From: Candidatus Nanohaloarchaea archaeon
Lineage (GTDB): Archaea; Nanohalarchaeota; Nanosalinia; Nanosalinales; Nanosalinaceae
Reading direction: 5' to 3'
DNA: 64,000 nt
Assembly: GCA_013343275.1 (NCBI GenBank)
Contig: CP046106.1
Coordinates: forward strand, 1 to 64,000
A model generated the notes under the pieces. It was not told where the DNA came from, did not search any database, and worked only from the letters and a program-made list of their open reading frames with translations. A program made the position numbers and the translations under genes. Shown piece after piece: positions 1 through 64,000 of the stretch (position 1 is the stretch's first letter; every line of letters starts with the position of its first letter).

Positions 1-125
1 CCACTGGACCCACCGTGGGAGCTTGCTGCTGCTAGACCGGCTGCGCCGGTTAGCGTTGCTCCTACGAGTAGTGCGGATGTAGCTACAGCTTTTCCGTATG
101 ATTTGAGTTTTTTGATGTCTTTCAT
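1..125 (-). CDS. N-terminus of a secreted protein, probably S-layer protein (runs off window)
   Basis: Reads MKDIKKLKSYGKAVATSALLVGATLTGAAGLAAASSHGG, resembling archaeal S-layer signal peptides; AGGTGA SD upstream; not in ORF track. Confidence 0.6.
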   Translation of the reverse strand, partial: MKDIKKLKSYGKAVATSALLVGATLTGAAGLAAASSHGGSS

Positions 126-394
126 AGTGTTGTGTCACCTAAAGAGGTGTGATGTGTTCTGCCTCACACGCGTGATATGTGTTTTTCTTTTTGTGGTGAA
201 GCGACCTGTGAGACAGAGAGGGCCGCTTCCTGTTTTTTGTTGACGGAGTTGTTTTTCTCCGCGGGATCCCGATTCCCAAAAAAATTACCTCCCGTTCAGG
301 GATGGAAGTTTGTAAAGGGGGAATCGGGGCCGAGTCCAATCACTGTCGTAATGACTCGTTCTTATCCATGTTTTATGTGAAACACCTTTTTAAA
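126..394 (-). promoter_or_regulatory. Promoter and long structured 5' leader of the putative S-layer gene
   Basis: TTTAAAAA box at about 387-394; stems 198-203/224-229, 244-248/257-261, 268-277/319-328, 331-336/353-358. Confidence 0.45.
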
Positions 395-628
395 TGGTTT
401 GGAGTAAAGGCCTGTTCTAACCGTTCATGAACCGTTTTTGACTGTTCTGCCGTTCCCTGATTCAATCTAGAAGCGTGTAGAATGTAGTTGTACTGGATTG
501 AAGCATACTCAGGGCCTTTGAGAATGTGTGGGTATTATTTCGTGTTTTCTGTTCGACCGGTATCGAACAACCTTGAAAACCAGAAGTAGATTGTTTACAG
601 GCCCGGTTTTTTCTGTGAGAAAAAGTGT

Positions 629-922
629 TTAGGCATATTCTACCTCTTCGGTGATCCGGTCTTTGAGTGATGGCTTGATGCTTTCCTCTGTTACAAGGTC
701 TACTTCCCGGCTGAAGAGCTGTTCCAGCTTTCTTTTCAGGTCCATGTAGTTTCGGAATGTTTTCTCTCCTTCCTGGAAATTTACGACGAAATCTATGTCG
801 CTCTCCGTGTCCTGGTCTCCTCGGGCGAATGATCCGAAAAGCCCCAGTTTCTTGACTCCTAGCTCGTCAAGCACGGCCTTTTCCTCTTCCAGCTTCCGGA
901 ATATCTCTTTTTTCTCTGTCAT
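629..922 (-). CDS. Minimal nucleotidyltransferase (MNT/MntA-type antitoxin)
   Basis: LFGSFARG...SDIDFVV motif, 97 aa. Confidence 0.9.
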   Translation of the reverse strand: MTEKKEIFRKLEEEKAVLDELGVKKLGLFGSFARGDQDTESDIDFVVNFQEGEKTFRNYMDLKRKLEQLFSREVDLVTEESIKPSLKDRITEEVEYA

Positions 923-977
923 AAATGTCTAGTAGAAGGCCTAGAGATTAAATTTTTTGGATCCTGTAGGAAAGGCT

Positions 978-1208
978 TTATTCGTCAGGGCCTAGTTCTT
1001 TCTTGGCATCGAGAAGCATGTCCCATTTCATGTATTCTTTCTCGTCGCCTAGCTCTCCGGCTTGGAATTTTTCTCTGAATTCTTCCGAGTTCATTCCGTG
1101 TTTTTCTTCCATTTGCTGTATTTTCTGTTTTACTCGGTCGAGTTTCATCTGGGTTATTCTCTTCTCCCGTGCCACGCTTTCATCTACAGGATCTGTTTCT
1201 ACAGTCAT
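978..1208 (-). CDS. Small acidic helical protein, archaeal antitoxin-like
   Basis: Start moved to ATG 1208 (76 aa); EEKHGMNSEEF...EYMKW pattern typical of TA-associated small proteins. Confidence 0.55.
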   Translation of the reverse strand: MTVETDPVDESVAREKRITQMKLDRVKQKIQQMEEKHGMNSEEFREKFQAGELGDEKEYMKWDMLLDAKKELGPDE

Positions 1209-1270
1209 AGAATTCTTTTTGTGTTTAGAACTGTTATCTTTTTTGGTTGAATTTAGAAAGGAAAAATTGT

Positions 1271-1729
1271 TTAGCATCCTACTGCTGTGTCGGTTGGTGG
1301 CTGGCAGACTTTTCTCCATTTCATTTCTCCTTCTGCGTAGGAGATTATCAGTGTTACTCTTTCGGTAGCCTGTGGGAACTTGATTCCTGTCTGGCATCGG
1401 TAGGTTACACTGTTTTTCCAGTAGATGGTGCCGCCGAAGCAGGTAGTGTTCAGGGCTCTTGAAGGCAGCTGCTGTTTCAGTTCTTCGTGTGTGTATACCT
1501 GGTTGTCGATCCTGTACTTCAGTTCGAACTTTGAGAAGTTGGCAGCCTCGCCGTTGTTGGTCATTGTCAGGGTCAAACCGTTCTGGCCCTGGTATGCTGT
1601 CCTGACATTGATGTCGGGTTGCGGGCCCTGCCATTCCTCGTTCATACTGCTCAGGAGCACGCTGGTTCCCCATGCGGTTGTTACCAGTATGCCTATCATG
1701 AAGAAGACGAGGAAGTTGCTGTTACCCAT
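1271..1729 (-). CDS. Membrane-anchored surface protein, pilin-like; paralog of 1776-2219
   Basis: N-terminal hydrophobic helix, 4 conserved Cys, TGIKFP motif, ends AVGC. Confidence 0.7.
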   Translation of the reverse strand: MGNSNFLVFFMIGILVTTAWGTSVLLSSMNEEWQGPQPDINVRTAYQGQNGLTLTMTNNGEAANFSKFELKYRIDNQVYTHEELKQQLPSRALNTTCFGGTIYWKNSVTYRCQTGIKFPQATERVTLIISYAEGEMKWRKVCQPPTDTAVGC

Positions 1730-1775
1730 AACACGTGATTATTGGAGAGGCCCGTTTATTACTTTTCGCAGGTTT

Positions 1776-2219
1776 TCAGCATCCTACTGCTGATGAGGTT
1801 GTCGGGTTACAGGTTTCGCTCCATTTCTGTTCTCTGTACCGTGTTACTATCTGCAGTTCTGTGTCTGCTGCTGGGAACTTGATGCCGGTTCCGCAGGTTA
1901 TCTTCTCGCCGTTCTCCCAGGTAGTGTTTGAGGTGAAGCATGTCTGGTTTCTCTTCATTTCTTCCGGTAGCTGGCTGTGACTGTAGTTCTCTCCGTTCAG
2001 AATGTATTTTATCTCAAGTTGAGATGCGTTTACTGGTTCACCTATGTTCTCCATTTCTGCTACCAGCTGGGAGTCGGCTTTGTACATTGATTCGTAGTTG
2101 ACTTCTGGCTGCGGGGCTTGTTGGTGCTGTAGTGCGATGTATACTCCTGTGACTATGGTTGAGATCAGAACCGCCAGTAGTGCTATCAGGGCCAGTGTTG
2201 TTCCCAGTTTCAGCTCCAC
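1776..2219 (-). CDS. Membrane-anchored surface protein, pilin-like; paralog of 1271-1729
   Basis: N-terminal TM, 4 conserved Cys, TGIKFP, ends AVGC. Confidence 0.7.
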   Translation of the reverse strand: MELKLGTTLALIALLAVLISTIVTGVYIALQHQQAPQPEVNYESMYKADSQLVAEMENIGEPVNASQLEIKYILNGENYSHSQLPEEMKRNQTCFTSNTTWENGEKITCGTGIKFPAADTELQIVTRYREQKWSETCNPTTSSAVGC

Positions 2220-2340
2220 ATTGTATATGTCCAGCCGCTGGCTTTTGTATTAAACGGAGAAAAAACTAGAAGGGATATGAGTTGGTTTTCTCTCTTTGAG
2301 CCCGAGTCTGCCTCTACTACGTTTATCTCTGCTTAAAGCC

Positions 2341-3057
2341 CTATCTTGGGCTACTTGGTCTCTGGGATCCTTGACCTCCAGAAGTGCTATTCTGATCTGT
2401 CTGTGTAGTGCCGTCGGTTGTCTGGTTCTGGCGGTCTCCCTGCTGCGGCTGACTGGTCGTAGTGTTCTGCCCTGTCCTCCCGTTTTCTGTCATGTTGGAT
2501 GGAGGGTTTTGAGGGCTTGTCTGATTGGTTTTTCCTCTGTTACCTGGAGCTGAAGTTCTGTTCTCTGGGCCGCCTCTCATGCTCTTGTTTCCTCCATTCG
2601 GGATCGGGATTTGCTGTGGTACTTTTTTCTGTATGTTTTGCATCGCTGTTTCTATCCCTTTCATTGCTTCTTCAGGTACTTCCTGTTTTACCTGCCCCAG
2701 AATCTGTAGGGCTTTGCTTGTACCGTCAGGCTCGGTAATATTCGTCTTGTTTGCCAGATCGCTCAGATGTTTCAAGGCCTTTTGAGCTCCTTTGGTATTA
2801 TTTTTCTCTGCTGCTGCTAGTGCTTCGGATGCTCTCTCAGCTGCAACGTCCTGAGCCTTCTTTAGACCAACTTTCATTCCTATACTGTCCCATGCAGTGT
2901 CTAGGCCGTAGAATGCAGAGCCTGGACCTATTAGACCGGGATTAGGCTTTACCTGTGTCTGGTTGGCCTGAGTAGTATTTGTTGAATTTTCCTGTGCTGA
3001 GACAGGTGCTGCGAAGAATGCTAATGCAAGCGCTGCGGCAAGCAGTTTAGCTTTCAT
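2341..3057 (-). CDS. Secreted protein with DUF5667-like domain and low-complexity Q/N/T/S tail
   Basis: Signal peptide MKAKLLAAALAL; PGSAFYGLD...ERASEA motif. Confidence 0.7.
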   Translation of the reverse strand: MKAKLLAAALALAFFAAPVSAQENSTNTTQANQTQVKPNPGLIGPGSAFYGLDTAWDSIGMKVGLKKAQDVAAERASEALAAAEKNNTKGAQKALKHLSDLANKTNITEPDGTSKALQILGQVKQEVPEEAMKGIETAMQNIQKKVPQQIPIPNGGNKSMRGGPENRTSAPGNRGKTNQTSPQNPPSNMTENGRTGQNTTTSQPQQGDRQNQTTDGTTQTDQNSTSGGQGSQRPSSPR

Positions 3058-3165
3058 AAGGTACTCTTTATGTCTCAATACTAAAAAGATGTCTGTAATT
3101 TTGCCTATTTAAACTCGGGATTAATGCCGAGGAAAAATATAATCCCTCCCCTAAAAGTGCGGTTA

Positions 3166-3248
<83 letters not shown>

Positions 3249-3320
3249 AGTAAAAACTTAGATCTAGGAGGGAATAATCAGTTCCCCTGTTGGAGAAGTT
3301 AGGCTGAAGAGTTTAATACC

Positions 3321-3815
3321 TCATATTTCAGCTGCGGTCTGGAATCCTTCAGCGTTTTCCGGTTCCTCGTACCATTCGTTCTGTTCAAGCATCTCCTGCT
3401 TTAAGTCAGTGAAACCGTTCTGATCCATTACTTTGCTCAGTGCTTTGAACTGTTTCTCCAGTTTCTCCTGTCTCTGAACTATGCTGGCTGCGGAACGGTA
3501 GGCATGGATATATTGATCGATTCCGGGTTCGACGCCGTGATCTTCTGCTACCGATTCAGGTCTTGCTTCACCTGTAAGAATGCTTTTTACAGTGTCTTCG
3601 TAGTTCAGGAACTGTGTTTCTGCGTTTCGAGCCGCTCTTTCCGCTTCGATATATCTGTTTATCAGTTTTTCTTCGTAGAAGTCTTGGTATTCCTGGTCTC
3701 CGGCCAGTTCTCCGATTATTTCGTCGCTGTGCAGATCTAGAACTGCTTCTGCTTTGTCAAGTCTGTCCTGTGCGTGTCGAAGTGTCTGAGGCAGTGTCAG
3801 AGTTTTTAACCCTCT
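3321..3815 (-). CDS. Acidic helical protein lacking a canonical start (164 open codons, in frame after the TAG of 3816-3995)
   Basis: Open frame RGLKTLTLPQTLRHAQDRLDKAE...FQTAAEI* with halophile-like composition; missed by ORF track. Confidence 0.55.
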   Translation of the reverse strand, partial: RGLKTLTLPQTLRHAQDRLDKAEAVLDLHSDEIIGELAGDQEYQDFYEEKLINRYIEAERAARNAETQFLNYEDTVKSILTGEARPESVAEDHGVEPGIDQYIHAYRSAASIVQRQEKLEKQFKALSKVMDQNGFTDLKQEMLEQNEWYEEPENAEGFQTAAEI

Positions 3816-3995
3816 CTATGTTTTGGCGTACAGTGCTGATAGTGTTCCTGAGAAGAATGCTGCTAGGCCTACCATTGCGAGTGTCCATTCTATGGTTATT
3901 TCCTGCCAGAGTACCCATGATGCGTATGTTGTGGTCAGGGCGATCACGGCGCTTATTGCGCCGAACGCTACAGGAATATCTGTGTAATCGGTCAT
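3816..3995 (-). CDS. Small two-TM membrane protein (59 aa)
   Basis: MTDYTDIPVAFGAISAVIALTTTYASWVLWQEITIEWTLAMVGLAAFFSGTLSALYAKT*; TTTATA box upstream. Confidence 0.7.
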   Translation of the reverse strand: MTDYTDIPVAFGAISAVIALTTTYASWVLWQEITIEWTLAMVGLAAFFSGTLSALYAKT

Positions 3996-4067
3996 AAATT
4001 GGAGTTTTCGTGCCAGAATATAAACTTTGTGTCTTGAAAACGGAAAATTAAGGAAGGAAAAATGTGT

Positions 4068-4625
4068 TTAGACTGGTTGTTCGTCTGTGATTTCGTCCAG
4101 TGTCTCTACTACCTGGTTGACTTCGTAGACTGCTTCGGTTGCTGAGGCCGGGTCGTTGTACTGTGCTGTTACCATCATCCCGTTGTCTATGTGGGATACT
4201 GTTACGTTCATGTCTTCGTTTCCTTTCTCCAGCAGTGTTTCTACCTGATCTGACTCCAGCTGTGCGATTACAGGTACTTCCTCTGCGTATTCGTCGTTTG
4301 CACGGAACTCGTAAGTGGCTTCGAAGCTGTCCTCCGAGAAGCTTTCGTCCACTAGGCTTCCTGTTACGGCCGGTGCTCTCTCCTCTTCTTCCTCGTAATG
4401 TTCCAGTGGGAAATGTACTCTGTCGGCCTCTACTCCAGGGCCTGGAATCTCCGGTTGAGGTGCTTCCGGCATGTATCCGTCTTCCTCGCTGTATTCTGTA
4501 GGGCTTGCTTCGTCTTCGAATGTTCTTGCTGCGAGGTGGTTGTCGGATTCAAGTTCCTGGTCCTCGATATCGAGTTGTTCGGTTTGACGCTGTAGTTCTT
4601 CATCGCCTCTAAGGAGTCTATCCAT
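4068..4625 (-). CDS. Hypothetical highly acidic protein
   Basis: 185 aa ORF, D/E-rich, TTAAAAA box about 24 nt upstream. Confidence 0.75.
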   Translation of the reverse strand: MDRLLRGDEELQRQTEQLDIEDQELESDNHLAARTFEDEASPTEYSEEDGYMPEAPQPEIPGPGVEADRVHFPLEHYEEEEERAPAVTGSLVDESFSEDSFEATYEFRANDEYAEEVPVIAQLESDQVETLLEKGNEDMNVTVSHIDNGMMVTAQYNDPASATEAVYEVNQVVETLDEITDEQPV

Positions 4626-4731
4626 GACTAGAAATGTTGGAGCCGCTGATTTTTAACTCTTGCCCGTAGTCAGGGCCTGAAGGTAGAAAGGAAAATGGTT
4701 GAGAAATGTATATGTTTTCCGGTGTCTCAGC

Positions 4732-5301
4732 TTAAAGTTCTTCTGCTGAGGCCTTGGCGTCTTCCAGCTCGTTCTGTACTGTCTGGATTGCCTGCTGCAG
4801 AAGTTCTTCGTTGCTGTATCCGGATGTGGATTCGATTCTGAACTCGAACTCTCCGTCGTCTACTATTTCGTATCCTACTGTTCCGCCCTGATGTTTGGCG
4901 TGTTCTCTGCCTGTGCCGAGTACGGCCTTGGCTTCCAGTTCAATGTCCTGGTCTTCTTTCAGTTCAACGATCAGTGCGTCGTGTACAGGTTCTGCTTCTT
5001 CGTTGTCTGTCTGGATGTCTTCTGCTGTTACGTTAGTGGGGCCTTCCTGCTGTAGTGCGAGGTGTAGTTCGTCTTCTTCGTCGAACTTCTGTGGGATGGT
5101 CCATGGGATCTGGCCGATACGGTTTGCCAGCATTTCGTCGAAGAGTCCTGATTCGTTCTTGACTACGTCGATGTGTTTGACGGCGAGTGTTGGTACTCGG
5201 GCCATCATTGCTCTTCTTAGTGAGTTTGCTACTGCTTCGTTTGAGTCTTCCAGTTTGACTGTTAGAACTTCGTTCTCTTCTTCGACTTTTTCCAGTTTCA
5301 T
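4732..5301 (-). CDS. rpoD: RNA polymerase subunit D (Rpo3)
   Basis: ANSLRRAMMARVPTLAV, GTGREHAKH motifs; after rps11. Confidence 0.95.
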   Translation of the reverse strand: MKLEKVEEENEVLTVKLEDSNEAVANSLRRAMMARVPTLAVKHIDVVKNESGLFDEMLANRIGQIPWTIPQKFDEEDELHLALQQEGPTNVTAEDIQTDNEEAEPVHDALIVELKEDQDIELEAKAVLGTGREHAKHQGGTVGYEIVDDGEFEFRIESTSGYSNEELLQQAIQTVQNELEDAKASAEEL

Positions 5302-5379
5302 GATGTTGCCTCGCAAAGGGGGTTCGTTTTGGTTATGTAGAAAATGTGGGGTATAAGTGGTTTAGATTGAGAGGAGAGT

Positions 5380-5763
5380 TTATACTCTGCGGCCTCTCTT
5401 TCCGCCTTTTTCTCTGCAGCCGTCGTGCGGTACAGGTGTTACGTCTTCGATGTTTCCGACGTCTAGTTCGGATCTGGAGATTGCACGGATTGCTGGCTGT
5501 GCTCCTTTACCTGGCATCTTCATCTTCTGTCCTCCAGGTGCTCTTACCTGGATGTCGACTTCTTCAAGTCCTTTCTCCATTGATTCCTCTACTGCCTGTT
5601 TGGCTGCTTTCATTGCTGGGAACGGACTGCCCTGTAGTCGGCCTTTGTCCGTTACCATTCCTGCAGAGATCCTCGAGATTGTCTCTGCTCCTGTAGCATC
5701 TGTTACGTGGATGATTGTGTTGTTGAAGCTTGAGTAAATGTTTACGATACCTTTCTTAGTCAT
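5380..5763 (-). CDS. rps11: 30S ribosomal protein S11
   Basis: [33 protein letters not shown]. Confidence 0.98.
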
Positions 5764-6320
5764 TGTTCTTCACCTTCTTCCTGTTCTTCTGATTCTTCTG
5801 TGTCTTCGGTTTCCTCTTCAGCTTCTTCAGTTTCTGTTTCTGTCTCTTCTTCCTGTGTTGGTTCCGGAAGCTTTACTTCTACTTCTTTCTCCTCTTCCTG
5901 TGTAAGCATGTAGCCAGGAACGTTCACTTTCTGACCGTCTACAAAGACGTGGCCGTGGTTCACTAGCTGACGTGCTTCTTTAGCTGTGTCGGAGTATCCT
6001 CTTCTGTTGACTGCTGACTGCAGTCTTCTGTCAAGGATGTCTGTTACGTTAAGTGTTAGTATTTCTTCAAGGCCTCCGTCTTCCCGGATAAGTCCAAGTC
6101 TGTTGGCTTTTCCGATGATCTCTTTTCTTCTTTCCTCGTCGTCTGAGGATGCAAGTTTACGGGCCTCTCTTCTGAATGCTCTTAGTTCGCTCTGAGCTTT
6201 GTAGATTTCTCTCTTGTTCTTGAGACCGTATTCTTCCATTAGCTGGTCTTCTTCCTGAATTCTTTCTTCGCTCCAGCCTTCGCTTGGAGTCTCGTACTGT
6301 TTTGTTAGCTTCTTAACCAT
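5760..6320 (-). CDS. rps4: 30S ribosomal protein S4
   Basis: [27 protein letters not shown]. Confidence 0.97.
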
Positions 6321-6326
6321 TGTTTA

Positions 6327-6803
6327 TCACTCTTCGTCGCCGGACGGTTCTGCTTCGTCCTGGATACGTGCTCTTGATACACCGATTTTACCGCCGGATC
6401 TGAACGAGGACTTCGTCTTCTGTCCACGTACGGGTAGTCCGATCTCGTGTCTCCAACCTTTGTAGGAATCGATCTCTTTCAGACGTCTGATATCGAACTC
6501 TTTCTTAAGTTCAAGATCTGATTCGATCAGATGCATGTTGTCTCCTTCGTCTCTGTCCTTCCTCCTGTTCAGAAGCCATTCCGGAAGGTCAAGACTGTCA
6601 GGATTCTTCAACTTCTCCTCAACTTCATCGATAGATTCATCGTCCATGTCGCCTATCTTCTTATCTTCCAGACCCATCTCTTCGGCAACAGCGTTAGCGT
6701 ATGTGCTACCGACTCCTTTTAGGCCTGTCAAGGCTTTATCTACTGTTTTCGTACCATCGATTCCGGTTCTTGCAATCCTTACAATCTCTTTGGTTTCTGA
6801 CAT
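6327..6803 (-). CDS. rps13: 30S ribosomal protein S13
   Basis: SYKGWRHEIGLPVRGQKTKS. Confidence 0.97.
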   Translation of the reverse strand: MSETKEIVRIARTGIDGTKTVDKALTGLKGVGSTYANAVAEEMGLEDKKIGDMDDESIDEVEEKLKNPDSLDLPEWLLNRRKDRDEGDNMHLIESDLELKKEFDIRRLKEIDSYKGWRHEIGLPVRGQKTKSSFRSGGKIGVSRARIQDEAEPSGDEE

Positions 6804-6915
6804 GTTTACCCGTACCAAGCAAATCCACTTTAAGTTTTATAAACATATGATCGGAGGGGCCTGACCTGCACTGAAAAGGTCAAAGCCGCTCCCCGCTCAA
6901 AAAAGATCTCTCTTC

Positions 6916-7203
6916 TCAGCGCTCTTCTGTCTTCTTGATAAGATGCCATCCGAAGTCTGTCTGGACTGGATCGGATACTTCTCCTACATCCATTTCGAAG
7001 GCCTTGCGTTCGAAAGGCTTCACCATGTCACCTCTCTCGAAGAAACCTAGGTCGCCGCCGTTGTCACGTGAAGGGCCTTCAGATTTCTCCCGGGCTAGAT
7101 CTGCGAACGATTTATCGTCGTCTCTCTCCAGCTCCAGCTTGATCTGTTTAGCATGCTCTTCGTTGTCAACAAGTATGTGTGATGCACGTACTTCCTTTGC
7201 CAT
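6916..7203 (-). CDS. Parvulin-type peptidyl-prolyl isomerase
   Basis: VRASHILV, GGDLGFF, MVKPFE, VQTDFGWHLI. Confidence 0.95.
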   Translation of the reverse strand: MAKEVRASHILVDNEEHAKQIKLELERDDDKSFADLAREKSEGPSRDNGGDLGFFERGDMVKPFERKAFEMDVGEVSDPVQTDFGWHLIKKTEER

Positions 7204-7243
7204 ACTTCCTGATTGTAGTTTCAAAGTTAAAAACCAGTAATAT

Positions 7244-8239
7244 CTACTGGAACTCGTCGTAGTGCTCGATGTAGATAGTCAGCAACGACTTCGCAACACC
7301 GAACAGTACAGGACCTACAAACACTCCGATAGGTCCGAACACTCCGATACCACCAATCACTCCCAGGATAATGAACAGCGGATGCAGGTCAGCACTTTCA
7401 TCCACTAGGAAAGGCCTGAGGAAGTTATCGACGGAACTGACAACCGCTGCGCCGTAGCCAAGCAGGAACCCACCAGCGTACACCTGACCGTTCAAAACCA
7501 TGTAGAGCCCTGCAGGGACCCAGATCAGTGCAGTGCCGACTAGAGGGATAAGCCCGAACACCATCATCAGGAAAGTCCAGAAAACGATATTCGAGAAACC
7601 TGCCAGGAAGAGGCCTATACCTGCTACAAGACCGGAGACTGCGGCCGTAATAACGTGGCCCTTTATCACTGTCCGTGTCGTCCTGGCTGTCTTGCTGTAA
7701 AGCTCCTCCTGCAAGCCTGTCGGCATCAAATCCAGTTTCTTGGACCATTCAACCAGGCCTCTACCTTCCTTCAAAAGGTAGTACTGGGTGAAAAGCAGTA
7801 GCGAAAGACCTATCAGGAAGTTGCTGGCCATATCAGCTATCTGAGAGGTACTGGAGAGAACAGTACTACCGATGGTCTTCATCGATGACTCCAGTCTCTC
7901 TTCCAGGTGAACTTCCTGGCCTATCAGTTCGGTCAGCTTCCGGTCAACGACATCCAGACTGATGTTCCCGCTCTCGATAGATCTAACTATATCGCTGGCG
8001 TCGTTCGCAACAGCACCGGCAACCAGCAGGAGCGGTAGAACAGCCATCAAAACAGTGAAAACCATAAGCAGAGCAGATGAACGGTTGCTGTACTGATCAA
8101 TCCAGTTCTTCAACGGGTGAAGCATAAAGGCCAGTATACCGCCTGTCAAGAGATAGCCCAGGAAAGGAGAAATCATCATGAAACAGAGAACTCCTACCAG
8201 GCCCATGGCTAGAAACAGAAATGCTTTTTTGCGGTTCAC
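7244..8239 (-). CDS. AI-2E family (PerM) membrane transporter
   Basis: Multi-TM; LIPLVGTALIWVP, DNFLRP, FGPIGVFVGP; GTG start at 8239 chosen. Confidence 0.9.
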   Translation of the reverse strand: MNRKKAFLFLAMGLVGVLCFMMISPFLGYLLTGGILAFMLHPLKNWIDQYSNRSSALLMVFTVLMAVLPLLLVAGAVANDASDIVRSIESGNISLDVVDRKLTELIGQEVHLEERLESSMKTIGSTVLSSTSQIADMASNFLIGLSLLLFTQYYLLKEGRGLVEWSKKLDLMPTGLQEELYSKTARTTRTVIKGHVITAAVSGLVAGIGLFLAGFSNIVFWTFLMMVFGLIPLVGTALIWVPAGLYMVLNGQVYAGGFLLGYGAAVVSSVDNFLRPFLVDESADLHPLFIILGVIGGIGVFGPIGVFVGPVLFGVAKSLLTIYIEHYDEFQ

Positions 8240-8330
8240 AAATTGGTTAATTGAACTTGAAATGTAAAAAGCCCTATTGCCTAGGAGGGGATTAAGACAT
8301 ATTAAATAACTAGAAACAGAGTAGATTAAC

Positions 8331-9221
8331 ATGTCCTGGCTAGCCTGGGTCTTAGCCTCCGCAATCCTGTACTCTGTAGTAGAGCTCTTTGACAAGTTTG
8401 TTACCGACCACGAAATCAAAAACTACCAGATAGCCTCCATAATGTGCGGAATACCTATCTACCTGTTCTTCATGGCCTACGGACTGATCTCAGGATCGCC
8501 ATTAATACCGGTTACTGTAGCAGGTGTCTCAGTACTTCTTGGATCGCTCTACACCTTCAGCCTCTTCTCCTACTACACAGGCCTAAGCGAGGAAGACGTC
8601 ACAAGGTTCATACCAACACTATCACTCAATACCGTCATCGTGGTTATACTATCCTTTATGATCCTAGGAGAGTCCTACGACCTCGTAACCTACGCAGGGA
8701 TCGCATCCGTAGTTGTAGGAACACTTCTCATATCAATAGAAAACCCACGTAAAACCCTAAGAAACTTCCAATCAACACGCGCACTACACCTAGGCCTAAT
8801 AACAGCATTTATAGGAGCAGTATCAAGCATAGTGCTTAAAGTACTCACAAACACAGCTGCACTAGAATCAATACTGTTCTGGGAAGGAATAGGAGGCATA
8901 ATCTCCATCATCCCTCTAATATACGTAAACAGGACAGAATTTACGCTGGAAGACCTCAACGGCTACCGAGACCTCACCATCATCGGCTTCCTAACCTCAA
9001 CAGCCTACCTAGCTTTCGCCAAATCAATAACCCTAGGCCCGGTATCCCTAACATCAACACTGCTCAAGATAAACTCAATCTTCATCTTCTTCGGCGCCAC
9101 AATCATATCCCGACTCCATCCGGAAATAATCCACGAAGAACTCGACACCAGAATACTAGCTCAAAAAATAATCTCCATACTACTGATAATCGCAGGAGTA
9201 GCCGCAATCAAACTAATATAA
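8331..9221 (+). CDS. EamA/DMT family membrane transporter
   Basis: About 10 TM helices in two repeats. Confidence 0.8.
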   Translation: MSWLAWVLASAILYSVVELFDKFVTDHEIKNYQIASIMCGIPIYLFFMAYGLISGSPLIPVTVAGVSVLLGSLYTFSLFSYYTGLSEEDVTRFIPTLSLNTVIVVILSFMILGESYDLVTYAGIASVVVGTLLISIENPRKTLRNFQSTRALHLGLITAFIGAVSSIVLKVLTNTAALESILFWEGIGGIISIIPLIYVNRTEFTLEDLNGYRDLTIIGFLTSTAYLAFAKSITLGPVSLTSTLLKINSIFIFFGATIISRLHPEIIHEELDTRILAQKIISILLIIAGVAAIKLI

Positions 9222-9254
9222 CAGACAGCAGTTACAGGTAGAGAAAAAGAAGTT

Positions 9255-9359
9255 TAGTCCCCCCAGGATTCGAACCTGGGTCACCGGCTCCAAAGGCCGA
9301 TATGATTTGCCTACCTTAACATAGCTGTTAAAGGTATTTGACCACTACACCAGGGGACT
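9255..9359 (-). tRNA. tRNA-Gln(UUG) with 32-nt D-loop intron (9306-9337)
   Basis: A1-U72 acceptor AGTCCCC/GGGGACT, anticodon loop CTTTGGA; removing the hairpin insert yields a 73-nt cloverleaf. Confidence 0.92.
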
Positions 9360-9418
9360 ATACTGTCTGTATGAAAGAAGGTAGATTCTACTCTTAAAAA
9401 TGTAGTTTGTGTACTTGG

Positions 9419-10381
9419 TTAGCTTTCTGGTTTTTCAGCGTAGAAGTCGTACTGGTTGAATATTCCTTTCTTTCCTGCGATGTACTGGTATCGGCCTGTT
9501 GTCAGAAGATTTCTGAGCTGGTTGTATCTTTTTGCGGAGTGTCTGTAGCTTTCTTTCTCTACGCCCAGTATTTTCGAGGCGGCCTTGTGTCGTGCTTCTG
9601 CTATGAGAAGTCTTAGATCGACGTAGGGTGTTGTCAGTACTGAGGCTCTGTGCAGGTATTTTGATGTAGGGCCTATTTTGTCCATAAGAGGTTCTACCTG
9701 TATGTTTTTGAAACCGGCCTGTTTCAGGTATCTTTCGAAGTTTTCTCTGTAGGCCATGTAGTCTACTCCCCAACCCTTGTGCATTTTGTTGGCGACCTCC
9801 ATGTCTTCTTCGGAGAACTCTTCTGTCCGGAAGCCATCGGATATCACGATTCGGCCTCCGGGGTTGATTTTGTTGAATATCTGCTCTGTTAATTTTTCCT
9901 CGTTTTCTGAGTAGCACTGGCTTTCTACTGCGAAGTAGACGTCGAAGTCTTCTAGGGGAAGGTTGTCGAAGTCTCCTTCGATGAACTCTGTCTTGTCCTC
10001 TACTCCGGCTTCTTCTGCGTTCTCCCTGGCTTTCTCTATTAGGTCGCTGTCTATATCTAGGCCTATTACCTTTTCTGCATCCGTATTTCTGGCTAACCAG
10101 ATCGTGTTGCCTCCTCTGCCACATCCGGAATCGACTACGGTTTCTCCTTCCTGTATATCTGCTTTTTCTGCAAGTGCTTCTACACGGTGTACTACGGAGT
10201 TCCTTATTTCGTTGAGGGAGGTAAGGCCTGTCAGTGATAGAATTTTCTCCTTTAGATTTCTCTCGTACTGAGAGTGATCGCCGTAGTGCATCATTCCGTG
10301 GCTTGCTGAGCCCATCCATCGATCATAGTCTGCGGAGTTGAGATCGAAATGCTGTTTTACTTCCTTATCTTCTTCCGGCAT
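9419..10381 (-). CDS. Class I SAM-dependent methyltransferase (sterol/tocopherol MT-like)
   Basis: VVDSGCGRGG motif I, MHYG, INPGGRIVISD. Confidence 0.88.
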   Translation of the reverse strand: MPEEDKEVKQHFDLNSADYDRWMGSASHGMMHYGDHSQYERNLKEKILSLTGLTSLNEIRNSVVHRVEALAEKADIQEGETVVDSGCGRGGNTIWLARNTDAEKVIGLDIDSDLIEKARENAEEAGVEDKTEFIEGDFDNLPLEDFDVYFAVESQCYSENEEKLTEQIFNKINPGGRIVISDGFRTEEFSEEDMEVANKMHKGWGVDYMAYRENFERYLKQAGFKNIQVEPLMDKIGPTSKYLHRASVLTTPYVDLRLLIAEARHKAASKILGVEKESYRHSAKRYNQLRNLLTTGRYQYIAGKKGIFNQYDFYAEKPES

Positions 10382-10496
10382 CAGGTAAGATTTATGTGGA
10401 TCTGCTTAAAGAATTACTTCGGAGAGAGGAGTGGTGGTTTTACTCCAGAGGACGGATGTTTCTTCTTGATGTTATATCTGGATGGCTGATTATCTC

Positions 10497-11426
10497 TTAT
10501 CGGCAGGTTTCTACGTAGGTGATAGTTGAGGGTGCAGGGTATTTGAACTCTGACGCTCTGAATACTGCTTCTGTTCTGTTGAAGCCTTCTAGCCGGATTT
10601 TCAGTTTTTCGTATGTAAGCTGATATCCTTTTTTCTCTACTTGTTTTTCTGCAATTTTTTCGTTGTTGACGTATACGTTTACTTGTAGTGTCTCTTTTCC
10701 GGTAGGCCAGTAGAGGTCAATCCAGTCCTGTATTTCTTCTCCTGAAACTTTAACTCCTACTTTTCTTTCGTTGTTCCCTGTCCACAGTACGCCTACTCTT
10801 CCGCTTGGCTTGGTTCTTAGCCATTTATGGGGTTCTTCTGCAGCTATTTCTGGGATCAAGGTTACTTCTCCAGGTGAATTAAATTTCTTTAGTATAGATC
10901 TTTTCTCCTCTAGACTAAGGTCCTCAAAGCTCTTATTTGGTAGTTTTAAACTGTTTTCTAGATTTGATTTAACGTAGCTGTATCTGTTTCTGAAGACCGT
11001 CTGTGGTAGAGGCGATATTACTTCTCCGTCGTACATGTTTTTCCCGAAAACTGATACGTAGCTCTGTTCTCTTTCTAGGTTGTATTTAGATAGGATGCTG
11101 TTTACCTTCTCTAGCGTTATGTTGCCCTTGAATATGAATGCATTGCTGACAGGAATGCTGTACCTATCTCGAGATGACTCTCCGAGCGCTACCACCTGTA
11201 TATTTGGACCTGCTGCTACCTGTATTTCTGCAAACTCCTCGCTGGTATAGCTGAATGTCTCGCCAGGGGCTACTATCTGTTTGTATCCTAAAGTAAGCTG
11301 GCCTGTATTATTGCATGTCTTGTATCCGGTATACTGCTGCGTTGCACTGCTTATGAGAAGTTGAGCTATGAAAAGGCCTACAAGAAGAGTTCCTCCAATT
11401 ATCCCGAAAACCCGTAGTTTGCCCAT
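10497..11426 (-). CDS. Hypothetical membrane-anchored exported protein
   Basis: N-terminal TM, 309 aa; Lys-rich, AT-rich, atypical for host. Confidence 0.7.
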   Translation of the reverse strand: MGKLRVFGIIGGTLLVGLFIAQLLISSATQQYTGYKTCNNTGQLTLGYKQIVAPGETFSYTSEEFAEIQVAAGPNIQVVALGESSRDRYSIPVSNAFIFKGNITLEKVNSILSKYNLEREQSYVSVFGKNMYDGEVISPLPQTVFRNRYSYVKSNLENSLKLPNKSFEDLSLEEKRSILKKFNSPGEVTLIPEIAAEEPHKWLRTKPSGRVGVLWTGNNERKVGVKVSGEEIQDWIDLYWPTGKETLQVNVYVNNEKIAEKQVEKKGYQLTYEKLKIRLEGFNRTEAVFRASEFKYPAPSTITYVETCR

Positions 11427-11527
11427 TATTAAGATTGTCTTTCTTAACGTTGCTTAAAAATATTCCTTCAAAATCTTACTGATTCTAATGAGTCTCCATA
11501 ACTAGTCATATGAAGAAAAAAGAAGTT

Positions 11528-11629
11528 TAGTCCCCGCAGGATTCGAACCTGCGTCGAGAGGGCCAGGGCCTCTCATGATTTGCCACTCCGAGCAGTGCTC
11601 AAGAGTTTTGACCACTACACCAGGGGACT
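11528..11629 (-). tRNA. tRNA-Gln(CUG) with 29-nt D-loop intron (11579-11607)
   Basis: Same 22-nt 5' exon as tRNA-Gln(UUG); anticodon arm AGAGG-CCCTGGC-CCTCT; 73 nt after intron removal. Confidence 0.88.
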
Positions 11630-11664
11630 GTACTGTCTGTATGAAGTAAAGTGAAAGGTAATTC

Positions 11665-12504
11665 TTAAAAACTGAACTGGGAGCTTTTGAGAGGTGCAAC
11701 GGTAGATACGAATTTCTTTACCTCTTTTTGATCGGCTATCTGAGCTGTGTTCTTGCCGCCGCTGGAGGTTTCTATGTCTATCTGGGAGCACATGTTTCTG
11801 AAATCCTGTAGCAGAGGTTGGGAGTGGTTCTTGAACTGGATTATTATGCGTTCGTCATGGCTTTGTTGGTATATTGTTCCATCGGTATCTATTAGGCCTC
11901 TGAGACATCTCTCCTGGAATTTTTCTTCCTCTTTTATCCATGATGGTACGCTAACCTGGTTTTCGATCTTGTCTCCTGTTTGCAGCCCTAGCTCTTCCAA
12001 GGCTTCGATGGCTTCTTTCGAATGTACTATTATCTGGGCTGCGAGACTGCTCTCTAACTCGTGTGTTGAGGGTTCTTCACCTGTAACTTTCTGTATTAAG
12101 TCCTGTACGTGTCTCTGCAAACTGTTTTCATTTCTGTGTAATGTGATAGCTAAACGGTTTGCGGAGATGTATCTGTCCTCTCGTTTACAGTTAGTGCTCT
12201 GAAGATATCCGTCGCCAAGAATTATGCCGATTAACTCTGCAGTGTCTTCATCTTTCTCCAGATCTATCTCTTCTTTCTTGCCTTTTCCATCGATATACTC
12301 TATCTCTACAGCTTCTAGATCTTCATCGTATATTTCCTGTAGCTTCTGAAATGTAGACTGTTCCATGGAATGGCCTTTGTACCTAAAGTTCCTGAAATCA
12401 GATCCAATTACTTCTTCTATATCGTCCAAAGTATAGCCTTTCTCTTTAAGGTTATCTTGAATCTGTGCTAACTCATCCTGGCTGACCTTGACTCTCTTAT
12501 CCAT
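11665..12504 (-). CDS. Free-standing two-motif LAGLIDADG endonuclease-family protein with N-terminal HTH-like region
   Basis: AELIGIILGDG and CLRGLIDTDG motifs; no intein splicing motifs. Confidence 0.88.
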   Translation of the reverse strand: MDKRVKVSQDELAQIQDNLKEKGYTLDDIEEVIGSDFRNFRYKGHSMEQSTFQKLQEIYDEDLEAVEIEYIDGKGKKEEIDLEKDEDTAELIGIILGDGYLQSTNCKREDRYISANRLAITLHRNENSLQRHVQDLIQKVTGEEPSTHELESSLAAQIIVHSKEAIEALEELGLQTGDKIENQVSVPSWIKEEEKFQERCLRGLIDTDGTIYQQSHDERIIIQFKNHSQPLLQDFRNMCSQIDIETSSGGKNTAQIADQKEVKKFVSTVAPLKSSQFSF

Positions 12505-12854
12505 TATCCTTGATATTCTTCCTCTATTTTTTCTACTGCGTTCATGGAGATGCTGTGTTCTACGGTGTCGGCTTCTTTTTCTGGTTCTTCCAGGCCTAGG
12601 TCTTTGAAGAATTTTGTGAGTGTGTCGTATTTTTTCTTGATTCTTTCTGCTTCTTCTTTGCCCATGGGGCTTAGTGTGAGTTCTTTGTAGGGGGCTCGGC
12701 AGATCAGTTTCTGGTCTTCGAGTTTCTTGATGGTCTCTGATACTGATGCGTTGGATACTCCGAGTTCTTCTGCTAGCTCTCCGGTGGTTGTGCCTTTCTC
12801 CCCTTCTTCTGTAAGTTTGTAGATTGCCCGGAGGTAGTTCTGTTTAGCTGTCAT
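12504..12854 (-). CDS. DtxR/MntR-family metal-dependent regulator
   Basis: NYLRAIY..TGELAEELGVSNASVSETIKKL..LSPMG..EADTVEH; true start ATG 12854. Confidence 0.9.
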   Translation of the reverse strand: MTAKQNYLRAIYKLTEEGEKGTTTGELAEELGVSNASVSETIKKLEDQKLICRAPYKELTLSPMGKEEAERIKKKYDTLTKFFKDLGLEEPEKEADTVEHSISMNAVEKIEEEYQG

Positions 12855-12886
12855 AATAAAGAAGGAAAGGGGAAATAAGTGATAAG

Positions 12887-14044
12887 TTACCTGCGGTCGA
12901 TGACTGCGTACAGGATGACTATCGAGAGTGTGGAGAGCAGGACTGCCGGTGCGAACATCTGCAGGATCTCTGGGCCGAACAGGCCTAGGTCCTTTCCGAT
13001 CAGCAGTACGACAAGTGTTTCTATGTCGAGGCTGATGAGTGATGCTGCGATCTTGGATGGGTTTTCCATTCCGTGGATCTTCGGTATTAGGTAGCCGATT
13101 CCTAGTTTGACACCTGTTGATAGTGCGAACAGGAATGTTGCTGCTTCTATGTTGGCTATTATGCTGTCTACGTGAAGGCCTAGTCCGAACCATGCGAAGA
13201 AAATCGGGATGAATAGCCCCATTCCTATTGCCTGGATTTTCTCCTGGAAGGCCCGTGATTCGGAGAATTCGCTTCTTGATACGATGATTCCTGCGAAGAA
13301 TGCTCCGAGTACTGTGGATAGGCCGATGGTTTCTGACAGGTAGCTGAGGCCGAGCAGTAGTGCGAATGTGATTGCGAACTGGGCCTCTGCTTCTTCGAAC
13401 ATGAGGATATAGTCGTCGATTCTGTGTATGAATTCGTGGAGTATGTAGAATACGAGCCCAAATCCGAGGATACCTCCGAGTCTAAGCAGTACGCTTTCTC
13501 CTGTGGAGAATATCAGTACGAGACCTGTTAGTGCGAGGAGGCCTGCTGTTACGTTGATTACTGCTGATTTGATCGTGTATTTCCCTGTTTCCTGTCTGAG
13601 GAGGCCTCTGCTCATCATAATTTTTGAGGGAACTCCTATGTCTACTACGGCGTATGCAAGCGCCAAGAATACGAACTGCTGGACTGTGGAGTACGGTAGG
13701 AACTGGCTGCCGACGAAGTACAGTGCTGCGAATATTATTGCGAACCCTCCGATCAGGACTCCTAGGCCGAGCTGTAGGCCTTTCCTGTGGCGGAATATGT
13801 CGGCGGCGTTCTCCTCTCTGAGCCCTGCCTGGAACAGTACGAGTGATGCTCCGATGGTGGCGAAGGCCTTTACTGCGCCAGGCTCCATTACGTGTAGGAA
13901 TGATGGTCCTAGCAGTAGTCCGGCTGTTATGTACCCTAGTATTGATTCAAGTCCTGCTCTCTCGAATAGCTCTCCGAGAAGGAAGGAGCTCATCAGGAGT
14001 ACGCCTACGTCGAAAAGTGCTGCTGTCGCCAGGCCTCCTGCCAT
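12887..14044 (-). CDS. Cation:proton antiporter (CPA2)
   Basis: Multi-TM; GLLLGPS, LGAFFAGI, FIPIFF. Confidence 0.88.
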   Translation of the reverse strand: MAGGLATAALFDVGVLLMSSFLLGELFERAGLESILGYITAGLLLGPSFLHVMEPGAVKAFATIGASLVLFQAGLREENAADIFRHRKGLQLGLGVLIGGFAIIFAALYFVGSQFLPYSTVQQFVFLALAYAVVDIGVPSKIMMSRGLLRQETGKYTIKSAVINVTAGLLALTGLVLIFSTGESVLLRLGGILGFGLVFYILHEFIHRIDDYILMFEEAEAQFAITFALLLGLSYLSETIGLSTVLGAFFAGIIVSRSEFSESRAFQEKIQAIGMGLFIPIFFAWFGLGLHVDSIIANIEAATFLFALSTGVKLGIGYLIPKIHGMENPSKIAASLISLDIETLVVLLIGKDLGLFGPEILQMFAPAVLLSTLSIVILYAVIDRR

Positions 14045-14045
14045 A

Positions 14046-14465
14046 TCAGTCTCCCCTCCTGAAGTTTTCTATTAGTGCGTCTTCGTGTACGATGCCTATG
14101 ATTTCGCCCTCTTCCTCTACTGGAAGAGATCTTACGTCTTCACGGTTCATGAGGAATGCAAGTTCTCCGATCTCTTCGTCAGGTTCTACGGTGACTTCAT
14201 GCCTGTTCATGAGGTCCTCTGCGGTATCTGGTACGTAGCTCTGGTCGAAGGAGATTCCTAGAAGCCCTATAACTGATTCCTCATCAAGCTTCTCCTCCGG
14301 GATCATAGCCTTCAGGAGGCTGTTCTCATGTATCTCTCCAACTACTTCGTCGTCCTTTTTCACCATCAAAGTATTCTCGCTTCCCTGAAACTCGCTGACA
14401 ACATCGTCTATAGATGCATCATGTTCTACGAAATCAGGGTCTTCCATAAGTTCTCTGGCCTTCAT
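14046..14465 (-). CDS. CBS-domain protein
   Basis: KARELM...AEDLM...SLPVEEEGEIIGIV. Confidence 0.88.
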   Translation of the reverse strand: MKARELMEDPDFVEHDASIDDVVSEFQGSENTLMVKKDDEVVGEIHENSLLKAMIPEEKLDEESVIGLLGISFDQSYVPDTAEDLMNRHEVTVEPDEEIGELAFLMNREDVRSLPVEEEGEIIGIVHEDALIENFRRGD

Positions 14466-14507
14466 ACAGTTGAGAAATAGTAGAGGCCTGAATAAAAAAG
14501 ATTACAT

Positions 14508-15011
14508 CTAGAGGCCCCGTATCAGGTATGTTCTCTCCGGATGCTCAGGGTCTTTTACATCTAAATCCTGGAAGCCGTGTTTCAGGTACAGGCCCATAGC
14601 TTTCTTCGCCTTCGGATTCGTCCGCAGAAGAAGCTTATCGTACCTTCGTGAGGCCCTCTCAATAACTTCTTCCAGAAGAGCTGTACCGGCTCTGTTATGC
14701 TGTGCCTCAGGGCTGACACCTAACTCATCAAGGTATAAGGTGTCTTCAGTAACCTGTTTCCGGAACTGTTCATCACTAGGATAGGGATGTTTTCTCTCGT
14801 CTACGTCGAAGGCCAGCGCATAACCTACCACGCTACCCTCTATCTCTGCTACCAGAAAGATGGAATCTCGGTCCAGTTTACCATCTATATCGCTGTATTC
14901 CTCTCCGGGAGTCATGTCTCTCCAGTACTGTTCGCTGCTCCAGACCTTGCTGCCGATAGTAGCAACATCCAGCTCATCAGTAGGCCTGAACTCCCTGACA
15001 TCAACCTGCAT
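14508..15011 (-). CDS. GNAT acetyltransferase
   Basis: LGVSPEAQHNRAGTALL, AMGLYLKHGF. Confidence 0.88.
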   Translation of the reverse strand: MQVDVREFRPTDELDVATIGSKVWSSEQYWRDMTPGEEYSDIDGKLDRDSIFLVAEIEGSVVGYALAFDVDERKHPYPSDEQFRKQVTEDTLYLDELGVSPEAQHNRAGTALLEEVIERASRRYDKLLLRTNPKAKKAMGLYLKHGFQDLDVKDPEHPERTYLIRGL

Positions 15012-15073
15012 ATAGGAAAATTTAGTTATCTGAGAATATTAACTTTGGTTCGAACCTTTTGGAAAGGTTCGCT

Positions 15074-15160
15074 CGCCGGAGCTGGGATTTGAACCCAGGA
15101 GGGAGCAGATGTCCCACCGGTTCTCAAGACCGGCACCTTTAGCCACTCAGTCACTCCGGC
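15074..15160 (-). tRNA. tRNA-Ser(UGA)
   Basis: GCCGGAG/CTCCGGC, CCGGT-CTTGAGA-ACCGG, long variable arm, G73. Confidence 0.95.
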
Positions 15161-15285
15161 ACGATTGGTTACGCTCAATCGATACGCAATAAGCCATTCG
15201 AAAGGAAGGGCGTTTATGAGCGTGTAGAAAAGATAGTCTGTAGAATCTTTAAATTAGGAAAGGGTAGAGAGGTAAAAGAGAATTT

Positions 15286-15594
15286 TTAGTCTTTGATCTC
15301 GATTTCGATGTCTACGCCTTCTGGTACGTGGACACGCATGACCTGTCTCAAAGCTCTTTCTGATTCCATTACGTCTAGAAGTCTTTTGTGGACATGCATT
15401 TCGTAGCGTTCGATAGTCGAAGATCCTTCTCCGTCAGGAGCTTTCCTGGTGGTGATCTTCATGTTGTTGGTCGGTAGAGGTACAGGGCCTGAAACTTCTG
15501 CGTCGTACTCCTCTCCGATCTCTAGTATTTCATCGGCTAGCTCATCTACCTTCTCTTTTTCGGTACTTCTTAGTTTTACTCGGGCCTTCTGCAT
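15286..15594 (-). CDS. rps10: 30S ribosomal protein S10
   Basis: SGPVPLPT, RKAPDGEG, EMHVHKRL. Confidence 0.97.
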   Translation of the reverse strand: MQKARVKLRSTEKEKVDELADEILEIGEEYDAEVSGPVPLPTNNMKITTRKAPDGEGSSTIERYEMHVHKRLLDVMESERALRQVMRVHVPEGVDIEIEIKD

Positions 15595-15629
15595 ATAAAC
15601 ACCTCTCGAAGTTAAAACTTATAAATGGT

Positions 15630-16913
15630 TTAGGAGATGCCTTCCTGCTCAGAAAACAGGGTATAGAAGACATCGCTATCGAGTTCGGAGGCATTGTACT
15701 GGGCGTAAGGATTCATGATCCTGTTCTCTCCAGAGGCCAGAGTAACCCATGTATCAACACCTTCAGCAGGAACAACGATCTTGTCGCCGACCTTGCTCCT
15801 TGCATCAATCAGGTCCTGGAACTGTTCCTCGCTGACAGCTCTTGGAGCTCCGGAACCTATACTGGCCTGGGCGAAGAAGCTTGCTGCTATGAATATCGCT
15901 GCCAGGACAGTGAAGGCCTTGCGAAGTTCCTCCATATCGGTACTGGAGTATATGGATGCTGTGTAGAATCCGGCCAGTAATGGTAGTGCGAACTGTATCA
16001 TTCCTCCGAAGGGAATAGGTGCTCCGAGGTAGTAGAGAACTGCTCCTGTCAGGCTCCCTGCCGAGAAAATGTCGATAGTTCTATACTTCTCTCTGCTCAG
16101 GCCTATGCCCGCAATTACAATTACTGGGCTGATTGACGGGTAGAATTTCTCGAAGCTTGTGGTTATGTAGCTTCCTATGCTTGAGGTTGCGAAGAAAGCG
16201 ATGTAGTTAGGAAGCATGACTGCAAGTGCGAGGCCTGGTATCTTCCAGTCTAACTGTTTTCTCTCCAGTATGGTGTCAAACAGAGGCATACCGATTATGA
16301 AAGCTCCGAAAACCCAATGGGTCAGTACTGAAGCAAGTCCTGCAAAGATGTATCCTGCAAGATATTTTCTCTCCCTGTTTCTCCGGTAGAGTCTGTAGAG
16401 GCTGAAAGATGCTATCCCGAAGATGAACGCTGTTGCGAAAGACCAGAAACCCATCAACTGAGAGTGAAGTAAAGGTATCGACGCCCCGGCTATACCTGCT
16501 CCTAACAGGCTGGCTTCCCTGCCGAGCTTGTATGATCGTGAGAGTAGATAGGTAGCTGGAACTGCCAGACTGTATATCAGAGATACTGAAATTATTGTTG
16601 CGAGGCCTGTGGGCAGGAAAAGCATGAAGCCTGCTATGAATACGTGGAGAAACGGCGGGTAGTAGAACGTCTTCGAGTTCCTATCGATAACTGGGAGGCC
16701 TTGCACCATCTCCGAGTTACCCTGTATGTGCCACCAGGGTTGCATCAAGCTGTCCAGATCGCCTCTGGAAACGTCCAGAGCGGTCGAAGTATGGTAACTG
16801 GTGTCAACCCATCCGGGAGGTACAGTAGAAGCACTAAATACTGGAAAGGCCTTTACTGCAAAAACAGTAACAGTCAGCAAAGTGAGAACAAGTAAGGCCT
16901 TATCTCTCTTCAT
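15630..16913 (-). CDS. Multi-TM protein, probable GT-C fold glycosyltransferase
   Basis: D..YH in first loop, FYYPPFLH motif, many TM helices. Confidence 0.6.
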   Translation of the reverse strand: MKRDKALLVLTLLTVTVFAVKAFPVFSASTVPPGWVDTSYHTSTALDVSRGDLDSLMQPWWHIQGNSEMVQGLPVIDRNSKTFYYPPFLHVFIAGFMLFLPTGLATIISVSLIYSLAVPATYLLSRSYKLGREASLLGAGIAGASIPLLHSQLMGFWSFATAFIFGIASFSLYRLYRRNRERKYLAGYIFAGLASVLTHWVFGAFIIGMPLFDTILERKQLDWKIPGLALAVMLPNYIAFFATSSIGSYITTSFEKFYPSISPVIVIAGIGLSREKYRTIDIFSAGSLTGAVLYYLGAPIPFGGMIQFALPLLAGFYTASIYSSTDMEELRKAFTVLAAIFIAASFFAQASIGSGAPRAVSEEQFQDLIDARSKVGDKIVVPAEGVDTWVTLASGENRIMNPYAQYNASELDSDVFYTLFSEQEGIS

Positions 16914-16927
16914 AGGTGTAGAATAAG

Positions 16928-17311
16928 TTACTCACGTTTTTCAATATCGTACTCGCCTTCGTCAAGAGGAACGTTTTGGACGGCCTCCGGATCTTCCTCA
17001 TTAAGTTCTTCATCTAGATAGGATTCTTTGAGGTCTTCGTCCATCATCTCCTCTACTTCTTCTTCAGCCAGTCCGTCAAATAGTCTATATTCTTCTCTTG
17101 ATGCCAGCTCTGTGCTTACGTTGTGTGAGAAGTTTCCGAATGCGAAGGATAGAGCTCCCAGACCTATGCTGCCGTTTGAAAGTGCGGCTCCTGCACCGGC
17201 CAGTCCTGCTACAGTTCCTGTCTTGGCGGCTTCCCCGGCGTAGTCAAAGTCTTCTATAGTATCTGCTACGTATTCTACGGCCTGGCGTTCTTTCTCTCCG
17301 AAAAGACTCAT
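16928..17311 (-). CDS. Hypothetical acidic protein with Gly/Ala-rich hydrophobic segment
   Basis: 127 aa ORF, TTTAA box upstream. Confidence 0.65.
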   Translation of the reverse strand: MSLFGEKERQAVEYVADTIEDFDYAGEAAKTGTVAGLAGAGAALSNGSIGLGALSFAFGNFSHNVSTELASREEYRLFDGLAEEEVEEMMDEDLKESYLDEELNEEDPEAVQNVPLDEGEYDIEKRE

Positions 17312-17470
17312 AACTGTCTGTTGTTACCTAATGGTTAAAATCTTTCTGGTTGGATAGAATGGTTCTCGAGTTGAGTTTACTGGAAAGTAAGAGAATTGGA
17401 TTAGAAAAAGAGATATGGGGTGCATGCCGTTAGGCATGCTCCGAGATGGTGAAACTCTCTAGTTGAGTTT

Positions 17471-18757
17471 CTACTCCTTCTCGTTGACTTTTAGAGCCTG
17501 TCCAGCTCCTACTGTCTGTCCCATGTCTCTGATTGCGAATCGTGCGAGCTGTGGGATTTCGTCGTTTTCTTCGATGACGAGTGGCTGCTGTGGTGTGATT
17601 TCAACCTTTGCTGCCTGTCCCTGCTTGATGTAGTCTGGGTCTTCTTCGATTGTCTCTCCTGTCTTTGGGTTCATGGTGGACTTGATGTCCGTGAATGTGC
17701 ATGAAACCTGTGCTGTGTTGACGTGGAATACTGGTGTGTATCCTTCGGAGATGACGTTAGGGTGGTTGAGGACGATGACCTGAGCTTCAAAGCTGTCAAC
17801 AACTGTTGGTGGGTTGTCGGCTGGTCCTGCGACGTCTCCTTTCTTGACGTCGGATTCTCCGACTCCTCTTGTGTTCCATCCAATGTTGTCTCCTGGGTGA
17901 GCTTCTTCTACTTCTTCGTGGTGCATTTCGATGGTCTTGACTTCTCCACCGATGTTCTTGTTCAGTCTTGTGGATGCAGGTTCGAACTTGATACTGTCTC
18001 CACCTTCGATGTCTCCAGTTTCAACTCTTCCTACTGTAACTGCTCCAATTCCTGAAATGTTGTATACGTCCTGGATAGGGATTCTTAGTGGTAGGTCTCC
18101 AGGCTTTTCAGGTTCTTCAAGGTCGTCTAGAGCTTCGAGTAGGGAAGGTCCGTCGTACCATCCCATTTCGTCGGAAGGCTCTGTTACGCCTTCTCCTTCG
18201 AATGCGGAGATAGGTACGAAGTCGATCTCAGATGTGTCATATCCTACGCCCTGAAGCATCTCGGAAACTTCGTCCTTGATGTCTTCGAATGCGTCTTCCT
18301 CGTAGTCTTCAAGATCCATCTTGTTGACTGAAACGACTAGCTGGTCGATTCCCAGTGTCTTTGCGAGGTAAGCGTGCTCCTTTGTCTGAGGCTGAATTCC
18401 GTCGTCTGCTGCGACTGTTAGAACTCCAGCGTCAGCCTGAGAAGCTCCTGTGATCATGTTTTTAATGAAGTCTCTGTGGCCAGGTGCGTCGATGATTGTG
18501 AAGTGATAATTATCTGAATCGAATTCCTGGTGAGCGAGGTCGATTGTAACTCCTCTTTCTCTCTCCTCTTCTAGAGAGTCCATTGCGAATGCGAATCCGA
18601 AGGACTCTTTTCCTGCTTCTTCAGCAGCTTCTTCGAGCTTTCTCATTTCTTCTTCTGGTAGGTTTTCGGTATCCCATAGAAGTCTTCCAATAGAGGTTGA
18701 CTTTCCGTGGTCTACGTGTCCGATGAATACTAGATTAACGTGTGGTTTATCTGCCAT
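17471..18757 (-). CDS. tuf: Elongation factor 1-alpha
   Basis: [21 protein letters not shown]. Confidence 0.99.
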
Positions 18758-18911
18758 TTGGTGGTCACCTATTGATGCGTATAATTCAGAATTACTCTGT
18801 TAAACTTTAAAAAGGGTGTGTGGTCCACAGCAGCAAAGGCCTTTGAAAAAGTAAACGTCTGGAAATTAGAGAAAAGAGAGGAAAATGTAGAGGTGAAGGT
18901 GGAAGAGGCCT

Positions 18912-21104
18912 TTATTCCTCTTCGAGTGTTGGCATTTCTTCCTTCATACCTTTTCTTTCTCTGATCTCCATGATCTTCTCTTCCTGTAGGTTCATTGGTA
19001 GTGGTTCGAAGACCATGTCCTTTGGATTGAAGAATCCTTTTCCGTTTGTTGCGGACTTGAGTGCGGCCTCGAATCCGAACATTTCTTCTACAGGGAGTTT
19101 ACATGTGAGCATGGTGGAGTCTCCTTCTTCCTCCATGTCCTGTACGTCTCCTCTTCTGTTGGAGACTTCTGTCATTGCGTCTCCCATCTTGTCTGTAGGT
19201 GTGTCGATTCTGAGGATTCTGACAGGTTCGATCAGTCTTGGTGAGGACTGCAGGAAGCCTCTTCTGAGCGCATCCTTTGTGGCCGGGATCATCTGTGATG
19301 GGCCTCTGTGGATTGCGTCTTCGTGCAGGCTTGCGTCGTGAAGGCTGACTTTCAGACCAATTACTGGTTCGTTAGCTAGTGGGCCTTCGTCTGTGAATTC
19401 GTGGAATGCGTCTACCAGGTATTCCTGGATTTCACGCAGGTTCTTGATACCTCTTGATTCGTTGATGAAGATGTTCTCTTCGTGGACGTCGATTACGCTG
19501 TCTGCTTCGTCTTTGTCCATTCCTGCTTCGATAAGTGCTTCCTTGATTTCGTGCTGTTCGTCGGCCTGCATCTTTACCTCTTCGTAGTCCTCTTTGAGGA
19601 ACTTTCTGACTGATTCGTCTAGAGGTTCTACTGAGATCTCCAGTTTGTTGTGCCGGTTTGGTGATTTTCCTTCGACTACCGGGCTCTCGTCCTCGATTCC
19701 TTCTCTGAATACTACGATCGGTTCGGATACGTTGATGTCGATGCCTTTTTCTTCAAGGTATCTTTCGATCTTGGCCTCGATGTGTAGTTCTCCGAGTCCG
19801 GAGACCAGTGTTTCTCCTGTTTCTTCGTCGATGTCGACCTTGATTGTGTTGTCTTCTTTCGCACGTTTTCTGAGTGCTTCGATCAGCTTTGGAAGGTCGG
19901 ATGTCTTCTTAGGTTCGATGGATTTTGTAACTACAGGTTCGAAGACGTGTTCGATCTGCTCGAATGGTGTGAGGTCTTCGGCTTCTCCCTTTCTTACGAA
20001 TGTTTCTCCTGTGGAGAAGTCTGGGCCTGTGATTGCTACAATGTTTCCGTTTGGAACGCTGTCAACTGTAAGCTTTCTTGGACCGGAGTAAATTCCGACC
20101 TGCTGTGCTCTTTCAGTCTTCTGGCTTCCAATTCCGTATAGTTCGTCTCCTTCTTTTACGGTTCCAGAGTAGATTCTTGCTGTGACGATTGTTCCTGCGT
20201 GTTCGTCGTCTTCTACGTTTGTGACGACTCCTACGAGATTTCCTTCTTCGTCGTGCTCCATCATGTCCTGGCCTACTTCGGATTCTACGTCGCCAGGCCA
20301 TACTGCTGGAATTCTCCATTCTGCTGCTTCCTGTGGGTTGACTAGGTGGTCTACTACCATGTCCAGTACGACTTCTTCGATCGGTGCGTCTGCTCGGAGG
20401 CCTTCGTGGTCTCCTTCGTTTACTCTGTCGATTACGTCGCCGAATGTGATTCCGGTTTCCTGCATGTAAGGCATGGAGATAGCCCAGTTCTTCAGTGCGG
20501 ATCCGAATGCTACTGTTCCGTCCTGTACGCTCATTTCCCATTCTTTGGCTGTTTCTTCGTCTGCGTACTTTCTGAGTGCTGCGTTTACTCCTCTGATGAT
20601 TTCTGTGAATCTTTCCTGCATCTCTTCAGGTGTGAGCTGCATCTCTTCGATCAGTCGGTCGACCTTGTTGATGAACAGTACCGGCTTGACGCCTTCTTTC
20701 AGTGCCTGTTCCATAACTGTCTCTGTCTGAGGCATTACGCCGTCGACTGCGTCGACGAGAACTACTACTCCGTCGACTGCACGCATGGCTCGTGTAACGT
20801 CTCCTCCGAAGTCAACGTGCCCTGGTGTGTCGATCAGGTTGATCAGGTAATCGTCGTCATTGTATTCGTGGACCATCGAGATGTTTGCAGAATAGATAGT
20901 AATACCTCTCTCTGCTTCCTGCTCGTCGAAGTCCATAAATCTCTGGTCTCCAGCCAGCTTATCAGATATCATGCCGGCTCGGGCCAGAAGGTTGTCTGTT
21001 AGTGTTGTTTTACCGTGGTCGATGTGTGCTGCGATAGCAATGTTCCTGATGTGCTCAGGATCATTAACTACCTCTTTAATTGCGTCAAGCTCTTTATCGG
21101 ACAT
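18912..21104 (-). CDS. fusA: Elongation factor 2
   Basis: AHIDHGKTT, DTPGHVDF, diphthamide loop HEDAIHRGP. Confidence 0.99.
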   Translation of the reverse strand: MSDKELDAIKEVVNDPEHIRNIAIAAHIDHGKTTLTDNLLARAGMISDKLAGDQRFMDFDEQEAERGITIYSANISMVHEYNDDDYLINLIDTPGHVDFGGDVTRAMRAVDGVVVLVDAVDGVMPQTETVMEQALKEGVKPVLFINKVDRLIEEMQLTPEEMQERFTEIIRGVNAALRKYADEETAKEWEMSVQDGTVAFGSALKNWAISMPYMQETGITFGDVIDRVNEGDHEGLRADAPIEEVVLDMVVDHLVNPQEAAEWRIPAVWPGDVESEVGQDMMEHDEEGNLVGVVTNVEDDEHAGTIVTARIYSGTVKEGDELYGIGSQKTERAQQVGIYSGPRKLTVDSVPNGNIVAITGPDFSTGETFVRKGEAEDLTPFEQIEHVFEPVVTKSIEPKKTSDLPKLIEALRKRAKEDNTIKVDIDEETGETLVSGLGELHIEAKIERYLEEKGIDINVSEPIVVFREGIEDESPVVEGKSPNRHNKLEISVEPLDESVRKFLKEDYEEVKMQADEQHEIKEALIEAGMDKDEADSVIDVHEENIFINESRGIKNLREIQEYLVDAFHEFTDEGPLANEPVIGLKVSLHDASLHEDAIHRGPSQMIPATKDALRRGFLQSSPRLIEPVRILRIDTPTDKMGDAMTEVSNRRGDVQDMEEEGDSTMLTCKLPVEEMFGFEAALKSATNGKGFFNPKDMVFEPLPMNLQEEKIMEIRERKGMKEEMPTLEEE

Positions 21105-21209
21105 ATTTCAATTTTCACCGTTGATTATAGTAGAGAAAGCACTTGCAATTTTTAAAAATGGATCGAGAAACACAGCAGATTTAACGCCTCAGCAGAAATA
21201 ATTCTCAAC

Positions 21210-21842
21210 ATGAAGTACGATGCAGTAATCTTCGACCTTGACGGAACGCTACTACAGTCAACATCCGAAGATCTCTCCTGGCTTGAGAGAGCAGTGGAAA
21301 GAGCACTGGAGAAACAAGGCCTCCAGACACCGGATTCGCGACTGATGGAGCTTTCTGGTATCAGAGGCTCGGAGAAGTTTACTGAGGCCTGTCGCAAAGT
21401 TGGTGCGGAGCCTGAAAATTTGTGGCCTGTGGTAGAAGGTGAGAGGATGGAAGGCAAGAAAGAACTGATAGAGTCCGGCCGGTTAGAACTGAAGGACGGC
21501 GCTGAGGAACTTCTCAGGTTTCTCCATAATCAAGATATCAGGGCCTCGGTTATTAGCAACTCTCCTGATCTAACTGTAGAGATGGTGGTCGAAGAGTTCG
21601 ATCTGAAGTCCTACCTGCATTACTACAGGGGTATCACTACTTTTGAGGACCTCGCACATAGAAAGCCTGACCCTGTACATATTGATTATGCTTTAGCCGA
21701 ACTTCACTGCAGTAACCCGGTCTATGTTGGAGACTCTGAAAGTGATGAAGAGGCCTCTATCAGGGAAGGCATAGATGATTTGATTCTTGGCAAGGATATA
21801 GACGGTCTTTCACAGGTTAAGGCCCTAGATAGGTTAGAATGA
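21210..21842 (+). CDS. HAD-superfamily hydrolase
   Basis: FDLDGTL, KPDP, VGDSESD. Confidence 0.92.
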   Translation: MKYDAVIFDLDGTLLQSTSEDLSWLERAVERALEKQGLQTPDSRLMELSGIRGSEKFTEACRKVGAEPENLWPVVEGERMEGKKELIESGRLELKDGAEELLRFLHNQDIRASVISNSPDLTVEMVVEEFDLKSYLHYYRGITTFEDLAHRKPDPVHIDYALAELHCSNPVYVGDSESDEEASIREGIDDLILGKDIDGLSQVKALDRLE

Positions 21843-22134
21843 AGTAGAGCGCTGCTATGATAAGGAACGGAATGGTAATGTACTGCAGTATGCCTATTTC
21901 ACCCTCTCCTAAGTCGGTGTCTATCTTCTCCTGTTTTACAGGTTCAAATTCGATGTCTTCCAGTTCTTCCTCCTGTTTTTCTGGATCTCCGGACGGCATA
22001 GGCCCTCGGTAGTCGCATTCGTTACATTTCCACTTGTTCAGGTTGGCTATCAGTTCACCTAGCTGATTGGTGTGGCTGGTGTCGAACTCGACGTTGGTCG
22101 ATCCGCAGTTGGGACAGAATCGCTTGTTAGGCAC
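21817..22134 (-). CDS. Zn-ribbon protein with C-terminal TM
   Basis: CPNCGS...CNEC; hydrophobic C-terminus. Confidence 0.75.
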   Translation of the reverse strand: MPNKRFCPNCGSTNVEFDTSHTNQLGELIANLNKWKCNECDYRGPMPSGDPEKQEEELEDIEFEPVKQEKIDTDLGEGEIGILQYITIPFLIIAALYFILTYLGP

Positions 22135-22233
22135 TATCGAAAATTTAGTTTTCAAACGTTAAATTTGGAAGGAAGAAGTTGTCAAAAGTAATAGGGAAGA
22201 AGTGAAAAGTGGGTTGGAAGAGAAAAGAGGGGC

Positions 22234-22860
22234 TTATCGGGCGCCTTCTGCTTCTCTTTCTCTTCTTTCTTTTTCTCTGACTGCTCTGACGTCGTCGTCT
22301 CCGTTTGCTGCGCCGATGATTTCCTGGGCGAGTGTTTCGACGGCGTCTTCTGAGGATGCGAGTCTTTTCTCGTATGATCCCTGTGAGAGAAGTCTTAGGG
22401 CCATGTCTACTCTTCTCTGCGGTGAGACGAGTACTGCTTTTCTGGCTCGTACTCCTCCTCTCTGGTATGTGACTACTTCTTCTACTGGTGCGGAGTTCTC
22501 GATTGCGTCGACTAGAATCTGGAATGGGTTCTCTCCGGTTTCTTCTTCGATTATTTCGAAGGCGTCTTCGATTATGTTCCAGAGTTTTTCGCTCTTTCCG
22601 ACGTTAATGCCGGAAGTAATGTAGTGCTTGTTGGATCTGTGTCCTGCAACGTAGAGGTGGTTGAGAAGTCTTTCAGCGATAGGTACGTCGGCCTTGTAGA
22701 ACTGTTTCTCGCTGTGTCTTCCTTTAGATCGTGGTGCGAGAATGTTTTCCAGGCTGATGTATCTTACGAGGCCTTCGTCTGAGATTTCTGCTTCGGATGC
22801 GTCCCATCGTCCGAACATCTTTATTTCGTCGTCTAGGTCTAGTGTTGCTGCGTCTGTCAT
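22234..22860 (-). CDS. rps7: 30S ribosomal protein S7
   Basis: AIENSAPVEE, SPQRRVDMALR. Confidence 0.97.
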   Translation of the reverse strand: MTDAATLDLDDEIKMFGRWDASEAEISDEGLVRYISLENILAPRSKGRHSEKQFYKADVPIAERLLNHLYVAGHRSNKHYITSGINVGKSEKLWNIIEDAFEIIEEETGENPFQILVDAIENSAPVEEVVTYQRGGVRARKAVLVSPQRRVDMALRLLSQGSYEKRLASSEDAVETLAQEIIGAANGDDDVRAVREKERREREAEGAR

Positions 22861-22862
22861 GA

Positions 22863-22919
22863 TCAAAATTCACCTGTGGTGAATTTTCGTGATTCCATAA
22901 AATCTTTGATTTTAGTCAT
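22863..22919 (-). repeat. Double-hairpin intergenic element / 18-aa mini-ORF (copy C)
   Basis: TAAAATC-AAA-GATTTTA plus AAAATTCACC-ACA-GGTGAATTTT; ATG..TGA 57 nt. Confidence 0.75.
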
Positions 22920-22923
22920 TTTA

Positions 22924-23346
22924 TCACCGTGTTGGTTTCTGCTTGTTTCCTGCGACGAGTTCTTCTAGGCTTACGCCGTTTACCTTGATTACTTTGTATC
23001 GTACTGTTGGAATGTCTCCCTTAGGCCCGGAGTCTGCTCCACCGATACCTTCAATCAGTACTTCGTCGTGCTCGTCGATGTGATCGATCGCTCCGTCTCC
23101 TGGAACGAAAGCTGTCAACTGTTTTCCGTTTTTAAGTAGCTGTACACGGACACATTTACGTAGTGCGGAGTTAGGCTGCTTTGCCTCGATAATACGTTTT
23201 TCTAGTACAATTCCTCTTCCCTGAGGTGAACCCTCTAGAGGGTCGGCCTGTTCCTTCAGGTTAAGCATTCTTCTCTTGTAATCTTTATCGCTCCAGCGGT
23301 ACTGCTGTCTCTTTTTCCGCATCTTCCGTGCGTTGTATAAACCCAT
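22924..23346 (-). CDS. rps12: 30S ribosomal protein S12
   Basis: [24 protein letters not shown]. Confidence 0.98.
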
Positions 23347-23428
23347 ATCCTATATCCCGGCACTAAACTTTTTATACCGTAGGCAAAAAGGGAGGTGGAT
23401 TTAGTCTCGCACAGGAGTAAAAGGCGAG

Positions 23429-24988
23429 TTATTTATTGGTGTGGAACAGGTATGCTGCAAATAACATTTCTAGTGCACCGAGCGCTATCAGCTCTTTCCG
23501 GCCCTGTGTAAGGAGGAATGCGGAGGATATGATGAGGCCTGCTTCAAGTGTTCTGCTGTCGTTCTGCTGGTTCTCTACATGTACTTCTGTTTCTTTCTGT
23601 TCTGTGAGTTCGTTCAGTTTGGACGGTAGTTCTGTTATCAGATCCCGGTTCTCTACTATGTCAAGTGATAGTTCCTCCATCAGTTTCTCCGGCTGGAAGT
23701 CATCTCGCAAGATCTGCTTGATCGTGTCCCTGAACTCGTCGTTTATCTCGTACTCAGGAGCTACTGCCATACCGATCCCTTCCATTGTTACCATGCTCTT
23801 ACCCATTAGGACGAGTGACTGCGGCATGATGACTCCGTGACGGGAGGCCTGTATGGTCATATCCAGGAACTGTCCTGTGAAGCTGACTTCTTCCAGGTTG
23901 GCGTTCTGGATCAACAGTATTTTCTCCTCAAGTTCGGCCTTCAGTGCTTCTTCATCGGCGTCGTCCTGTACATGTCCCATCCGTTTCAGATCTTCGAAGG
24001 CCTTGTCTACATCCTCTCTGAGAGAATGCAGTATCATCAGAGCCATGTTTTCTCTAGTGTCCTTGCTGAGGTTGCCCATCATCCCGAAGTCGATCATGAT
24101 GAGTGTGCCGTCTTCCCGCACCAGGAAGTTTGAAGGGTGAGGATCTGCATGGAAGAAGCCATCTCTCAGTATCTGCTTGAGGCTTGAACGGATGGCTGTG
24201 CCAGCAAGTTTCTCGTTATCGATTTCCATGTTCTTCAGGGCCTCGGTGTCGCTGCTCTTCACTCCGTCAACATACTCCATTACCATGGCTTTCTCCGTCG
24301 TCATCTCTGTGTATATATCAGGTATCTTGATATTGTCCTCATCGGAGAGGTTCTCTGCAAGCAGTTCGCCGTTGCGGGCCTCTTTCTTTAAGTTAAGCTC
24401 CTGACGTGTCCATCTTGAGAACTCTTTGACGGCTCTAAGAAGCTGGATGTCTTCCAGGAAACTTGAGTTTTTCACTCCTCTGTGCGCCAGGAACTCCAGT
24501 ATCTCCAGATCTCTGCTTACCTCTTCCTTTATACCAGGTCTACGTATCTTTACAACTACATCGCTACCATCTTCCAGAGTGGCCCTGTGAACCTGTGCAA
24601 TTGATGCTGCTGCAATATGTTCCTCTTCAAAGTTCTCGAACTTTTCCAGTCCTATCTCCTCGTCAACTATTTCCCTGGCTTTCTCGGAGTCGAATCCCGG
24701 CACATCGTCCTGAAGTTTCTGAAGTTCTTCTGTATATTCCTCGGGAACTATGTCAGGCCTTTCTGCCATGATCTGTCCGAACTTGATGAATGTAGGACCT
24801 AGCTGTTCGAATGTTTCACGCAGTCTTTCCGGTGGAGGAACTTTTTTCCGTGAGAATTTCTTTGTTATAGGTACTCTGTCAAGCATGTCTATTTCGTCCA
24901 GAAATATACCTAGGCCTTGTTCCGCCATTATGGTTATTATTTCGTCGAATCTTTCGACGTCTTCCACCTTGTTTTCTAGAAGGCCCAT
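23429..24988 (-). CDS. AarF/ABC1/UbiB kinase family protein
   Basis: LGPTFIKFGQ, AASIAQVH, FFHADPHPSN, IDFGM. Confidence 0.95.
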   Translation of the reverse strand: MGLLENKVEDVERFDEIITIMAEQGLGIFLDEIDMLDRVPITKKFSRKKVPPPERLRETFEQLGPTFIKFGQIMAERPDIVPEEYTEELQKLQDDVPGFDSEKAREIVDEEIGLEKFENFEEEHIAAASIAQVHRATLEDGSDVVVKIRRPGIKEEVSRDLEILEFLAHRGVKNSSFLEDIQLLRAVKEFSRWTRQELNLKKEARNGELLAENLSDEDNIKIPDIYTEMTTEKAMVMEYVDGVKSSDTEALKNMEIDNEKLAGTAIRSSLKQILRDGFFHADPHPSNFLVREDGTLIMIDFGMMGNLSKDTRENMALMILHSLREDVDKAFEDLKRMGHVQDDADEEALKAELEEKILLIQNANLEEVSFTGQFLDMTIQASRHGVIMPQSLVLMGKSMVTMEGIGMAVAPEYEINDEFRDTIKQILRDDFQPEKLMEELSLDIVENRDLITELPSKLNELTEQKETEVHVENQQNDSRTLEAGLIISSAFLLTQGRKELIALGALEMLFAAYLFHTNK

Positions 24989-25023
24989 ACTTCCTGTTTG
25001 TTTAACTGGGTAAAAAAGATACG

Positions 25024-26118
25024 TTATTCTGGCTGGAATGCTACTTTTTCCGAGCCTGTGAAGTTCCAGATGAATCCTCCTATGATGGCGAGAAGGTTGG
25101 ACAGTAGTTCTGGCTGGCCTAGCATTCCTATCGTCAGGAAGAGTATGGCTTGGTATATCAGGAATCCTCCTATGCTGACTGAGTTAAACTTGAGGTATTT
25201 CTCTTTGATGTTGTCCGAGGGCTTGTTGAATGTGACAAGCCAGTTCCAGAAAAAGTTCCACTGTACTGCGCCTGCGAATGCAAGTGTCCCTGAAAGCAGG
25301 TAGTGCAGGCCTTGTGACTGTGTTGATGCGAATATCGCCATGTTAATCAGTGTTCCGGAGGCTCCGACTGCTGCGAACTCTCCGAACCTTATGGCCTTTC
25401 GCGGGTCCACGTATCTGTCTATGTCGTGGTGCTTGAGCCGGCATTCTGCTGCGTGTTCCAGGAACTTGATGTAGTGCTGTAGGCCTAGTTTGCTTTCTCC
25501 TTTCTCTCTTTCCTCGAATCTGTAGCCTACCTCCTCTACTTTTTCTGGTCTTACCTGTGCTAGGACTTCGAGAAGTATCTTGTATCCGTGTGGTGATAGT
25601 TTTTCTGGTTGCAGCCTGTCTTTTTTGACTGCGAAGAACCCGCTGACAGGGTCGGAGGATTTGCGGGCCTCCGGCACTATTATCTTGGATAGACGTATTG
25701 CACCTTTGCTGACTGTTCTGCGGAACTTGGTCCATCCGTTGATCCCGCCCTCATCCTGGTAACGTGTTCCTACTGCTACTGGTGATTTATCTGTAACTTT
25801 TTCTGCTAGCTGAGGGACTTTTTCCGGTGGGTGCTGCAGGTCGGCATCCATGACAACTATTTTCTCTCCCTGGGCCTGTCTAAATCCCTCTACCACGCTT
25901 TTGGCGAGTCCTGGATCTGTCTCTCGTAGAATTGCCTTTACGTTTCTATCTGTTTCGTTCTGGATCCGCTGGGCCTCCTGGTATGTTCCGTCTGGGCTGT
26001 TATCATCGACTACGAGTATTTCGTGGTCGAGTTCTGTGAGGGCCTTTGAAAGTCGCTGTGTGAGCTCTTCGAGGTTCTCTTTCTCGTTGTAGGTTGGTAT
26101 TACTACTGTTAGATCTAT
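25024..26118 (-). CDS. GT2 polyprenol-phosphate glycosyltransferase (Dpm1-like) fused to GtrA domain; apparent ATA start
   Basis: IDLTVVIPTYNE..VVDDNSPDGT in frame upstream of the track start; MDADLQHPP; C-terminal 4-TM GtrA. Confidence 0.9.
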   Translation of the reverse strand: MDLTVVIPTYNEKENLEELTQRLSKALTELDHEILVVDDNSPDGTYQEAQRIQNETDRNVKAILRETDPGLAKSVVEGFRQAQGEKIVVMDADLQHPPEKVPQLAEKVTDKSPVAVGTRYQDEGGINGWTKFRRTVSKGAIRLSKIIVPEARKSSDPVSGFFAVKKDRLQPEKLSPHGYKILLEVLAQVRPEKVEEVGYRFEEREKGESKLGLQHYIKFLEHAAECRLKHHDIDRYVDPRKAIRFGEFAAVGASGTLINMAIFASTQSQGLHYLLSGTLAFAGAVQWNFFWNWLVTFNKPSDNIKEKYLKFNSVSIGGFLIYQAILFLTIGMLGQPELLSNLLAIIGGFIWNFTGSEKVAFQPE

Positions 26119-26211
26119 CTTGGCCCACCTAGAATTGTTTGGGAAATAGCTGGATTTAAGCCTGTTTCCCGGAGGAAGTTCTGTAGAGTGTCAGAAGTAG
26201 AGTTTATGTGG

Positions 26212-26634
26212 TTATACTACTTTGACTTCGTCGACTCCGTGAGTTCTTGCTAGAATCTCTCTGATGGAGTCGATCTTCTGGCCGTCCTTTCCTACTACTC
26301 GGCCTTTCTTGTCGTTAGGTACGTCGATCTCTACTGTTTTCTGTCCGTCCTCTTCCTTGATGTCTACTCCTCTGAGGTCGGTTGGAACCAGGTTGTTGAT
26401 GAACTTGCCTAGGTTGTCGCTGTATTCGTAAATTTTGATTTCTTTCCCTAGCTGGTTCTGTACCTTCTGAACTACTTTTCCTCCTTTTCCGATAGCCATC
26501 CCTGCTTTGCCTTCTGGTACGACAAAGTAGGCTTCATCCTCTTTGATAATTGCGTGACGTGCTTCTACGTCGGTGATTGATTCAAAGAGGTTTATCGTGC
26601 GGATCATTTCTGTGTCGTAAGTTGCTGTAGCCAT
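26212..26634 (-). CDS. nusA: Archaeal NusA (KH domains)
   Basis: GMAIGKGG, GRVVGKDG; downstream of rpoA2. Confidence 0.95.
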   Translation of the reverse strand: MATATYDTEMIRTINLFESITDVEARHAIIKEDEAYFVVPEGKAGMAIGKGGKVVQKVQNQLGKEIKIYEYSDNLGKFINNLVPTDLRGVDIKEEDGQKTVEIDVPNDKKGRVVGKDGQKIDSIREILARTHGVDEVKVV

Positions 26635-26725
26635 ATTATCTCCTTAGAAAAATGTTTTGTCGTGATGTCTGTAGTAATTAAAACAATCCTAGTTTTTATA
26701 AAGGGAATGGAGTTTGAGGGGAGTT

Positions 26726-26776
26726 AGAAAACACAATCCTGTGTTTTCTGCTACTCCGAAAATCTTCGATTTTCAT
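26726..26776 (-). repeat. Double-hairpin intergenic element (copy D)
   Basis: GAAAATC-GAA-GATTTTC plus AGAAAACACA-GGAT-TGTGTTTTCT; begins with ATG. Confidence 0.7.
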
Positions 26777-26779
26777 CGT

Positions 26780-27898
26780 TTATTCCTCGTCTTCTCCGAA
26801 TCCTGGTTTGAGGTCTACGGTGCCTGTACCGACTGGTACTGGCTGACCTACTATCAGGTTTTCGACGACTCCTTCAAGCTCGTCGGTTTCTCCTGCAAGT
26901 GTTCCTTCACGCAGGTGTTTCTTGGTTTCCTCGAATACTGAACGTGCGAGGATTGAGTCCTTGTCTCCGACGATTCCGTAACGTGTGGTTCCTTTGAGGT
27001 CGCCCTTACGTGTCATCATATCTGCGAGCAGCATGATGTGGCGGTCGTCGACTCCGATACCCTGTGCGGAAAGTGTCTGGTTGGTTTCCTCGATAATACG
27101 GTATCTGAGGGCCTCGACTCCGAGAACTCTCAGTACTTCCCAGAGGTCGTTACTGATGGTTCGTGTTTCATCTACTTCCTTGATCTTCAGGGTTTTACGC
27201 AGTGCTGTGCCTGCTGTCTGCAGCTGCCATTCTCCGTCTTCCTCATTGATAACAACCTGTTCAACACCTTTGATTCCCTTGATACGGGCCTCTTCTGTAT
27301 CGTTCTTCAGGTCTTTGACGTCTCTGAGGTCGTAGTCGTCTTCCGTGGATTCGAGGACAAGCGTTCCGTCTTCGTAGGTTACTTTGGCCTTCTTTACTGA
27401 TTCTTTGATTCTTGACTTGACGTCGTCTCTGTCTACGTCGTAGTCTTCGAGTAGTGCTTCGTTCAGCTCGTATTCGACACGTAGCTGCATGATGTCGATT
27501 GTGTCCTGTTTCACCAGGTCGTCGAATGTTATTTCACGAAGTTTACGTGCTACACGTTTTGCGTCTTCCTCGTTGTTGTAGTCTTCATGGAGGTAGACGT
27601 TCATGGATGGTGTGTCAGGTTCTCTTCTTGCGTCTACGATCTCGATCAGACGTGGAAGTCCTGCTGTCAGGTTAACCTGTGCTCCTCCTGCCTGGTGGTA
27701 TGTCTCCATAGTCAGCTGTGTTGCTGGCTCGGAGAGTGACTGTGCAGCTACGATACCGATGGCTTCACCGGGTTCGTACTGCATGTTCTCGTAGCGTTCC
27801 TTGATTTTCTCGTGTTCTTCGTCGGTGAGCTCTGTAGATTTCAGTCTTGGTGGGAGCTCTTTTGCTCTTTCTTTCCAGTTAAGTTCTTGTTCGCTCAT
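26780..27898 (-). CDS. rpoA2: RNA polymerase subunit A''
   Basis: PGEAIGIVAAQSLSEPATQ, GLPRLIEI. Confidence 0.98.
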   Translation of the reverse strand: MSEQELNWKERAKELPPRLKSTELTDEEHEKIKERYENMQYEPGEAIGIVAAQSLSEPATQLTMETYHQAGGAQVNLTAGLPRLIEIVDARREPDTPSMNVYLHEDYNNEEDAKRVARKLREITFDDLVKQDTIDIMQLRVEYELNEALLEDYDVDRDDVKSRIKESVKKAKVTYEDGTLVLESTEDDYDLRDVKDLKNDTEEARIKGIKGVEQVVINEEDGEWQLQTAGTALRKTLKIKEVDETRTISNDLWEVLRVLGVEALRYRIIEETNQTLSAQGIGVDDRHIMLLADMMTRKGDLKGTTRYGIVGDKDSILARSVFEETKKHLREGTLAGETDELEGVVENLIVGQPVPVGTGTVDLKPGFGEDEE

Positions 27899-27903
27899 CT
27901 TGA

Positions 27904-30378
27904 TCACCTCGTTTCAATGTCTGTAGAGATAAGGCCTCTATCAGATTTCTGTGGGTCAACTCCGTCTTCTCCAGCTCTGAACTGGACGATGTCTCCCTGT
28001 GCGTTACGGACTGACTGGTCGTCTTTGACCTTCAAGTCCTGCAGGGAGTTTGAGACACGTCTGTACATGTATCCGGATGTCTTTGTACGGAGTGACTTGT
28101 CCATCAGTGCCTTTCTCTGAGACATCTGGTGGAAGAACATCTCTACTTCGTCAAGGCCTCCCAGGATTGAAGATCCTACGAAACCTCTTGATTTCGGACT
28201 TAGCTCGCCCTTCTTGAAGTGGGATGTTGTTCTGTCCTTGTATCCTCTGTTGATTCTCTGATCTCTGACCGAGTTCTGGCCTAGCAGACCTGCCATTGTT
28301 GTAACGTTCTGTAGGGAGCCTCTTGCTCCTGAGTCTGCCATGACGTAGGCCGAGGAGTCGTCGTCGATCTCGTCTCTTACAAGATCTCCGATATCTGTGA
28401 ATACCTCGTTGAGAGTCTTTGTTACTCTGATCTCTCTGGTTTCCTCGACAGTCTTCCCTGTGATGGATTCCATCTGACCTTTCTCGTACTCTTTGATGAT
28501 TTCTTCTGTGTCCTCTACTGTCTCGTCGACGAGATCTCTGATCTTCTGTGTTGTCTCGTCCGGTACTTCAAGGTCGTCAAGACCGATGGAGAATCCTCTC
28601 TGTGTCAGGAAGATTGCTCCTACTCTTGAGACACGGTTGAGGAACTCTGCAACTTTGTCTGAACCGTATTCGATTGAAAGCTGCTGGATGATTTCTCCTC
28701 CGTAGTCTCCGAGTGCGTCCTCGTCCAGTACTCCCTCGACTAGTTCTCCGTCTTCGATGATTACTGTGTTGTCATCGTCTTCGTTGATTGTGAGAGAGAT
28801 GTCGTCTGGGATGAAGATTGAGACTATTTCACGGCCTGAGATCTCTTCCTTGTCTGGAAGTTCTTTCTCGTATTCGTTGGCCTCAGCGAGAAGGTTGAAT
28901 GCTCTTTCTCTGCTGAGTGTTCTGTCAGGCTGTGTCAGTAGGTATAGTCCGGACACGTAGTCCTGAAGCATACCCACGATCGGTCCTCCCATCTTCGGGG
29001 ACTTGATGTGTTCCTGTACTTTCATCAGTTCGTCGGCTTCTGCACGGGCCTCTTCTGTCTGTGGTACGTGCAGGTTCATCTCGTCTCCGTCGAAGTCTGC
29101 GTTGTATGGTGCACATACGTTCAGGTTAAGCCTGAATGTTCTGTGCGGCAGTACTTTGACTTCGTGTGCCATGATCGACATTCTGTGCAGGGATGGCTGA
29201 CGGTTGAATAGTACTGTGTCTCCGTCTTTCAGATGTCTCTCGACCTTCCATCCTTCTCCAGGTTCGATCGCTTCTTTAAGTTCTTCCAGGTTTTCTTCAG
29301 TAATTCTTCTTCGTGATCCATCAGGCTGGTATACGTAGTTTGCGCCTGGATGTGTGTCAGGCCCGTTTTCAAGCCATCCTTCGACTTTATCCCAGTTACG
29401 TTCTGTAACTTTCTCCGGGATAGATAGCTTCTTCGCTACCATGAACGGTACTCCGACTTCGTTGATCCCAATATTCGGGTCCGGGGAGATTACTGTTCTT
29501 GCGGAGAAGTTGACACGTTTACCGATAAGGTTCTGCCTGAAACGGCCTTGCTTGCCCTGTACACGCTCCATAACGGATTTCAGTGATCTGCCGGAACGGT
29601 GTCTTGCAGGTGGAACGCTGCTCATGTCGTTGTAGAACATTGTTGCAACGTGGTACTGCAGTAGTTCCCACAGGTCGTCGATAATGAAGTCAGGAGCCTC
29701 GATCTCTATATTGTTCTGAAGCCTCTTGTTGATCCTGATGATGTCGACCATCTTGTGTGTGATGTCGTCCTCAGATCTCTCTCCTGTTTCCAGTGTGATT
29801 GAAGGCCTCATTGTTACCGGTGGTACCGGGATGTGTGTTAGTATAAGGTCTTCAGGCCTTGCTCCTTCCATTCCGAGATCTGCTGCGATATCGTCAGGGA
29901 TCTTGGATAGTCTTTCCCGGATTTCGTCAGGCTTGATTTCCTCTCCGTCGATCTTGAATGTGTATGGCTTGTCTAGATCGACTTCTGGTACTTCTTCGCC
30001 TGTTTCAGGATCTTCTTTCATCCTGTTGCTTTTACGCAGGTTCTTGTCCAGGTCTTTGGCCAGGCAGGTTACGTTTCCGTTTTCGTTGACGTGTGTGAAA
30101 CGCAGTAGGTTCCTGATCTGCTTGGCGTACATTACGTGTGCTACTGGCTTGGAGAGTGTGATGATTCCGAAGTGACCTTTACATTCACGGATTTTTCCTC
30201 CGCATGTCTGGCAGGTCATTCCGGGATCGATGACTCCGAGCGCTGGATCCATTACTCCGTCCTCGACAGGGTATCCGTCTGCGTCGTAGACTTCTGCCTG
30301 ATCGATTTCTTTTACTGCGAGTTTCTGAAGTTTTTCTGCGCTCATGATTCCAAAGTCGATGCTTTCAATATCTTTCAT
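27904..30378 (-). CDS. rpoA1: RNA polymerase subunit A'
   Basis: NADFDGDEMN catalytic motif. Confidence 0.99.
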   Translation of the reverse strand: MKDIESIDFGIMSAEKLQKLAVKEIDQAEVYDADGYPVEDGVMDPALGVIDPGMTCQTCGGKIRECKGHFGIITLSKPVAHVMYAKQIRNLLRFTHVNENGNVTCLAKDLDKNLRKSNRMKEDPETGEEVPEVDLDKPYTFKIDGEEIKPDEIRERLSKIPDDIAADLGMEGARPEDLILTHIPVPPVTMRPSITLETGERSEDDITHKMVDIIRINKRLQNNIEIEAPDFIIDDLWELLQYHVATMFYNDMSSVPPARHRSGRSLKSVMERVQGKQGRFRQNLIGKRVNFSARTVISPDPNIGINEVGVPFMVAKKLSIPEKVTERNWDKVEGWLENGPDTHPGANYVYQPDGSRRRITEENLEELKEAIEPGEGWKVERHLKDGDTVLFNRQPSLHRMSIMAHEVKVLPHRTFRLNLNVCAPYNADFDGDEMNLHVPQTEEARAEADELMKVQEHIKSPKMGGPIVGMLQDYVSGLYLLTQPDRTLSRERAFNLLAEANEYEKELPDKEEISGREIVSIFIPDDISLTINEDDDNTVIIEDGELVEGVLDEDALGDYGGEIIQQLSIEYGSDKVAEFLNRVSRVGAIFLTQRGFSIGLDDLEVPDETTQKIRDLVDETVEDTEEIIKEYEKGQMESITGKTVEETREIRVTKTLNEVFTDIGDLVRDEIDDDSSAYVMADSGARGSLQNVTTMAGLLGQNSVRDQRINRGYKDRTTSHFKKGELSPKSRGFVGSSILGGLDEVEMFFHQMSQRKALMDKSLRTKTSGYMYRRVSNSLQDLKVKDDQSVRNAQGDIVQFRAGEDGVDPQKSDRGLISTDIETR

Positions 30379-30390
30379 GAATGATCACCT

Positions 30391-32193
30391 CTACTCCTCG
30401 TCCTCCAGTTCAAGCGTTGTATCCATCATCATGGATTTCAGCTCGTTCATCAGTAGCAGGAATGCGTGAGGTATCTCGGTTTCATCGAGTTCGCCGGTAT
30501 CACAGTTTGGACAGTACTCTGTGTTCTCGGTCTTGTCCTCAATAGCTATCTCTCCACAGTTCTCACAAACTTTGATCTCTGTGGAGTCAGCTCCGAACCT
30601 CTCCTTCAGGAGAAGCGAGGCTCCGTGGCCTACGAAGACATCCTTTTCCATCTCTCCTAGGCGGAGTCCTCCTTCCTGGGAACGGCCTTCTGTAGGCTGC
30701 TTGGTTAGAAGGGTGACAGGACCTCTGCTTCTTGCGTGGACCTTGTCTCCGACCATGTGGCTTAGCTTGAGATAGTATGCCGGGCCTATCATGATCTCTG
30801 ATTCCATTTCCTCTCCTGTGAGGCCGTTGTACATGGTTTCTTTTCCTGTTGATTCGAATCCTAGTTCTTCCAGCATTTCTTTTACTTCTTCTTTGGATTC
30901 GTTGTGGTATGCTGTTCCGTCAACAGCTTCTCCTCTCATTGCTCCTGCTTTTCCAGCCATTATCTCGATCAGCTGTGCTACTGTCATACGGCTTGGGATA
31001 GCGTGTGTTGAGAGAATGATATCTGGTGTGATTCCCTGCTTGGTGAAAGGCATGTTGACCTCTGGTACGGTCATTCCGATGACTCCTTTCTGTCCGTGTC
31101 TTGTTGCGAACTTGTCTCCTAGCTCAGGGATTCTGTACTCTCTCATCTTCATCTTGATGAGTTTGTCGCCGTCGCTGGTCTCTGAGACCATGACTTTGTC
31201 GACTTTACCCTGTTCTCCGTGTCTTACGGTCAGGGATGTCTCTCTTCTGTCTGCCAGTCCCATCTGTACCTCTTCCCCGCCTCCGGATCCAAGGAACTTT
31301 GGAGGACTGGTTTTCCCGACAAGTACGTCGTCGGAGTCGACTTCTGTTTCTGGGTTGGCGATTCCGTCCTCGTCTAGATGTGTGTAGACTTCTTCTCTAC
31401 GGTATCCACGAACGTCTTTGTCAGGGATTCCGATCTCGTCCTGCTGTCCTCCCCAGAATCTCTGGGCCTCTGTCTGATAGGTTCTCATGTAGGTGGATCG
31501 GGCTACTCCTCTGTCGATGGAGTCCTGGTTCATGATGACTGCGTCCTCGATGTTGTATCCGTCAAAGGATGCGAGGGCAACAACCATGTTCTGTCCGATC
31601 GGGTGGTCTCCTACCAGTGTATCATAAGTATTTGTATCAACGATAGGCTGCTGAGGATAAGTGAGAACGTTGGCCTGTGTGTCAAATCTCTGGTGGAACT
31701 CTCGTGCTGGCATTCCGAGTCCCTGGCCTGCCATCTTTGCACCGAAGTTCACACGGTCTCCTCTGTTATGCTCAGGGTAGACTGTCAGAGAGGCAGAAAC
31801 TCCGTTGATAATCTCTGGATCGAGCTCCATGTGTGTATGCTCCTCGGTAACTTCGTCCTCCGCAAGAGCAACGTAAGCATTTTCTTCCTCTTCTGCGTCG
31901 AGGTGCTCAAGAACTCCTTCCTCTTCCAGATCTTCAATAGAGATCTCTCCCTCCTTGAGGTCTTCAAGCTGTTCGTCGGTCAGCTTTGGCTCTCCGTCCT
32001 CTACAATAACTAGAGGTCTGAGAACTCTTCCGGAGTCAGTGTTGATTCTTACTTCGTCTCTGTCTTCAGCGTAGTAAATGCTGACTTCCTGATCTATCTC
32101 ACCACTTCTTCTCTTCTCCTTCAGCTGTTCAAGTGCTTCTTCAGGTGAATCTGCGTCACCAAGGATTTCTCCGTCAAGGAATACCTTGGTCAT
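30391..32193 (-). CDS. rpoB1: RNA polymerase subunit B'
   Basis: GDKFATRHGQKG, GGLRLGEME. Confidence 0.98.
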   Translation of the reverse strand: MTKVFLDGEILGDADSPEEALEQLKEKRRSGEIDQEVSIYYAEDRDEVRINTDSGRVLRPLVIVEDGEPKLTDEQLEDLKEGEISIEDLEEEGVLEHLDAEEEENAYVALAEDEVTEEHTHMELDPEIINGVSASLTVYPEHNRGDRVNFGAKMAGQGLGMPAREFHQRFDTQANVLTYPQQPIVDTNTYDTLVGDHPIGQNMVVALASFDGYNIEDAVIMNQDSIDRGVARSTYMRTYQTEAQRFWGGQQDEIGIPDKDVRGYRREEVYTHLDEDGIANPETEVDSDDVLVGKTSPPKFLGSGGGEEVQMGLADRRETSLTVRHGEQGKVDKVMVSETSDGDKLIKMKMREYRIPELGDKFATRHGQKGVIGMTVPEVNMPFTKQGITPDIILSTHAIPSRMTVAQLIEIMAGKAGAMRGEAVDGTAYHNESKEEVKEMLEELGFESTGKETMYNGLTGEEMESEIMIGPAYYLKLSHMVGDKVHARSRGPVTLLTKQPTEGRSQEGGLRLGEMEKDVFVGHGASLLLKERFGADSTEIKVCENCGEIAIEDKTENTEYCPNCDTGELDETEIPHAFLLLMNELKSMMMDTTLELEDEE

Positions 32194-32271
32194 TTAGGCC
32201 CACCTCTTGAAGCTTGTTTTTGCGGCTTTTGCCTTTTCAACAAGTTTTTCACGAATTCGCATAGTATCCAT
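32194..32271 (-). CDS. Candidate 25-aa bridging mini-ORF between rpoB'' and rpoB'
   Basis: ATG overlaps rpoB'' TAA; MDTMRIREKLVEKAKAAKTSFKRWA*; stop abuts rpoB' ATG. Confidence 0.4.
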   Translation of the reverse strand: MDTMRIREKLVEKAKAAKTSFKRWA

Positions 32272-33731
32272 TATTGATTCACTTCAATTCCGGTTTCCTG
32301 AAGCTTTGCCTTCAGAGAGTTCTTCTCCATGTCGTTCAAGCCGGTAGAAACGTTAGCGGACATAGCAAGATGCGTACGCAGTCCGATGTTCATACCTTCC
32401 GGTGTCTTGATAGGACAGACACGACCCCACTGCGTAGGATGCAGGTCACGGGCCTCAAAGTGCTGTCTGTCGCTTGACAGTGGAGAAACAATGTTTCTCA
32501 AGTGCGATAAGGTTTTGATACGGTTATTTCTTTCCAGTGACTGGCATACTCCTGTACGTCCTCCGACCCAGTTACCTGTTGCCATAGCTCCCATAATCTG
32601 TTTGCTGAGAGTATCTGCAACAACTGTTGACTGGAGTGAAGGTAGTCGGCCTCTCTTAGCGGACTTCTGGAAGTTGTACTTCATACGTGCAACCAGACCC
32701 CATTTGCCCAGGAATACTGATCTGAACTGCATCTCCAGAAGCTCTCCTGCCAGGTTCAAACGCTTGTTTGCGTAGTGGTCGATATCGTCTTCCTTGATAT
32801 CTCCTTTTCCAAGCGCAATAGTATTTCTGATCATGTTTGCCAGAAGCTCGGCCTTTTCGTCACGAGCCTCTTCCTCCTGTCCAAGATGTGGAAGCAGGTA
32901 ATCGTCCAGAATGCTGGTAACTCTTTCCTCAACGTCGTTAGTAACTCCTGCACGGTTAGCGATGTACTCGAAGGCCTCTGCCTGGTCTGAGGCATCTACT
33001 TCGTAAAGGTTCAGGTAGATGTCGGAAGCGTATTCGTCTCCGATAAGCTCGACGATCTCCTTGTCGGTCTCGTAACCGAGAGCTCTGATTAGAGCGATTG
33101 CTGGCGTATTCTTTACGTTCGCGAAACTGATCTCGACAATATCGTCATCTCTCTCAAGGATATGTCTCTGAACGTATCCTTCGTTCTCGGAGTTGATTCT
33201 GCATGTCTGCTCTCCGTCGTCTTCCTGGTAGATCGGCTTGTTATTCGCCATCTCCTCCATGGAGATGATAGTCTTCTCGGAACCGTTGATGATGAAGTAT
33301 CCTCCTGGATCCTTTGGATCTTCTCCTGCTTCACGCAGCTCCTCTTCGTCCATGTCTGAGGTCCAGCATAGATCGGAACCAACCATTACCGGGATCTCTC
33401 CGATGGTAACTTCCTCGGATTCCTGCTGGATGCCCTCGAAGATCGGAGTCATTGTTACTTTGATTTCTGAAGAGTAGGTGAGATCTCTCATACGGGCCTC
33501 TTTAGGTGTGATCTGCCGTACGGATCCGTCGGCTTCGTTGATCTTAGGCCTCTCGATCTCTACGTCGACGATCTTAATTACGAGGTCCTCTCCATCAGGT
33601 AGTTCCGGTTCGATGGATCCGACTTCGTTGAGAATGTTCTGAATTCTTTCGTCGACAAAGCGGTTGTATGATTCTATCTGGTGTTTAACAAGGTTTCTAT
33701 CGATCAGCTGCTCCAGGAATTGTTCATTCAT
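32271..33731 (-). CDS. rpoB2: RNA polymerase subunit B''
   Basis: DPGGYFIING, RDLHPTQWGRVCPIKTPEG. Confidence 0.98.
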   Translation of the reverse strand: MNEQFLEQLIDRNLVKHQIESYNRFVDERIQNILNEVGSIEPELPDGEDLVIKIVDVEIERPKINEADGSVRQITPKEARMRDLTYSSEIKVTMTPIFEGIQQESEEVTIGEIPVMVGSDLCWTSDMDEEELREAGEDPKDPGGYFIINGSEKTIISMEEMANNKPIYQEDDGEQTCRINSENEGYVQRHILERDDDIVEISFANVKNTPAIALIRALGYETDKEIVELIGDEYASDIYLNLYEVDASDQAEAFEYIANRAGVTNDVEERVTSILDDYLLPHLGQEEEARDEKAELLANMIRNTIALGKGDIKEDDIDHYANKRLNLAGELLEMQFRSVFLGKWGLVARMKYNFQKSAKRGRLPSLQSTVVADTLSKQIMGAMATGNWVGGRTGVCQSLERNNRIKTLSHLRNIVSPLSSDRQHFEARDLHPTQWGRVCPIKTPEGMNIGLRTHLAMSANVSTGLNDMEKNSLKAKLQETGIEVNQ

Positions 33732-33734
33732 TGA

Positions 33735-33974
33735 TTATCGACTCTCAATAACTTCTCTGTAGTAGGTGGTTTCTCCAGCGGTAGGAGATTCTCTGACAAT
33801 CTCGATCACGTCACCAACTTCCGGATCAAGGCCTTTGATCGCAGCATCAGTACGCTCGATCTTAGGTAACTGTTCTTTTGTAGTATCGTATTTTTCAAGA
33901 AGCTCTTCAACTTCGTCTTCGTTCATTTTTCTGTGTTCCGGAACCGCCACGTGGTCAGTAACATCCATTGCCAT
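33735..33974 (-). CDS. rpoH: RNA polymerase subunit H
   Basis: HVAVPEH, QLPKI, RESPTAG...YYR. Confidence 0.96.
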   Translation of the reverse strand: MAMDVTDHVAVPEHRKMNEDEVEELLEKYDTTKEQLPKIERTDAAIKGLDPEVGDVIEIVRESPTAGETTYYREVIESR

Positions 33975-34085
33975 GATTGATTGCACACCGCCTAGAAATA
34001 GTCTTAGACAAATACAAGTCCTCAGGTAAACTTTAAATACCGTGGGGCAGACGGCGAAACACCTATAAAGACCCTGCGCAAATAC

Positions 34086-34751
34086 TCAGAAATTAACTTT
34101 CGAATTCTTCCTCATACTCGAAAACCCTTCTCCGACAACTACATGATCCAGAACCTCTACTCCAAGGCCTTCTCCCAACTCAACGATTTCTTCGGTGGTC
34201 CTCACGTCCTGTTCGGTTGCAGAGGCCTCTCCTGAAGGGTGGTTGTGCGTGAGGATCATTGCTGAAGCATTGCAGTTCATGGCTTCCTGGAAGATATCTC
34301 TGGTATCGAAACCTACTTCGCTGATACCTCCGTCAAACTCTTTCTCCCTCAGCAGTTCGTTGCCGGAGTTCAGGTAGAAAACTCTGAGAACCTCCGACTC
34401 CATAAACCTCATATCGTCTGTACGGGCCTCTACATCGCTTAAACTTTCTATTTTATCCCTTTCCTCTTTCTTCAGTCTTCTGGCCAGCTCTCCGACAGCT
34501 ATCAACTGTCCTGCCTTAACCCGTGAAACACCTTCAAACTTTTTCATCTCGTCCGGTTCTCTGTCAGCTATCTCATCCAGAGAGTACTCTTTGAGGATCT
34601 CAGAACTCAGCTCCTTCACGTTTTTACCCTGCGTCCCTGTACGCAGAACTATCGACAGAAGCTCTACATCGGAAAGATTCTTCACGCCGAGATCTTCCAG
34701 CTTTTCCCTAGGCCTCTCGCTCTCCGGCAGATCCTCTATACGGTAGTCCAT
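34086..34751 (-). CDS. radC: RadC/JAB (UPF0758) protein
   Basis: ERPREKL, LSDVELL, HNHPSG, LDHVVV. Confidence 0.93.
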   Translation of the reverse strand: MDYRIEDLPESERPREKLEDLGVKNLSDVELLSIVLRTGTQGKNVKELSSEILKEYSLDEIADREPDEMKKFEGVSRVKAGQLIAVGELARRLKKEERDKIESLSDVEARTDDMRFMESEVLRVFYLNSGNELLREKEFDGGISEVGFDTRDIFQEAMNCNASAMILTHNHPSGEASATEQDVRTTEEIVELGEGLGVEVLDHVVVGEGFSSMRKNSKVNF

Positions 34752-34832
34752 GATTTGTACAAAAAATATTCTCCAGCGATTTATAGGCCTGGCCTGGAAA
34801 CTGTAAAAATCTTTCCTGCCTAAAGCAGTGGT

Positions 34833-35621
34833 ATGGAAGAGATACTCAAAAATCCGGATATCGAAAAGGCCAGAGAAGTTCTCTCAGAATACCTCTCTAG
34901 AGAGTACACTGTCCAGATAAACGGCCTCTGCTCCGTCAACTATCAGGGCAGAGCCAAGTCCAAGCTTGACAGGGGAGAAAGACTGGTAATCAAGAAGCAG
35001 GACTCCGCAGTACTTGTACACGGACCTGAGAACTACCAGCCGAAGAACTGGCAGCCTGAAGTAGACTCCTACTCGGTTGAAGTCGATGAGGAGAACCGAC
35101 ACTTGATTCTGGAGGCCAAGAGAAACAGTCCGGAGGAGATAGTTGAGGTAAGGTTCGAGGAGATCGACCTACTGACTGTAGACCAGCTAGTCGATAAATC
35201 CGAGCTCAAGATCGCAGGCCACGAAGTAGATATACATGAATCAATAGAGGAAGAGCCTGAGATCGTGGAAGAAGGCCTTAAAGTCATTGAAAGAGAGCGA
35301 GAAACCCCTGCAGGATTCATAGATGTTTTCGCACGTGACGAAGAGAATAACTATGTTGTAATCGAGGTGAAGAGAAATCCGGACTATAACACTGTTCTGC
35401 AGCTGCAGAGATATGTCGATGAGATCGATGAAGAGTTCCAGGGTAAGGTTCGGGGCATACTTGTCGCACCGAAGATGACGGACAAAGTCCTTGACTATCT
35501 TGAAGACAGAGATCTCGAGTTTGTAGAGGTTGAGATGGCTGACGTAATCAACTCCTACGATGCTATAGATAACTCACAGAAAGGCCTATCCGACTTCTCC
35601 GCTGACTACAGTACCGATTAA
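34833..35621 (+). CDS. nucS: Endonuclease NucS/EndoMS
   Basis: CSVNYQGRA, PKNWQP, IDVFARD, VIEVKR, QLQRY. Confidence 0.95.
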   Translation: MEEILKNPDIEKAREVLSEYLSREYTVQINGLCSVNYQGRAKSKLDRGERLVIKKQDSAVLVHGPENYQPKNWQPEVDSYSVEVDEENRHLILEAKRNSPEEIVEVRFEEIDLLTVDQLVDKSELKIAGHEVDIHESIEEEPEIVEEGLKVIERERETPAGFIDVFARDEENNYVVIEVKRNPDYNTVLQLQRYVDEIDEEFQGKVRGILVAPKMTDKVLDYLEDRDLEFVEVEMADVINSYDAIDNSQKGLSDFSADYSTD

Positions 35622-35896
35622 TGCCTCCTGTCTTTTCTGGCCTGTTCATCAGCCTCTAGCTGGAGATCAATTTTCTCAACTATATCTTCATACATCTCCT
35701 CGCCAAAAAGCACCTCTACCTCGTCCTGAGTATTTCTTCTGTCAATACTGACGCTGACACTGTTATCGTCGAAAGGATGGTCGTCGTAATGGTTTGTGGT
35801 GTATCTTAGTGCATAGTCAAAGCCTGAAAATGCAATTTCTGTTAGGTCTGCGGTATCTGGAACGTCACGATGGTAAGTATCAAGACTGAAGGCCAT
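35618..35896 (-). CDS. Hypothetical acidic protein
   Basis: 92 aa ORF convergent with nucS. Confidence 0.6.
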   Translation of the reverse strand: MAFSLDTYHRDVPDTADLTEIAFSGFDYALRYTTNHYDDHPFDDNSVSVSIDRRNTQDEVEVLFGEEMYEDIVEKIDLQLEADEQARKDRRH

Positions 35897-35991
35897 GGAT
35901 AGATTTAATTACTGCAGTAATTCTTTTCTAATTATCTTTCAGCCCTCTAGAATATGTAGACTCAAAAATCTTCACTGACAACAGAACTCAT

Positions 35992-37950
35992 ATGTGTGGT
36001 ATAACAGGAGCTCCTAGAAAAGGAACAGTAAAAGCCTTGAACAAGCACCTCAATCATAGAGGCAGCTCCTGCGACGCAGTACAGACAGAGAACTACTCAA
36101 TAGGCCATTACCTCCACTCGGTAGTCGGAGAACTCCAGCAACCTATCAAAAATGAAGGACTGCTGACAGCAAACTGCGAAATATACAACTGGAAAGAGAT
36201 AAATGAAAAATATTGCTGGAAAACGGAAAATGATGCAGAAACACTGCTCAAGCTACTGGAAGAAAAAGGCCTTCAAGGTCTTGAAGAAATTGACGGAATA
36301 TACGCATTCGCCTATATCAAAGATAATGAACTAATTCTGGCACGGGATATTCTAGGTGTAAACCCGATCTGGTATACAGAGAAAGATGAGGAGTTTGCCT
36401 TTGCATCGGAGAAACAGGCTCTGGAAAAAGAAGGTCTTGAATGCCGGGAACTGCACCCGAGGCAGATACTGAAATATGATTTGGAAACAGGTGAGAGAAG
36501 CTTTGAACAGAGAGAATTCTTTGAAATCGACGTGGATGAGAATCTAGAAATAGAACAAGCAGCTGAAGAAATCAAGGAAAAATTTCTGGAGGCAGTTGAG
36601 AAAAGAGTGCCTGAAGGGGATGTAGGCCTTCTGTTTTCAGGAGGTGTTGATTCCACCTTGATTGCTGCGGCGTTACAGAAATTAGGTAAAGATTTCACGG
36701 CCTATACTGCTGGGATACAGCACGGAAATGTTGATGCTCCGCGGGACATGGACTGGGCTCAGGAAGTAGCTGAAGATATGGATATAGAACTTGAGTCCTA
36801 TGAAGCGGAACTTGAGGAGGTTGAGGAAACTCTGCCGAAACTCGTTGACTGGATATCAAGCACCTCTGTCGTGAAAAACGGCGTAGCACTGCCATTCCAT
36901 TTCGCCCTGAAGAACAGTAAAGAAAAAGAGCAAGTCATAATGTCAGGCCTTGGTTCGGAACAGCTTTACGCAGGATACCACCGTCAGCAAGGTTATCTGA
37001 ACAAGGAATGTCTTTCAGGCCTTAGATCAATTTTTGAACGAGATCTCTACCGTGACAACGTGATCAGCTTCAGGAACGGCCGTGAGATCAGGTTACCATT
37101 CCTTGATCATGATCTAATCGAGCATGCGTTGACTATACCTGAAGACTACAAGGTGAAAGATGAATACAGAAAATATGTGCTTAGAAGGGCTGCTGAAAAG
37201 CTAGGAGTGCCAGAAAAAGTCGCCTGGAGAGGTAAGACTGCAGCTCAGTACGGCAGCAACTTCGACAAGGCGATAGACAAGCTCTCCAGAAATAAGGACT
37301 TTGATCACAAACAGGAGTACCTTAACTCCCTGCGCAGTGAGCCGAATAACAGGATCGCAGCCCTTACTTCGGGAGGGAAAGATTCTAATGCTGCACTTTA
37401 CAGGGTACAGAGAAGGAATAACGAGATTTCCTGCCTGTTGACTCTGAGATCCGAAAATAAGGATAGCTACATGTTTGACTCGAAGAAATCTAGAGGACAC
37501 CTGGAGGAACAGGCGGAGAAACTAGGCATACCGTTACTTGCTCAGGAGACGGAGGGCGAGAAAGAGACAGAACTGGAAGACCTGAGAAAAGGCCTGGAAA
37601 AAGCCAGAGAAAGCTATAATGTTGAAGGAGTTGTTGCCGGAGCACTAGCCTCTACCTATCAGCGGGATAGAGTGGATAAAGTGGCAGAAGAAGTAGGGCT
37701 TAAAGTTTTCACTCCGCTCTGGCAGGAGGACCAGGCCCGTTACATGAGGTGGCTGATTAGGGAAGGTTTTGAGGTTGAGATTACAAGTGTAGCTACCAGA
37801 GGCCTCGATGAAAACTGGGAAGGTACAGTCCTAGATCAGGATAATATCGATGAGCTGCTGAATCTGGCTGAGGAATACAGGTTTAACGCTGCAGGAGAAG
37901 GAGGAGAGTACGAGACCCGTGTCGTAGGCTTTCCGGATTCCTTGACATAG
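35992..37950 (+). CDS. Fusion of asparagine synthetase B-like amidotransferase and diphthine-ammonia ligase (Dph6)
   Basis: N-terminal MCGI, FSGGVDS, RLPFLD; second PP-loop TSGGKDS, SYMF, GEGGEYET. Confidence 0.88.
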   Translation: MCGITGAPRKGTVKALNKHLNHRGSSCDAVQTENYSIGHYLHSVVGELQQPIKNEGLLTANCEIYNWKEINEKYCWKTENDAETLLKLLEEKGLQGLEEIDGIYAFAYIKDNELILARDILGVNPIWYTEKDEEFAFASEKQALEKEGLECRELHPRQILKYDLETGERSFEQREFFEIDVDENLEIEQAAEEIKEKFLEAVEKRVPEGDVGLLFSGGVDSTLIAAALQKLGKDFTAYTAGIQHGNVDAPRDMDWAQEVAEDMDIELESYEAELEEVEETLPKLVDWISSTSVVKNGVALPFHFALKNSKEKEQVIMSGLGSEQLYAGYHRQQGYLNKECLSGLRSIFERDLYRDNVISFRNGREIRLPFLDHDLIEHALTIPEDYKVKDEYRKYVLRRAAEKLGVPEKVAWRGKTAAQYGSNFDKAIDKLSRNKDFDHKQEYLNSLRSEPNNRIAALTSGGKDSNAALYRVQRRNNEISCLLTLRSENKDSYMFDSKKSRGHLEEQAEKLGIPLLAQETEGEKETELEDLRKGLEKARESYNVEGVVAGALASTYQRDRVDKVAEEVGLKVFTPLWQEDQARYMRWLIREGFEVEITSVATRGLDENWEGTVLDQDNIDELLNLAEEYRFNAAGEGGEYETRVVGFPDSLT

Positions 37951-38040
37951 TATTTCTATTTAAGCATGTCTTCTGCGGCCCTAGAGATATTGCTTACCTA
38001 GGCTGTCAAAATATCAGTTTTTGGTTTATTAACTCCAGAT

Positions 38041-38517
38041 TTAGAGGATATAGGTCAGTGCGTAGGCGAGCAGCACTGATCCTGTCAGCATGGCCTGTAC
38101 GAAAGCTGATCCCAGGACGCCGATAGTTGCATATACTGCTGCCTTGGCTCCGTTACTTTCATCGCCGTGAATCATGTACTCTCTGATGAATACTGTAGCC
38201 GAAACTGCTAACGCCAGGCCTATAGGGCCTCCAAGGAAGATAAACCCTATCAGGCCTGTGACTGCGGCCGCCATACTGGTTTTTCTGGATGCACCTCCAT
38301 ACTTAGCTGCTACTGCACCAGCAAACCAGTCTACAAGCAGTGCAAAACCGGAAGTAAATAATCCGAAAACAGTGAAGATTAGGCTTGGGTCATCTGCCCT
38401 GAAAAAGTAGATAAGAACTGCTGCAAGTGAGAAAACAGCTCCAGGCATCATAGGGACAATGCTTCCGACAACTCCTACTATGAGAAGGCCAATGATCAGT
38501 AGAGAGATTGCGTCCAT
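38041..38517 (-). CDS. DUF456-like membrane protein
   Basis: GVVGSIVPMMPG, AKYGGAS. Confidence 0.85.
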   Translation of the reverse strand: MDAISLLIIGLLIVGVVGSIVPMMPGAVFSLAAVLIYFFRADDPSLIFTVFGLFTSGFALLVDWFAGAVAAKYGGASRKTSMAAAVTGLIGFIFLGGPIGLALAVSATVFIREYMIHGDESNGAKAAVYATIGVLGSAFVQAMLTGSVLLAYALTYIL

Positions 38518-38666
38518 AGGGGTTCTTTTGTTGAGAAGATCTTATTTGTCTGGAGTTTTTCTAACTGTCTTCTGTTTTCGAGTGAACAAAAGCCTTTCGA
38601 AATTGGGCTGTAGAGATAGAGACCGGTCTCAAAGAGTTTATCACTGTGCTATTGGAAACTGTGTCT

Positions 38667-39689
38667 ATGTCGGAGCAGGAGAGCTCGGAGCAGCCGAGCG
38701 ATAAGATGCGTGAAAGGATAGATGAGAGCACGTGGAAGCTCTGGGTTTTGATGGAGGCCAACCGCTGGACAGTCGCAGCTGCTCTAGTCTTTACAGTGTT
38801 CGTGTCGATGGTTTTGATCGGTACAGCCGATCCAAGTCCGCTTCAGCACTCGATGGAGGTGTCTGACCCGGCTGAAACGCTTTTCCAGGGATTTCTTACA
38901 ACTATAATAACTGGAGTGACTCTGGTAGTTACTTTGAACCAGCTAGTTCTGTCACAGGAGCTTGGACCGGTAGGAGACCAGAAGGAAAGAATGAAAGAGG
39001 CCATGCAGTTCCGTGAAGATGTGGAAAATGTAATCGAAGAAGTTGTAAGCCCTCAACAGCCCTCCAAATTTTTGAAGTCTCTGCTCGATCAAGTGGAGAA
39101 ACAGTCGGAAGAACTTGAGAGCGCAGTAGGCGATCAAAGCGATGAAATCCACGAATACATCGCTGAATTAAAGAAAAACGCAGGTCAGGTCAGTAAAAGT
39201 TTGGAAAGCTCCGAGTTCGGCAATTTCACGCTTCTATCCGCAGTACTAAACTTCAACTATTCATGGAAAATAGCGCAGACACGCAGAATAAAGAAAGAAC
39301 ATGGGGAAAAACTTGGAGAAGACGTTACTCAAGGCCTGGAAGACCTGGAGGAAACACTCAAACTGTTTGGACCTGCCCGCGAGCACTTCAAAACACTTTA
39401 CTTCCAGTGGGAGCTTGTCAATCTCTCAAGAACAATGCTGTACACAGCACTCCCCGCACTTATCGTTGCAGCATCCATGATAGTATTCTACGATCCGACG
39501 GCAGTATCAGGATATACTCTAGGCCTCAGCAATGATGTGATTCTTGTCAGCATGGCTACAGCAGTCTCAGTCACGCCTTTCATGCTACTGCTCTCCTACA
39601 TCCTCAGAATCGCAACAGTTGCCAAAAGAACGCTGTCCATAGGGCCTTTCGTCTTAAGAGACGAAGACAGAAACACTCAGATCTCCTGA
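38667..39689 (+). CDS. Conserved halophile-type membrane protein
   Basis: TLVVTLNQLVLSQE, REHFKTLYFQWEL, LRIATVAKRT..GPF. Confidence 0.8.
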   Translation: MSEQESSEQPSDKMRERIDESTWKLWVLMEANRWTVAAALVFTVFVSMVLIGTADPSPLQHSMEVSDPAETLFQGFLTTIITGVTLVVTLNQLVLSQELGPVGDQKERMKEAMQFREDVENVIEEVVSPQQPSKFLKSLLDQVEKQSEELESAVGDQSDEIHEYIAELKKNAGQVSKSLESSEFGNFTLLSAVLNFNYSWKIAQTRRIKKEHGEKLGEDVTQGLEDLEETLKLFGPAREHFKTLYFQWELVNLSRTMLYTALPALIVAASMIVFYDPTAVSGYTLGLSNDVILVSMATAVSVTPFMLLLSYILRIATVAKRTLSIGPFVLRDEDRNTQIS

Positions 39690-39761
39690 AAGAGTGGTTC
39701 TCCGAAGACATTTCTTTTCCCCCCCGTTATACAGAAAAAGATCGCTGGAACAAGTACAGGT

Positions 39762-40277
39762 ATGAATACAGTAGTCCTGGGCGGGGGATGCTTCTGGTGC
39801 ACAGAAGCCGCATTCAAAGAACTAGACGGGGTCAAAGAAGTAACATCGGGATACGCAGGAGGCCACACGGAAAACCCAACCTATCGAGAAGTATGCACCG
39901 GAGATACAGGCCACGCAGAAGTCATCAAAGTAGAATACGATGAAGAAAAAATCGGCCTCAGAAAACTGCTGGAGTTCCTCTTCCGAATCCATGACCCCAC
40001 CACCGAAGACCGCCAAGGCCCCGACATCGGTAGCCAGTACCGCTCAATAATACTTTTTGATTCAGAAGAACAGAAACAGGCCGTAGAAGAATTTATCGAG
40101 GAGAAAAGCCCTGAATACAAAGAAAAAATAGTTACCGAAGTCAAAAAACTGGAGAAGTTCTGGCCCGCAGAGGAGAAACATCAGGACTACTTCGAGAAAA
40201 ATCCGAACGACGCATACTGCACAATGCACGCAGGCCCGAAAGTAGAGAAAGCTAAGGGGTTTGGAGACGAGAGATAG
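39762..40277 (+). CDS. msrA: Peptide methionine sulfoxide reductase A
   Basis: GGCFWC, GHAEV, GSQYRS, AEEKHQDY. Confidence 0.97.
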   Translation: MNTVVLGGGCFWCTEAAFKELDGVKEVTSGYAGGHTENPTYREVCTGDTGHAEVIKVEYDEEKIGLRKLLEFLFRIHDPTTEDRQGPDIGSQYRSIILFDSEEQKQAVEEFIEEKSPEYKEKIVTEVKKLEKFWPAEEKHQDYFEKNPNDAYCTMHAGPKVEKAKGFGDER

Positions 40278-40443
40278 ATTATACACCGAGGTTTAGATAG
40301 GTGTACAGTTTGAGCTCCTGAATTTTGACATCAATAAGTTCTGAAAGTTTTCGTCTTTAAATATCTCTTACGGACTGTACACCAACTAAGGCTTAGATGT
40401 ACTGAAAAAGATAGAGTCAGAAGACAAACTTGGTTGAGACAAG

Positions 40444-40899
40444 ATGATCTTTGTATCAAAACTTCTAAATCCTGCATCTGCGCTTGCAAAAGTATTAGAC
40501 TGGTTTTATCTAGATCCGAAGGCTAAAATATCTGAGATTGAAGTTGAACTGAGGGAAATAGAGGATTCTGAAAAGAAAGTTTTCCACTTCAAAATAAAGA
40601 ACAGCTTCAGAAGAGTAAAAAATTGTACTGTATGGGTCGAGAGCGAAGGACGGAACGGTATTTACGGTAAGAAAAATATAGGCTCCTTGAAGCCATTTGA
40701 GCTTTTCGAAGCTGACGCATGTAGGGTCAGAGAAGAGAAAGTTCAAAATCTCACTTTCAAATTTGAAGTCGATGGATATCCTCAGGAAGAAAAATTTCTC
40801 TATGACTTTCTGAAAGCCGCTGAAGGTGGATTAAGCTTGATCAAACTTAGCTTGAAAGTTTGGGCCAGACGGGATTTGAACCCGCGACCACTTGGTTAA
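40444..40899 (+). CDS. Hypothetical protein, AT-rich; 3' end runs antisense into tRNA-Lys
   Basis: 151 aa ORF; last residues WARRDLNPRPLG are the tRNA antisense reading. Confidence 0.5.
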   Translation: MIFVSKLLNPASALAKVLDWFYLDPKAKISEIEVELREIEDSEKKVFHFKIKNSFRRVKNCTVWVESEGRNGIYGKKNIGSLKPFELFEADACRVREEKVQNLTFKFEVDGYPQEEKFLYDFLKAAEGGLSLIKLSLKVWARRDLNPRPLG

Positions 40900-40934
40900 G
40901 AGCCAAGCGCTCTGCCAGACTGAGCTACCGGCCC
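40861..40934 (-). tRNA. tRNA-Lys(CUU)
   Basis: GGGCCGG/CTGGCCC, CTTGG-CTCTTAA-CCAAG, TTCAAAT. Confidence 0.96.
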
Positions 40935-40993
40935 ATTAGGAGTATGTTGTGGTAAGGTCGGTTGGTTCAGATGAGAAGCATAGTTGCTTCGTG

Positions 40994-41008
40994 CTGAGCT
41001 ACCGGCCC
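40994..41008 (-). repeat. Exact copy of the first 15 nt of tRNA-Lys
   Basis: GGGCCGGTAGCTCAG at 40994-41008 and 40920-40934. Confidence 0.9.
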
Positions 41009-41115
41009 GTCAGTCTGTATGAATTATTCAGGTGGAAAATCTTTATAGTAGATATGCTGTGTAAGGGTTTGTGGTTTAAGCTTTCGGCCCTAATTATAGT
41101 GATGCGCAGTAGAAA

Positions 41116-41520
41116 ATGATCGGAAATTTTTCTGACGACTTTGGCGATCTATACGTTTTCTTTGACGAAGGCGAAGTTGAAAACCTTGAATCCGGACCTG
41201 TAACTGGTACTGTTGTTGATGCTGACAGTCCTGATCTTAGCGCAGGTAGTATTGAGGTTGTTTACGAGCCTGACCTTCAGTGCTCCAGGCCGCTGGCCGG
41301 TAGAGAAAATGAGGAAGGTTCCGTAGGCGAGTTTCAGGTTGTTGTAGGTGAGAATACCTACAATGATTTGTTGGATGGTGAGGCCTACAGCAGTCCTGCA
41401 GGAGACTACCAGAGTCTTCCAAGCGATGCAGATATACGTATGATGCCGCCTGGTGAAACAGGAGATCTAGACTACCTTCTGGAAGAGCTGGATGAACTGA
41501 AGGAAAACTACATCAAATGA
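41116..41520 (+). CDS. Hypothetical acidic protein
   Basis: 134 aa D/E-rich ORF. Confidence 0.65.
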   Translation: MIGNFSDDFGDLYVFFDEGEVENLESGPVTGTVVDADSPDLSAGSIEVVYEPDLQCSRPLAGRENEEGSVGEFQVVVGENTYNDLLDGEAYSSPAGDYQSLPSDADIRMMPPGETGDLDYLLEELDELKENYIK

Positions 41521-42244
41521 CTTCTTTCTTAACTTCGTCAACGTACTTGTCGGCCTCGTAGGTAGGTCTCGGCAGCTTGTAGTCTCCAGCAAACTGTAAT
41601 GCTATCTCTGCAGCAGTCTCCTCTCCGAGTCTGTGACCGGGGCTCACGTATACTGGGTTAATACCGTACGAGGAGCTGTACTGTTTGGTCTGAACTGCGT
41701 AACCTATAACACCATTGTAAGTCTCAACTCTGTCGTCAGCCTTAATAGCTACTTTTTCTCCTTTATCCAGCTCGCTGATATCGGATACAGGATCTCCGCA
41801 GAGAAGGTTCTTTGCAATACCTAGAGCAGGAATATCAAATATGACTCCTATATGGGTAGCGATACCGGCCTCACGGAAATGTATTCTCCCGCTACCATCC
41901 AGAATCAACAGATCGGGTTCAGCCTCCAGCTTTTCCAGTACAGATACTATGGAGTGGCCTTCCCTGAATGCCAGTAGGCCTGGAATGTAGGGTAGAGGTG
42001 TTTCCTCCAGAACATACTCTTTCTCGATGACCTCTCCATCTCTGAGCACTACAGCGCCGCTCAGAATCTGGTCGTCAAGAAAGGCCTGATCGATACCTAC
42101 TACGGTCTTCTCCTCTATATCTTCTGGCTGGAAATCTATCTGGTTATGGAATACTGCTTTCTCAGCGATCTCTCGCTGTAACTGATTCATTTCCTCTGTT
42201 TCAAGGCCTTCTTCTGGTATAAATTTCGGGTTGACTGGTTCCAT
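41513..42244 (-). CDS. nfi: Endonuclease V
   Basis: PYIPGLLAFRE, DGSGRIH, GIAK, PVYVSPGH. Confidence 0.95.
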   Translation of the reverse strand: MEPVNPKFIPEEGLETEEMNQLQREIAEKAVFHNQIDFQPEDIEEKTVVGIDQAFLDDQILSGAVVLRDGEVIEKEYVLEETPLPYIPGLLAFREGHSIVSVLEKLEAEPDLLILDGSGRIHFREAGIATHIGVIFDIPALGIAKNLLCGDPVSDISELDKGEKVAIKADDRVETYNGVIGYAVQTKQYSSSYGINPVYVSPGHRLGEETAAEIALQFAGDYKLPRPTYEADKYVDEVKKEVI

Positions 42245-42280
42245 AGGAAAATAAGAGAAAGGAAAATGTTTAGAATGAAC

Positions 42281-42820
42281 TTATTGCTGGGTTGGTTCCT
42301 GTTGCTGTTGCGGGTTCTGTCGCTGGCCCTGCTGTGGCTGAGAATTCTGTTCTGGATGCTCTGTGACTACTACTGTTCCTGCAAGTCTGTCGAAAAGTCT
42401 CTGTCTTCTGTCGCTTGCAGCCATAGAGATGAGCGCTACTATGTAGAAGAATGTTACATAGACATACGTTATTCCAGGGATGTTTCTTACTAGGGCTGCG
42501 CCTTTTGTTACTTGATCTCCGTTCTCTTTGACTACTTTTATTCCCATAAGCCTTTTTCCAAGCGTTTGGCCGTCCCAGTATCCTTCGAGCAGGAATCCGT
42601 AACCTACTAGTGAGAAGATACCAATAATTACTCCTACTCCTGCGAAGGCTGATGCAATTTCGCTTTCGGCTCCGCCAGCAGCAGTACCTACTAGCGTAAA
42701 GCCAAATAGGACTACAAAGAAGAGGGTTAACGTAGCAAATACATCTACAATTTGGGCTACAACTCTCTTTCCAATTACATCAGTATCTTGTCGGGTAGGT
42801 TCTCGATTATAACCTTCCAT
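42281..42820 (-). CDS. RDD family membrane protein
   Basis: KRVVAQIVD, GQTLGKRLMGIKVV, QRLFDRLAGTVVV. Confidence 0.92.
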   Translation of the reverse strand: MEGYNREPTRQDTDVIGKRVVAQIVDVFATLTLFFVVLFGFTLVGTAAGGAESEIASAFAGVGVIIGIFSLVGYGFLLEGYWDGQTLGKRLMGIKVVKENGDQVTKGAALVRNIPGITYVYVTFFYIVALISMAASDRRQRLFDRLAGTVVVTEHPEQNSQPQQGQRQNPQQQQEPTQQ

Positions 42821-42882
42821 ACGTTCGTTGTAGCTTCTATAATTAAAAAATTGCAGGATAACTAGGAGAGGAAAAGAAGGAT

Positions 42883-43437
42883 TTATTCTTTGAGCTCGGT
42901 CTTTCTGATCTCGAGCTCTCGGAATGGGTAGATCTTGTTGGCCTTCTCTCTCATGTCCTCCTGTACGTTGTCGAGGAAGATGTTCTCCATGAACTCCTCG
43001 TAGCTCTGTTCGGAAGCTTTCTCGTCGAGGATATCTGAGAGTTCTTTTCTGACGGCCTTAAGTGTCTCGGAGGAAGTCTTCTTCAGTGTTGCTCCGATAA
43101 CCTTTACTCTAACAGTTCTACCATCCTTCGTGGTTGTGTCGTGGACTAGATCCATTCTGTCGGATCTTTTCCTGATCATTCGGGATACGAATTCGGAAGA
43201 ACATTCCATTCCGTCAATCTCTGTGAAGGCCTTGTTGCCTTCAACTTCTGTAACCTTCAGGGTTACATCTACGTAGTATTTGCTTGTTTCTTCCATCATT
43301 TCGTTCAGGCCTTCCTTTACTGTTCGGCCGACAACCTGCGATTGTTTCTCCGCCGGTGTCTCTCCTACTTCGTCGACACTGAAAATGTCTGGCGCCTGAA
43401 TCTCGTACCAGTTTTTCTGAATAACAGCCTTAGCCAT
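42883..43437 (-). CDS. rps3ae: 30S ribosomal protein S3Ae
   Basis: KNWYEIQAP, KIYPFRELEIRK. Confidence 0.93.
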   Translation of the reverse strand: MAKAVIQKNWYEIQAPDIFSVDEVGETPAEKQSQVVGRTVKEGLNEMMEETSKYYVDVTLKVTEVEGNKAFTEIDGMECSSEFVSRMIRKRSDRMDLVHDTTTKDGRTVRVKVIGATLKKTSSETLKAVRKELSDILDEKASEQSYEEFMENIFLDNVQEDMREKANKIYPFRELEIRKTELKE

Positions 43438-43490
43438 ACCAAGAACTCAAACTCAAAACTTTATAAACGGTATGTCTTCCCTTGTGTAGT

Positions 43491-44222
43491 ATGGACTTAG
43501 AGTTCTACAATGAGGAAAAGCATGACTATTTCCTTGACACATTTACAGACTATTCGAGAGAGCCTACGGAGGAGGAAGAGGAGTTTTTCCGGCCTGAACT
43601 TGAACAAATCGTTGAAGACATTTCTGAGGTAACAGGTCAATCTGATGATTTCAAGCTGTACTATGCGATGACTGATGAAGATGCTCTTGATGATGACCTT
43701 CCGATTAACAGGTATGTTCATGGTTTCTCCTTCGCAGAGTGGATGGAAGGATTTGACAGAGATGTAGTCATGATTCGTGCGGTAAATGACAGAGAGGACT
43801 GGAGGCCGTGCCTGGTCAATATGCTGGCCCATGAAATGGCTCATCAAGAATACTATTCGAAGAATAAAACGGCACCATACACTAATCTGCAAAATCTTGT
43901 CTTTGAAGGCCATGCTATGAACAGGGCTGAACAGGTAGCGGAGGAGCTTGATCTGGAATGGAGCCCTCATTACCGTTCGGAAGAGCCGCCTGAAATTGAT
44001 TCAGGTGCAATAATTCAGGTCCTGGATAAGAACAGGAATCAGGGCTCGGAAGATATATTCAGCAACGGCGGCGAATTATGTGAACAGGCTGAAGGGTACC
44101 AGATAGCATACCTCACGGTAGACTATCTTGTTAATGAGAAAGATATTGGGCTTGGCGAGCTGCCGGGAGAAGAGAGTTTGAGGGAAGAAGTTGAAGAGGC
44201 CTTGACAGAGGTTCTAAACTAG
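43491..44222 (+). CDS. Putative Zn-dependent metallopeptidase (DUF2268-like)
   Basis: AHEMAH, FEG, GYQIAY. Confidence 0.75.
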   Translation: MDLEFYNEEKHDYFLDTFTDYSREPTEEEEEFFRPELEQIVEDISEVTGQSDDFKLYYAMTDEDALDDDLPINRYVHGFSFAEWMEGFDRDVVMIRAVNDREDWRPCLVNMLAHEMAHQEYYSKNKTAPYTNLQNLVFEGHAMNRAEQVAEELDLEWSPHYRSEEPPEIDSGAIIQVLDKNRNQGSEDIFSNGGELCEQAEGYQIAYLTVDYLVNEKDIGLGELPGEESLREEVEEALTEVLN

Positions 44223-45581
44223 GGCCTCTATTTCCTCGTTCAGTCTCTCAATGAAATTCTCTTTCTCGCTTTCTGGGATCATTGCTCCTGCTGCGATGTT
44301 GTGGCCTCCTCCCTCTCCGTCGATTTCTTCGCAGATTGCTTCGATTACTTCTCCGAGGTTGAGGCCTGCTTCTACTGCTTCTTTTGATGCTCGGGAGGAT
44401 ACTTTCATCTTGTCCTTATCGGATTCTGCGATCCCCATGACGACTGGTGAGTTGAACAGGCCATTGCTCATTGTGATGGTGGTGACGGTTCCGATGAAGT
44501 CGTCTTCGATATTGTCTTTTCCATCGATTACGCCTATAGTGTCTTCATATACCACTTCGTCATCTTCCTTGTTGTTTTCGACGTAGCGAAGCGATGAGGA
44601 GATTTTACGTCCGTATTTTGTCGATATCTTATCTGCCAGCTCGAGGTCGTTCTCCAGAAGTATTTTGACTCCTTTCTTCGGCTGGCCTAGGCGGCCACAT
44701 GCGTTGATTACTGTTGAGAACTCGTCGATCTCGTAGCCGTTGTCCAGAGTGTAGATGTCATTGAGAAGCTCTTGAACAGGGAAGCCACGCCGGATCATGG
44801 CGTTAATCAGTTTTTTCTCCTCTTCTTCATCTAGGTCGGATAGTGTGCGGAAGTCTCCATTTTCTCTGATGTCTAGGCCTGCGGATTTCACTAGCTGGAT
44901 TGCTCCGGACTCGTTGTTGGATACTCCTTCCAGATGAGGATCCGTGGTATACATCAGGGACTTCTGCAGTGGTTTAGTGGAGCGACCGTAGAGATCGAGG
45001 CCCTTCCTTTTCTCTACGTGTCCTTTCTCTATTGCTTCTTCTGCCAGATCCTGGTTGAGCCCCATAAACTCTCCTTCCTGCTTCTGTACGTCTCCTGTAG
45101 CTCCAATCAATGCATATTTAACAAGATCGTCGTTCTCTTCGTCGACTGCCTTCGCAAGGAGATAGGTCATTCCTGCTGCGGAGATGGCTTCTCCTCCGTC
45201 GTGGCCGAGGAAGTGCGGGTTCATATGGATGAATCGTTCGCCGTCACCTTCGATCTGTGGTTCGTGGTGATCTGATACAATTACGTCTTTGTCGGTTTCG
45301 TCAATTATGTATTCTTTCAGGAACTTTGACTGGCCGGATCCTATGTCTACGAACAGCAGAAGGCCTTCGTCTTCTTCTGCGATCCTTTCTACGTCTTCTT
45401 CGTATAGCTGTCTGAGTATTTCGTATTCGAAGTCTTTTCCGAGCCTTTCGAGCATCTGATGTGCTACTGCTGTGGCGTTGATACCATCGGCGTCGTACTG
45501 GCCGATTAACCGGATTTTACCTTCGTAATCTCTGATCTTCTCTGCAGCTGGCTGGGCTGCGTCTAGAATGTCTTGAACCAT
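44214..45581 (-). CDS. DHH-family RecJ/Cdc45-like (GAN) protein
   Basis: DADG, DHH, GGGHNIAAG; adjacent to rps15 and rps3ae as in the conserved cluster. Confidence 0.92.
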   Translation of the reverse strand: MVQDILDAAQPAAEKIRDYEGKIRLIGQYDADGINATAVAHQMLERLGKDFEYEILRQLYEEDVERIAEEDEGLLLFVDIGSGQSKFLKEYIIDETDKDVIVSDHHEPQIEGDGERFIHMNPHFLGHDGGEAISAAGMTYLLAKAVDEENDDLVKYALIGATGDVQKQEGEFMGLNQDLAEEAIEKGHVEKRKGLDLYGRSTKPLQKSLMYTTDPHLEGVSNNESGAIQLVKSAGLDIRENGDFRTLSDLDEEEEKKLINAMIRRGFPVQELLNDIYTLDNGYEIDEFSTVINACGRLGQPKKGVKILLENDLELADKISTKYGRKISSSLRYVENNKEDDEVVYEDTIGVIDGKDNIEDDFIGTVTTITMSNGLFNSPVVMGIAESDKDKMKVSSRASKEAVEAGLNLGEVIEAICEEIDGEGGGHNIAAGAMIPESEKENFIERLNEEIEALV

Positions 45582-45659
45582 GTATTTTCAGTTCAGTTAG
45601 AATCTCTTTTATCCTTTATGCAGATGGAGAAATTAGAAAGAAATAGGTAGGTGGGGAAA

Positions 45660-46100
45660 TTACCGTTCTTCACGTTCGTACTCCCAGTCGTCGTCAATCC
45701 GGCCTTCATCTCTGTAGTAGGAAGCCAGTCTTCTGATCTTGGCCTCTACAAGACTCAACCTTCTATCGGCGTCTTCATCCTTCTGGTTGTCCTCGAGATG
45801 GTCCTGAATGTTTTCGGCCTTCTCGACCAGGTTGTTCAGATCCTCAGGTAGTTCATCCTGAGCATCGTTCTCCTCAAGGATTGTAGTAATCTTCTTACCT
45901 GTAACTGTCTTGACATCAGGAATTCCGTACTCGTCTCTGAGCTTCATTCCGATCTGTGAAGGATCATTACCTTCTTCCTTCAGCTTAACGACGAGCTCTT
46001 CAACTTCGTCCTCATCGTAGTCAAGCCAGTCAGGCTGTTTCTTGTCTACAGGGTTTGAACTTCCTGAACTTCCACGTGAACTCTTGTGCATTCTGCTCAT
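45660..46100 (-). CDS. rps15: 30S ribosomal protein S15
   Basis: MSRMH, SQIGMKLRDEYGIP, EAKIRRL..YY. Confidence 0.97.
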   Translation of the reverse strand: MSRMHKSSRGSSGSSNPVDKKQPDWLDYDEDEVEELVVKLKEEGNDPSQIGMKLRDEYGIPDVKTVTGKKITTILEENDAQDELPEDLNNLVEKAENIQDHLEDNQKDEDADRRLSLVEAKIRRLASYYRDEGRIDDDWEYEREER

Positions 46101-46218
46101 AATTTTATCACATACCGATCCGGTCAAGCACCAAAGCTTTCCCGGTCTCTAAAACAAACACTGACTGGAAATTATTTTAAAACAGGGTCTAGTTATAACG
46201 GGCTCAAGGGAAAATTGT

Positions 46219-46743
46219 TCAACAGCTCCATAATCCTTTCTCTTTTCTTTTCGCCTGTTTCTCCTGCCTGAGATAGATGCCTTCCCTGGAGAACTTGCCT
46301 GTATACACTCTTGCCAGGCCTTTCTCTACAAGCAAACGGTTTACAGAACTGTTATCTTCGTATACATAGGCCAGCAGTCTTCCGTACTCTCCACGTCTGT
46401 CTGCTGAGCTATCGGTTCTGTACTTTATCTGGCTGTCAAGCTTCTGCTCTAGGAACTCTGCTGCTCTCTCACCGTAACTCTCAAGGCATCTCCTGTTGGA
46501 GAAAGTATCTCTGAGGCCGAATTCCTGAGGAGTATTTGCTGAATTAGTTTCTGGTGCATCAACGCCCAGCAATCGGATAGTGATTTCCTGGCCTCCGCTC
46601 TCTACATCGATGGTGTCGCCGTCCACTACCTCTATCAGCGTGGCGTTACTCTTGACAGGTTCTGGTTCGGCCTGATATGCTGTGGCGGTGATAACTGCCA
46701 GAAAAAGTATTCCAAATACTTCGGGAGACAGTAGCTTTCTCAT
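46219..46743 (-). CDS. Secreted thermonuclease (SNase) family
   Basis: VVDGDTI, IRLLGVDAPE, YGRLLAYV, KGLWS. Confidence 0.93.
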   Translation of the reverse strand: MRKLLSPEVFGILFLAVITATAYQAEPEPVKSNATLIEVVDGDTIDVESGGQEITIRLLGVDAPETNSANTPQEFGLRDTFSNRRCLESYGERAAEFLEQKLDSQIKYRTDSSADRRGEYGRLLAYVYEDNSSVNRLLVEKGLARVYTGKFSREGIYLRQEKQAKRKEKGLWSC

Positions 46744-46750
46744 AGATTTT

Positions 46751-47323
46751 TTACTTGTAGCGGCCTCTCCTTTCCACTTCCTTCAGCTGTTCTAGGACTT
46801 TATCTGCTTCGCTGTACTTTCTGTAGCCTTCTACAAATTTCTCCCAGGCCTCTTCAGCTACTTCCGGGTGTGAGCTGTTCAGAACCTGTTTCAGCAGGTG
46901 TATATCGACGGCTTTGTCCTCGACTCTGTCTGAGTGGAACGCCAGGCCGAAATCTATAATGTAGATGTAGTCGTTGCTGACTGCGTTGCTGGTGGTTAGG
47001 TCTCCGTGGACTATATCTGTGTCGTGGAGTAGTGCAACGTTCTCTCCAAGCGATTTCATCTTCTCTACATCTTCTTCAAGTACTTCTTTCAGCTGCAGGC
47101 CTTCAATCCTCTGCATCTTGATGACTGAGTCTTCCTGATCGAGGATTTCCGGAACATTTACTCCGTGCTTCTTGGCTTTCTTCATTATCCGGGCCTCTGT
47201 CTTCGTTCTCTCTGTCCTGATCTTGCTGTCAAGTTCCGGATGCCTGTACTTCTTCGGCTCTCTGGTCTTCACTACTCTGTCATCGGTTATTTCTATTACG
47301 GCCTCAGCTCCTCTGAAACTCAT
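46751..47323 (-). CDS. bud32: KEOPS kinase Bud32
   Basis: RGAEA, KYRHPELD, HGDLTTSN, IDFGL, RGRY. Confidence 0.96.
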   Translation of the reverse strand: MSFRGAEAVIEITDDRVVKTREPKKYRHPELDSKIRTERTKTEARIMKKAKKHGVNVPEILDQEDSVIKMQRIEGLQLKEVLEEDVEKMKSLGENVALLHDTDIVHGDLTTSNAVSNDYIYIIDFGLAFHSDRVEDKAVDIHLLKQVLNSSHPEVAEEAWEKFVEGYRKYSEADKVLEQLKEVERRGRYK

Positions 47324-47351
47324 ACTGTGTTACTGGTGTGTTCACTCTTTT

Positions 47352-49007
47352 TTATCCTTCATCCGACTGCAGGTATCTTCTGAGTTCCAGCATGTTCTTC
47401 CTGCGCAGCTCCTCCTTGTAGTTCCTGTTCTCCATAATCCCCTCTATATGGTCTGCCAGCAGCTCGGCCCCGGTCATGTCCGGAATATTAACGTAGACAA
47501 CATTCAATGACTTCAGCAGCTCCTTGGTCTCTTCGACGCTTTCTGAACGTAGAATTCGGTCGGCATCGGTTTCCAGGCCTACTATTTTTTCTGAGGCCTT
47601 TCGCAGTGGTATAGTTGATATTATCAGTTTGGCCTTGTCTGCCCTGGCTTTTTTCCATGTCTCATCCTCCATTATATCGCTGAAAATGTAGTTGTCTCCT
47701 CTGTCATGCAGTTCCTCTACTTTCTCTGGGTCGTTCTCAAGTACAACGAACTGCTGTTCCTCTTCCTTCAGTTTGTCAGCCAGTCTTTTACCCTGTGTAT
47801 CGTATCCTACCAGTATCACATGTTTTTCCAGTGCGCCGTCTACATGAGTTCTTATGGTGTCTTCTGCATCCGGAAGCAGGTCATGCCTCGACATGAAGCT
47901 GTAGATATCTTCTTTGTGTCTCTGGGTGTATGATGAGATCAGCATGCTTGTTGTAGCTGTCAGGATAATGGCCTGGAAAAGAGCGTCATCCATTATACCT
48001 ACCAGGTGTGTCTGGATTGCGATTATCAGCGAGAGCTCGCTTACCTGGTCGATACTCATCCCGGTGAGGTACGAGGTTCTCTTGTTGTGGCCCTGCATGA
48101 TCAGAGATGTTATCACCATGTAAGGCTTGAATACCGAGGTTATTGCAAGAAGCAGGGCTGAGATCAGCAGTATCCGAGAGTTAGGGAAGGTGATTAATGC
48201 ACCTAGAGATACGAAGAAGATGGCTGAGAAGAAGTCTTTCAGCGATCCTGTGGTGTCAAGTATTTCGATGTTGTAAGGGTATTTCGATACTGCGAATCCT
48301 GCGGCAAAGCTTCCTGCAGCTATGGAAATGTCCAGGTACTGCGCTATCCCGATGAATCCGGAGAGAATACTTATGGAGAAGAGCATCATTAGCTCTCTTG
48401 AACCTTCTGTTAGCCTGGTCAGCTGGTCGAAGAGGTACTGGCGGAAGACTACTGCGCCGAGAATCATGGAAAGGCCATAGTACAGGTTCTGAGGTATGTT
48501 GGTGAGCATTGTTTCTGTGCTGCCGAGCGCTATAAGTATCAGTACAGCGATAACGTCCTGTGTCAGGTGTATGGACTCTGCCAGTCGGCCGTGTGTAAGA
48601 TTAATGTGTATCTCCCTGTCCAGCAGATCCAGGCCTACCAGTGTAGAGCTCAGTACTGCGGCCAGCATGAAGAGGATGCTGTTCAGAAGGTTGAATCCGA
48701 AAAGGTAATGCCCTAGAGCAAGGCTGAAACCACCGATTACTGCTATCTGGACTGCGCCTGCTATCTGGCTCTCCCGGGCTACAGAGGTAAGTCTTTCGGG
48801 ATCCATTTTCACTCCGAAGATGAAAACCAGGAAGGACAGGCCTATCTGCACGAAGGAAAGCATCTCCTGCTGGGGGAAGAACCTTCCTACCAACACTCCT
48901 GCAAGTATGTAAGCGGGTATAGCAGGGTGATCGAAGTAGTCCATAACAAGCAGTATTGCTGAGGAAGCTACGAACACTGCTGTCAGAATATTTATCAGTT
49001 CTGAGAT
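47352..49007 (-). CDS. Kef-type K+/H+ antiporter with TrkA-N domain (start uncertain: ATC 49007, ATA 48995 or GTG 48977)
   Basis: CPA2 TM region, LKDFFSAIFF, HVILVGY. Confidence 0.88.
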   Translation of the reverse strand: MSELINILTAVFVASSAILLVMDYFDHPAIPAYILAGVLVGRFFPQQEMLSFVQIGLSFLVFIFGVKMDPERLTSVARESQIAGAVQIAVIGGFSLALGHYLFGFNLLNSILFMLAAVLSSTLVGLDLLDREIHINLTHGRLAESIHLTQDVIAVLILIALGSTETMLTNIPQNLYYGLSMILGAVVFRQYLFDQLTRLTEGSRELMMLFSISILSGFIGIAQYLDISIAAGSFAAGFAVSKYPYNIEILDTTGSLKDFFSAIFFVSLGALITFPNSRILLISALLLAITSVFKPYMVITSLIMQGHNKRTSYLTGMSIDQVSELSLIIAIQTHLVGIMDDALFQAIILTATTSMLISSYTQRHKEDIYSFMSRHDLLPDAEDTIRTHVDGALEKHVILVGYDTQGKRLADKLKEEEQQFVVLENDPEKVEELHDRGDNYIFSDIMEDETWKKARADKAKLIISTIPLRKASEKIVGLETDADRILRSESVEETKELLKSLNVVYVNIPDMTGAELLADHIEGIMENRNYKEELRRKNMLELRRYLQSDEG

Positions 49008-50668
49008 AGGTTATCACCTCTTATCTTTTCTAATTCGGCCTCTACCTCTTCTTCAAACAGTTCTTCATCCTCCAGGTAGAGTTCCAGGTACTCGCTGAGC
49101 CTGTTACCTGTTAATAGGTTCTTTACGATTACATAGTCTGCGCCTCTATCGTACAGGTCTACAGCGTGTTCGATGTCATCTGCTTTTACGATTGCTACCG
49201 ATTCCCTCTTTTTTTCCTCTAGTATGCGGTCGTTCACTGCTTTTTCAGGTGAGACACTGATTACAAAGTCTGCTTTTCCTAGCCTTGCAGCTTCACGGAT
49301 CTCGCCATGCTTGAAATCTCCGTAAATATACTCGTAGTTTGACCGAGAAAGCTCTGCTGTATTACTTGAGTCCCTATCTATCACAAGAACGTCGTACTCC
49401 TCCTCAAGTTTCTTGCATGCTCCTCTGGCAACTTCGTCGTATCCGACAACTACAACGTGGCCTTCAAGGCTTTCTACTTCTATATCTTTCTTCTCCTCTC
49501 CTTCAAACTCCTCGAGTATGTGGTCGAACTTCTTATGGATCTCATCCTTGAAACGGATCATGTAGGCCGAGCTCCCCATTGTAAGTATTGTAACCATGCT
49601 GATGAAGCCGGAGACCTCCTCTGCGATAAAGCCCTGTGTGATGGCCAGGCTGATCAGTATAAGGCCGAACTCGCTGACCTGTGTCATGTTCATAGCTGTC
49701 TTGAAACTGGTTTCTGGGGTGAACTTGAACCTGTCAACAGTGAAGAAGAAAATCAGGAACTTACCTAGAACAAGAACAACTGAGGCTACAATAGCTTCGG
49801 GGAGGAACGCCTGTAGAGAACCTCCTGTAATACTGAGCCCGAAGTTAAGGAAGAATATTGCCATGAATAAGTCGGTTAGAGGTCTTACTCTTTCCTGAAG
49901 TTCTCTGCTGTAAGGTATCTGCGCAAGCCCTACGCCTGCGATGAAGGCTCCGATTTCGAGTGATAGATTGAAGTACTGGGAGAGTGAGATGAATATGAAG
50001 GCCCATGCAACTCCGTGGGTGAAGAAGGCAGGCTTGTTGCCGGATATTTTCTTCAGTATGCTTGAGAAAAGGTATTTTGAGGATAGAAGGGATACTGCTG
50101 CGATGAAGGAGATCATTACGAATATCTCTCCTAGTTTGAGAGCTATTTGGGCGGGTGAGGTGCTTTCAACTGTGAGAAGTGCAAGTATAAGTACTACGGC
50201 AATATCCTGTACCAGAAGTATCCCTATATCCAGTCTTCCGGGCAGTGTCGATGCCTCATCTAGATTGGTAAGTAGTTTGACGACGAGTGCTGTTGAACTG
50301 AACATTACTGCTGCGCCGATGAATGCTGACGTTGTTAAGCTGAATCCAAGCAGGGAGCTAATTGTGAGTCCTAGTGCGAAGGTCAGTACCATCTGTATAA
50401 CTGCGATTCCAACGGTAGGCCTCAGAACGTCTCTTACCTCATCTAGGTTGATTTCCAGGCCGATAAGGAAAAGCAGGAATACCAGGCCTAGTTCGGAGAA
50501 AAGGGCTGTCATCTCGGTCTCTGCAATAAGATCTAGTCCTACAGGCCCTACTACCAGCCCGGCGATAATATAGGCCATTACCTTCGGCTGCCGTGTCTTC
50601 TCAGCTACTATGCCTAGGACCGTGGCGATACCGATTAGAAGAGCGAGCGATTCGTAGCCTACAGCCAT
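48995..50668 (-). CDS. Kef-type K+/H+ antiporter with TrkA-N domain
   Basis: LFLIGLE, SSTALV, LLVQD, QVSEFG, HVVVVGY. Confidence 0.92.
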   Translation of the reverse strand: MAVGYESLALLIGIATVLGIVAEKTRQPKVMAYIIAGLVVGPVGLDLIAETEMTALFSELGLVFLLFLIGLEINLDEVRDVLRPTVGIAVIQMVLTFALGLTISSLLGFSLTTSAFIGAAVMFSSTALVVKLLTNLDEASTLPGRLDIGILLVQDIAVVLILALLTVESTSPAQIALKLGEIFVMISFIAAVSLLSSKYLFSSILKKISGNKPAFFTHGVAWAFIFISLSQYFNLSLEIGAFIAGVGLAQIPYSRELQERVRPLTDLFMAIFFLNFGLSITGGSLQAFLPEAIVASVVLVLGKFLIFFFTVDRFKFTPETSFKTAMNMTQVSEFGLILISLAITQGFIAEEVSGFISMVTILTMGSSAYMIRFKDEIHKKFDHILEEFEGEEKKDIEVESLEGHVVVVGYDEVARGACKKLEEEYDVLVIDRDSSNTAELSRSNYEYIYGDFKHGEIREAARLGKADFVISVSPEKAVNDRILEEKKRESVAIVKADDIEHAVDLYDRGADYVIVKNLLTGNRLSEYLELYLEDEELFEEEVEAELEKIRGDNLSQN

Positions 50669-50670
50669 GT

Positions 50671-51255
50671 CTATAGAACTTTTTCGATCTCCTTCTTCTT
50701 AATAGGTCCCTCTCTGAAGACCTCTACCTCGCCATCACTAACAGCTGCAATAGTAGATGTAGGCCCGGAATCAAGCTCTCCGGCATCAATCACGTAGTCA
50801 ACTTTCTCCAGGAGTTCCTCCGAGATATCGTCGACTGAGTAAGGTGTGTCGTGGCCTGAAATATTTGCTGAGGTAGCAGTTATAGGCCCTACCTCAGAGA
50901 GCCTGTCAGCAATCTCTCCGGAAGATATTCTGAAAGCAAAATCCTCGTTCAGGTTGTCCGGAACAGTATCCTTTCTGTCAGCGATAAGTGTCAGAGGCCC
51001 TGGCATGAACTCTCTGATAACTTTTCTCTCCTCATCTGAAAGATCTGCATACTTTTCTGCAGTATCAATTGAGTCAACTATAGCTGTCAGGCCTTTGCTT
51101 CTAGGCCTTTTCTTCGCCTCATATACTTTTTCGATCGCTACCCGGTCTGTTGCATCGGCTGCTATTCCATATGCGGTTTCTGTAGGAAATACTACTATTC
51201 CACCTTCTCGGATTACTTCCTTTGCTTCTTCAACTTGTTTTTCTATATCTCCCAT
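50671..51255 (-). CDS. sua5: Threonylcarbamoyl-AMP synthase (Sua5/TsaC)
   Basis: FPTETAYG, K.RP, PGPLT, TSANISG. Confidence 0.95.
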   Translation of the reverse strand: MGDIEKQVEEAKEVIREGGIVVFPTETAYGIAADATDRVAIEKVYEAKKRPRSKGLTAIVDSIDTAEKYADLSDEERKVIREFMPGPLTLIADRKDTVPDNLNEDFAFRISSGEIADRLSEVGPITATSANISGHDTPYSVDDISEELLEKVDYVIDAGELDSGPTSTIAAVSDGEVEVFREGPIKKKEIEKVL

Positions 51256-52220
51256 TCTACTTCCACCTCGTCAGGCCTCCAGTCAGGCTTTTTACCAGAG
51301 TTTTCTATACTTGTCTCTCTTCCAGCTTTTAACTCGATTAATCCCTGGTGTGCGATCATGGCTCCGTTGTCCATACAGAATTCATGCGGAGGGAAGTAAG
51401 CTTCGGCATCTCGCTGCTCGCACATAAGCTCCACCATCTCTCTAAGCCGGGAATTCATTGCTACGCCACCAGTTAAGAGGGCCTCAGTGCTGTCCTCTTG
51501 GGCCATCGCTCTTTCCAGTGCTTCGACCGCTGCCGAGTATGCGTGTTCCTGGAAGCTGTTGGCTAAAACTTCGTCATCTACTTCCCCGATTTTTCTCTCA
51601 GCCTCAGTTGTCAGGCCTGAGAAGGAGAAATCCATGCCCTTGATTGGGTAGCTCATTTCAATTATTTCGTCTGTCTCTTCTGCTAGTTTCTCGATCTCAG
51701 GTCCTCCGGGATGAGGGTATCCCAGTTTTCGGGCTAGCTTGTCGAGGGCGTTGCCGAGTGCGATGTCAAGTGTTTCTCCTACTACACGGTACCGGCCTGA
51801 TCTCAAGTCAAGTATCTGGCTGTTACCGCCGGAAATGTAGAGTGTCGTCGGGTTTTCTGCCTCCGTTGTTCTTATCCCGATCGAGATGTGGGCCAGGCAG
51901 TGGTTGACACCGATCAACGGTATATCGTATTTTTTAGATAAAGTTCTGGCCAGTACTGCTCCTACGTCAAGGCACTGAGGTATTCCAGGTCCTTGCGAGA
52001 AGGAGATAGCATCTATATCTTCTAGAGGGAAGTCTGTCTTGGCTTCGGCCTCGTTGATCTTCTCCAAAGCGTGCTGGTAGTGATGCTCTGAGGCCTTTCT
52101 TGGATGTATTCCGCCTTCTTCCGGCTCGAACATCGACTTCACGTTTGCGTGTACTTCGTCTTCGTCTACTATGCCGATGCCGAGTGTATGGGCAGTTGAC
52201 TCGATGCCTAGAACTTTCAT
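51243..52220 (-). CDS. kae1: KEOPS Kae1 (t6A synthase)
   Basis: GIESTAHT, HCLAH, SGGNSQ, DNGAMIA. Confidence 0.97.
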   Translation of the reverse strand: MKVLGIESTAHTLGIGIVDEDEVHANVKSMFEPEEGGIHPRKASEHHYQHALEKINEAEAKTDFPLEDIDAISFSQGPGIPQCLDVGAVLARTLSKKYDIPLIGVNHCLAHISIGIRTTEAENPTTLYISGGNSQILDLRSGRYRVVGETLDIALGNALDKLARKLGYPHPGGPEIEKLAEETDEIIEMSYPIKGMDFSFSGLTTEAERKIGEVDDEVLANSFQEHAYSAAVEALERAMAQEDSTEALLTGGVAMNSRLREMVELMCEQRDAEAYFPPHEFCMDNGAMIAHQGLIELKAGRETSIENSGKKPDWRPDEVEVEWEI

Positions 52221-52311
52221 CTAGGAAAAATCTGGTTTGGAAAAGTTAAAAGTTGAGAGGTAGAACTTGGGAAAATTGATATGTAGAAATGAGGGGTAAG
52301 GCCTTGATGCC

Positions 52312-52461
52312 TTACTGGTGTTTGGTGTAGCCGCACTTGCCGCAGCTTTTACGGTCGTCGTGCTCTGCGAGGAATGAACCGCATCTTGGGCATTTTTCCC
52401 CGTTGTGGGTTCCGTCTTCACTGTATTTTTCGTGGATGGCTACTGTCTCGTGTTTTGCCAT
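52312..52461 (-). CDS. rps27ae: 30S ribosomal protein S27ae
   Basis: [23 protein letters not shown] (49 aa, not in ORF track). Confidence 0.93.
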
Positions 52462-52475
52462 TTAATTAGTCACCT

Positions 52476-52910
52476 TTATTTCTGGCTCTCAAGCCAGTCG
52501 ATTAACGTTGTACGGTTTTTGTTGTCTTTCTCTGCTTCCATCGCAGCGTCCCAGTCGACCTCTTCCATGTCTTGAAGTGCGTCTTTGGCGTCCGTGATGG
52601 TTCCTGAGACTGCTTCTCTGTAGTCTTCAGTTACCTCTACTTCTTCCTCTTCTAGGGCTTCTTTCTCAAGTTCTTCATCGTAGTCGAAGTCTTCAAGGAC
52701 TTTGAGTGTTGCCTTTGATTTCTGGCTTCCGAAACCTGTGTAGATAGATTCTACTTCGATGCTTTCGGTTTCGATACCGTTTTCTGCTGCAACGCGCGAT
52801 TTTACGTCTTCTTCGCTCGGTGTAGCCTCGCCTTCATGGTTGAGACTTACTTCTACTTCTCTCCTGTCTAGGAGAGGGTTTTCTCTTACTGCTGTGATGT
52901 TTGCTTCCAT
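52476..52910 (-). CDS. rps24e: 30S ribosomal protein S24e with C-terminal extension
   Basis: ENPLLDRREV, ATPS, TGFG. Confidence 0.92.
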   Translation of the reverse strand: MEANITAVRENPLLDRREVEVSLNHEGEATPSEEDVKSRVAAENGIETESIEVESIYTGFGSQKSKATLKVLEDFDYDEELEKEALEEEEVEVTEDYREAVSGTITDAKDALQDMEEVDWDAAMEAEKDNKNRTTLIDWLESQK

Positions 52911-52967
52911 TCAAAAATCGCCCCCGCGATTTTCTTCTTGTCCAGAAATTCTTTGAATTTCGTACAT
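52911..52967 (-). repeat. Double-hairpin intergenic element / 18-aa mini-ORF (copy B)
   Basis: GAAATTC-AAA-GAATTTC plus AAAATCGC-GGGG-GCGATTTT; ATG..TGA 57 nt. Confidence 0.75.
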
Positions 52968-52979
52968 AGTATTCACGTT

Positions 52980-53168
52980 TTATTTGACTCTTATTGCGTA
53001 TTTTCCTGGAGTGTTAATTTCCAGTTTCTCTGCGATTTCAGAATCTTCGGGATCGTAGATAACTACTAGTCCGCTCCAAGAATCGGATAGATCGTTGTTC
53101 TTGCATACAGGGCATTCTTGGGCATCTTCTACAATACGGTTACAGTTTTTACATGCTTTTTCAGCCAT
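52980..53168 (-). CDS. spt4: Transcription elongation factor Spt4 (RpoE'')
   Basis: KACKNC..CPVC..WSG..PGKYAIRV. Confidence 0.96.
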   Translation of the reverse strand: MAEKACKNCNRIVEDAQECPVCKNNDLSDSWSGLVVIYDPEDSEIAEKLEINTPGKYAIRVK

Positions 53169-53224
53169 TAGAAAACCACCTTATGGTTTTCGGCCTGTCC
53201 AGAAAATCTTTGATTTTCGTACAT
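53168..53224 (-). repeat. Double-hairpin intergenic element / 18-aa mini-ORF (copy A)
   Basis: GAAAATC-AAA-GATTTTC plus GAAAACCA-TAAGG-TGGTTTTC; TAATG overlaps at both ends. Confidence 0.78.
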
Positions 53225-53802
53225 TATTCTTCACCTTCTTCCTCTTCTTCGGTCTCTTCCTGCTCTTCTTCGTACTGTTCGATCCATTCTTCTTTTCCGA
53301 GGCCTGGCTGTCTCATTGTCAGATTGATCTTGTTGGTGTCTTCCTTTCCTAGTGAGACTGCGATTATTCGGGCTGTGACGACATCTCCTGTTTCAAGTGT
53401 GAACTGGTTCTCTTCTGAGACCAGCATGTTGTTCTCCTCGTCGTGGTTGACGTACTCGTCCATTACCTGAGATACGTGGCATAGGCCGTCGAAAGGCCCG
53501 ATTCTGATAAATGCTCCGAAGCTTGTTACGTCTACTACTTCTCCGAATACAACTTCGTGGAGCTCTGGTTCGTATACAAGTGCTGAGTATTCTACATCGT
53601 AGTGTACTCCTGCGTCCTCTGGCTCGATTTCTCCTCCTTCAACGGAGTTTACTTCCTCGATTGCGAGGACTACTCCTACTTCAGGACTGATATCTCCTTC
53701 TGTTTCTGCTTTAAGGCCTTCTGTGACGCTTTCCTTTACGTTCTCTCCCAGATGCTCTGGGGGAACTCTTACTGATTCTTGTATTGTTTTTCTTTTGTAC
53801 AT
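53224..53802 (-). CDS. rpoE1: RNA polymerase subunit E'
   Basis: VRVPP, FGAFIRIGPFDGLCHVSQ, LTMRQPGLGK. Confidence 0.97.
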   Translation of the reverse strand: MYKRKTIQESVRVPPEHLGENVKESVTEGLKAETEGDISPEVGVVLAIEEVNSVEGGEIEPEDAGVHYDVEYSALVYEPELHEVVFGEVVDVTSFGAFIRIGPFDGLCHVSQVMDEYVNHDEENNMLVSEENQFTLETGDVVTARIIAVSLGKEDTNKINLTMRQPGLGKEEWIEQYEEEQEETEEEEEGEE

Positions 53803-53905
53803 TTGAGACACTACCTCCATTCAGAGGAAAGGGAAGTCTGGAAGGGTATAAGCCCCTTCTTAATCTTCTACCTCTGTGGAACATTTAACAGGTTGACGAC
53901 AATTT

Positions 53906-54289
53906 TTAAAACCCTACCGAGGAACGGTTTAGAACCTCCAAATGCGTCCCGCTACGGATAATGATTACCTCACGGCCTCTATCTAGAAGTCGCTCTTTCA
54001 GCTCCTTGTCGTTAGTTGCAACTACAAACTCATCGCTGACATCAACTATCAAGTCATCTACCTCTCCGTTGCCATGAGTTTCCAGCACTTCAATATCCTT
54101 TTTCTCTATCAGTTGCTCTGCCAGATCTCCATACTTGCCCCCTTCTATACTTTTGGCCTCCTCTACTGCGTCGTCAAGGGTATAGAGTTCGTGGAGAGGA
54201 TAGAGCCGTTCTATCTCATCGAATATATCGAACGAATGCTGGAAAGGTGCTACCAGAAAATTGGTGTCCAGCAGGATTTTATCTGTCAT
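53906..54289 (-). CDS. PIN-domain protein (Fcf1/Utp24-like)
   Basis: LLDTNFL, VATNDKELK; conserved position before rpoE1. Confidence 0.9.
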   Translation of the reverse strand: MTDKILLDTNFLVAPFQHSFDIFDEIERLYPLHELYTLDDAVEEAKSIEGGKYGDLAEQLIEKKDIEVLETHGNGEVDDLIVDVSDEFVVATNDKELKERLLDRGREVIIIRSGTHLEVLNRSSVGF

Positions 54290-54343
54290 AGGTTATTCTT
54301 CTTTCGTTAACTCTAAAACTGTGGCCTGATCTACCTTTGGTAT

Positions 54344-55261
54344 ATGAAGACTATTGGAGTTCTCTGGGATGAAGAAGTTACCTGGGATGGAGAAAAACCT
54401 TTCGATGGCCAGTCAAATGAAGCCTACGGATATTTTTCTGAAAGGGCTGAAGATAAGGATGTGAGGCTTGTTCAGGCCCAGTATCACTGGTATGATGATG
54501 GATCTCTGTCTCAGGGCTGGGTTTACGAGGAAGGTTCTTGGCAGAAAGTGGAGGATGTCGAGCTCGATGGGGTATTCGATAAGTTCCACTTTGATGAGGA
54601 TACAAAGGCTCTCAAGCAGGAGATTAGTGAGACTATAGGAATCCTGAATAATCCGGAGCTGGAGGAGCTTTGCAAGGATAAACTCCTAACTTATGAGCGG
54701 TTTCCTGAGAAGATGCCGGAGACAAGGATTTTCTCCGATGACAATGCTCAGGAAATGCTGGAGGAGTACGGCAAGATTGTCCTGAAGCCTCGTTACGCTT
54801 TCGGTGGCAAAGGTATTCATATTGTAGCGAGCGAAGAGGAAATACCTGAAATAGAAGATGATTACATCATTCAGGAGTTTATTGACAGCAGCGGAGGCAT
54901 CGAAGGCATAGTTGAAGAAACGCATGACCTAAGAGGCATAGTAGTAAACGGTGAACTAGAGGCAGGTTATGTCAGATACAGCGACGGCGAGATAAGTAAC
55001 GTGGCGCAGGGAGGCTCACAGGATGCAGTTAGTCCGGAAGAATTCCCTGAGAAGGCTCTGGATCTCATTGAGTCTGTTAACGACGAACTAGAGTTCAGAC
55101 CGTGTCTTTTCTCCGTCGACCTTTTCTTCGATGGAGAAGGAAACCCTTGGATAGTTGAGCTGAACTCGAAGCCTGGAATAGGTTTCTACGGTGATGAAGA
55201 AATGAAGAAGCAGCTTGTGCCGGTGATGGATGGTCTTGTAGAGGCTTTCAAACAGCTCTAG
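54344..55261 (+). CDS. ATP-grasp ligase (RimK/glutathione synthetase/YheCD-like)
   Basis: DKLLT, LKPRYAFGGKGI, IQEFI, HDLR, SNVAQGG, VELNSKPG. Confidence 0.9.
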   Translation: MKTIGVLWDEEVTWDGEKPFDGQSNEAYGYFSERAEDKDVRLVQAQYHWYDDGSLSQGWVYEEGSWQKVEDVELDGVFDKFHFDEDTKALKQEISETIGILNNPELEELCKDKLLTYERFPEKMPETRIFSDDNAQEMLEEYGKIVLKPRYAFGGKGIHIVASEEEIPEIEDDYIIQEFIDSSGGIEGIVEETHDLRGIVVNGELEAGYVRYSDGEISNVAQGGSQDAVSPEEFPEKALDLIESVNDELEFRPCLFSVDLFFDGEGNPWIVELNSKPGIGFYGDEEMKKQLVPVMDGLVEAFKQL

Positions 55262-56289
55262 TTTATCATTTCTTTTGCTTCTTCTAGGTCTTCGGTCAGT
55301 CTCTCGGCAATATTCAATCTTATTTCCTTTGCTTTCTCTCTACTGACTTCTTCAGGTATATCCAGGTTCTGTGAGACAGGTGAGAATTCTGAAGGGTTAA
55401 TGCCCATTTCCTTGATGTATTCTCTGACTTCTTCTGACTCAAGGCCTTCCTTTATCGCTTTTTCTGATGCATTTTTCACTTTCTGGAACTCTGGCAGTTC
55501 TGATCTCTTCTTTTTCTGTACTATCGGTTTGACAGCTTTCACGATTTTGATTACCTCGGTAAGAAGTGTTGTATCAGGGGCCCGCCATTCAACTGTTGGG
55601 TAGTCTTCCCTCAGTTTTACCGGGGTCCAGACCGAGTTCTCCGGTTGGAAGAATCTTTCAAATCTTTCTGTTTCTATGCCTTTCTGCTCTGCCTTGTTCT
55701 CGAATTCTTCGAAAAGTTCCTCTCTTTTTTCACGCCACTCCGTGATTGAATCCATGTATGGCCAGAGCTCTCTCTGTTCGGGGAACGCTCCGCAGGCTTT
55801 GTGCCTGTAAATTTTGTTTCTGCATCCGTCCGCCAGGTGCTTTCTCTGGTATCTCGGCGATGAGTTCGTCAGTGCAGAGAGCGGATCCATGGCTGTCAAG
55901 GTGTTGAGCTGTCTGAGAGAGTCCTCTTTTTCAAAATGGATGTGGAGGCCAGCAGTCCTGCCAGCATGTTTTACTTCAGGCCCTATGACTTCCTGCTCTA
56001 TCTGGAATCTCTCGGATTCGTATACTTCGACCTCTCCGGAGTTTAGAGGTGTTCCAAGGGGTACTATTCTTTTGCCATCTTTTTTGGCTAGCTCTACAAG
56101 TATCTCTGTTTTTGATATGGCCTCTTTCAGAAGTTCATCCATGTCTTCGTGCGGTTCTGTCTGTATTTCTATCATTGACCGTGAGAATTCCTGTGATGCA
56201 AAGTAAACTCTTTCTGCTACTGGCTTGGCGTAATCAAGTTCTCCTTCCTCGTCTATGACCCAGAACTCCAGTTCGAGGCCTGCTTTCAA
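55258..56289 (-). CDS. Glutamate--cysteine ligase family 2 (GCS2/YbdK-like carboxylate-amine ligase)
   Basis: GLELEF, IEIQT, AGLHIH, NSSP, TVEWRAPD. Confidence 0.88.
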   Translation of the reverse strand: MKAGLELEFWVIDEEGELDYAKPVAERVYFASQEFSRSMIEIQTEPHEDMDELLKEAISKTEILVELAKKDGKRIVPLGTPLNSGEVEVYESERFQIEQEVIGPEVKHAGRTAGLHIHFEKEDSLRQLNTLTAMDPLSALTNSSPRYQRKHLADGCRNKIYRHKACGAFPEQRELWPYMDSITEWREKREELFEEFENKAEQKGIETERFERFFQPENSVWTPVKLREDYPTVEWRAPDTTLLTEVIKIVKAVKPIVQKKKRSELPEFQKVKNASEKAIKEGLESEEVREYIKEMGINPSEFSPVSQNLDIPEEVSREKAKEIRLNIAERLTEDLEEAKEMIN

Positions 56290-57170
56290 CTCTGATTCGC
56301 CTCCTTCATCGCTCTCTCGTGCATTCTCTCGACAAGTCTGAGAATAATGTTTTCGCCTACAGTTTCGTTAATTGCTCTGTAGAGGCCGAATGCACTGTTC
56401 AGCTCCAGTACGTAAACGCCGTCGTCGGTCTCTATTACGTCTACTCCGGCTATATCGAATCCTGTTGCTCTTACTGCTGTGAGCGCTGCCTGTTTCATTT
56501 CTGGTGTTAGGTCGGCTTCTTTTCTCTCACCACCTTCTGCTACGTTTGACCGCCATTCGTCTCCGCTGCTGGATCTCTGATATGCGTATACGTCTTCCCC
56601 CATTACAATTACTCGTGTGTCTGTTCCTCCGTGCTCCTGGTACTCCTGCAAACAGATATCCTGTTCAAAGGATTTCATCGTGTCCATTACGGGCTTTAGC
56701 TCGTTTTCCGAGCTTGCTCTCATCACTCCCTGTCCTCCGGCTCCTTCAATAGTCTTCATGATGATCGGATACCCGAGTTTCTCCGCGGCCTCTACTGCTG
56801 TCTCGGGAGAGATCGTGTAGAAGCTGTCCGGCACATTTACTCCGTTTTCTGCCAGTATCTTCATACTGTAGAACTTGTTGTTGGAGTAGGAGAAGGACTC
56901 GTCTTCGGCCTGTGTCACGACTCCGGCCTTGTTGAGAACCTCTACCAGGTGTTCGGAGAAGAGTGCGTCCTGATCGTTGGTTCTTACATACGCTGCGTCG
57001 AACTCTGTCAGATCTGTATCTTTGTAGAGTACTTTACTCCCTTCTTCACTGTGTATAAGCTTGAGGCCATCTACCGGGGCTGCAAGAACAGAGTCGAATA
57101 TTTCTTCGGCCTCCTCTATTATCAGCTGGTGTGTGGTAGATACTTCGCCATAGATTATTGCCAGTTTCAT
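56286..57170 (-). CDS. RimK/LysX-family ATP-grasp ligase
   Basis: NKFYS, GYPIIMK..GAGGQGV, QEY, DTRV, WRSNVAEGG, GVD, ELN. Confidence 0.93.
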   Translation of the reverse strand: MKLAIIYGEVSTTHQLIIEEAEEIFDSVLAAPVDGLKLIHSEEGSKVLYKDTDLTEFDAAYVRTNDQDALFSEHLVEVLNKAGVVTQAEDESFSYSNNKFYSMKILAENGVNVPDSFYTISPETAVEAAEKLGYPIIMKTIEGAGGQGVMRASSENELKPVMDTMKSFEQDICLQEYQEHGGTDTRVIVMGEDVYAYQRSSSGDEWRSNVAEGGERKEADLTPEMKQAALTAVRATGFDIAGVDVIETDDGVYVLELNSAFGLYRAINETVGENIILRLVERMHERAMKEANQS

Positions 57171-57174
57171 TTTC

Positions 57175-57993
57175 TTAGGCCTCTTCTCCCTGTTTTATAG
57201 TATCTGCTATGATTTTGTACACGTCTTTCCCGGAGATTTCTGCATATGTATCTAGATCAGGGTTCGGGTTTACATCGATTACCTGTTCGTCTCTTATCAG
57301 TACTTCTGCGGTCTGAGTTCCAAGCGACTTTTTTGCATCCAGCACAAGGTCCTCTATGCTGTTTGGTATATTCGAGTACCTTAGATTGTCCTCACCGATC
57401 TCCCAGTCCTCAGAGGTGTCTTCAAGCGAGACCACTTCCTCTCCCGCGACAAGACAGCGGTATTTCGTGCCTTTCGAGAATTCGTGGAAAAGAATAACGT
57501 TCTCCCCGTACTCCGTTCCTTCAGTGAAACCCCCAATCTCTTCAACAGTGTCTATCTTCTTCTCCTCTGATAGCTCAAACCCTTCGAATTTTCTGGCTAC
57601 TAGAGGCCCTTTCAGATAGTTCTCGAGATTTCGGGCAGATTTTTCATCGGCTACAACTGCTGTCTTCGGAGCAGATACGTTTTTCTCGTGCAGAACGCTG
57701 TATAGATAGTTTTTCTTCGACATTGCGAAAAAGGAGGTTGAGGAGTAGTTTACCGGTATTCCTTTCTCCTCGATAGTCTCAAGCAGAACTCTTCCGAAAA
57801 CTGCATTTTTTTCAGGAATATTTGCATAGACAGCATCGAAGTTCTCTACAGGCGCTCCACCTATCTTTACATCTGAATTATTGTCTCTCACCTCTGGAGC
57901 TACCTCCTCGATACTTGCCGTCTCCACTTCTTCAAAATGCTGGTTTAACTCCTGTGTAGCGTCTTCTTCGTCAGTTATCTTCAGTAGTTTCAT
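57175..57993 (-). CDS. Degenerate RimK-like ATP-grasp protein
   Basis: Colinear with neighbour but Gly-rich loop and SN..GG loop lost; ExN replaced by DVN. Confidence 0.75.
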   Translation of the reverse strand: MKLLKITDEEDATQELNQHFEEVETASIEEVAPEVRDNNSDVKIGGAPVENFDAVYANIPEKNAVFGRVLLETIEEKGIPVNYSSTSFFAMSKKNYLYSVLHEKNVSAPKTAVVADEKSARNLENYLKGPLVARKFEGFELSEEKKIDTVEEIGGFTEGTEYGENVILFHEFSKGTKYRCLVAGEEVVSLEDTSEDWEIGEDNLRYSNIPNSIEDLVLDAKKSLGTQTAEVLIRDEQVIDVNPNPDLDTYAEISGKDVYKIIADTIKQGEEA

Positions 57994-59530
57994 TGTTGTC
58001 CTCCCCCTGTTTCGAATCCGGCATCCAGATCCGTGTCAACTTCTCACTTGAACCCCATTTCTCCATATACTCCTCCATTGATGGTGGTGTGGAGTTCTTC
58101 AAAATACGGCCCTGTCGCAGAATCTTTCTCAGTCGAGCCTCTAATGTCTTCGACAGCTCGTCGTAGTAGCTCTTGTCTGCGTAGATCAGGTCGTTCTTGA
58201 TCCTCCAGTGTGCTGTTGTTCCTTTTGGTGCGACCACGATGTATCCTCTCTTGTGGCCGAACTCTGCCATGGCTTCTTTCAACTGTTCTTTGTTGACATA
58301 GTACACTCCTCCGTTGGTCCCGCTTGGATCAAGAATCAGTATTTCATCGCCCTCTACTCCTACTGATAGTACGAAGTGGCCTGCAGTGGCTTCTGGGAAT
58401 ATCTCTGGCTTGTAGAAGTTTGGCACGATCAGTGCGCCGTCGTTGAACCAGGCCTTGAATTCGTCGTCTAGATCAGTTATCTTGTCGTAGCCAATCCAGG
58501 CCGTCTTCACTTCGTTGTTAGTAAGTTCTTCTACTGAGTCCATAAGCTCTTCTTCATCGGCGCCTTCACCTTCCTCTACGTTTGCTTTCTCTCCGATCTC
58601 CTTCTGGTCGTGTTTGTATCCAAAGACTTCAAGCGCCATCTCCATTGATGCAGGACCGCAGTATGATGGGTCCTGTGCTACAAAGTAGCTTGTTATTTCC
58701 TCCAGAGTGTCGAGGTCGCTACGTGTCCTCTTGAACTTGAGGTTTGAGTCCATTATCTGGCTGTTAGGAGCCAGTACTGTGAAACCTGAGTTGGTGTCGA
58801 CTGTTGTGCTGAATAGCGAGACATCTTTGATCTCTCCCGTCTCGTCGTCGATCTTGACTTCCTCTCCAGGCCTTACAATCCTCGAGTTCTTGAGGTATAC
58901 TCCTGCCGCAAAGTTCTCGAACAGGTCTTTGAAGCCGTAGAACAGCAGGCCTGCGATAAGGAATGCTACGGCCCATGATGATGCTGTTACCAGTTCATTG
59001 ATCGTGCTCTGTGCGATCCCTAGCTGTCCGAGCACTATCTGCAGCAGTACCAGGTAGAGGAAGCCTTTGATCAGCGCTGAAACCGCCTTGAATGCGTTGA
59101 CCGATAGGCCTGCTTCCCGGAAGTAGCTCCTTACTCCTACTGTTTTCAGGAAGTCCTCGATGAATCTGGTGAATACGTTTATTGCGATGACTCCAAGGAT
59201 TGCTACAAGTATCCCTGTCAGTATTTCAGGAATGTACGTCGTGGTCTGCGCTATTATAGTATCTGTTAACGATGAATTCAGGTAGAAAAGTGCTGCGGTG
59301 ATTACTGCGCCGTCAAGCAGGTAGGAAATGTACTGCAGTCTCTGTCTTTTCTGCTCAACGTCTTTTTTGGTGGCCTCATCGTTTCTGAGTATCCACAGCC
59401 GGTTGTACATCATGTTGAAGCTCTTGACCGCTAGGTGGCCTAATACCAAAATCAGAAGTGTTACGGCTACTCTGATGCTTGTGTTGCTTGACATGATGAA
59501 AGCTAGTGCAGAATCTAGAATACCGGCCAT
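57971..59530 (-). CDS. MscS mechanosensitive channel fused to a papain-fold (C39/phytochelatin synthase-like) domain
   Basis: N-terminal TMs, KDLFENFAAG..PGEEV..G....LFST..PNS (MscS); Q.PSYCGPAS, GHFV, ILDP (Cys-His-Asp). Confidence 0.85.
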   Translation of the reverse strand: MAGILDSALAFIMSSNTSIRVAVTLLILVLGHLAVKSFNMMYNRLWILRNDEATKKDVEQKRQRLQYISYLLDGAVITAALFYLNSSLTDTIIAQTTTYIPEILTGILVAILGVIAINVFTRFIEDFLKTVGVRSYFREAGLSVNAFKAVSALIKGFLYLVLLQIVLGQLGIAQSTINELVTASSWAVAFLIAGLLFYGFKDLFENFAAGVYLKNSRIVRPGEEVKIDDETGEIKDVSLFSTTVDTNSGFTVLAPNSQIMDSNLKFKRTRSDLDTLEEITSYFVAQDPSYCGPASMEMALEVFGYKHDQKEIGEKANVEEGEGADEEELMDSVEELTNNEVKTAWIGYDKITDLDDEFKAWFNDGALIVPNFYKPEIFPEATAGHFVLSVGVEGDEILILDPSGTNGGVYYVNKEQLKEAMAEFGHKRGYIVVAPKGTTAHWRIKNDLIYADKSYYDELSKTLEARLRKILRQGRILKNSTPPSMEEYMEKWGSSEKLTRIWMPDSKQGEDNNETTEDN

Positions 59531-59570
59531 AACTACCTACTCCTAAAAGCTGTTATATAAACTCTTTCTT

Positions 59571-60761
59571 TTATTCCTTATCGATGATTTTTCCATAGCC
59601 GATAAGTCGCCATCTGGACCCTATTTGACGGGAAATAGCGATTCTGTCGTCTTCCTCGGCGCAGATAGGGACTTTCAGATCAAGTTTAACCTTCTTCCCG
59701 GCCTGCGTTACAATGCCTGCAGACTTCGAAGTTCCTGCGTTAAGCATCAATGGCTCGTTCTCCTTGATATTTTCGATCTCCTTCTCCTGCTCGGAACCAA
59801 CGGCTCGATCCATAAGGTTGACCTCTACGGTGATGTTCTCGGTCGTCTCTGGAAGAGTACCTTCTTCGCCCAGAATATTGCCTGAAAGACCGTCGGACTT
59901 AGCCATCGAAGGATCAAGATCTGTCTCGATTGCTAGAAGACCTCCTGGAGTCCCTTTCTCTACAGGCTGTCCTCCATGCATAATGCTTTTGATCTCAGTC
60001 TCTACCGTTCTCCATTCTTCGTCCTGATTGATTCCGGGACTGAGTTCGACTTTGTCACCGACCTCAAGCTCCCCTTCAACCAGTGAACCGCCTACTACCC
60101 CACCATGGAGGTCTTCGGGGCTTGTCCCTGGCTTGTTGATATCGAAGCTTCTGGCGACAAGCATCTTGCCGTCGGCCTCGAGATCTCTTTCAGGAGTAGG
60201 AATTTCCTCGTCGATTGCTTCAAGAAGTGCATCGATATTGATCTCCTGCTGAGCGCTGATAGGGATTACAGGGGCGTCTTCAGCTACTGAGCCCTCTACA
60301 AACTCCTGGATCTGTTCGTAGTTCTCACGGGCCTCTTCCTCTGAAACCAGATCGATCTTGTTCTGTACAATTACAATATTTTCTACTCCGATGATATCGA
60401 GCGCTGCAAGGTGTTCCCGGGTCTGAGGCTGAGGACATTCCTCATTGGCTGCGATAACTAGAATTGCACCGTCCATAATTGCAGCTCCGGAAAGAACGTT
60501 TGCCATCAGTGTTTCGTGGCCTGGAGCATCTACGAGAGAAACAGTTCTCTCTTCTTCGCCATTACTTTTTACATTCAGTTCGCCGTCTTCGTCTCTGTAG
60601 TATGTGATATCGGCGTATCCGATCTTGATAGTGATTCCTTTCTTCAGTTCTTCGCTGTGTTCATCAGTCCATTTTCCGGAAAGAGCTCTAGTTAAAGTAG
60701 TTTTTCCGTGGTCTACGTGACCTACAAGACCGATGTTAACTTCAGGTATTTGATCGCTCAT
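59571..60761 (-). CDS. eif2g: Translation initiation factor 2 gamma
   Basis: [32 protein letters not shown]. Confidence 0.98.
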
Positions 60762-61074
60762 ATACTAAATCATCCTCGGAAACAGTTATAGTTCTCCCGC
60801 CAATTTCGACATCATAGTTTATCTGGCTCTGAGGAGAAAGACTGGTAAAGAAGTTTTCGAAAGGCCTAGTGTCGGTGACTACTACCTCTTCTTCGTTGTA
60901 CTGCTCTTTATCTCCTATGTATCTGGCAGTATCGCCTATCTCGTAATCCAGAAATAGTGCAGATTCTAGGCCGTCCTTTATTCCTATCTGATCGAAGAAG
61001 GCATCGGCCTTGTGGCCTTTATCCTCGATCTCGGAAAGTGCTGCATCAAGGTAGTACTCTGTGACTAGGCCCAT
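60742..61074 (-). CDS. Hypothetical acidic protein
   Basis: 110 aa ORF packed between rps6e and eif2g. Confidence 0.65.
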
Positions 61075-61080
61075 CTGGAT

Positions 61081-61458
61081 TTACTCTTCCTCTTCGTCTC
61101 CTTCAAGGATTTCCTCTACTGACTTGCTGCCTTCTTCAACTACTGTTGTGTTCAGCTGCTCGATCTGTCTTGAAACTGTTCTTCCCCGGACAGATTTTCT
61201 TTCTTTGGTTCCTTCTTCCTGTTTCTTTATCCCGGAACCGTCTTCGATTAGAACTCTCTGTCTTTCGGAGCCTTCGATGCTTTTTCTCATCGGGAAGCCT
61301 GCTTTGTCGGATCCTCCTGTAATCTTCAGAGTATATCCTGGAACATCGACTAGGCCTCCATCGATTTCGTCTCCGACCTCTTTTCCGATTAGCTGAGAAC
61401 TGTCTTCTACTTCGGTTTGAAATGTTTCGCCGTCTTTAGTACCAATTGTAACTTTCAT
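61081..61458 (-). CDS. rps6e: 30S ribosomal protein S6e
   Basis: LKITGGSDKAGFPMR, RKSVRG, QLN. Confidence 0.96.
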   Translation of the reverse strand: MKVTIGTKDGETFQTEVEDSSQLIGKEVGDEIDGGLVDVPGYTLKITGGSDKAGFPMRKSIEGSERQRVLIEDGSGIKKQEEGTKERKSVRGRTVSRQIEQLNTTVVEEGSKSVEEILEGDEEEE

Positions 61459-61471
61459 TGATTGTTTCACC

Positions 61472-61559
61472 TGCTCAGTCCATTCGCACCGGCGTAAAGG
61501 CCGTTGCTGTTAACGCCACTTCTGATGGAAGGACGATAGTTTCCGAGCAAGAACTATTT
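61472..61559 (-). promoter_or_regulatory. Structured 5' leader of rps6e
   Basis: Nested stems TGCTCGG/CTGAGCA, TCCAT/ATGGA, GGCGT/ACGCC adjoining SD AGGTGA. Confidence 0.5.
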
Positions 61560-61631
61560 AGGCAGAAACTTTTTTGAATCCAAAAACCTTTGACCCTGAG
61601 TTTTTATTCAACTAAAACCCTAACCAGTGAT

Positions 61632-63056
61632 ATGAGGGCCTCAGTAATCTCCCAGATAATAGGAAGGTTTCTACAGGTCTTCGCTGTGGTGATTGCAGCT
61701 CCTGTAGCGGTTGCGATGTACTATGGGGAGGCCACAGTACAGTCATTTCTCTTCGCATCTGCATCTGCAATGGTTGTAGGAATGTTTCTCTCATATGTAG
61801 GTTCTTCTAGTGAGCCTACTACTTCTGAAGCTCTCTACGCTACAGTAATGGGTTGGTTTATAGCAGTGTTTGTCGGTGCAATACCGCTCCTGGGGTATAT
61901 GACAATGATGAATGCCGTATTTGAGGCTACGGCGGGCCTAACTACTACTGGGATTTCCATGTTGCTGGCGCCTGAGGTGTTACCTAAATCTATCCTTTTC
62001 TGGAGGGCGTTCATGCAGTGGGTAGGAGGTCTTGGAATACTTACTTTCTTCATAGCAGTCATCCGTGAATCCGGAGGTATCTCCAGAAGGCTTTTCTCTG
62101 CAGAGGCCCATAAGACAGATCCTGGGAGCATAAGACCGTCTCTAAAGAAATCGATAATAGAGCTCTGGAGGGTATATGGATTCCTCACTATGCTGATAAT
62201 AGGTATATATATAGGCCTTGGAATGTCGGTATTCAACTCATTCGCCCACGCATTTACTGCAATATCTACGGGCGGCTTCTCGACTGTAGGAGCCAGCATG
62301 GCAGCCTTCTCAGCACAGGTTCAGGCAGCAACAGTACTGTTCATGTTTGTAGGAGGAGTCAACTTCGTTCTGCTGTACAGATTTCTGAGAGCAGATGTCA
62401 GGCCTCTATGGGAGAACTCCGAGTTCAAACTCTACACACTAATCTTCCTCGTCATAACAGGAATAATGGGGATCGAACTCCTCGGCAAGGGAATGGCTCC
62501 GGCCTCCGCACTTCTTAACTCCTCCTTCACCTCCGCTTCAGTGCTATCATCCACAGGCTTTGCTACAGTAGGAGTTACATCTCTCTCGGTAGCACTCCAG
62601 GCCCTTTTCCTCGGAGGAATGTTTGTAGGAGGTTCTCTGGGATCTACCGCAGGAGGTATAAAGATCTTCCGGCTGAAAGCAATGTTTGAACTGGTTAAAA
62701 CTCGTGTAAAGGGTTATTCTCTGCCAGAAACTGCTATAAATGAGGCCAAGATCGATGGAGAGATACTTTCGGGCTCTGTGGTTAGAACTATCTCGGTACT
62801 GTTCTTTGTATGGATATCAGTCATATTTGTTGCTACTCTGGGCGTGCTGGCTGTGGAGGACGTAAGCTTCATGGCTGCTCTCTCTGGAACTATCTCTGCA
62901 GCAGGTAACATGGGTCCTGTGTACATGGCTGGTGAGAATATGGTCGCACTGTCGCCTGTAACTAAAAGCATCTGGGTGGTCGTCATGCTTGCGGGCAGAT
63001 TGGAGATGCTTCCTTTGCTTGCATTATTTAATAAGAGAATTCTCAAAAACAAGTAG
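61632..63056 (+). CDS. trkH: TrkH potassium uptake membrane protein
   Basis: GLTTTG, QWVGGLG, STGGF, GSTAGGIK, GNMGP, GRLE. Confidence 0.96.
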   Translation: MRASVISQIIGRFLQVFAVVIAAPVAVAMYYGEATVQSFLFASASAMVVGMFLSYVGSSSEPTTSEALYATVMGWFIAVFVGAIPLLGYMTMMNAVFEATAGLTTTGISMLLAPEVLPKSILFWRAFMQWVGGLGILTFFIAVIRESGGISRRLFSAEAHKTDPGSIRPSLKKSIIELWRVYGFLTMLIIGIYIGLGMSVFNSFAHAFTAISTGGFSTVGASMAAFSAQVQAATVLFMFVGGVNFVLLYRFLRADVRPLWENSEFKLYTLIFLVITGIMGIELLGKGMAPASALLNSSFTSASVLSSTGFATVGVTSLSVALQALFLGGMFVGGSLGSTAGGIKIFRLKAMFELVKTRVKGYSLPETAINEAKIDGEILSGSVVRTISVLFFVWISVIFVATLGVLAVEDVSFMAALSGTISAAGNMGPVYMAGENMVALSPVTKSIWVVVMLAGRLEMLPLLALFNKRILKNK

Positions 63057-63058
63057 AG

Positions 63059-63718
63059 ATGTACGTAGTCATAGCTGGAATCAACACTCTGTCGAAAAGA
63101 CTGGTCGAAAGACTGGAAGGAAGACACGATATAGTAGCAATAGACGCAGACGAAGACAAATGCGAAAGACTCTACTCTTCGTCAGGTGCAACAGTCATAA
63201 ATAAGGCTCCGACCACGTTATCCGCACTGGAAGATGCAGGTATTACACAGGCCGATGTACTTATATCTACATTGAAAGACGACAACCAGAACATGGTCGT
63301 ATGCTCTCTAGGCAAAAAGTATGGTGTGCCAAAAGTCGTTTCGAAACTGGAAGACGAAGAATACTTTGAAGCATTCCAGATAATCGGTGCAGAAACAATA
63401 GGCGACACAGATATACTTCTATCCGAGTTCCTATCATCTGTAGAACATCCCTACCTCGTCAAACTTGCAAACCTGTCTAACGACAGGGAGATACTGAAAG
63501 CCTCCATCAGAGAGGACTCTAGTCTCGCAGGATCAACGGTGAAGGAAATGAAGAGCATGAAACACTTCCCTGTGGACTTCCAGCTTACATCAATAGTGAA
63601 GCCGGAAGACACGCTGAAGGCACAGCAAGATATTGAGCTGGAGGAAGAGGACCAGCTCGTGCTTATAGGCCCTGAGGATAAAAAAGAAAAGCTAGATAAG
63701 TTCTTCCAGGACCAGTAA
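63059..63718 (+). CDS. trkA: TrkA potassium uptake regulatory subunit
   Basis: RCK-N/RCK-C architecture, LEDAGI..AD; follows trkH. Confidence 0.9.
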   Translation: MYVVIAGINTLSKRLVERLEGRHDIVAIDADEDKCERLYSSSGATVINKAPTTLSALEDAGITQADVLISTLKDDNQNMVVCSLGKKYGVPKVVSKLEDEEYFEAFQIIGAETIGDTDILLSEFLSSVEHPYLVKLANLSNDREILKASIREDSSLAGSTVKEMKSMKHFPVDFQLTSIVKPEDTLKAQQDIELEEEDQLVLIGPEDKKEKLDKFFQDQ

Positions 63719-63723
63719 TTGAT

Positions 63724-63864
63724 ATGAAACTACGAGACAAGCTGAAGAAAGCAGTCAAGAAGAAAGCCTGGAATACAGGTAAGAAGGCCGGAAAGAGCTA
63801 CCTGAAATACAAAGCTGTTTCCTACGGCTGGAAAAAGCTTAGGAAGAAAGTTAAGAAGAATTAA
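63724..63864 (+). CDS. Small highly basic protein (46 aa)
   Basis: MKLRDKLKKAVKKKAWNTGKKAGKSYLKYKAVSYGWKKLRKKVKKN*; fills gap between trkA and convergent gene. Confidence 0.6.
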   Translation: MKLRDKLKKAVKKKAWNTGKKAGKSYLKYKAVSYGWKKLRKKVKKN

Positions 63865-64000
63865 AGAATTTCAACTATTTCCCCAACTTCCTTATTCGCA
63901 CGGTAAAGCTTGGCAGGCCTATGCGACACATTTTCCTCTCGTTCACCGGTCTCTTCAACTAATTCGTGTTTATGGATCTTCTTCCGGAAGTTCCTCTTAT
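63861..64000 (-). CDS. C-terminus of NrtR-type Nudix transcriptional regulator (wHTH)
   Basis: KRNFRKKI...TGE...HRPAKLY. Confidence 0.8.
   Translation of the reverse strand, partial: KRNFRKKIHKHELVEETGEREENVSHRPAKLYRANKEVGEIVEIL

Follow-up and report, generated by a model that had tools for sequence, protein, structure and literature searches.

Four short repeats in the first 64 kb of a nanohaloarchaeal genome (here G000; a single contig of 915,886 bp with 47% G+C, of which the 64-kb stretch analyzed is called the window) are members of a dispersed family of double-hairpin repeats, one far larger than the four copies reported in an earlier note on this DNA. The family has a defined anatomy with covarying stems, its reading frames are maintained at and specific to junctions between genes, and its copies are gained and lost between close relatives. 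The explanation that we consider probable is that the repeat is a palindromic insertion cassette, gained and lost, whose surviving copies at gene junctions would relay ribosomes from one gene to the next by termination and reinitiation.

Copies were located by a regular-expression scan, by nhmmer, and by two rounds of covariance modelling, in which model R1 was seeded on two copies of equal length and model R2 was rebuilt from the model-guided alignment; MAFFT misplaced hairpin 2 because spacer lengths differ. The copies found in the window and the genes that adjoin them were as follows.

53224 to 53820, minus strand: rpoE' (Rpb7-like), 5' partner of copy 1; ORF with Pfam S1 and SHS2_Rpb7-N.
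53168 to 53224, minus strand: copy 1, RpoE'>Spt4 junction; 57-nt mini-ORF encoding MYENQRFSGQAENHKVVF and then a stop; 49 bits with model R1, 63.7 bits with R2.
53218 to 53202, minus strand: hairpin 1 of copy 1 (GAAAATC-AAA-GATTTTC), followed by the spacer at 53201 to 53192 and by hairpin 2, with AAGGTG, at 53191 to 53171.
52980 to 53168, minus strand: spt4 (62 aa), between copies 1 and 2; Pfam Spt4, 4.8e-17.
52911 to 52967, minus strand: copy 2, Spt4>S24e junction; mini-ORF encoding MYEIQRISGQEENRGGDF and then a stop, its TGA immediately 5' of the rps24e ATG.
52961 to 52945, minus strand: hairpin 1 of copy 2 (GAAATTC-AAA-GAATTTC), with hairpin 2 at 52934 to 52913 (9 bp, closing G-U, weak Shine-Dalgarno sequence GGGGGCGA).
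52476 to 52910, minus strand: rps24e, 3' partner of copy 2; Pfam Ribosomal_S24e.
26780 to 27907, minus strand: rpoA'' (RNA polymerase Rpb1 domain 5), the gene before copy 4; Pfam RNA_pol_Rpb1_5, 1.2e-49.
26696 to 26776, minus strand: copy 4, after rpoA''; ATG at 26776 and a 26-codon frame encoding MKIEDFRSSRKHRIVFSNSPQTPFPL, with its TAA at 26698 to 26696.
26774 to 26727, minus strand: core of copy 4, with hairpin 1 at 26774 to 26758 (GAAAATC-GAA-GATTTTC) and hairpin 2, without GGTG, at 26748 to 26727.
22924 to 23346, minus strand: rps12, 5' partner of copy 3; Pfam Ribosom_S12_S23, 8.5e-44.
22863 to 22919, minus strand: copy 3, S12>S7 junction; mini-ORF encoding MTKIKDFMESRKFTTGEF and then a stop, its TGA 2 nt 5' of the rps7 ATG at 22860.
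22914 to 22898, minus strand: hairpin 1 of copy 3 (TAAAATC-AAA-GATTTTA), with hairpin 2 at 22888 to 22865 (10 bp, CAGGTG).
22234 to 22860, minus strand: rps7, 3' partner of copy 3; Pfam Ribosomal_S7, 2.3e-29.

All four copies and their hairpin-1 sequences were located where the earlier note had placed them on the minus strand, its three 57-nt mini-ORFs and their peptides were recovered with stops -1, 0, and +2 nt from the next ATG, and Pfam agreed with the names that it had given to RpoE', Spt4, S24e, S12, S7, and A''. The frame of the fourth copy does not end at the TAA just past hairpin 2 but continues to 26696, and there is no gene start directly downstream. In copy 1, the ATG overlaps the TAA of rpoE' and the TAA overlaps the ATG of spt4, each time as TAATG. 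The minimum folding energies (MFE) were -18.6 kcal/mol for copy 1, with both hairpins predicted, and -22.8 kcal/mol for copy 4. When up to 1 mismatch was allowed, the hairpin-1 motif was present at 3 places in the window, where 0.03 would be expected by chance, and none of 100 shuffles contained as many; the covariance model run with its filters off matched only these four places in the window (E <= 1.3e-5). At the Spt4>S24e junction, genomes G002, G012, and G016 carry the same variant as copy 2 (ATGTACGAAATTC...), and G008 carries a related four-hairpin form beginning ATGTACAAAAATC.

Over the whole of G000, the covariance model gave 24 matches, on the sense strand, and 14 of these bridge two co-directional genes. 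Two more bridging copies, at 144932 and at 867675 (where hairpin 2 has been lost), are too diverged for the model, and a half copy lies at 214 kb. The unit measures approximately 45 to 57 nt and its core 36 to 52 nt. In the consensus, hairpin 1 is GAAAATC-nnn-GATTTTC, with a 7-bp stem and a 3-nt loop; a spacer of about 9 to 10 nt follows, often of the form TGG...CA; and hairpin 2 is GAAAAxx-loop-xxTTTTC (8 to 10 bp and closed by AAAA/TTTT in the window copies), its loop and 3' arm spelling GAGGTG. When 14 sense copies were compared in an alignment fitted to the model, 98.6% of the cells paired and changes on both sides were found at 11 of the 16 pairs. None of 500 shuffles matched the observed pairing, partners slid out of register paired at 34 to 65%, and the covariation pattern of hairpin 1 was repeated in a plain MAFFT alignment. 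MFE folds contained both hairpins in 13 of 15 copies. The covariance scan of the genome and its relatives and the covarying stems thus confirm that the repeat is a dispersed family with real hairpins.

The GAGGTG of hairpin 2 is a true Shine-Dalgarno (SD) sequence because it is complementary to the 3' end of the 16S rRNA, GGATCACCTCCA. GAGGTG(A) is such a complement, whereas the GGGGGCGA of copy 2 is only a weak one. The earlier proposal, that hairpin 2 buries the SD sequence of the next gene, held in part: in the MFE folds the GTG and the bases next to it lie in the 3' arm, but GAG or AAG lies exposed in the loop.

Model R2 matched 31 of 41 relatives at E <= 0.1. Of 70 genomes from the phylum, it matched 37 at E <= 1e-4, nearly all of them in one family-level group; by group, matches were found in 34 of 49 genomes of the family-level group to which G000 belongs, in 2 of 8 genomes of a second, and in 0 of 10 of a third. 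The number of matches per genome ranged from 0 to 17 across the 70 genomes, and copy number was patchy even inside genera.

The 113 matches that we classified comprised the 24 of G000, the 8 of the complete genome of its congener G001, and a further 81 taken from loci in about 20 relatives. A copy was scored as bridging if it had a start codon, a frame running through both hairpins, and a stop near the start of an ORF of at least 50 codons. By this rule, 81 of the matches lie at co-directional junctions (78 bridging and 3 without a frame), 1 lies in frame inside a gene, and 31 lie elsewhere, in a set whose copies are related by descent, so that the counts are not independent, and in which the relatives' loci were picked around model matches, mostly in ribosomal protein operons, a choice that favors junctions. 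The unbiased whole-genome figures were 14 bridging of 24 in G000 and 3 of 8 in G001. As a control, the antisense strand was scored at all 113 positions and gave 2 bridging frames. The bridging frames are 14 to 59 codons long and begin with ATG in 60 cases, GTG in 14, and TTG in 4. The distance from the mini-ORF stop to the next start was -4 nt in 32 copies, -1 in 22, 0 in 21, +1 in 2, and +3 in 1, which places the downstream end of 75 of the 78 copies in -4, -1, or 0 geometry; at the upstream end, the same three distances separate the stop of the preceding gene from the mini-ORF start in 30 of the 65 copies that could be scored, and the remainder are mostly 1 to 12 nt apart. Of 72 copies, 56 had an SD-like 4-mer 5' of the mini-ORF and 70 had one 5' of the downstream gene; the background frequency is 19%.

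Of 339 frames read across the core on each strand, 239 were open on the sense strand and 201 on the antisense strand, compared to 25% of mononucleotide shuffles. Because the arms are poor in stops on both strands, openness is weak evidence, and the argument for the frame rests on where the start and the stop are placed; since mononucleotide shuffles overstate the case, the antisense strand and the copies outside junctions were taken as controls. Among the 81 junction copies, 66 had the ATG, 64 an open frame, 63 a close stop, and 64 GGTG, compared to 11, 9, 1, and 0, respectively, of the 31 non-junction copies. The start offset, the core length, and the tail each vary modulo 3, and 8 of the 9 combinations that remain in frame occur, the in-frame fraction expected under independence being 35%. 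Long variants are still open, namely, a nested form with an additional 48 nt in G002 and four-hairpin forms of 35 codons in G008 and G001, and one orthologous pair of copies differs by a 3-nt indel. Thus the ATG-to-stop frame abutting the next start, noticed previously in three copies, is a family-wide property of junction copies that does not depend on which frame is used (78 of 81, versus 2 of 113 antisense), and what was seen across these copies was the opposite of random lengths and frames with no coupling of ATG to stop. Judged from these sequence comparisons, junction copies maintain the reading frame, and the frame is not a single arrangement inherited by all.

Conserved-looking short peptides recur among the mini-ORFs (MKIADF... 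and M.ENQRFSG...RGDF), as they would if the mini-ORFs were genes for a functional small peptide. We regard this as extremely improbable, as the frames range from 14 to 59 residues and, from one copy to another, the same stretch is read in each of the three frames, which makes the peptide families frame artifacts of one DNA consensus. A second alternative is that the repeat acts purely at the RNA or DNA level, as a terminator or attenuator, a 3'-end stabilizer, a processing site, or a palindrome bound by protein, and that the mini-ORF is incidental. The hairpins are the sole feature common to all copies, the 31 matches outside junctions are essentially without an ORF or SD sequence, 3 of the 10 non-junction copies in G000 abut tRNA genes, and ORF-less copies are also found after genes. 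Archaeal terminators are T-runs, and a short one, within TTTTC, closes every 3' arm. Such a role would leave unexplained, however, the placement of starts and stops at junctions but not on the antisense strand, the compensation of lengths modulo 3, and the 48-nt and 3-nt indels that keep the frame. In addition, the inner stems vary while keeping their complementarity, which opposes a sequence-specific binding site on duplex DNA, and a scan of four loci carrying six copies against Rfam (E <= 1) gave no family match, with only two chance microRNA matches elsewhere. We therefore consider a purely RNA- or DNA-level role improbable.

The junctions occupied in G000 join genes of the ribosome and RNA polymerase (RpoE'>Spt4>S24e, S12>S7, L44e>S27e, L23>L2, L22>S3, L14>L24, L5>S14, and S5>L30), of other complexes (Rrp4>Rrp41 of the exosome, AtpA>AtpB, E1alpha>E1beta, TopoVI B>A, and OapB>OapC), and of two further pairs (ferredoxin>FAD oxidoreductase and aminotransferase>prephenate dehydrogenase). 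Most bridged pairs are partners within one complex. Gene overlaps are described as enriched among genes for heteromeric complexes in the available text of PMC10666635, and the same source (Huber et al. 2023) states that termination-reinitiation needs -4 or -1 overlaps or very short gaps and is nearly abolished by about 20 nt. On that account, a bare insert of 50 to 57 nt would uncouple such pairs, and the overlap geometry of the mini-ORF, present downstream in 75 of 78 copies and upstream in many, would restore two coupled hand-overs in series.

In the relay that we favor, the cassette consists of a start codon, hairpin 1, the spacer, hairpin 2 carrying an SD sequence, and a stop fused to the next start. 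It is placed precisely on the start codon with which the second gene of a tightly coupled pair begins, and it is gained and lost at the DNA level. Ribosomes arriving from gene 1, or loaded at the old SD sequence, would start at the mini-ORF ATG; the old SD sequence in the tail of gene 1 would now serve the mini-ORF, and the element would bring a new one for gene 2. Approximately 17 codons would be translated through both hairpins, unwinding them, and termination at a stop overlapping or abutting the start of gene 2 (-4, -1, or 0) would be followed by reinitiation at gene 2, aided by the SD sequence freed from hairpin 2. Three parts of this account we infer from the arrangement of these signals: translation of the mini-ORF, a limit set by hairpin 2 on free initiation, and the preservation of coupling.

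Gain and loss were followed by comparing G000 with the whole genome of G001, which is approximately 80% identical in nucleotide sequence. For the 16 bridging copies of G000, the positions in G001 were precisely empty in 13 cases, shared in 1, occupied by a decayed remnant in 1, and occupied by a different, four-hairpin element in 1, as read only from clean alignments and comparison by eye (the approximately 20% divergence misled automatic alignment at several sites). The shared copy is that of L22>S3, which is 94% identical in the two genomes. Copies 1, 2, and 3 of the window are among the empty ones, with a TAATG direct repeat at copy 1 and ATGAC on both sides of copy 3, and copy 4 is a 57-nt insert relative to G001. 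The empty alleles are gene overlaps or short plain spacers between an SD sequence and an ATG, relative to which the inserts measure about 50 to 57 nt. The start codon, or the overlap of stop and start, supplies the repeats that flank the inserts (ATG, AATG, ATGAC, TAATG, AATGAT, and AATAATGA). Exact direct repeats in filled versus empty comparisons measured 0, 1, 5 (TAATG), 6 (AATGAT), and 8 (AATAATGA) nt, rather than the fixed length of a target duplication, and longer imperfect repeats running from the SD sequence to the ATG were seen at three sites. Imperfect repeats of 18 to 26 nt at 676577, at 508075, and at Top6B>A raised the idea that the target is the source of the 3' arm of hairpin 2. 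This was set aside because subfamilies share that 3' end across loci; a simpler account of the resemblance is that both sequences are SD-to-ATG segments.

The totals were 24 matches in G000 and 8 in G001. The difference also runs the other way, in that G001 carries a TAATGC-flanked copy where the matching junction of G000 has no insert. The earlier view of the repeat as an inserted element is thus upheld by precise empty sites in a congener, and copies have been lost as well; a plausible route for such loss would be slippage across the hairpin from one flanking repeat to the other. The spacer between rpoE' and spt4 was at least 45 nt in 10 of 29 relatives and at most 13 nt in 18, and that between spt4 and rps24e was at least 45 nt in 7 of those 29. 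Other, unrelated fillers at rpoE'>spt4 in G002, G006, and G007 do not bridge.

Two insertions lie within genes. A copy in G001 adds 17 aa in frame to a 685-aa protein whose flanks are 82% identical to those of its ortholog, which is in the window and has no insert, and one copy in G000, absent from G001, lies in a terminal loop of an RNase P RNA match (62.8 bits, under the Rfam gathering score of 84). Both positions are what might be expected of an intron-like insert that is excised from RNA, the archaeal splicing endonuclease being one candidate enzyme, and that would be harmless whether it lay in an operon, a protein-coding gene, or RNase P RNA. It is also visible in the sequence that the two outer arms (GAAAA...TTTTC) could base-pair. 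Splicing, however, would leave the frame, the stop-start fusion, and the internal SD sequence without selection, and a bulge-helix-bulge geometry was not identified, although no formal search was made. We consider an intron-like insert very improbable.

A more serious competitor to the relay cassette is an adaptive, domesticated regulator, in which the SD-occluding hairpin and the relay ORF would enforce or tune subunit stoichiometry or stabilize segments of polycistronic mRNA. Across genera, copies at the same junction were far more alike than the neutral, 4-fold sites of the flanking genes: 92% versus 46% identical at L5>S14, 89% versus 41% at L44e>S27e, 89% versus 56% at L23>L2, and 94% versus 66% at L22>S3. 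Junction-specific variants persist across genera, and copies at the same junction differ by compensatory stem changes, such as GAAATTC/GAATTTC versus GAATTTC/GAAATTC at Spt4>S24e. This conservation and compensation would fit selection in place. On the other side, the 13 of 16 junction copies that are absent from a congener with intact junctions are therefore dispensable, and none is required; copy number varies even within a genus, as described above; and the same subfamily is found at different junctions in different genera, while one junction can hold different subfamilies. Because subfamilies recur at different junctions, the conservation may be a property of the family, arising through mobility, transfer, or conversion, and not of the site. 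It is on these two grounds, dispensability and conservation that may be family-level, that we rank the relay cassette first and an adaptive tuning device second, and we consider the latter unlikely.

No candidate for a mobilizing enzyme was supported. The Y1 transposase domain (PF01797) gave no match in G000 or in any of the 24 genomes of its family group (f1) and matched only 1 of the 41 genomes searched, and the control genomes did match; the link to IS200/IS605 or to REP-RAYT systems that the earlier note had suggested is thus not borne out. In G000 there was also no TnpB (PF07282) over the cutoff and no match to DDE_Tnp_1 (PF01609). TnpB does not follow the copies, since G008, G016, G021, and G000 have copies without TnpB over the cutoff and G014 and G018 show the reverse. 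Searches for IS200/IS605, TnpB, and DDE_Tnp_1 as mobilizers accordingly gave no support for any of them.

The element was compared to several known systems. Rickettsia palindromic elements (RPEs), as described in the accessible part of PMC10969869, are likewise palindromic repeats of a reduced, host-dependent genome that are tolerated by means of open frames and are found within and between genes, but they are bacterial, longer (about 150 bp), mostly inside coding genes, and fused as conserved peptides, and no kinship in sequence would be expected. The nanohaloarchaeal element, in contrast, measures 45 to 57 nt, is found mainly at intergenic start codons, can be read in any frame, and brings its own SD sequence and a stop-start fusion; in-frame insertion into a gene, the rule for RPEs, was seen in 1 of 113 matches, and instead of a unit of approximately 100 to 150 bp that encodes a conserved peptide there is a core of 36 to 52 nt read in three frames as differing peptides. 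The double-hairpin elements of Allomyces and the repetitive hairpin elements of sponges (DHE and RHE), in the text available in PMC2800124 (citing Paquin et al. 2000), also have two adjacent short hairpins, are dispersed, differ in insertion frequency between close species, occur in intergenic and intragenic copies that are kept in transcripts, and show no clear target duplication. They belong to organelle genomes, however, and a relay ORF, an SD sequence, and stop-start geometry are not among the features described in that text. The closest counterpart in behavior is the RPEs, and that in shape and dynamics the mitochondrial double-hairpin elements.

REP/BIME-RAYT repeats and PATEs derived from IS200/IS605 are also short hairpin repeats between operon genes, and roles in termination and mRNA stability have been proposed for REPs in the accessible portion of PMC3733652. 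Unlike these, our element has no GTAG/CGTC tag, and no Y1/RAYT gene was found in 40 of the 41 genomes searched. MITEs (Correia, ERIC, and archaeal SM) are characterized, as far as described in the available text of PMC10969869, by multiple copies without a transposase gene, inverted-repeat ends, and presence/absence polymorphism, and they may carry small ORFs or regulatory signals. Our family is likewise multicopy, with insertion polymorphism between relatives, and its outer arms, GAAAA(T)C ... G(N)TTTTC, are mutually inverted, although such ends are weakly diagnostic because they are also arms of two separate hairpins. In contrast to MITEs, the element is smaller than usual and its flanking repeats are variable (0 to 8 nt exact). 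Among PF01797, PF07282 (over the cutoff), and PF01609, no parent IS was found in G000. Termination-reinitiation at overlapping gene pairs, as reported in the accessible sections of Huber et al. (2019, 2023; PMC6728339 and PMC10666635), shares the -4/-1/0 geometry, found here at both ends of the mini-ORF, and the association with genes for heteromeric complexes, but here two junctions stand in series around a spacer ORF of 14 to 35 codons that is itself an inserted repeat. We found no description of such a relay, or of this element family in nanohaloarchaea or DPANN archaea, in the literature searched, which left most subscription journals uncovered. A serial stop-start relay with a built-in replacement SD sequence at the start codons of coupled genes appears to be new, on the basis of the arrangements compared here.

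A bolder reading, which we offer tentatively and think doubtful, is that of a transposase-independent, "translation-transparent" mobile cassette that would copy itself into start codons by way of the microhomology between its ends and every target (SD ... TAATG/ATGA), its relay ORF and replacement SD sequence keeping genes coupled, with some copies, those conserved between genera well beyond the neutral expectation, having become fixed as modules that tune subunit stoichiometry in ribosomal and RNA polymerase operons.

In a genome smaller than 1 Mb, where genes are packed almost without gaps, selfish repeats would be expected to find no room. One way out, as seen in this family, is to occupy the start codon of a coupled gene and remain translatable. 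The dozens of natural filled and empty alleles of the same junctions that the family offers could be used to learn how archaeal subunit ratios depend on termination-reinitiation, SD occlusion, and hairpin unwinding, and the unit itself, at about 57 nt, is a compact natural part for building coupled operons. By analogy, the family would be an archaeal counterpart to the RPEs and to the mitochondrial double-hairpin elements, which suggests that frame-preserving palindromes may have arisen convergently in reduced genomes.

Three copies of the double-hairpin repeat in the single-contig 915,886-bp genome (G000:C1) that have neither an open reading frame nor a Shine-Dalgarno (SD) sequence were found to adjoin tRNA genes:

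G000:C1:600506-600553, copy 1 nt before tRNA-Pro
G000:C1:542407-542452, copy with a 2-nt overlap with the tRNA-Gly 3' end
G000:C1:861332-861378, copy 19 nt after tRNA-Arg

Similar copies also flank tRNA genes in relatives, and these tRNA-adjacent copies might be terminators or processing signals. A further copy falls within a match to another RNA:

G000:C1:875500-875549, double-hairpin copy in an RNase P RNA match, outside the window (loci L013 and L168)

The archaeal RNase P RNA match spans 875212-875594 on the minus strand and scores 62.8 bits, which is under the gathering score of 84. Within it, the loop of the ACCG...CGGT helix is replaced by the double-hairpin copy; the same loop in the congener G001 is short and plain.

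Coding sequence also harbors a copy. In G001, the ortholog of a 680-aa-class protein encoded in the window carries a 17-residue in-frame insertion, ESENRGFSGSQKISDLQRK, derived from a double-hairpin copy. This insertion is absent from the gene in the window, and the flanks of the insertion are 82% identical between the two:

Window ~35956-38000, plus strand, gene orthologous to the G001 insertion-bearing protein; insertion point near 37341

Directly following copy 4, located after rpoA'' in the window, is CTTTATAAAAAC (26690-26720, minus strand), a TATA-box-like word inside which the run-on frame of that copy terminates. As such, CTTTATAAAAAC is a putative archaeal promoter, probably that of the next transcription unit.

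Two junction copies were decayed:

G000:C1:867667-867722, TopoVI-B>A junction
G000:C1:214054-214091, hairpin-2 half only

The former has lost hairpin 2 and kept both TAATG and a 16-codon bridging frame, MKIKDFPVYLHTEGEK, while the latter has a 9-codon frame, MTETRGVFE, that ends in ATGA. Elsewhere, four GAAA...TTTC hairpins lie in tandem after a gene (G000:C1:434617-434719, minus strand), and only two of the four are present at the matching position in G001.

In the relative G024, the 104-nt rpoE'>spt4 junction (L065) appeared by eye to contain two mini-ORFs in series, the first with its ATG within the loop of the first hairpin and its end in GAGTGA, and the second opened by the GTG of GAGTGA and ending TGA-ATG at spt4. 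Scripted classification differed from this reading, giving one 35-codon frame from an upstream GTG.

At three sites, imperfect direct repeats of the 14-26 nt SD-to-start stretch flank the insert, and the C-terminal residues of the upstream gene resemble the mini-ORF tail (RGDFE*):

G000:C1:676577-676650
G000:C1:508075-508150
G000:C1:867650-867725

These repeats and tails could reflect the way the element inserts, or could be what is left of an earlier copy that was deleted in part.

Follow-up and report, generated by a model that had tools for sequence, protein, structure and literature searches.

The locus analysed here raises the question of what a domain with the fold of a cysteine peptidase does beneath a putative mechanosensitive pore. 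Channels of the MscS family are textbook osmotic safety valves, whose pore lets ions and small solutes pass with no energy source and whose cytoplasmic cage is credited with a role in sieving and gating; the Nanohaloarchaeota, with genomes of about 1 Mb, live on haloarchaeal hosts at saturating salt. In the stretch of 64,000 nt examined in this study (the first 64,000 positions of contig CP046106.1 from a Candidatus Nanohaloarchaea archaeon, hereafter the window), a first-pass annotation made from the sequence had described a single reading frame that runs without a stop from an MscS-like channel into a domain resembling phytochelatin synthases (PCS) and C39-like peptidases. This description was confirmed on the minus strand: according to the ORF list and the translation, the frame is uninterrupted, begins with ATG and encodes 519 amino acids plus a stop codon, and all of the strings that had been quoted from it are found in the translation (YFVAQDPSYCGPASMEMAL at aa 282-300, LIVPNFYKPEI at 367-377, GHFV at 384-387, ILILDP at 397-402, YVNKEQLKEAM at 411-421 and KRGYIVV at 427-433). 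The models of the fusion protein are confident (pLDDT 80.7 and 80.6), and the protein consists of an MscS-type core, a papain-fold domain, a basic helical module and an acidic tail (Table 1).

Table 1. Coordinates in the window of the fusion gene, its segments and catalytic-position codons, and the neighbouring ligase genes.
Feature	Position	Strand	Basis
MscS-like channel and papain-fold (PCS/C39-like) fusion gene	57971..59530	minus	ORF list, translation, Pfam
aa 1-216, five predicted membrane helices and TM3b amphipathic helix	58883..59530	minus	model helices, MscS alignment
aa 217-266, MscS beta-domain	58733..58882	minus	PF00924, model strands, Foldseek
aa 267-435, linker helix and papain-fold domain	58226..58732	minus	PF13529, PF03412, AF2 model, Foldseek/VIA
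Gln286 codon (oxyanion-hole position)	58673..58675	minus	codon check, aligned with Gln of 'FVTQvNQAYCG' of Alr0975
Cys291 codon (nucleophile position)	58658..58660	minus	codon check, aligned with Cys of 'AYCGVAS' of Alr0975
His385 codon	58376..58378	minus	codon check, 'GH' aligned with 'GGH' of Alr0975
Asp401 codon, followed by Pro402	58328..58330	minus	codon check
aa 436-504, family-specific helical module	58019..58225	minus	conservation, model helices, charge
aa 505-519 plus stop, disordered acidic tail	57971..58018	minus	pLDDT below 50
ORF272, divergent RimK-family ATP-grasp paralogue	57175..57993	minus	rimK_fam, hhalign, 52/53 loci
RimK294, RimK-family alpha-L-glutamate ligase	56286..57170	minus	PF08443, TIGR00768, PDB RimK match
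GCS2/YbdK-type carboxylate-amine ligase, accessory	55258..56289	minus	PF04107, 48.1 bits vs cut-off 21
Third ATP-grasp ligase (YheCD/RimK-like), convergent, accessory	54344..55261	plus	PF14398, 50 bits

In the channel half, the beta-domain HMM of the MscS family (MS_channel_2nd, PF00924; TC 1.A.23) matched aa 202-264 above its curated cut-off (39.2 vs 20.2 bits), aa 110-267 were aligned to residues 33-179 of E. coli MscS (E 7e-7), and Foldseek matched the MscS structure 4hwa (E 7e-8). The model places helices at 17-49, 55-84, 86-131, 144-170, 174-199 and 201-216 and the strands of the beta-domain at 224-255; the five predicted membrane helices comprise two extra N-terminal helices followed by TM1, TM2 and TM3a. 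The TM1-TM2-TM3a/TM3b core and the beta-domain are common to the fusion and the MscS family (E. coli MscS and YnaI; PF00924/PF05552), and YnaI, which likewise has five membrane helices, is among the fold matches of this half. The hinge between TM3a and TM3b is N206-x-A-A-G210 ('enfaagv' aligned to 'lsnlaagv' of E. coli MscS); in a 94-sequence alignment N206 is invariant, and A208, A209 and G210 are each at least 90% conserved. The pore-lining part of TM3a carries bulky aromatics, and the alignment to E. coli MscS is gapped there; channel activity of the core is assumed in what follows. Loops 36-64 and 124-146 of the translation are rich in K/R and loops 85-102 and 171-182 are free of them, which by the positive-inside rule suggests an N-out/C-in topology, and we infer that the papain-fold domain is cytoplasmic and the protein heptameric.

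Pfam reported no match to the MscS alpha-beta domain after the beta-domain of the 519-aa protein, and past aa 266 the models show a papain-like fold and helices only. The usual lower cage is thus replaced, as the first-pass annotation had proposed: where MscS has the alpha-beta domain and a C-terminal beta-barrel, which form the lower cage with its side portals, the fusion has the papain-fold domain and the basic helical module. An enzyme fold in the cage is not known to us from any other MscS relative, and full-text literature searches for such a case found none. The same genome also contains three ordinary MscS-like genes.

That the new domain is papain-like is agreed on by the Pfam C39 and C39_2 families, the models and Foldseek. 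Peptidase_C39_2 (PF13529; aa 285-402, 30.1 bits vs cut-off 24) and Peptidase_C39 (PF03412; aa 285-419, 25.9 bits vs cut-off 22) were both matched, and the AF2 model covering the domain has a pLDDT of 80.7. The structural matches obtained with Foldseek and VIA were Alr0975, PeiR, ComA and PCAT1. Foldseek ranked Alr0975 first (NsPCS, a phytochelatin synthase from Nostoc termed 'primitive'; PDB 2btw, 2bu3, 6th5 and 6tho), and the aligned stretch was longest for this protein (187-203 columns; 162 residues by VIA). When a sequence profile built from 44 family members was run on 177,635 distinct PDB sequences, Alr0975 alone was matched (E 0.004), and its alignment is in register at Q-x5-CG, at GH, at the D of 'vvDPs' and in the 'L..AM...RG[FY]' tail, so that the PCS-like motif spacing noticed earlier was reproduced. 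Cys, His and Asp of the putative triad are aligned with those of Alr0975. The papain-like fold and the residues Gln286, Cys291, His385 and Asp401 correspond to what defines C39/C39_2 (clan CA), in which the catalytic positions hold Gln, Cys, His and Asp/Asn, and the Cys-His-Asp in register with a solved PCS, together with the shared fold, to what defines phytochelatin synthase (PF05023). Of the gamma-glutamyl transpeptidase/peptidase that had been suggested, the papain fold stands and the specific activity is no more than a candidate: the Phytochelatin HMM (PF05023; aa 275-424) scored 18.9 bits, under its cut-off of 24.9, PeiR and ComA score equal to Alr0975 by VIA, and as structural neighbours PCS, C39 and PeiR cannot be told apart statistically. 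The domain also differs from Alr0975 in its shorter span from the Cys helix to the sheet, in being tethered to a channel and in being followed by a C-terminal helical module that Alr0975 lacks.

A fusion absent from relatives would have pointed to an assembly artefact, but the gene occurs phylum-wide, in single copy in 64 of the 70 genomes of the phylum and in 27 of the 28 high-quality ones. At E<=0.001 the search gave 205 relatives; among the best 120 of these, identity is 50-91% and a single one falls short of full length. A search of 1.84 billion proteins gave 52 representatives at E<=1e-30, of which 44 have lengths of 436-544 aa and are matched in their C-terminal half. Given this phylum-wide presence and the full-length relatives, the fusion is real and old and no artefact of assembly, and it belongs to the small set of lineage-specific genes that nearly all Nanohaloarchaeota have. 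Neither the fusion nor RimK in Nanohaloarchaeota turned up as the subject of a paper in full-text literature searches; an amidoligase survey published by Iyer and colleagues in 2009 reportedly covers related ATP-grasp/transglutaminase cassettes and may bear on priority.

The catalytic positions are unevenly conserved among 51 relatives. Asp401 is Asp in all 51 and invariant in the 94-sequence alignment, whereas the position of Gln286 is Q in 37 (34 with QCHD, two with QCND and one with QNSD), that of Cys291 is Cys in 38 and that of His385 is His in 36. In 17 of the 51, other residues stand in for Cys and/or His, with at least three independent losses on a tree from which six rows were omitted (L037, L042, L046, L049 and L051, which are truncated sequences, and L008, an alignment row dropped for a stop in its 3' part). 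Since the scaffold, Asp401 and the operon are retained where Cys or His is lost, the conserved role of the domain probably lies in docking or scaffolding, to which most lineages, that of the window among them, would add catalysis. Retention of the operon in these 17 relatives also indicates that peptide cleavage is not indispensable to the family, which argues that catalysis is not its core function. The full set of Gln, Cys, His and Asp is kept by the other 34, among them all deep-branching clades and the entire clade of the window's gene, which points to selection on catalysis there.

C-terminal to the papain-fold domain, the helical module has helices at 439-445, 461-476 and 483-494 in the model; its R443 and W502 are invariant, and its W442 and W492 nearly so. 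It carries a net charge of +5 (family median +4) in an otherwise acidic protein, as would be expected of a site that binds an acidic ligand or a partner. Among 1.84 billion representative proteins it was matched solely inside the fusion family, and a protein-atlas look-up of aa 430-506 gave best scores of 0.76-0.81, which is chance level. The last 23 nt of the acidic tail overlap the start of ORF272, and, read in the other frame, the stretch encoding the tail motif DE-x-T-E-D-N gives the conserved ORF272 N-terminus M-x-L-L-x-I-T; the motif vanishes exactly in the loci without gene overlap. Thus, the motif needs no function of its own, and its candidacy as a substrate of the ligases or the peptidase is weakened.

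The genes that accompany the channel gene are peptide ligases. The channel gene is the first of a tightly packed operon, which is predicted to be translationally coupled and, judging from the gene overlap, co-transcribed: its end overlaps the start of ORF272 in 43 of 47 loci, and ORF272 and RimK294 lie downstream on the same strand in 52 of 53, the exception ending at a contig end. RimK294 was matched by PF08443 (E 2e-36), by TIGR00768 (rimK_fam; 157.7 bits vs cut-off 143.4) and by the PDB RimK entries 7qyr/5zct (E 1e-30). ORF272 gave no Pfam match at E<=0.01 and reached 42.4 bits with rimK_fam, under the same cut-off; hhalign aligned it to the RimK294 family with a probability of 99.6 and found no equivalents of the Gly-rich loop, the R-S-N motif and N258. 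ORF272 is probably non-catalytic and likely an adaptor. A complex prediction for the cytoplasmic region with ORF272 scored 0.00 against a mark of 0.32, which is 'no answer' either way. As for the accessory genes, the GCS2-type ligase (TTG start, 4-nt overlap with the RimK294 stop) is present in 13 of the 70 phylum genomes, in all 13 within about 3 kb of the channel gene; the GCS2 query gave no match in the other 57, most of which still have the trio of channel gene, ORF272 and RimK294. The third ATP-grasp ligase occupies the same position in 29 of 53 loci.

Directly upstream and on the same strand lies the eIF2-gamma gene in 40 of 53 loci, and S6e and TrkH are further neighbours. Conserved gene order is weaker evidence in very small, slowly rearranging genomes; this is partly offset by loci L038-L044, in which the adjacency of eIF2-gamma is lost and the trio persists despite different upstream neighbours. 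Searches for another RimK partner or substrate in the genome found none: a RimB-type peptidase (PF05618) gave no match in this 96.5%-complete genome (the same search matched in 2 of 14 control genomes), and the LysW carrier was not found in it either (4 of 14 control genomes matched). A LysX/ArgX-type amino-carrier pathway was rejected, as LysW was not found. We know of no archaea with bacterial ribosomal protein S6.

A parallel is offered by Pseudomonas. There, RimB binds RimK and trims the glutamate tails that RimK adds, and the rlo operon of P. aeruginosa encodes a RimK-like ATP-grasp protein and a membrane protein with an inactive transglutaminase (papain-superfamily) domain, the Rlo proteins acting with glutamate-cleaving peptidases in hypoosmotic stress tolerance (PMC11957051). 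RimK-RimB/RloABC and the present cassette both encode a RimK-type ATP-grasp ligase alongside a peptidase, and Rlo adds a membrane protein with a papain-superfamily domain, maybe inactive, and a genetic link to hypoosmotic stress. The systems differ in that the RimB/Rlo peptidase is a retropepsin, whereas here the fold is that of a cysteine peptidase and the genome has no PF05618 gene; in that the membrane part is an MscS core here and 7TM in Rlo; and in that the papain-superfamily domain is predicted to be cytoplasmic here, whereas that of RloB is described as periplasmic (PMC11957051).

The reading that we favour, with a probability of roughly 0.4, is that a RimK-type acidic-peptide system has in the fusion protein its peptidase partner, anchored in the membrane next to a solute pore. 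Its cytoplasmic domain would be the anchored partner of the cassette ligases and would bind a short acidic peptide built by them, most likely an oligo-glutamate or gamma-glutamyl peptide; in the lineages that possess Cys and His, the window's included, it would cut or transfer that peptide. The peptide would be handled directly below a pore able to vent small solutes, and turnover of the anionic peptide or glutamate pool may be tied to membrane tension and osmotic state. What speaks against this proposal, besides the losses of Cys/His, is the net charge of the papain-fold domain, -21, unlike the groove of RloA, which is positively charged; with so acidic a domain, poly-glutamate binding as in that groove is not favoured (PMC11957051). 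It is quite doubtful, in our estimate, that the coupling goes so far that a tension-sensing MscS core allosterically switches seven Cys-His-Asp domains and a docked RimK pair, interconverting glutamate and oligo-glutamate or gamma-glutamyl peptide with venting of the products. If true, the Nanohaloarchaeota would have an osmostat of their own that works by polymerisation, and no mechanosensitive channel before theirs would have had a catalytic cage.

The domain may instead be a non-catalytic cage and docking platform, that is, chiefly a vestibule wall and binding site in a specialised osmotic release valve, with Cys and His an ancestral leftover being lost; the inactive C39-like domain of HlyB, which is grouped with the C39 domains of ABC exporters, and the inactive transglutaminase domain of RloB would be comparable. 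We regard this as somewhat unlikely, because the selection on catalysis indicated by the 34 intact relatives does not fit a leftover and plain valve duty could be left to the three ordinary MscS-like genes. The PCS-like gamma-glutamyl-peptide hydrolase or transpeptidase of the first-pass annotation we hold to be unlikely. In this scheme a gamma-glutamyl dipeptide would come from the GCS2 ligase and, much as in glutathione synthesis, be lengthened by an ATP-grasp ligase; the C-terminal residue would be cleaved off or passed on by the domain tethered to the channel. Alr0975 as sole PDB profile match with its catalytic residues in register and as best Foldseek match, the invariable placement of the GCS2-type ligase in the cassette where a genome possesses one, and a match of RimK294 to the glutathione synthetase ATP-grasp domain (E 8e-14) all agree with such a pathway. 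Yet the score of RimK294 as a glutathione synthase (65.6 bits) is far below its RimK score, most trio-bearing genomes gave no GCS2 match, and neither the sub-threshold Phytochelatin score nor the VIA scores of PeiR and ComA single out a PCS.

A cycle of protein-tail modification, in which the ligases add C-terminal glutamates and the papain-like domain trims them, as RimK and RimB do on ribosomal protein S6, would draw on an existing precedent (PMC11957051); the channel's own acidic tail and the upstream eIF2-gamma are the candidate targets. The protein does end in a disordered acidic tail, and short tails are confined to rows without Cys/His (7 of 16, vs 0 of 32 others), but that link rests on about two or three events and the tail motif is accounted for by the overlapping ORF272 frame. 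For eIF2-gamma, the frequent adjacency and the binding of this factor by CDC123, an ATP-grasp protein (PMC4431377), are countered by L038-L044, where the trio is kept without it, and we consider the whole cycle improbable. Most improbable of all is maturation and export in the manner of C39 systems, with a double-glycine leader cleaved and a ribosomal peptide leaving through the MscS-like pore, and the analogy to C39-ABC exporters drawn by the first-pass annotation failed. The neighbours include neither an ABC transporter nor a gene for a double-glycine leader peptide, and the cassette, whose genes abut or overlap, has no room for a small precursor gene; in place of a leader-peptide substrate gene, the conserved partners are the RimK-family ATP-grasp ligases. 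Moreover, the C39 domains of ComA, PCAT1 and LahT are N-terminal to an ATP-driven transporter, whereas here the domain follows a passive channel core, whose pore would have no energy source for export.

For the favoured reading of a membrane-anchored peptidase partner and its alternatives alike, the natural versions with and without Cys/His, the latter including the orthologue at locus L024 in a complete genome, are ready-made experimental controls, active versions against those lacking these residues. A cage with a cysteine-peptidase fold, encoded together with overlapping peptide-ligase genes, would be a new coupling of membrane mechanics to metabolism, and a gene so nearly universal in Nanohaloarchaeota likely bears on how these cells cope with osmotic change or handle amino acids derived from their hosts.

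The channel-peptidase gene is a single unbroken ORF of 519 aa in the window, whose translation contains all of the peptide strings quoted in the first-pass annotation, and the codons for Q286, C291, H385 and D401 were verified. The protein carries an MscS beta-domain (aa 202-264; 39.2 bits, Pfam cut-off 20.2) and matches Peptidase_C39_2 (aa 285-402; 30.1 bits, cut-off 24) and Peptidase_C39 (25.9 bits, cut-off 22), while the Phytochelatin family fell under its Pfam cut-off (18.9 versus 24.9 bits). Residues 33-179 of E. coli MscS aligned with aa 110-267 (E 7e-7), covering the TM3b 'N-x-A-A-G' hinge. Both domain families are already known, as is the pairing of RimK with a peptidase; our literature search found no paper describing the MscS-peptidase architecture and its fixed operon.

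Features of the cassette, its surroundings and related genes
Feature	Location	Position	Strand	Open frame (aa)
Third ATP-grasp gene	window	54344-55261	+
GCS2 ligase	window	55258-56289	-
RimK294	window	56286-57170	-
ORF272	window	57175-57993	-
Channel-peptidase gene	window	57971-59530	-
eIF2-gamma	window	59571-60761	-
110-aa ORF	window	60742-61074	-
TrkH-type transporter (PF02386)	window	61590-63056	+
MscS-like gene	G000:C1 (window's genome)	470062-470481		295
MscS-like gene	G000:C1	344688-344948		265
MscS-like gene	G000:C1	494931-495341		201
Disrupted channel-peptidase gene	L008	about 6099-6935

The fusion is kept in relatives across the phylum, and is thus not an assembly artefact. The best 120 of the 205 relatives recovered initially are 50-91% identical, nanohaloarchaeal wherever named, and full length (496-533 aa) except P0057, a 344-aa piece with 65% query coverage. 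With the predicted cytoplasmic region as query, a single copy was found in 64 of 70 Nanohaloarchaeota genomes (27/28 high-quality genomes, 29/32 genera). Among 1.84 billion representatives, 52 proteins matched this region at E<=1e-30, of which 44 (436-544 aa) were matched in their C-terminal half and the remaining eight were 141-379 aa long; past these came small, generic peptidases of the C39 type and a single phytochelatin synthase (E 6e-11 and weaker), and matches to the helical module (436-504) were confined to the channel-peptidase family. Three ordinary MscS-like genes without the peptidase domain are also present in the window's 0.92-Mb genome. In a few relatives (L008, G039:C89 and G026:C58) the gene has an in-frame stop, TGA in the latter two, or a broken 3' end, which could be due to sequencing errors or decay.

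The annotation had likened the C-terminal region to phytochelatin synthases and C39-like peptidases, and structural comparison agrees. An AlphaFold2 model of aa 262-519, based on an alignment of 44 family members (pLDDT 80.7, pTM 0.81), was uncertain only in its first 12 residues and its last 24. Its top Foldseek match was Alr0975, a cyanobacterial phytochelatin synthase (E 8e-8 to 1e-6; 187-203 columns, 19-23% identity), followed by PeiR, ComA, PCAT1, LahT and papain-like toxin domains. Alr0975 was also the sole match of the 44-sequence profile among all PDB sequences (E 0.004), and in the profile alignment the Gln, Cys, His and Asp and the C-terminal 'L..AM...RG[FY]' are in register with it, bearing out the motif spacing given in the annotation. 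A full-length model (94 sequences, pLDDT 80.6), which resembles both MscS and Alr0975 in structure searches, begins with five long membrane helices; TM3b and the beta-domain come next, then the papain-like domain (288-435), three more helices (439-494) and a disordered tail. As K/R are abundant in loops 36-64 and 124-146 of the translation and absent from loops 85-102 and 171-182, the positive-inside rule, together with MscS homology, suggests that the peptidase-like domain is cytoplasmic.

Of 53 related loci, 52 have homologues of ORF272 and RimK294 downstream of the channel gene on the same strand, and the other stops at a contig edge; the trio is retained in L038-L044, loci missing the upstream eIF2-gamma/S6e/TrkH block. 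RimK294 belongs to the RimK family of ligases (TIGR00768, 157.7 bits, cut-off 143.4; RimK structures, E 1e-30). ORF272 had no Pfam match and is a RimK homologue by hhalign (probability 99.6); as it lacks that family's Gly-rich loop and R-S-N motif as well as one metal-ligand position, it is probably non-catalytic. The final 23 nt of the channel gene overlap the start of ORF272 in the window, and the two genes overlap in 43 of 47 loci, by 23-32 nt in 40 of these; at the following two junctions in the window the genes are separated by 4 nt and overlap by 4 nt, respectively. Next comes a GCS2/YbdK-type ligase, which the same query recovered in just 13 of 70 phylum genomes, in all 13 no more than about 3 kb away from the channel gene. 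The convergent third ATP-grasp gene occurs in 29 of 53 loci. Neither a RimB-type peptidase nor a LysW carrier was found in the window's genome.

The eIF2-gamma gene, on the cassette's strand, precedes it by 40 nt in the window and sits directly upstream in 40 of 53 loci. Eukaryotic eIF2-gamma is bound by the ATP-grasp protein CDC123, according to PMC4431377; the adjacency is missing in L038-L044 and may thus reflect nothing more than synteny. The gene for a TrkH-type potassium transporter, just upstream of S6e/eIF2-gamma, keeps its position in 35 of 53 loci, and this closeness of potassium uptake to a pressure valve may or may not be meaningful. The 110-aa ORF between S6e and eIF2-gamma, with no Pfam match and no tblastn match in the 53 loci, may be no gene or a lineage-specific one.

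Gln-Cys-His-Asp is complete in 34 of 51 complete relatives; Cys and/or His are gone in 17, frequently with Gln, and Asp401-Pro402 is retained in all 51. On an unrooted tree of 48 rows, from which six that were truncated or disrupted had been excluded, the Cys/His state requires at least three changes, and loss is more likely than gain because every deep-branching clade and the clade holding the window's gene keep the pair. Within this tree, L048, from a record titled Colwellia polaris MAG, falls among Nanohaloarchaea; its contig, with TrkH, S6e, eIF2-gamma, the channel-peptidase gene and both RimK genes, looks mis-binned into a bacterial MAG. The cassette is also carried by hypersaline-sediment MAGs titled Aenigmatarchaeota (L038-L042, L044) and Nanobdellati archaeon (L046). 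L038-L041 and L044 form one clade, sister to Nanoanaerosalina/Asbonarchaeum, L042 and L046 being among the truncated rows; the phylum label of the six Aenigmatarchaeota records may be outdated.

A similar acidic motif closes many family members, and short tails occur solely in rows without Cys/His (7/16 versus 0/32 with them). Since this motif is an alternative reading frame of the conserved ORF272 N-terminus and is absent wherever the two genes do not overlap, it needs no separate function. The helical module has a net charge of +5 (family median +4), mainly in helix 458-480, and could plausibly serve to dock an acidic partner or ligand. The papain-like domain, by contrast, is net -21, as is usual for this acidic proteome, and its acidity speaks against poly-glutamate as its substrate.

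Across 94 sequences, the non-catalytic G304, W361, G429-Y430, R443 and W502 are invariant and Cys291 and His385 variable. We read this pattern, with the fixed Asp401-Pro402, as a conserved role in binding or scaffolding, with catalysis kept in most lineages; that the domain is purely a structural cage or docking unit seems rather unlikely. The channel-tethered, phytochelatin-synthase-like gamma-glutamyl chemistry proposed in the annotation is sustained by the neighbouring GCS2 gene and by the match to Alr0975, and we nevertheless consider it improbable. A glutamylation cycle on a protein tail is a distinctly poor prospect. C39-style leader cleavage followed by export deserves hardly any weight.

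The nearest functional precedents are the RimK-RimB pair and the Pseudomonas rlo operon; in PMC11957051, glutamates added by RimK are taken off by RimB, which binds RimK. The data establish what the domains are, how the operon is linked and how widely the family occurs. By this analogy, we tentatively propose (probability about 0.4 for the whole reading) that the cytoplasmic domain would be a membrane-anchored partner to the ligase pair ORF272/RimK294, its location, oligomeric state and any tension coupling being likewise predictions. A Corynebacterium MscS relative reportedly exports glutamate. In the nanohaloarchaeal protein, the domain would bind the ligases' short acidic peptide and, in members that have Cys/His, cleave or transfer it, and this peptide handling would be located beneath a pore able to let out small solutes.
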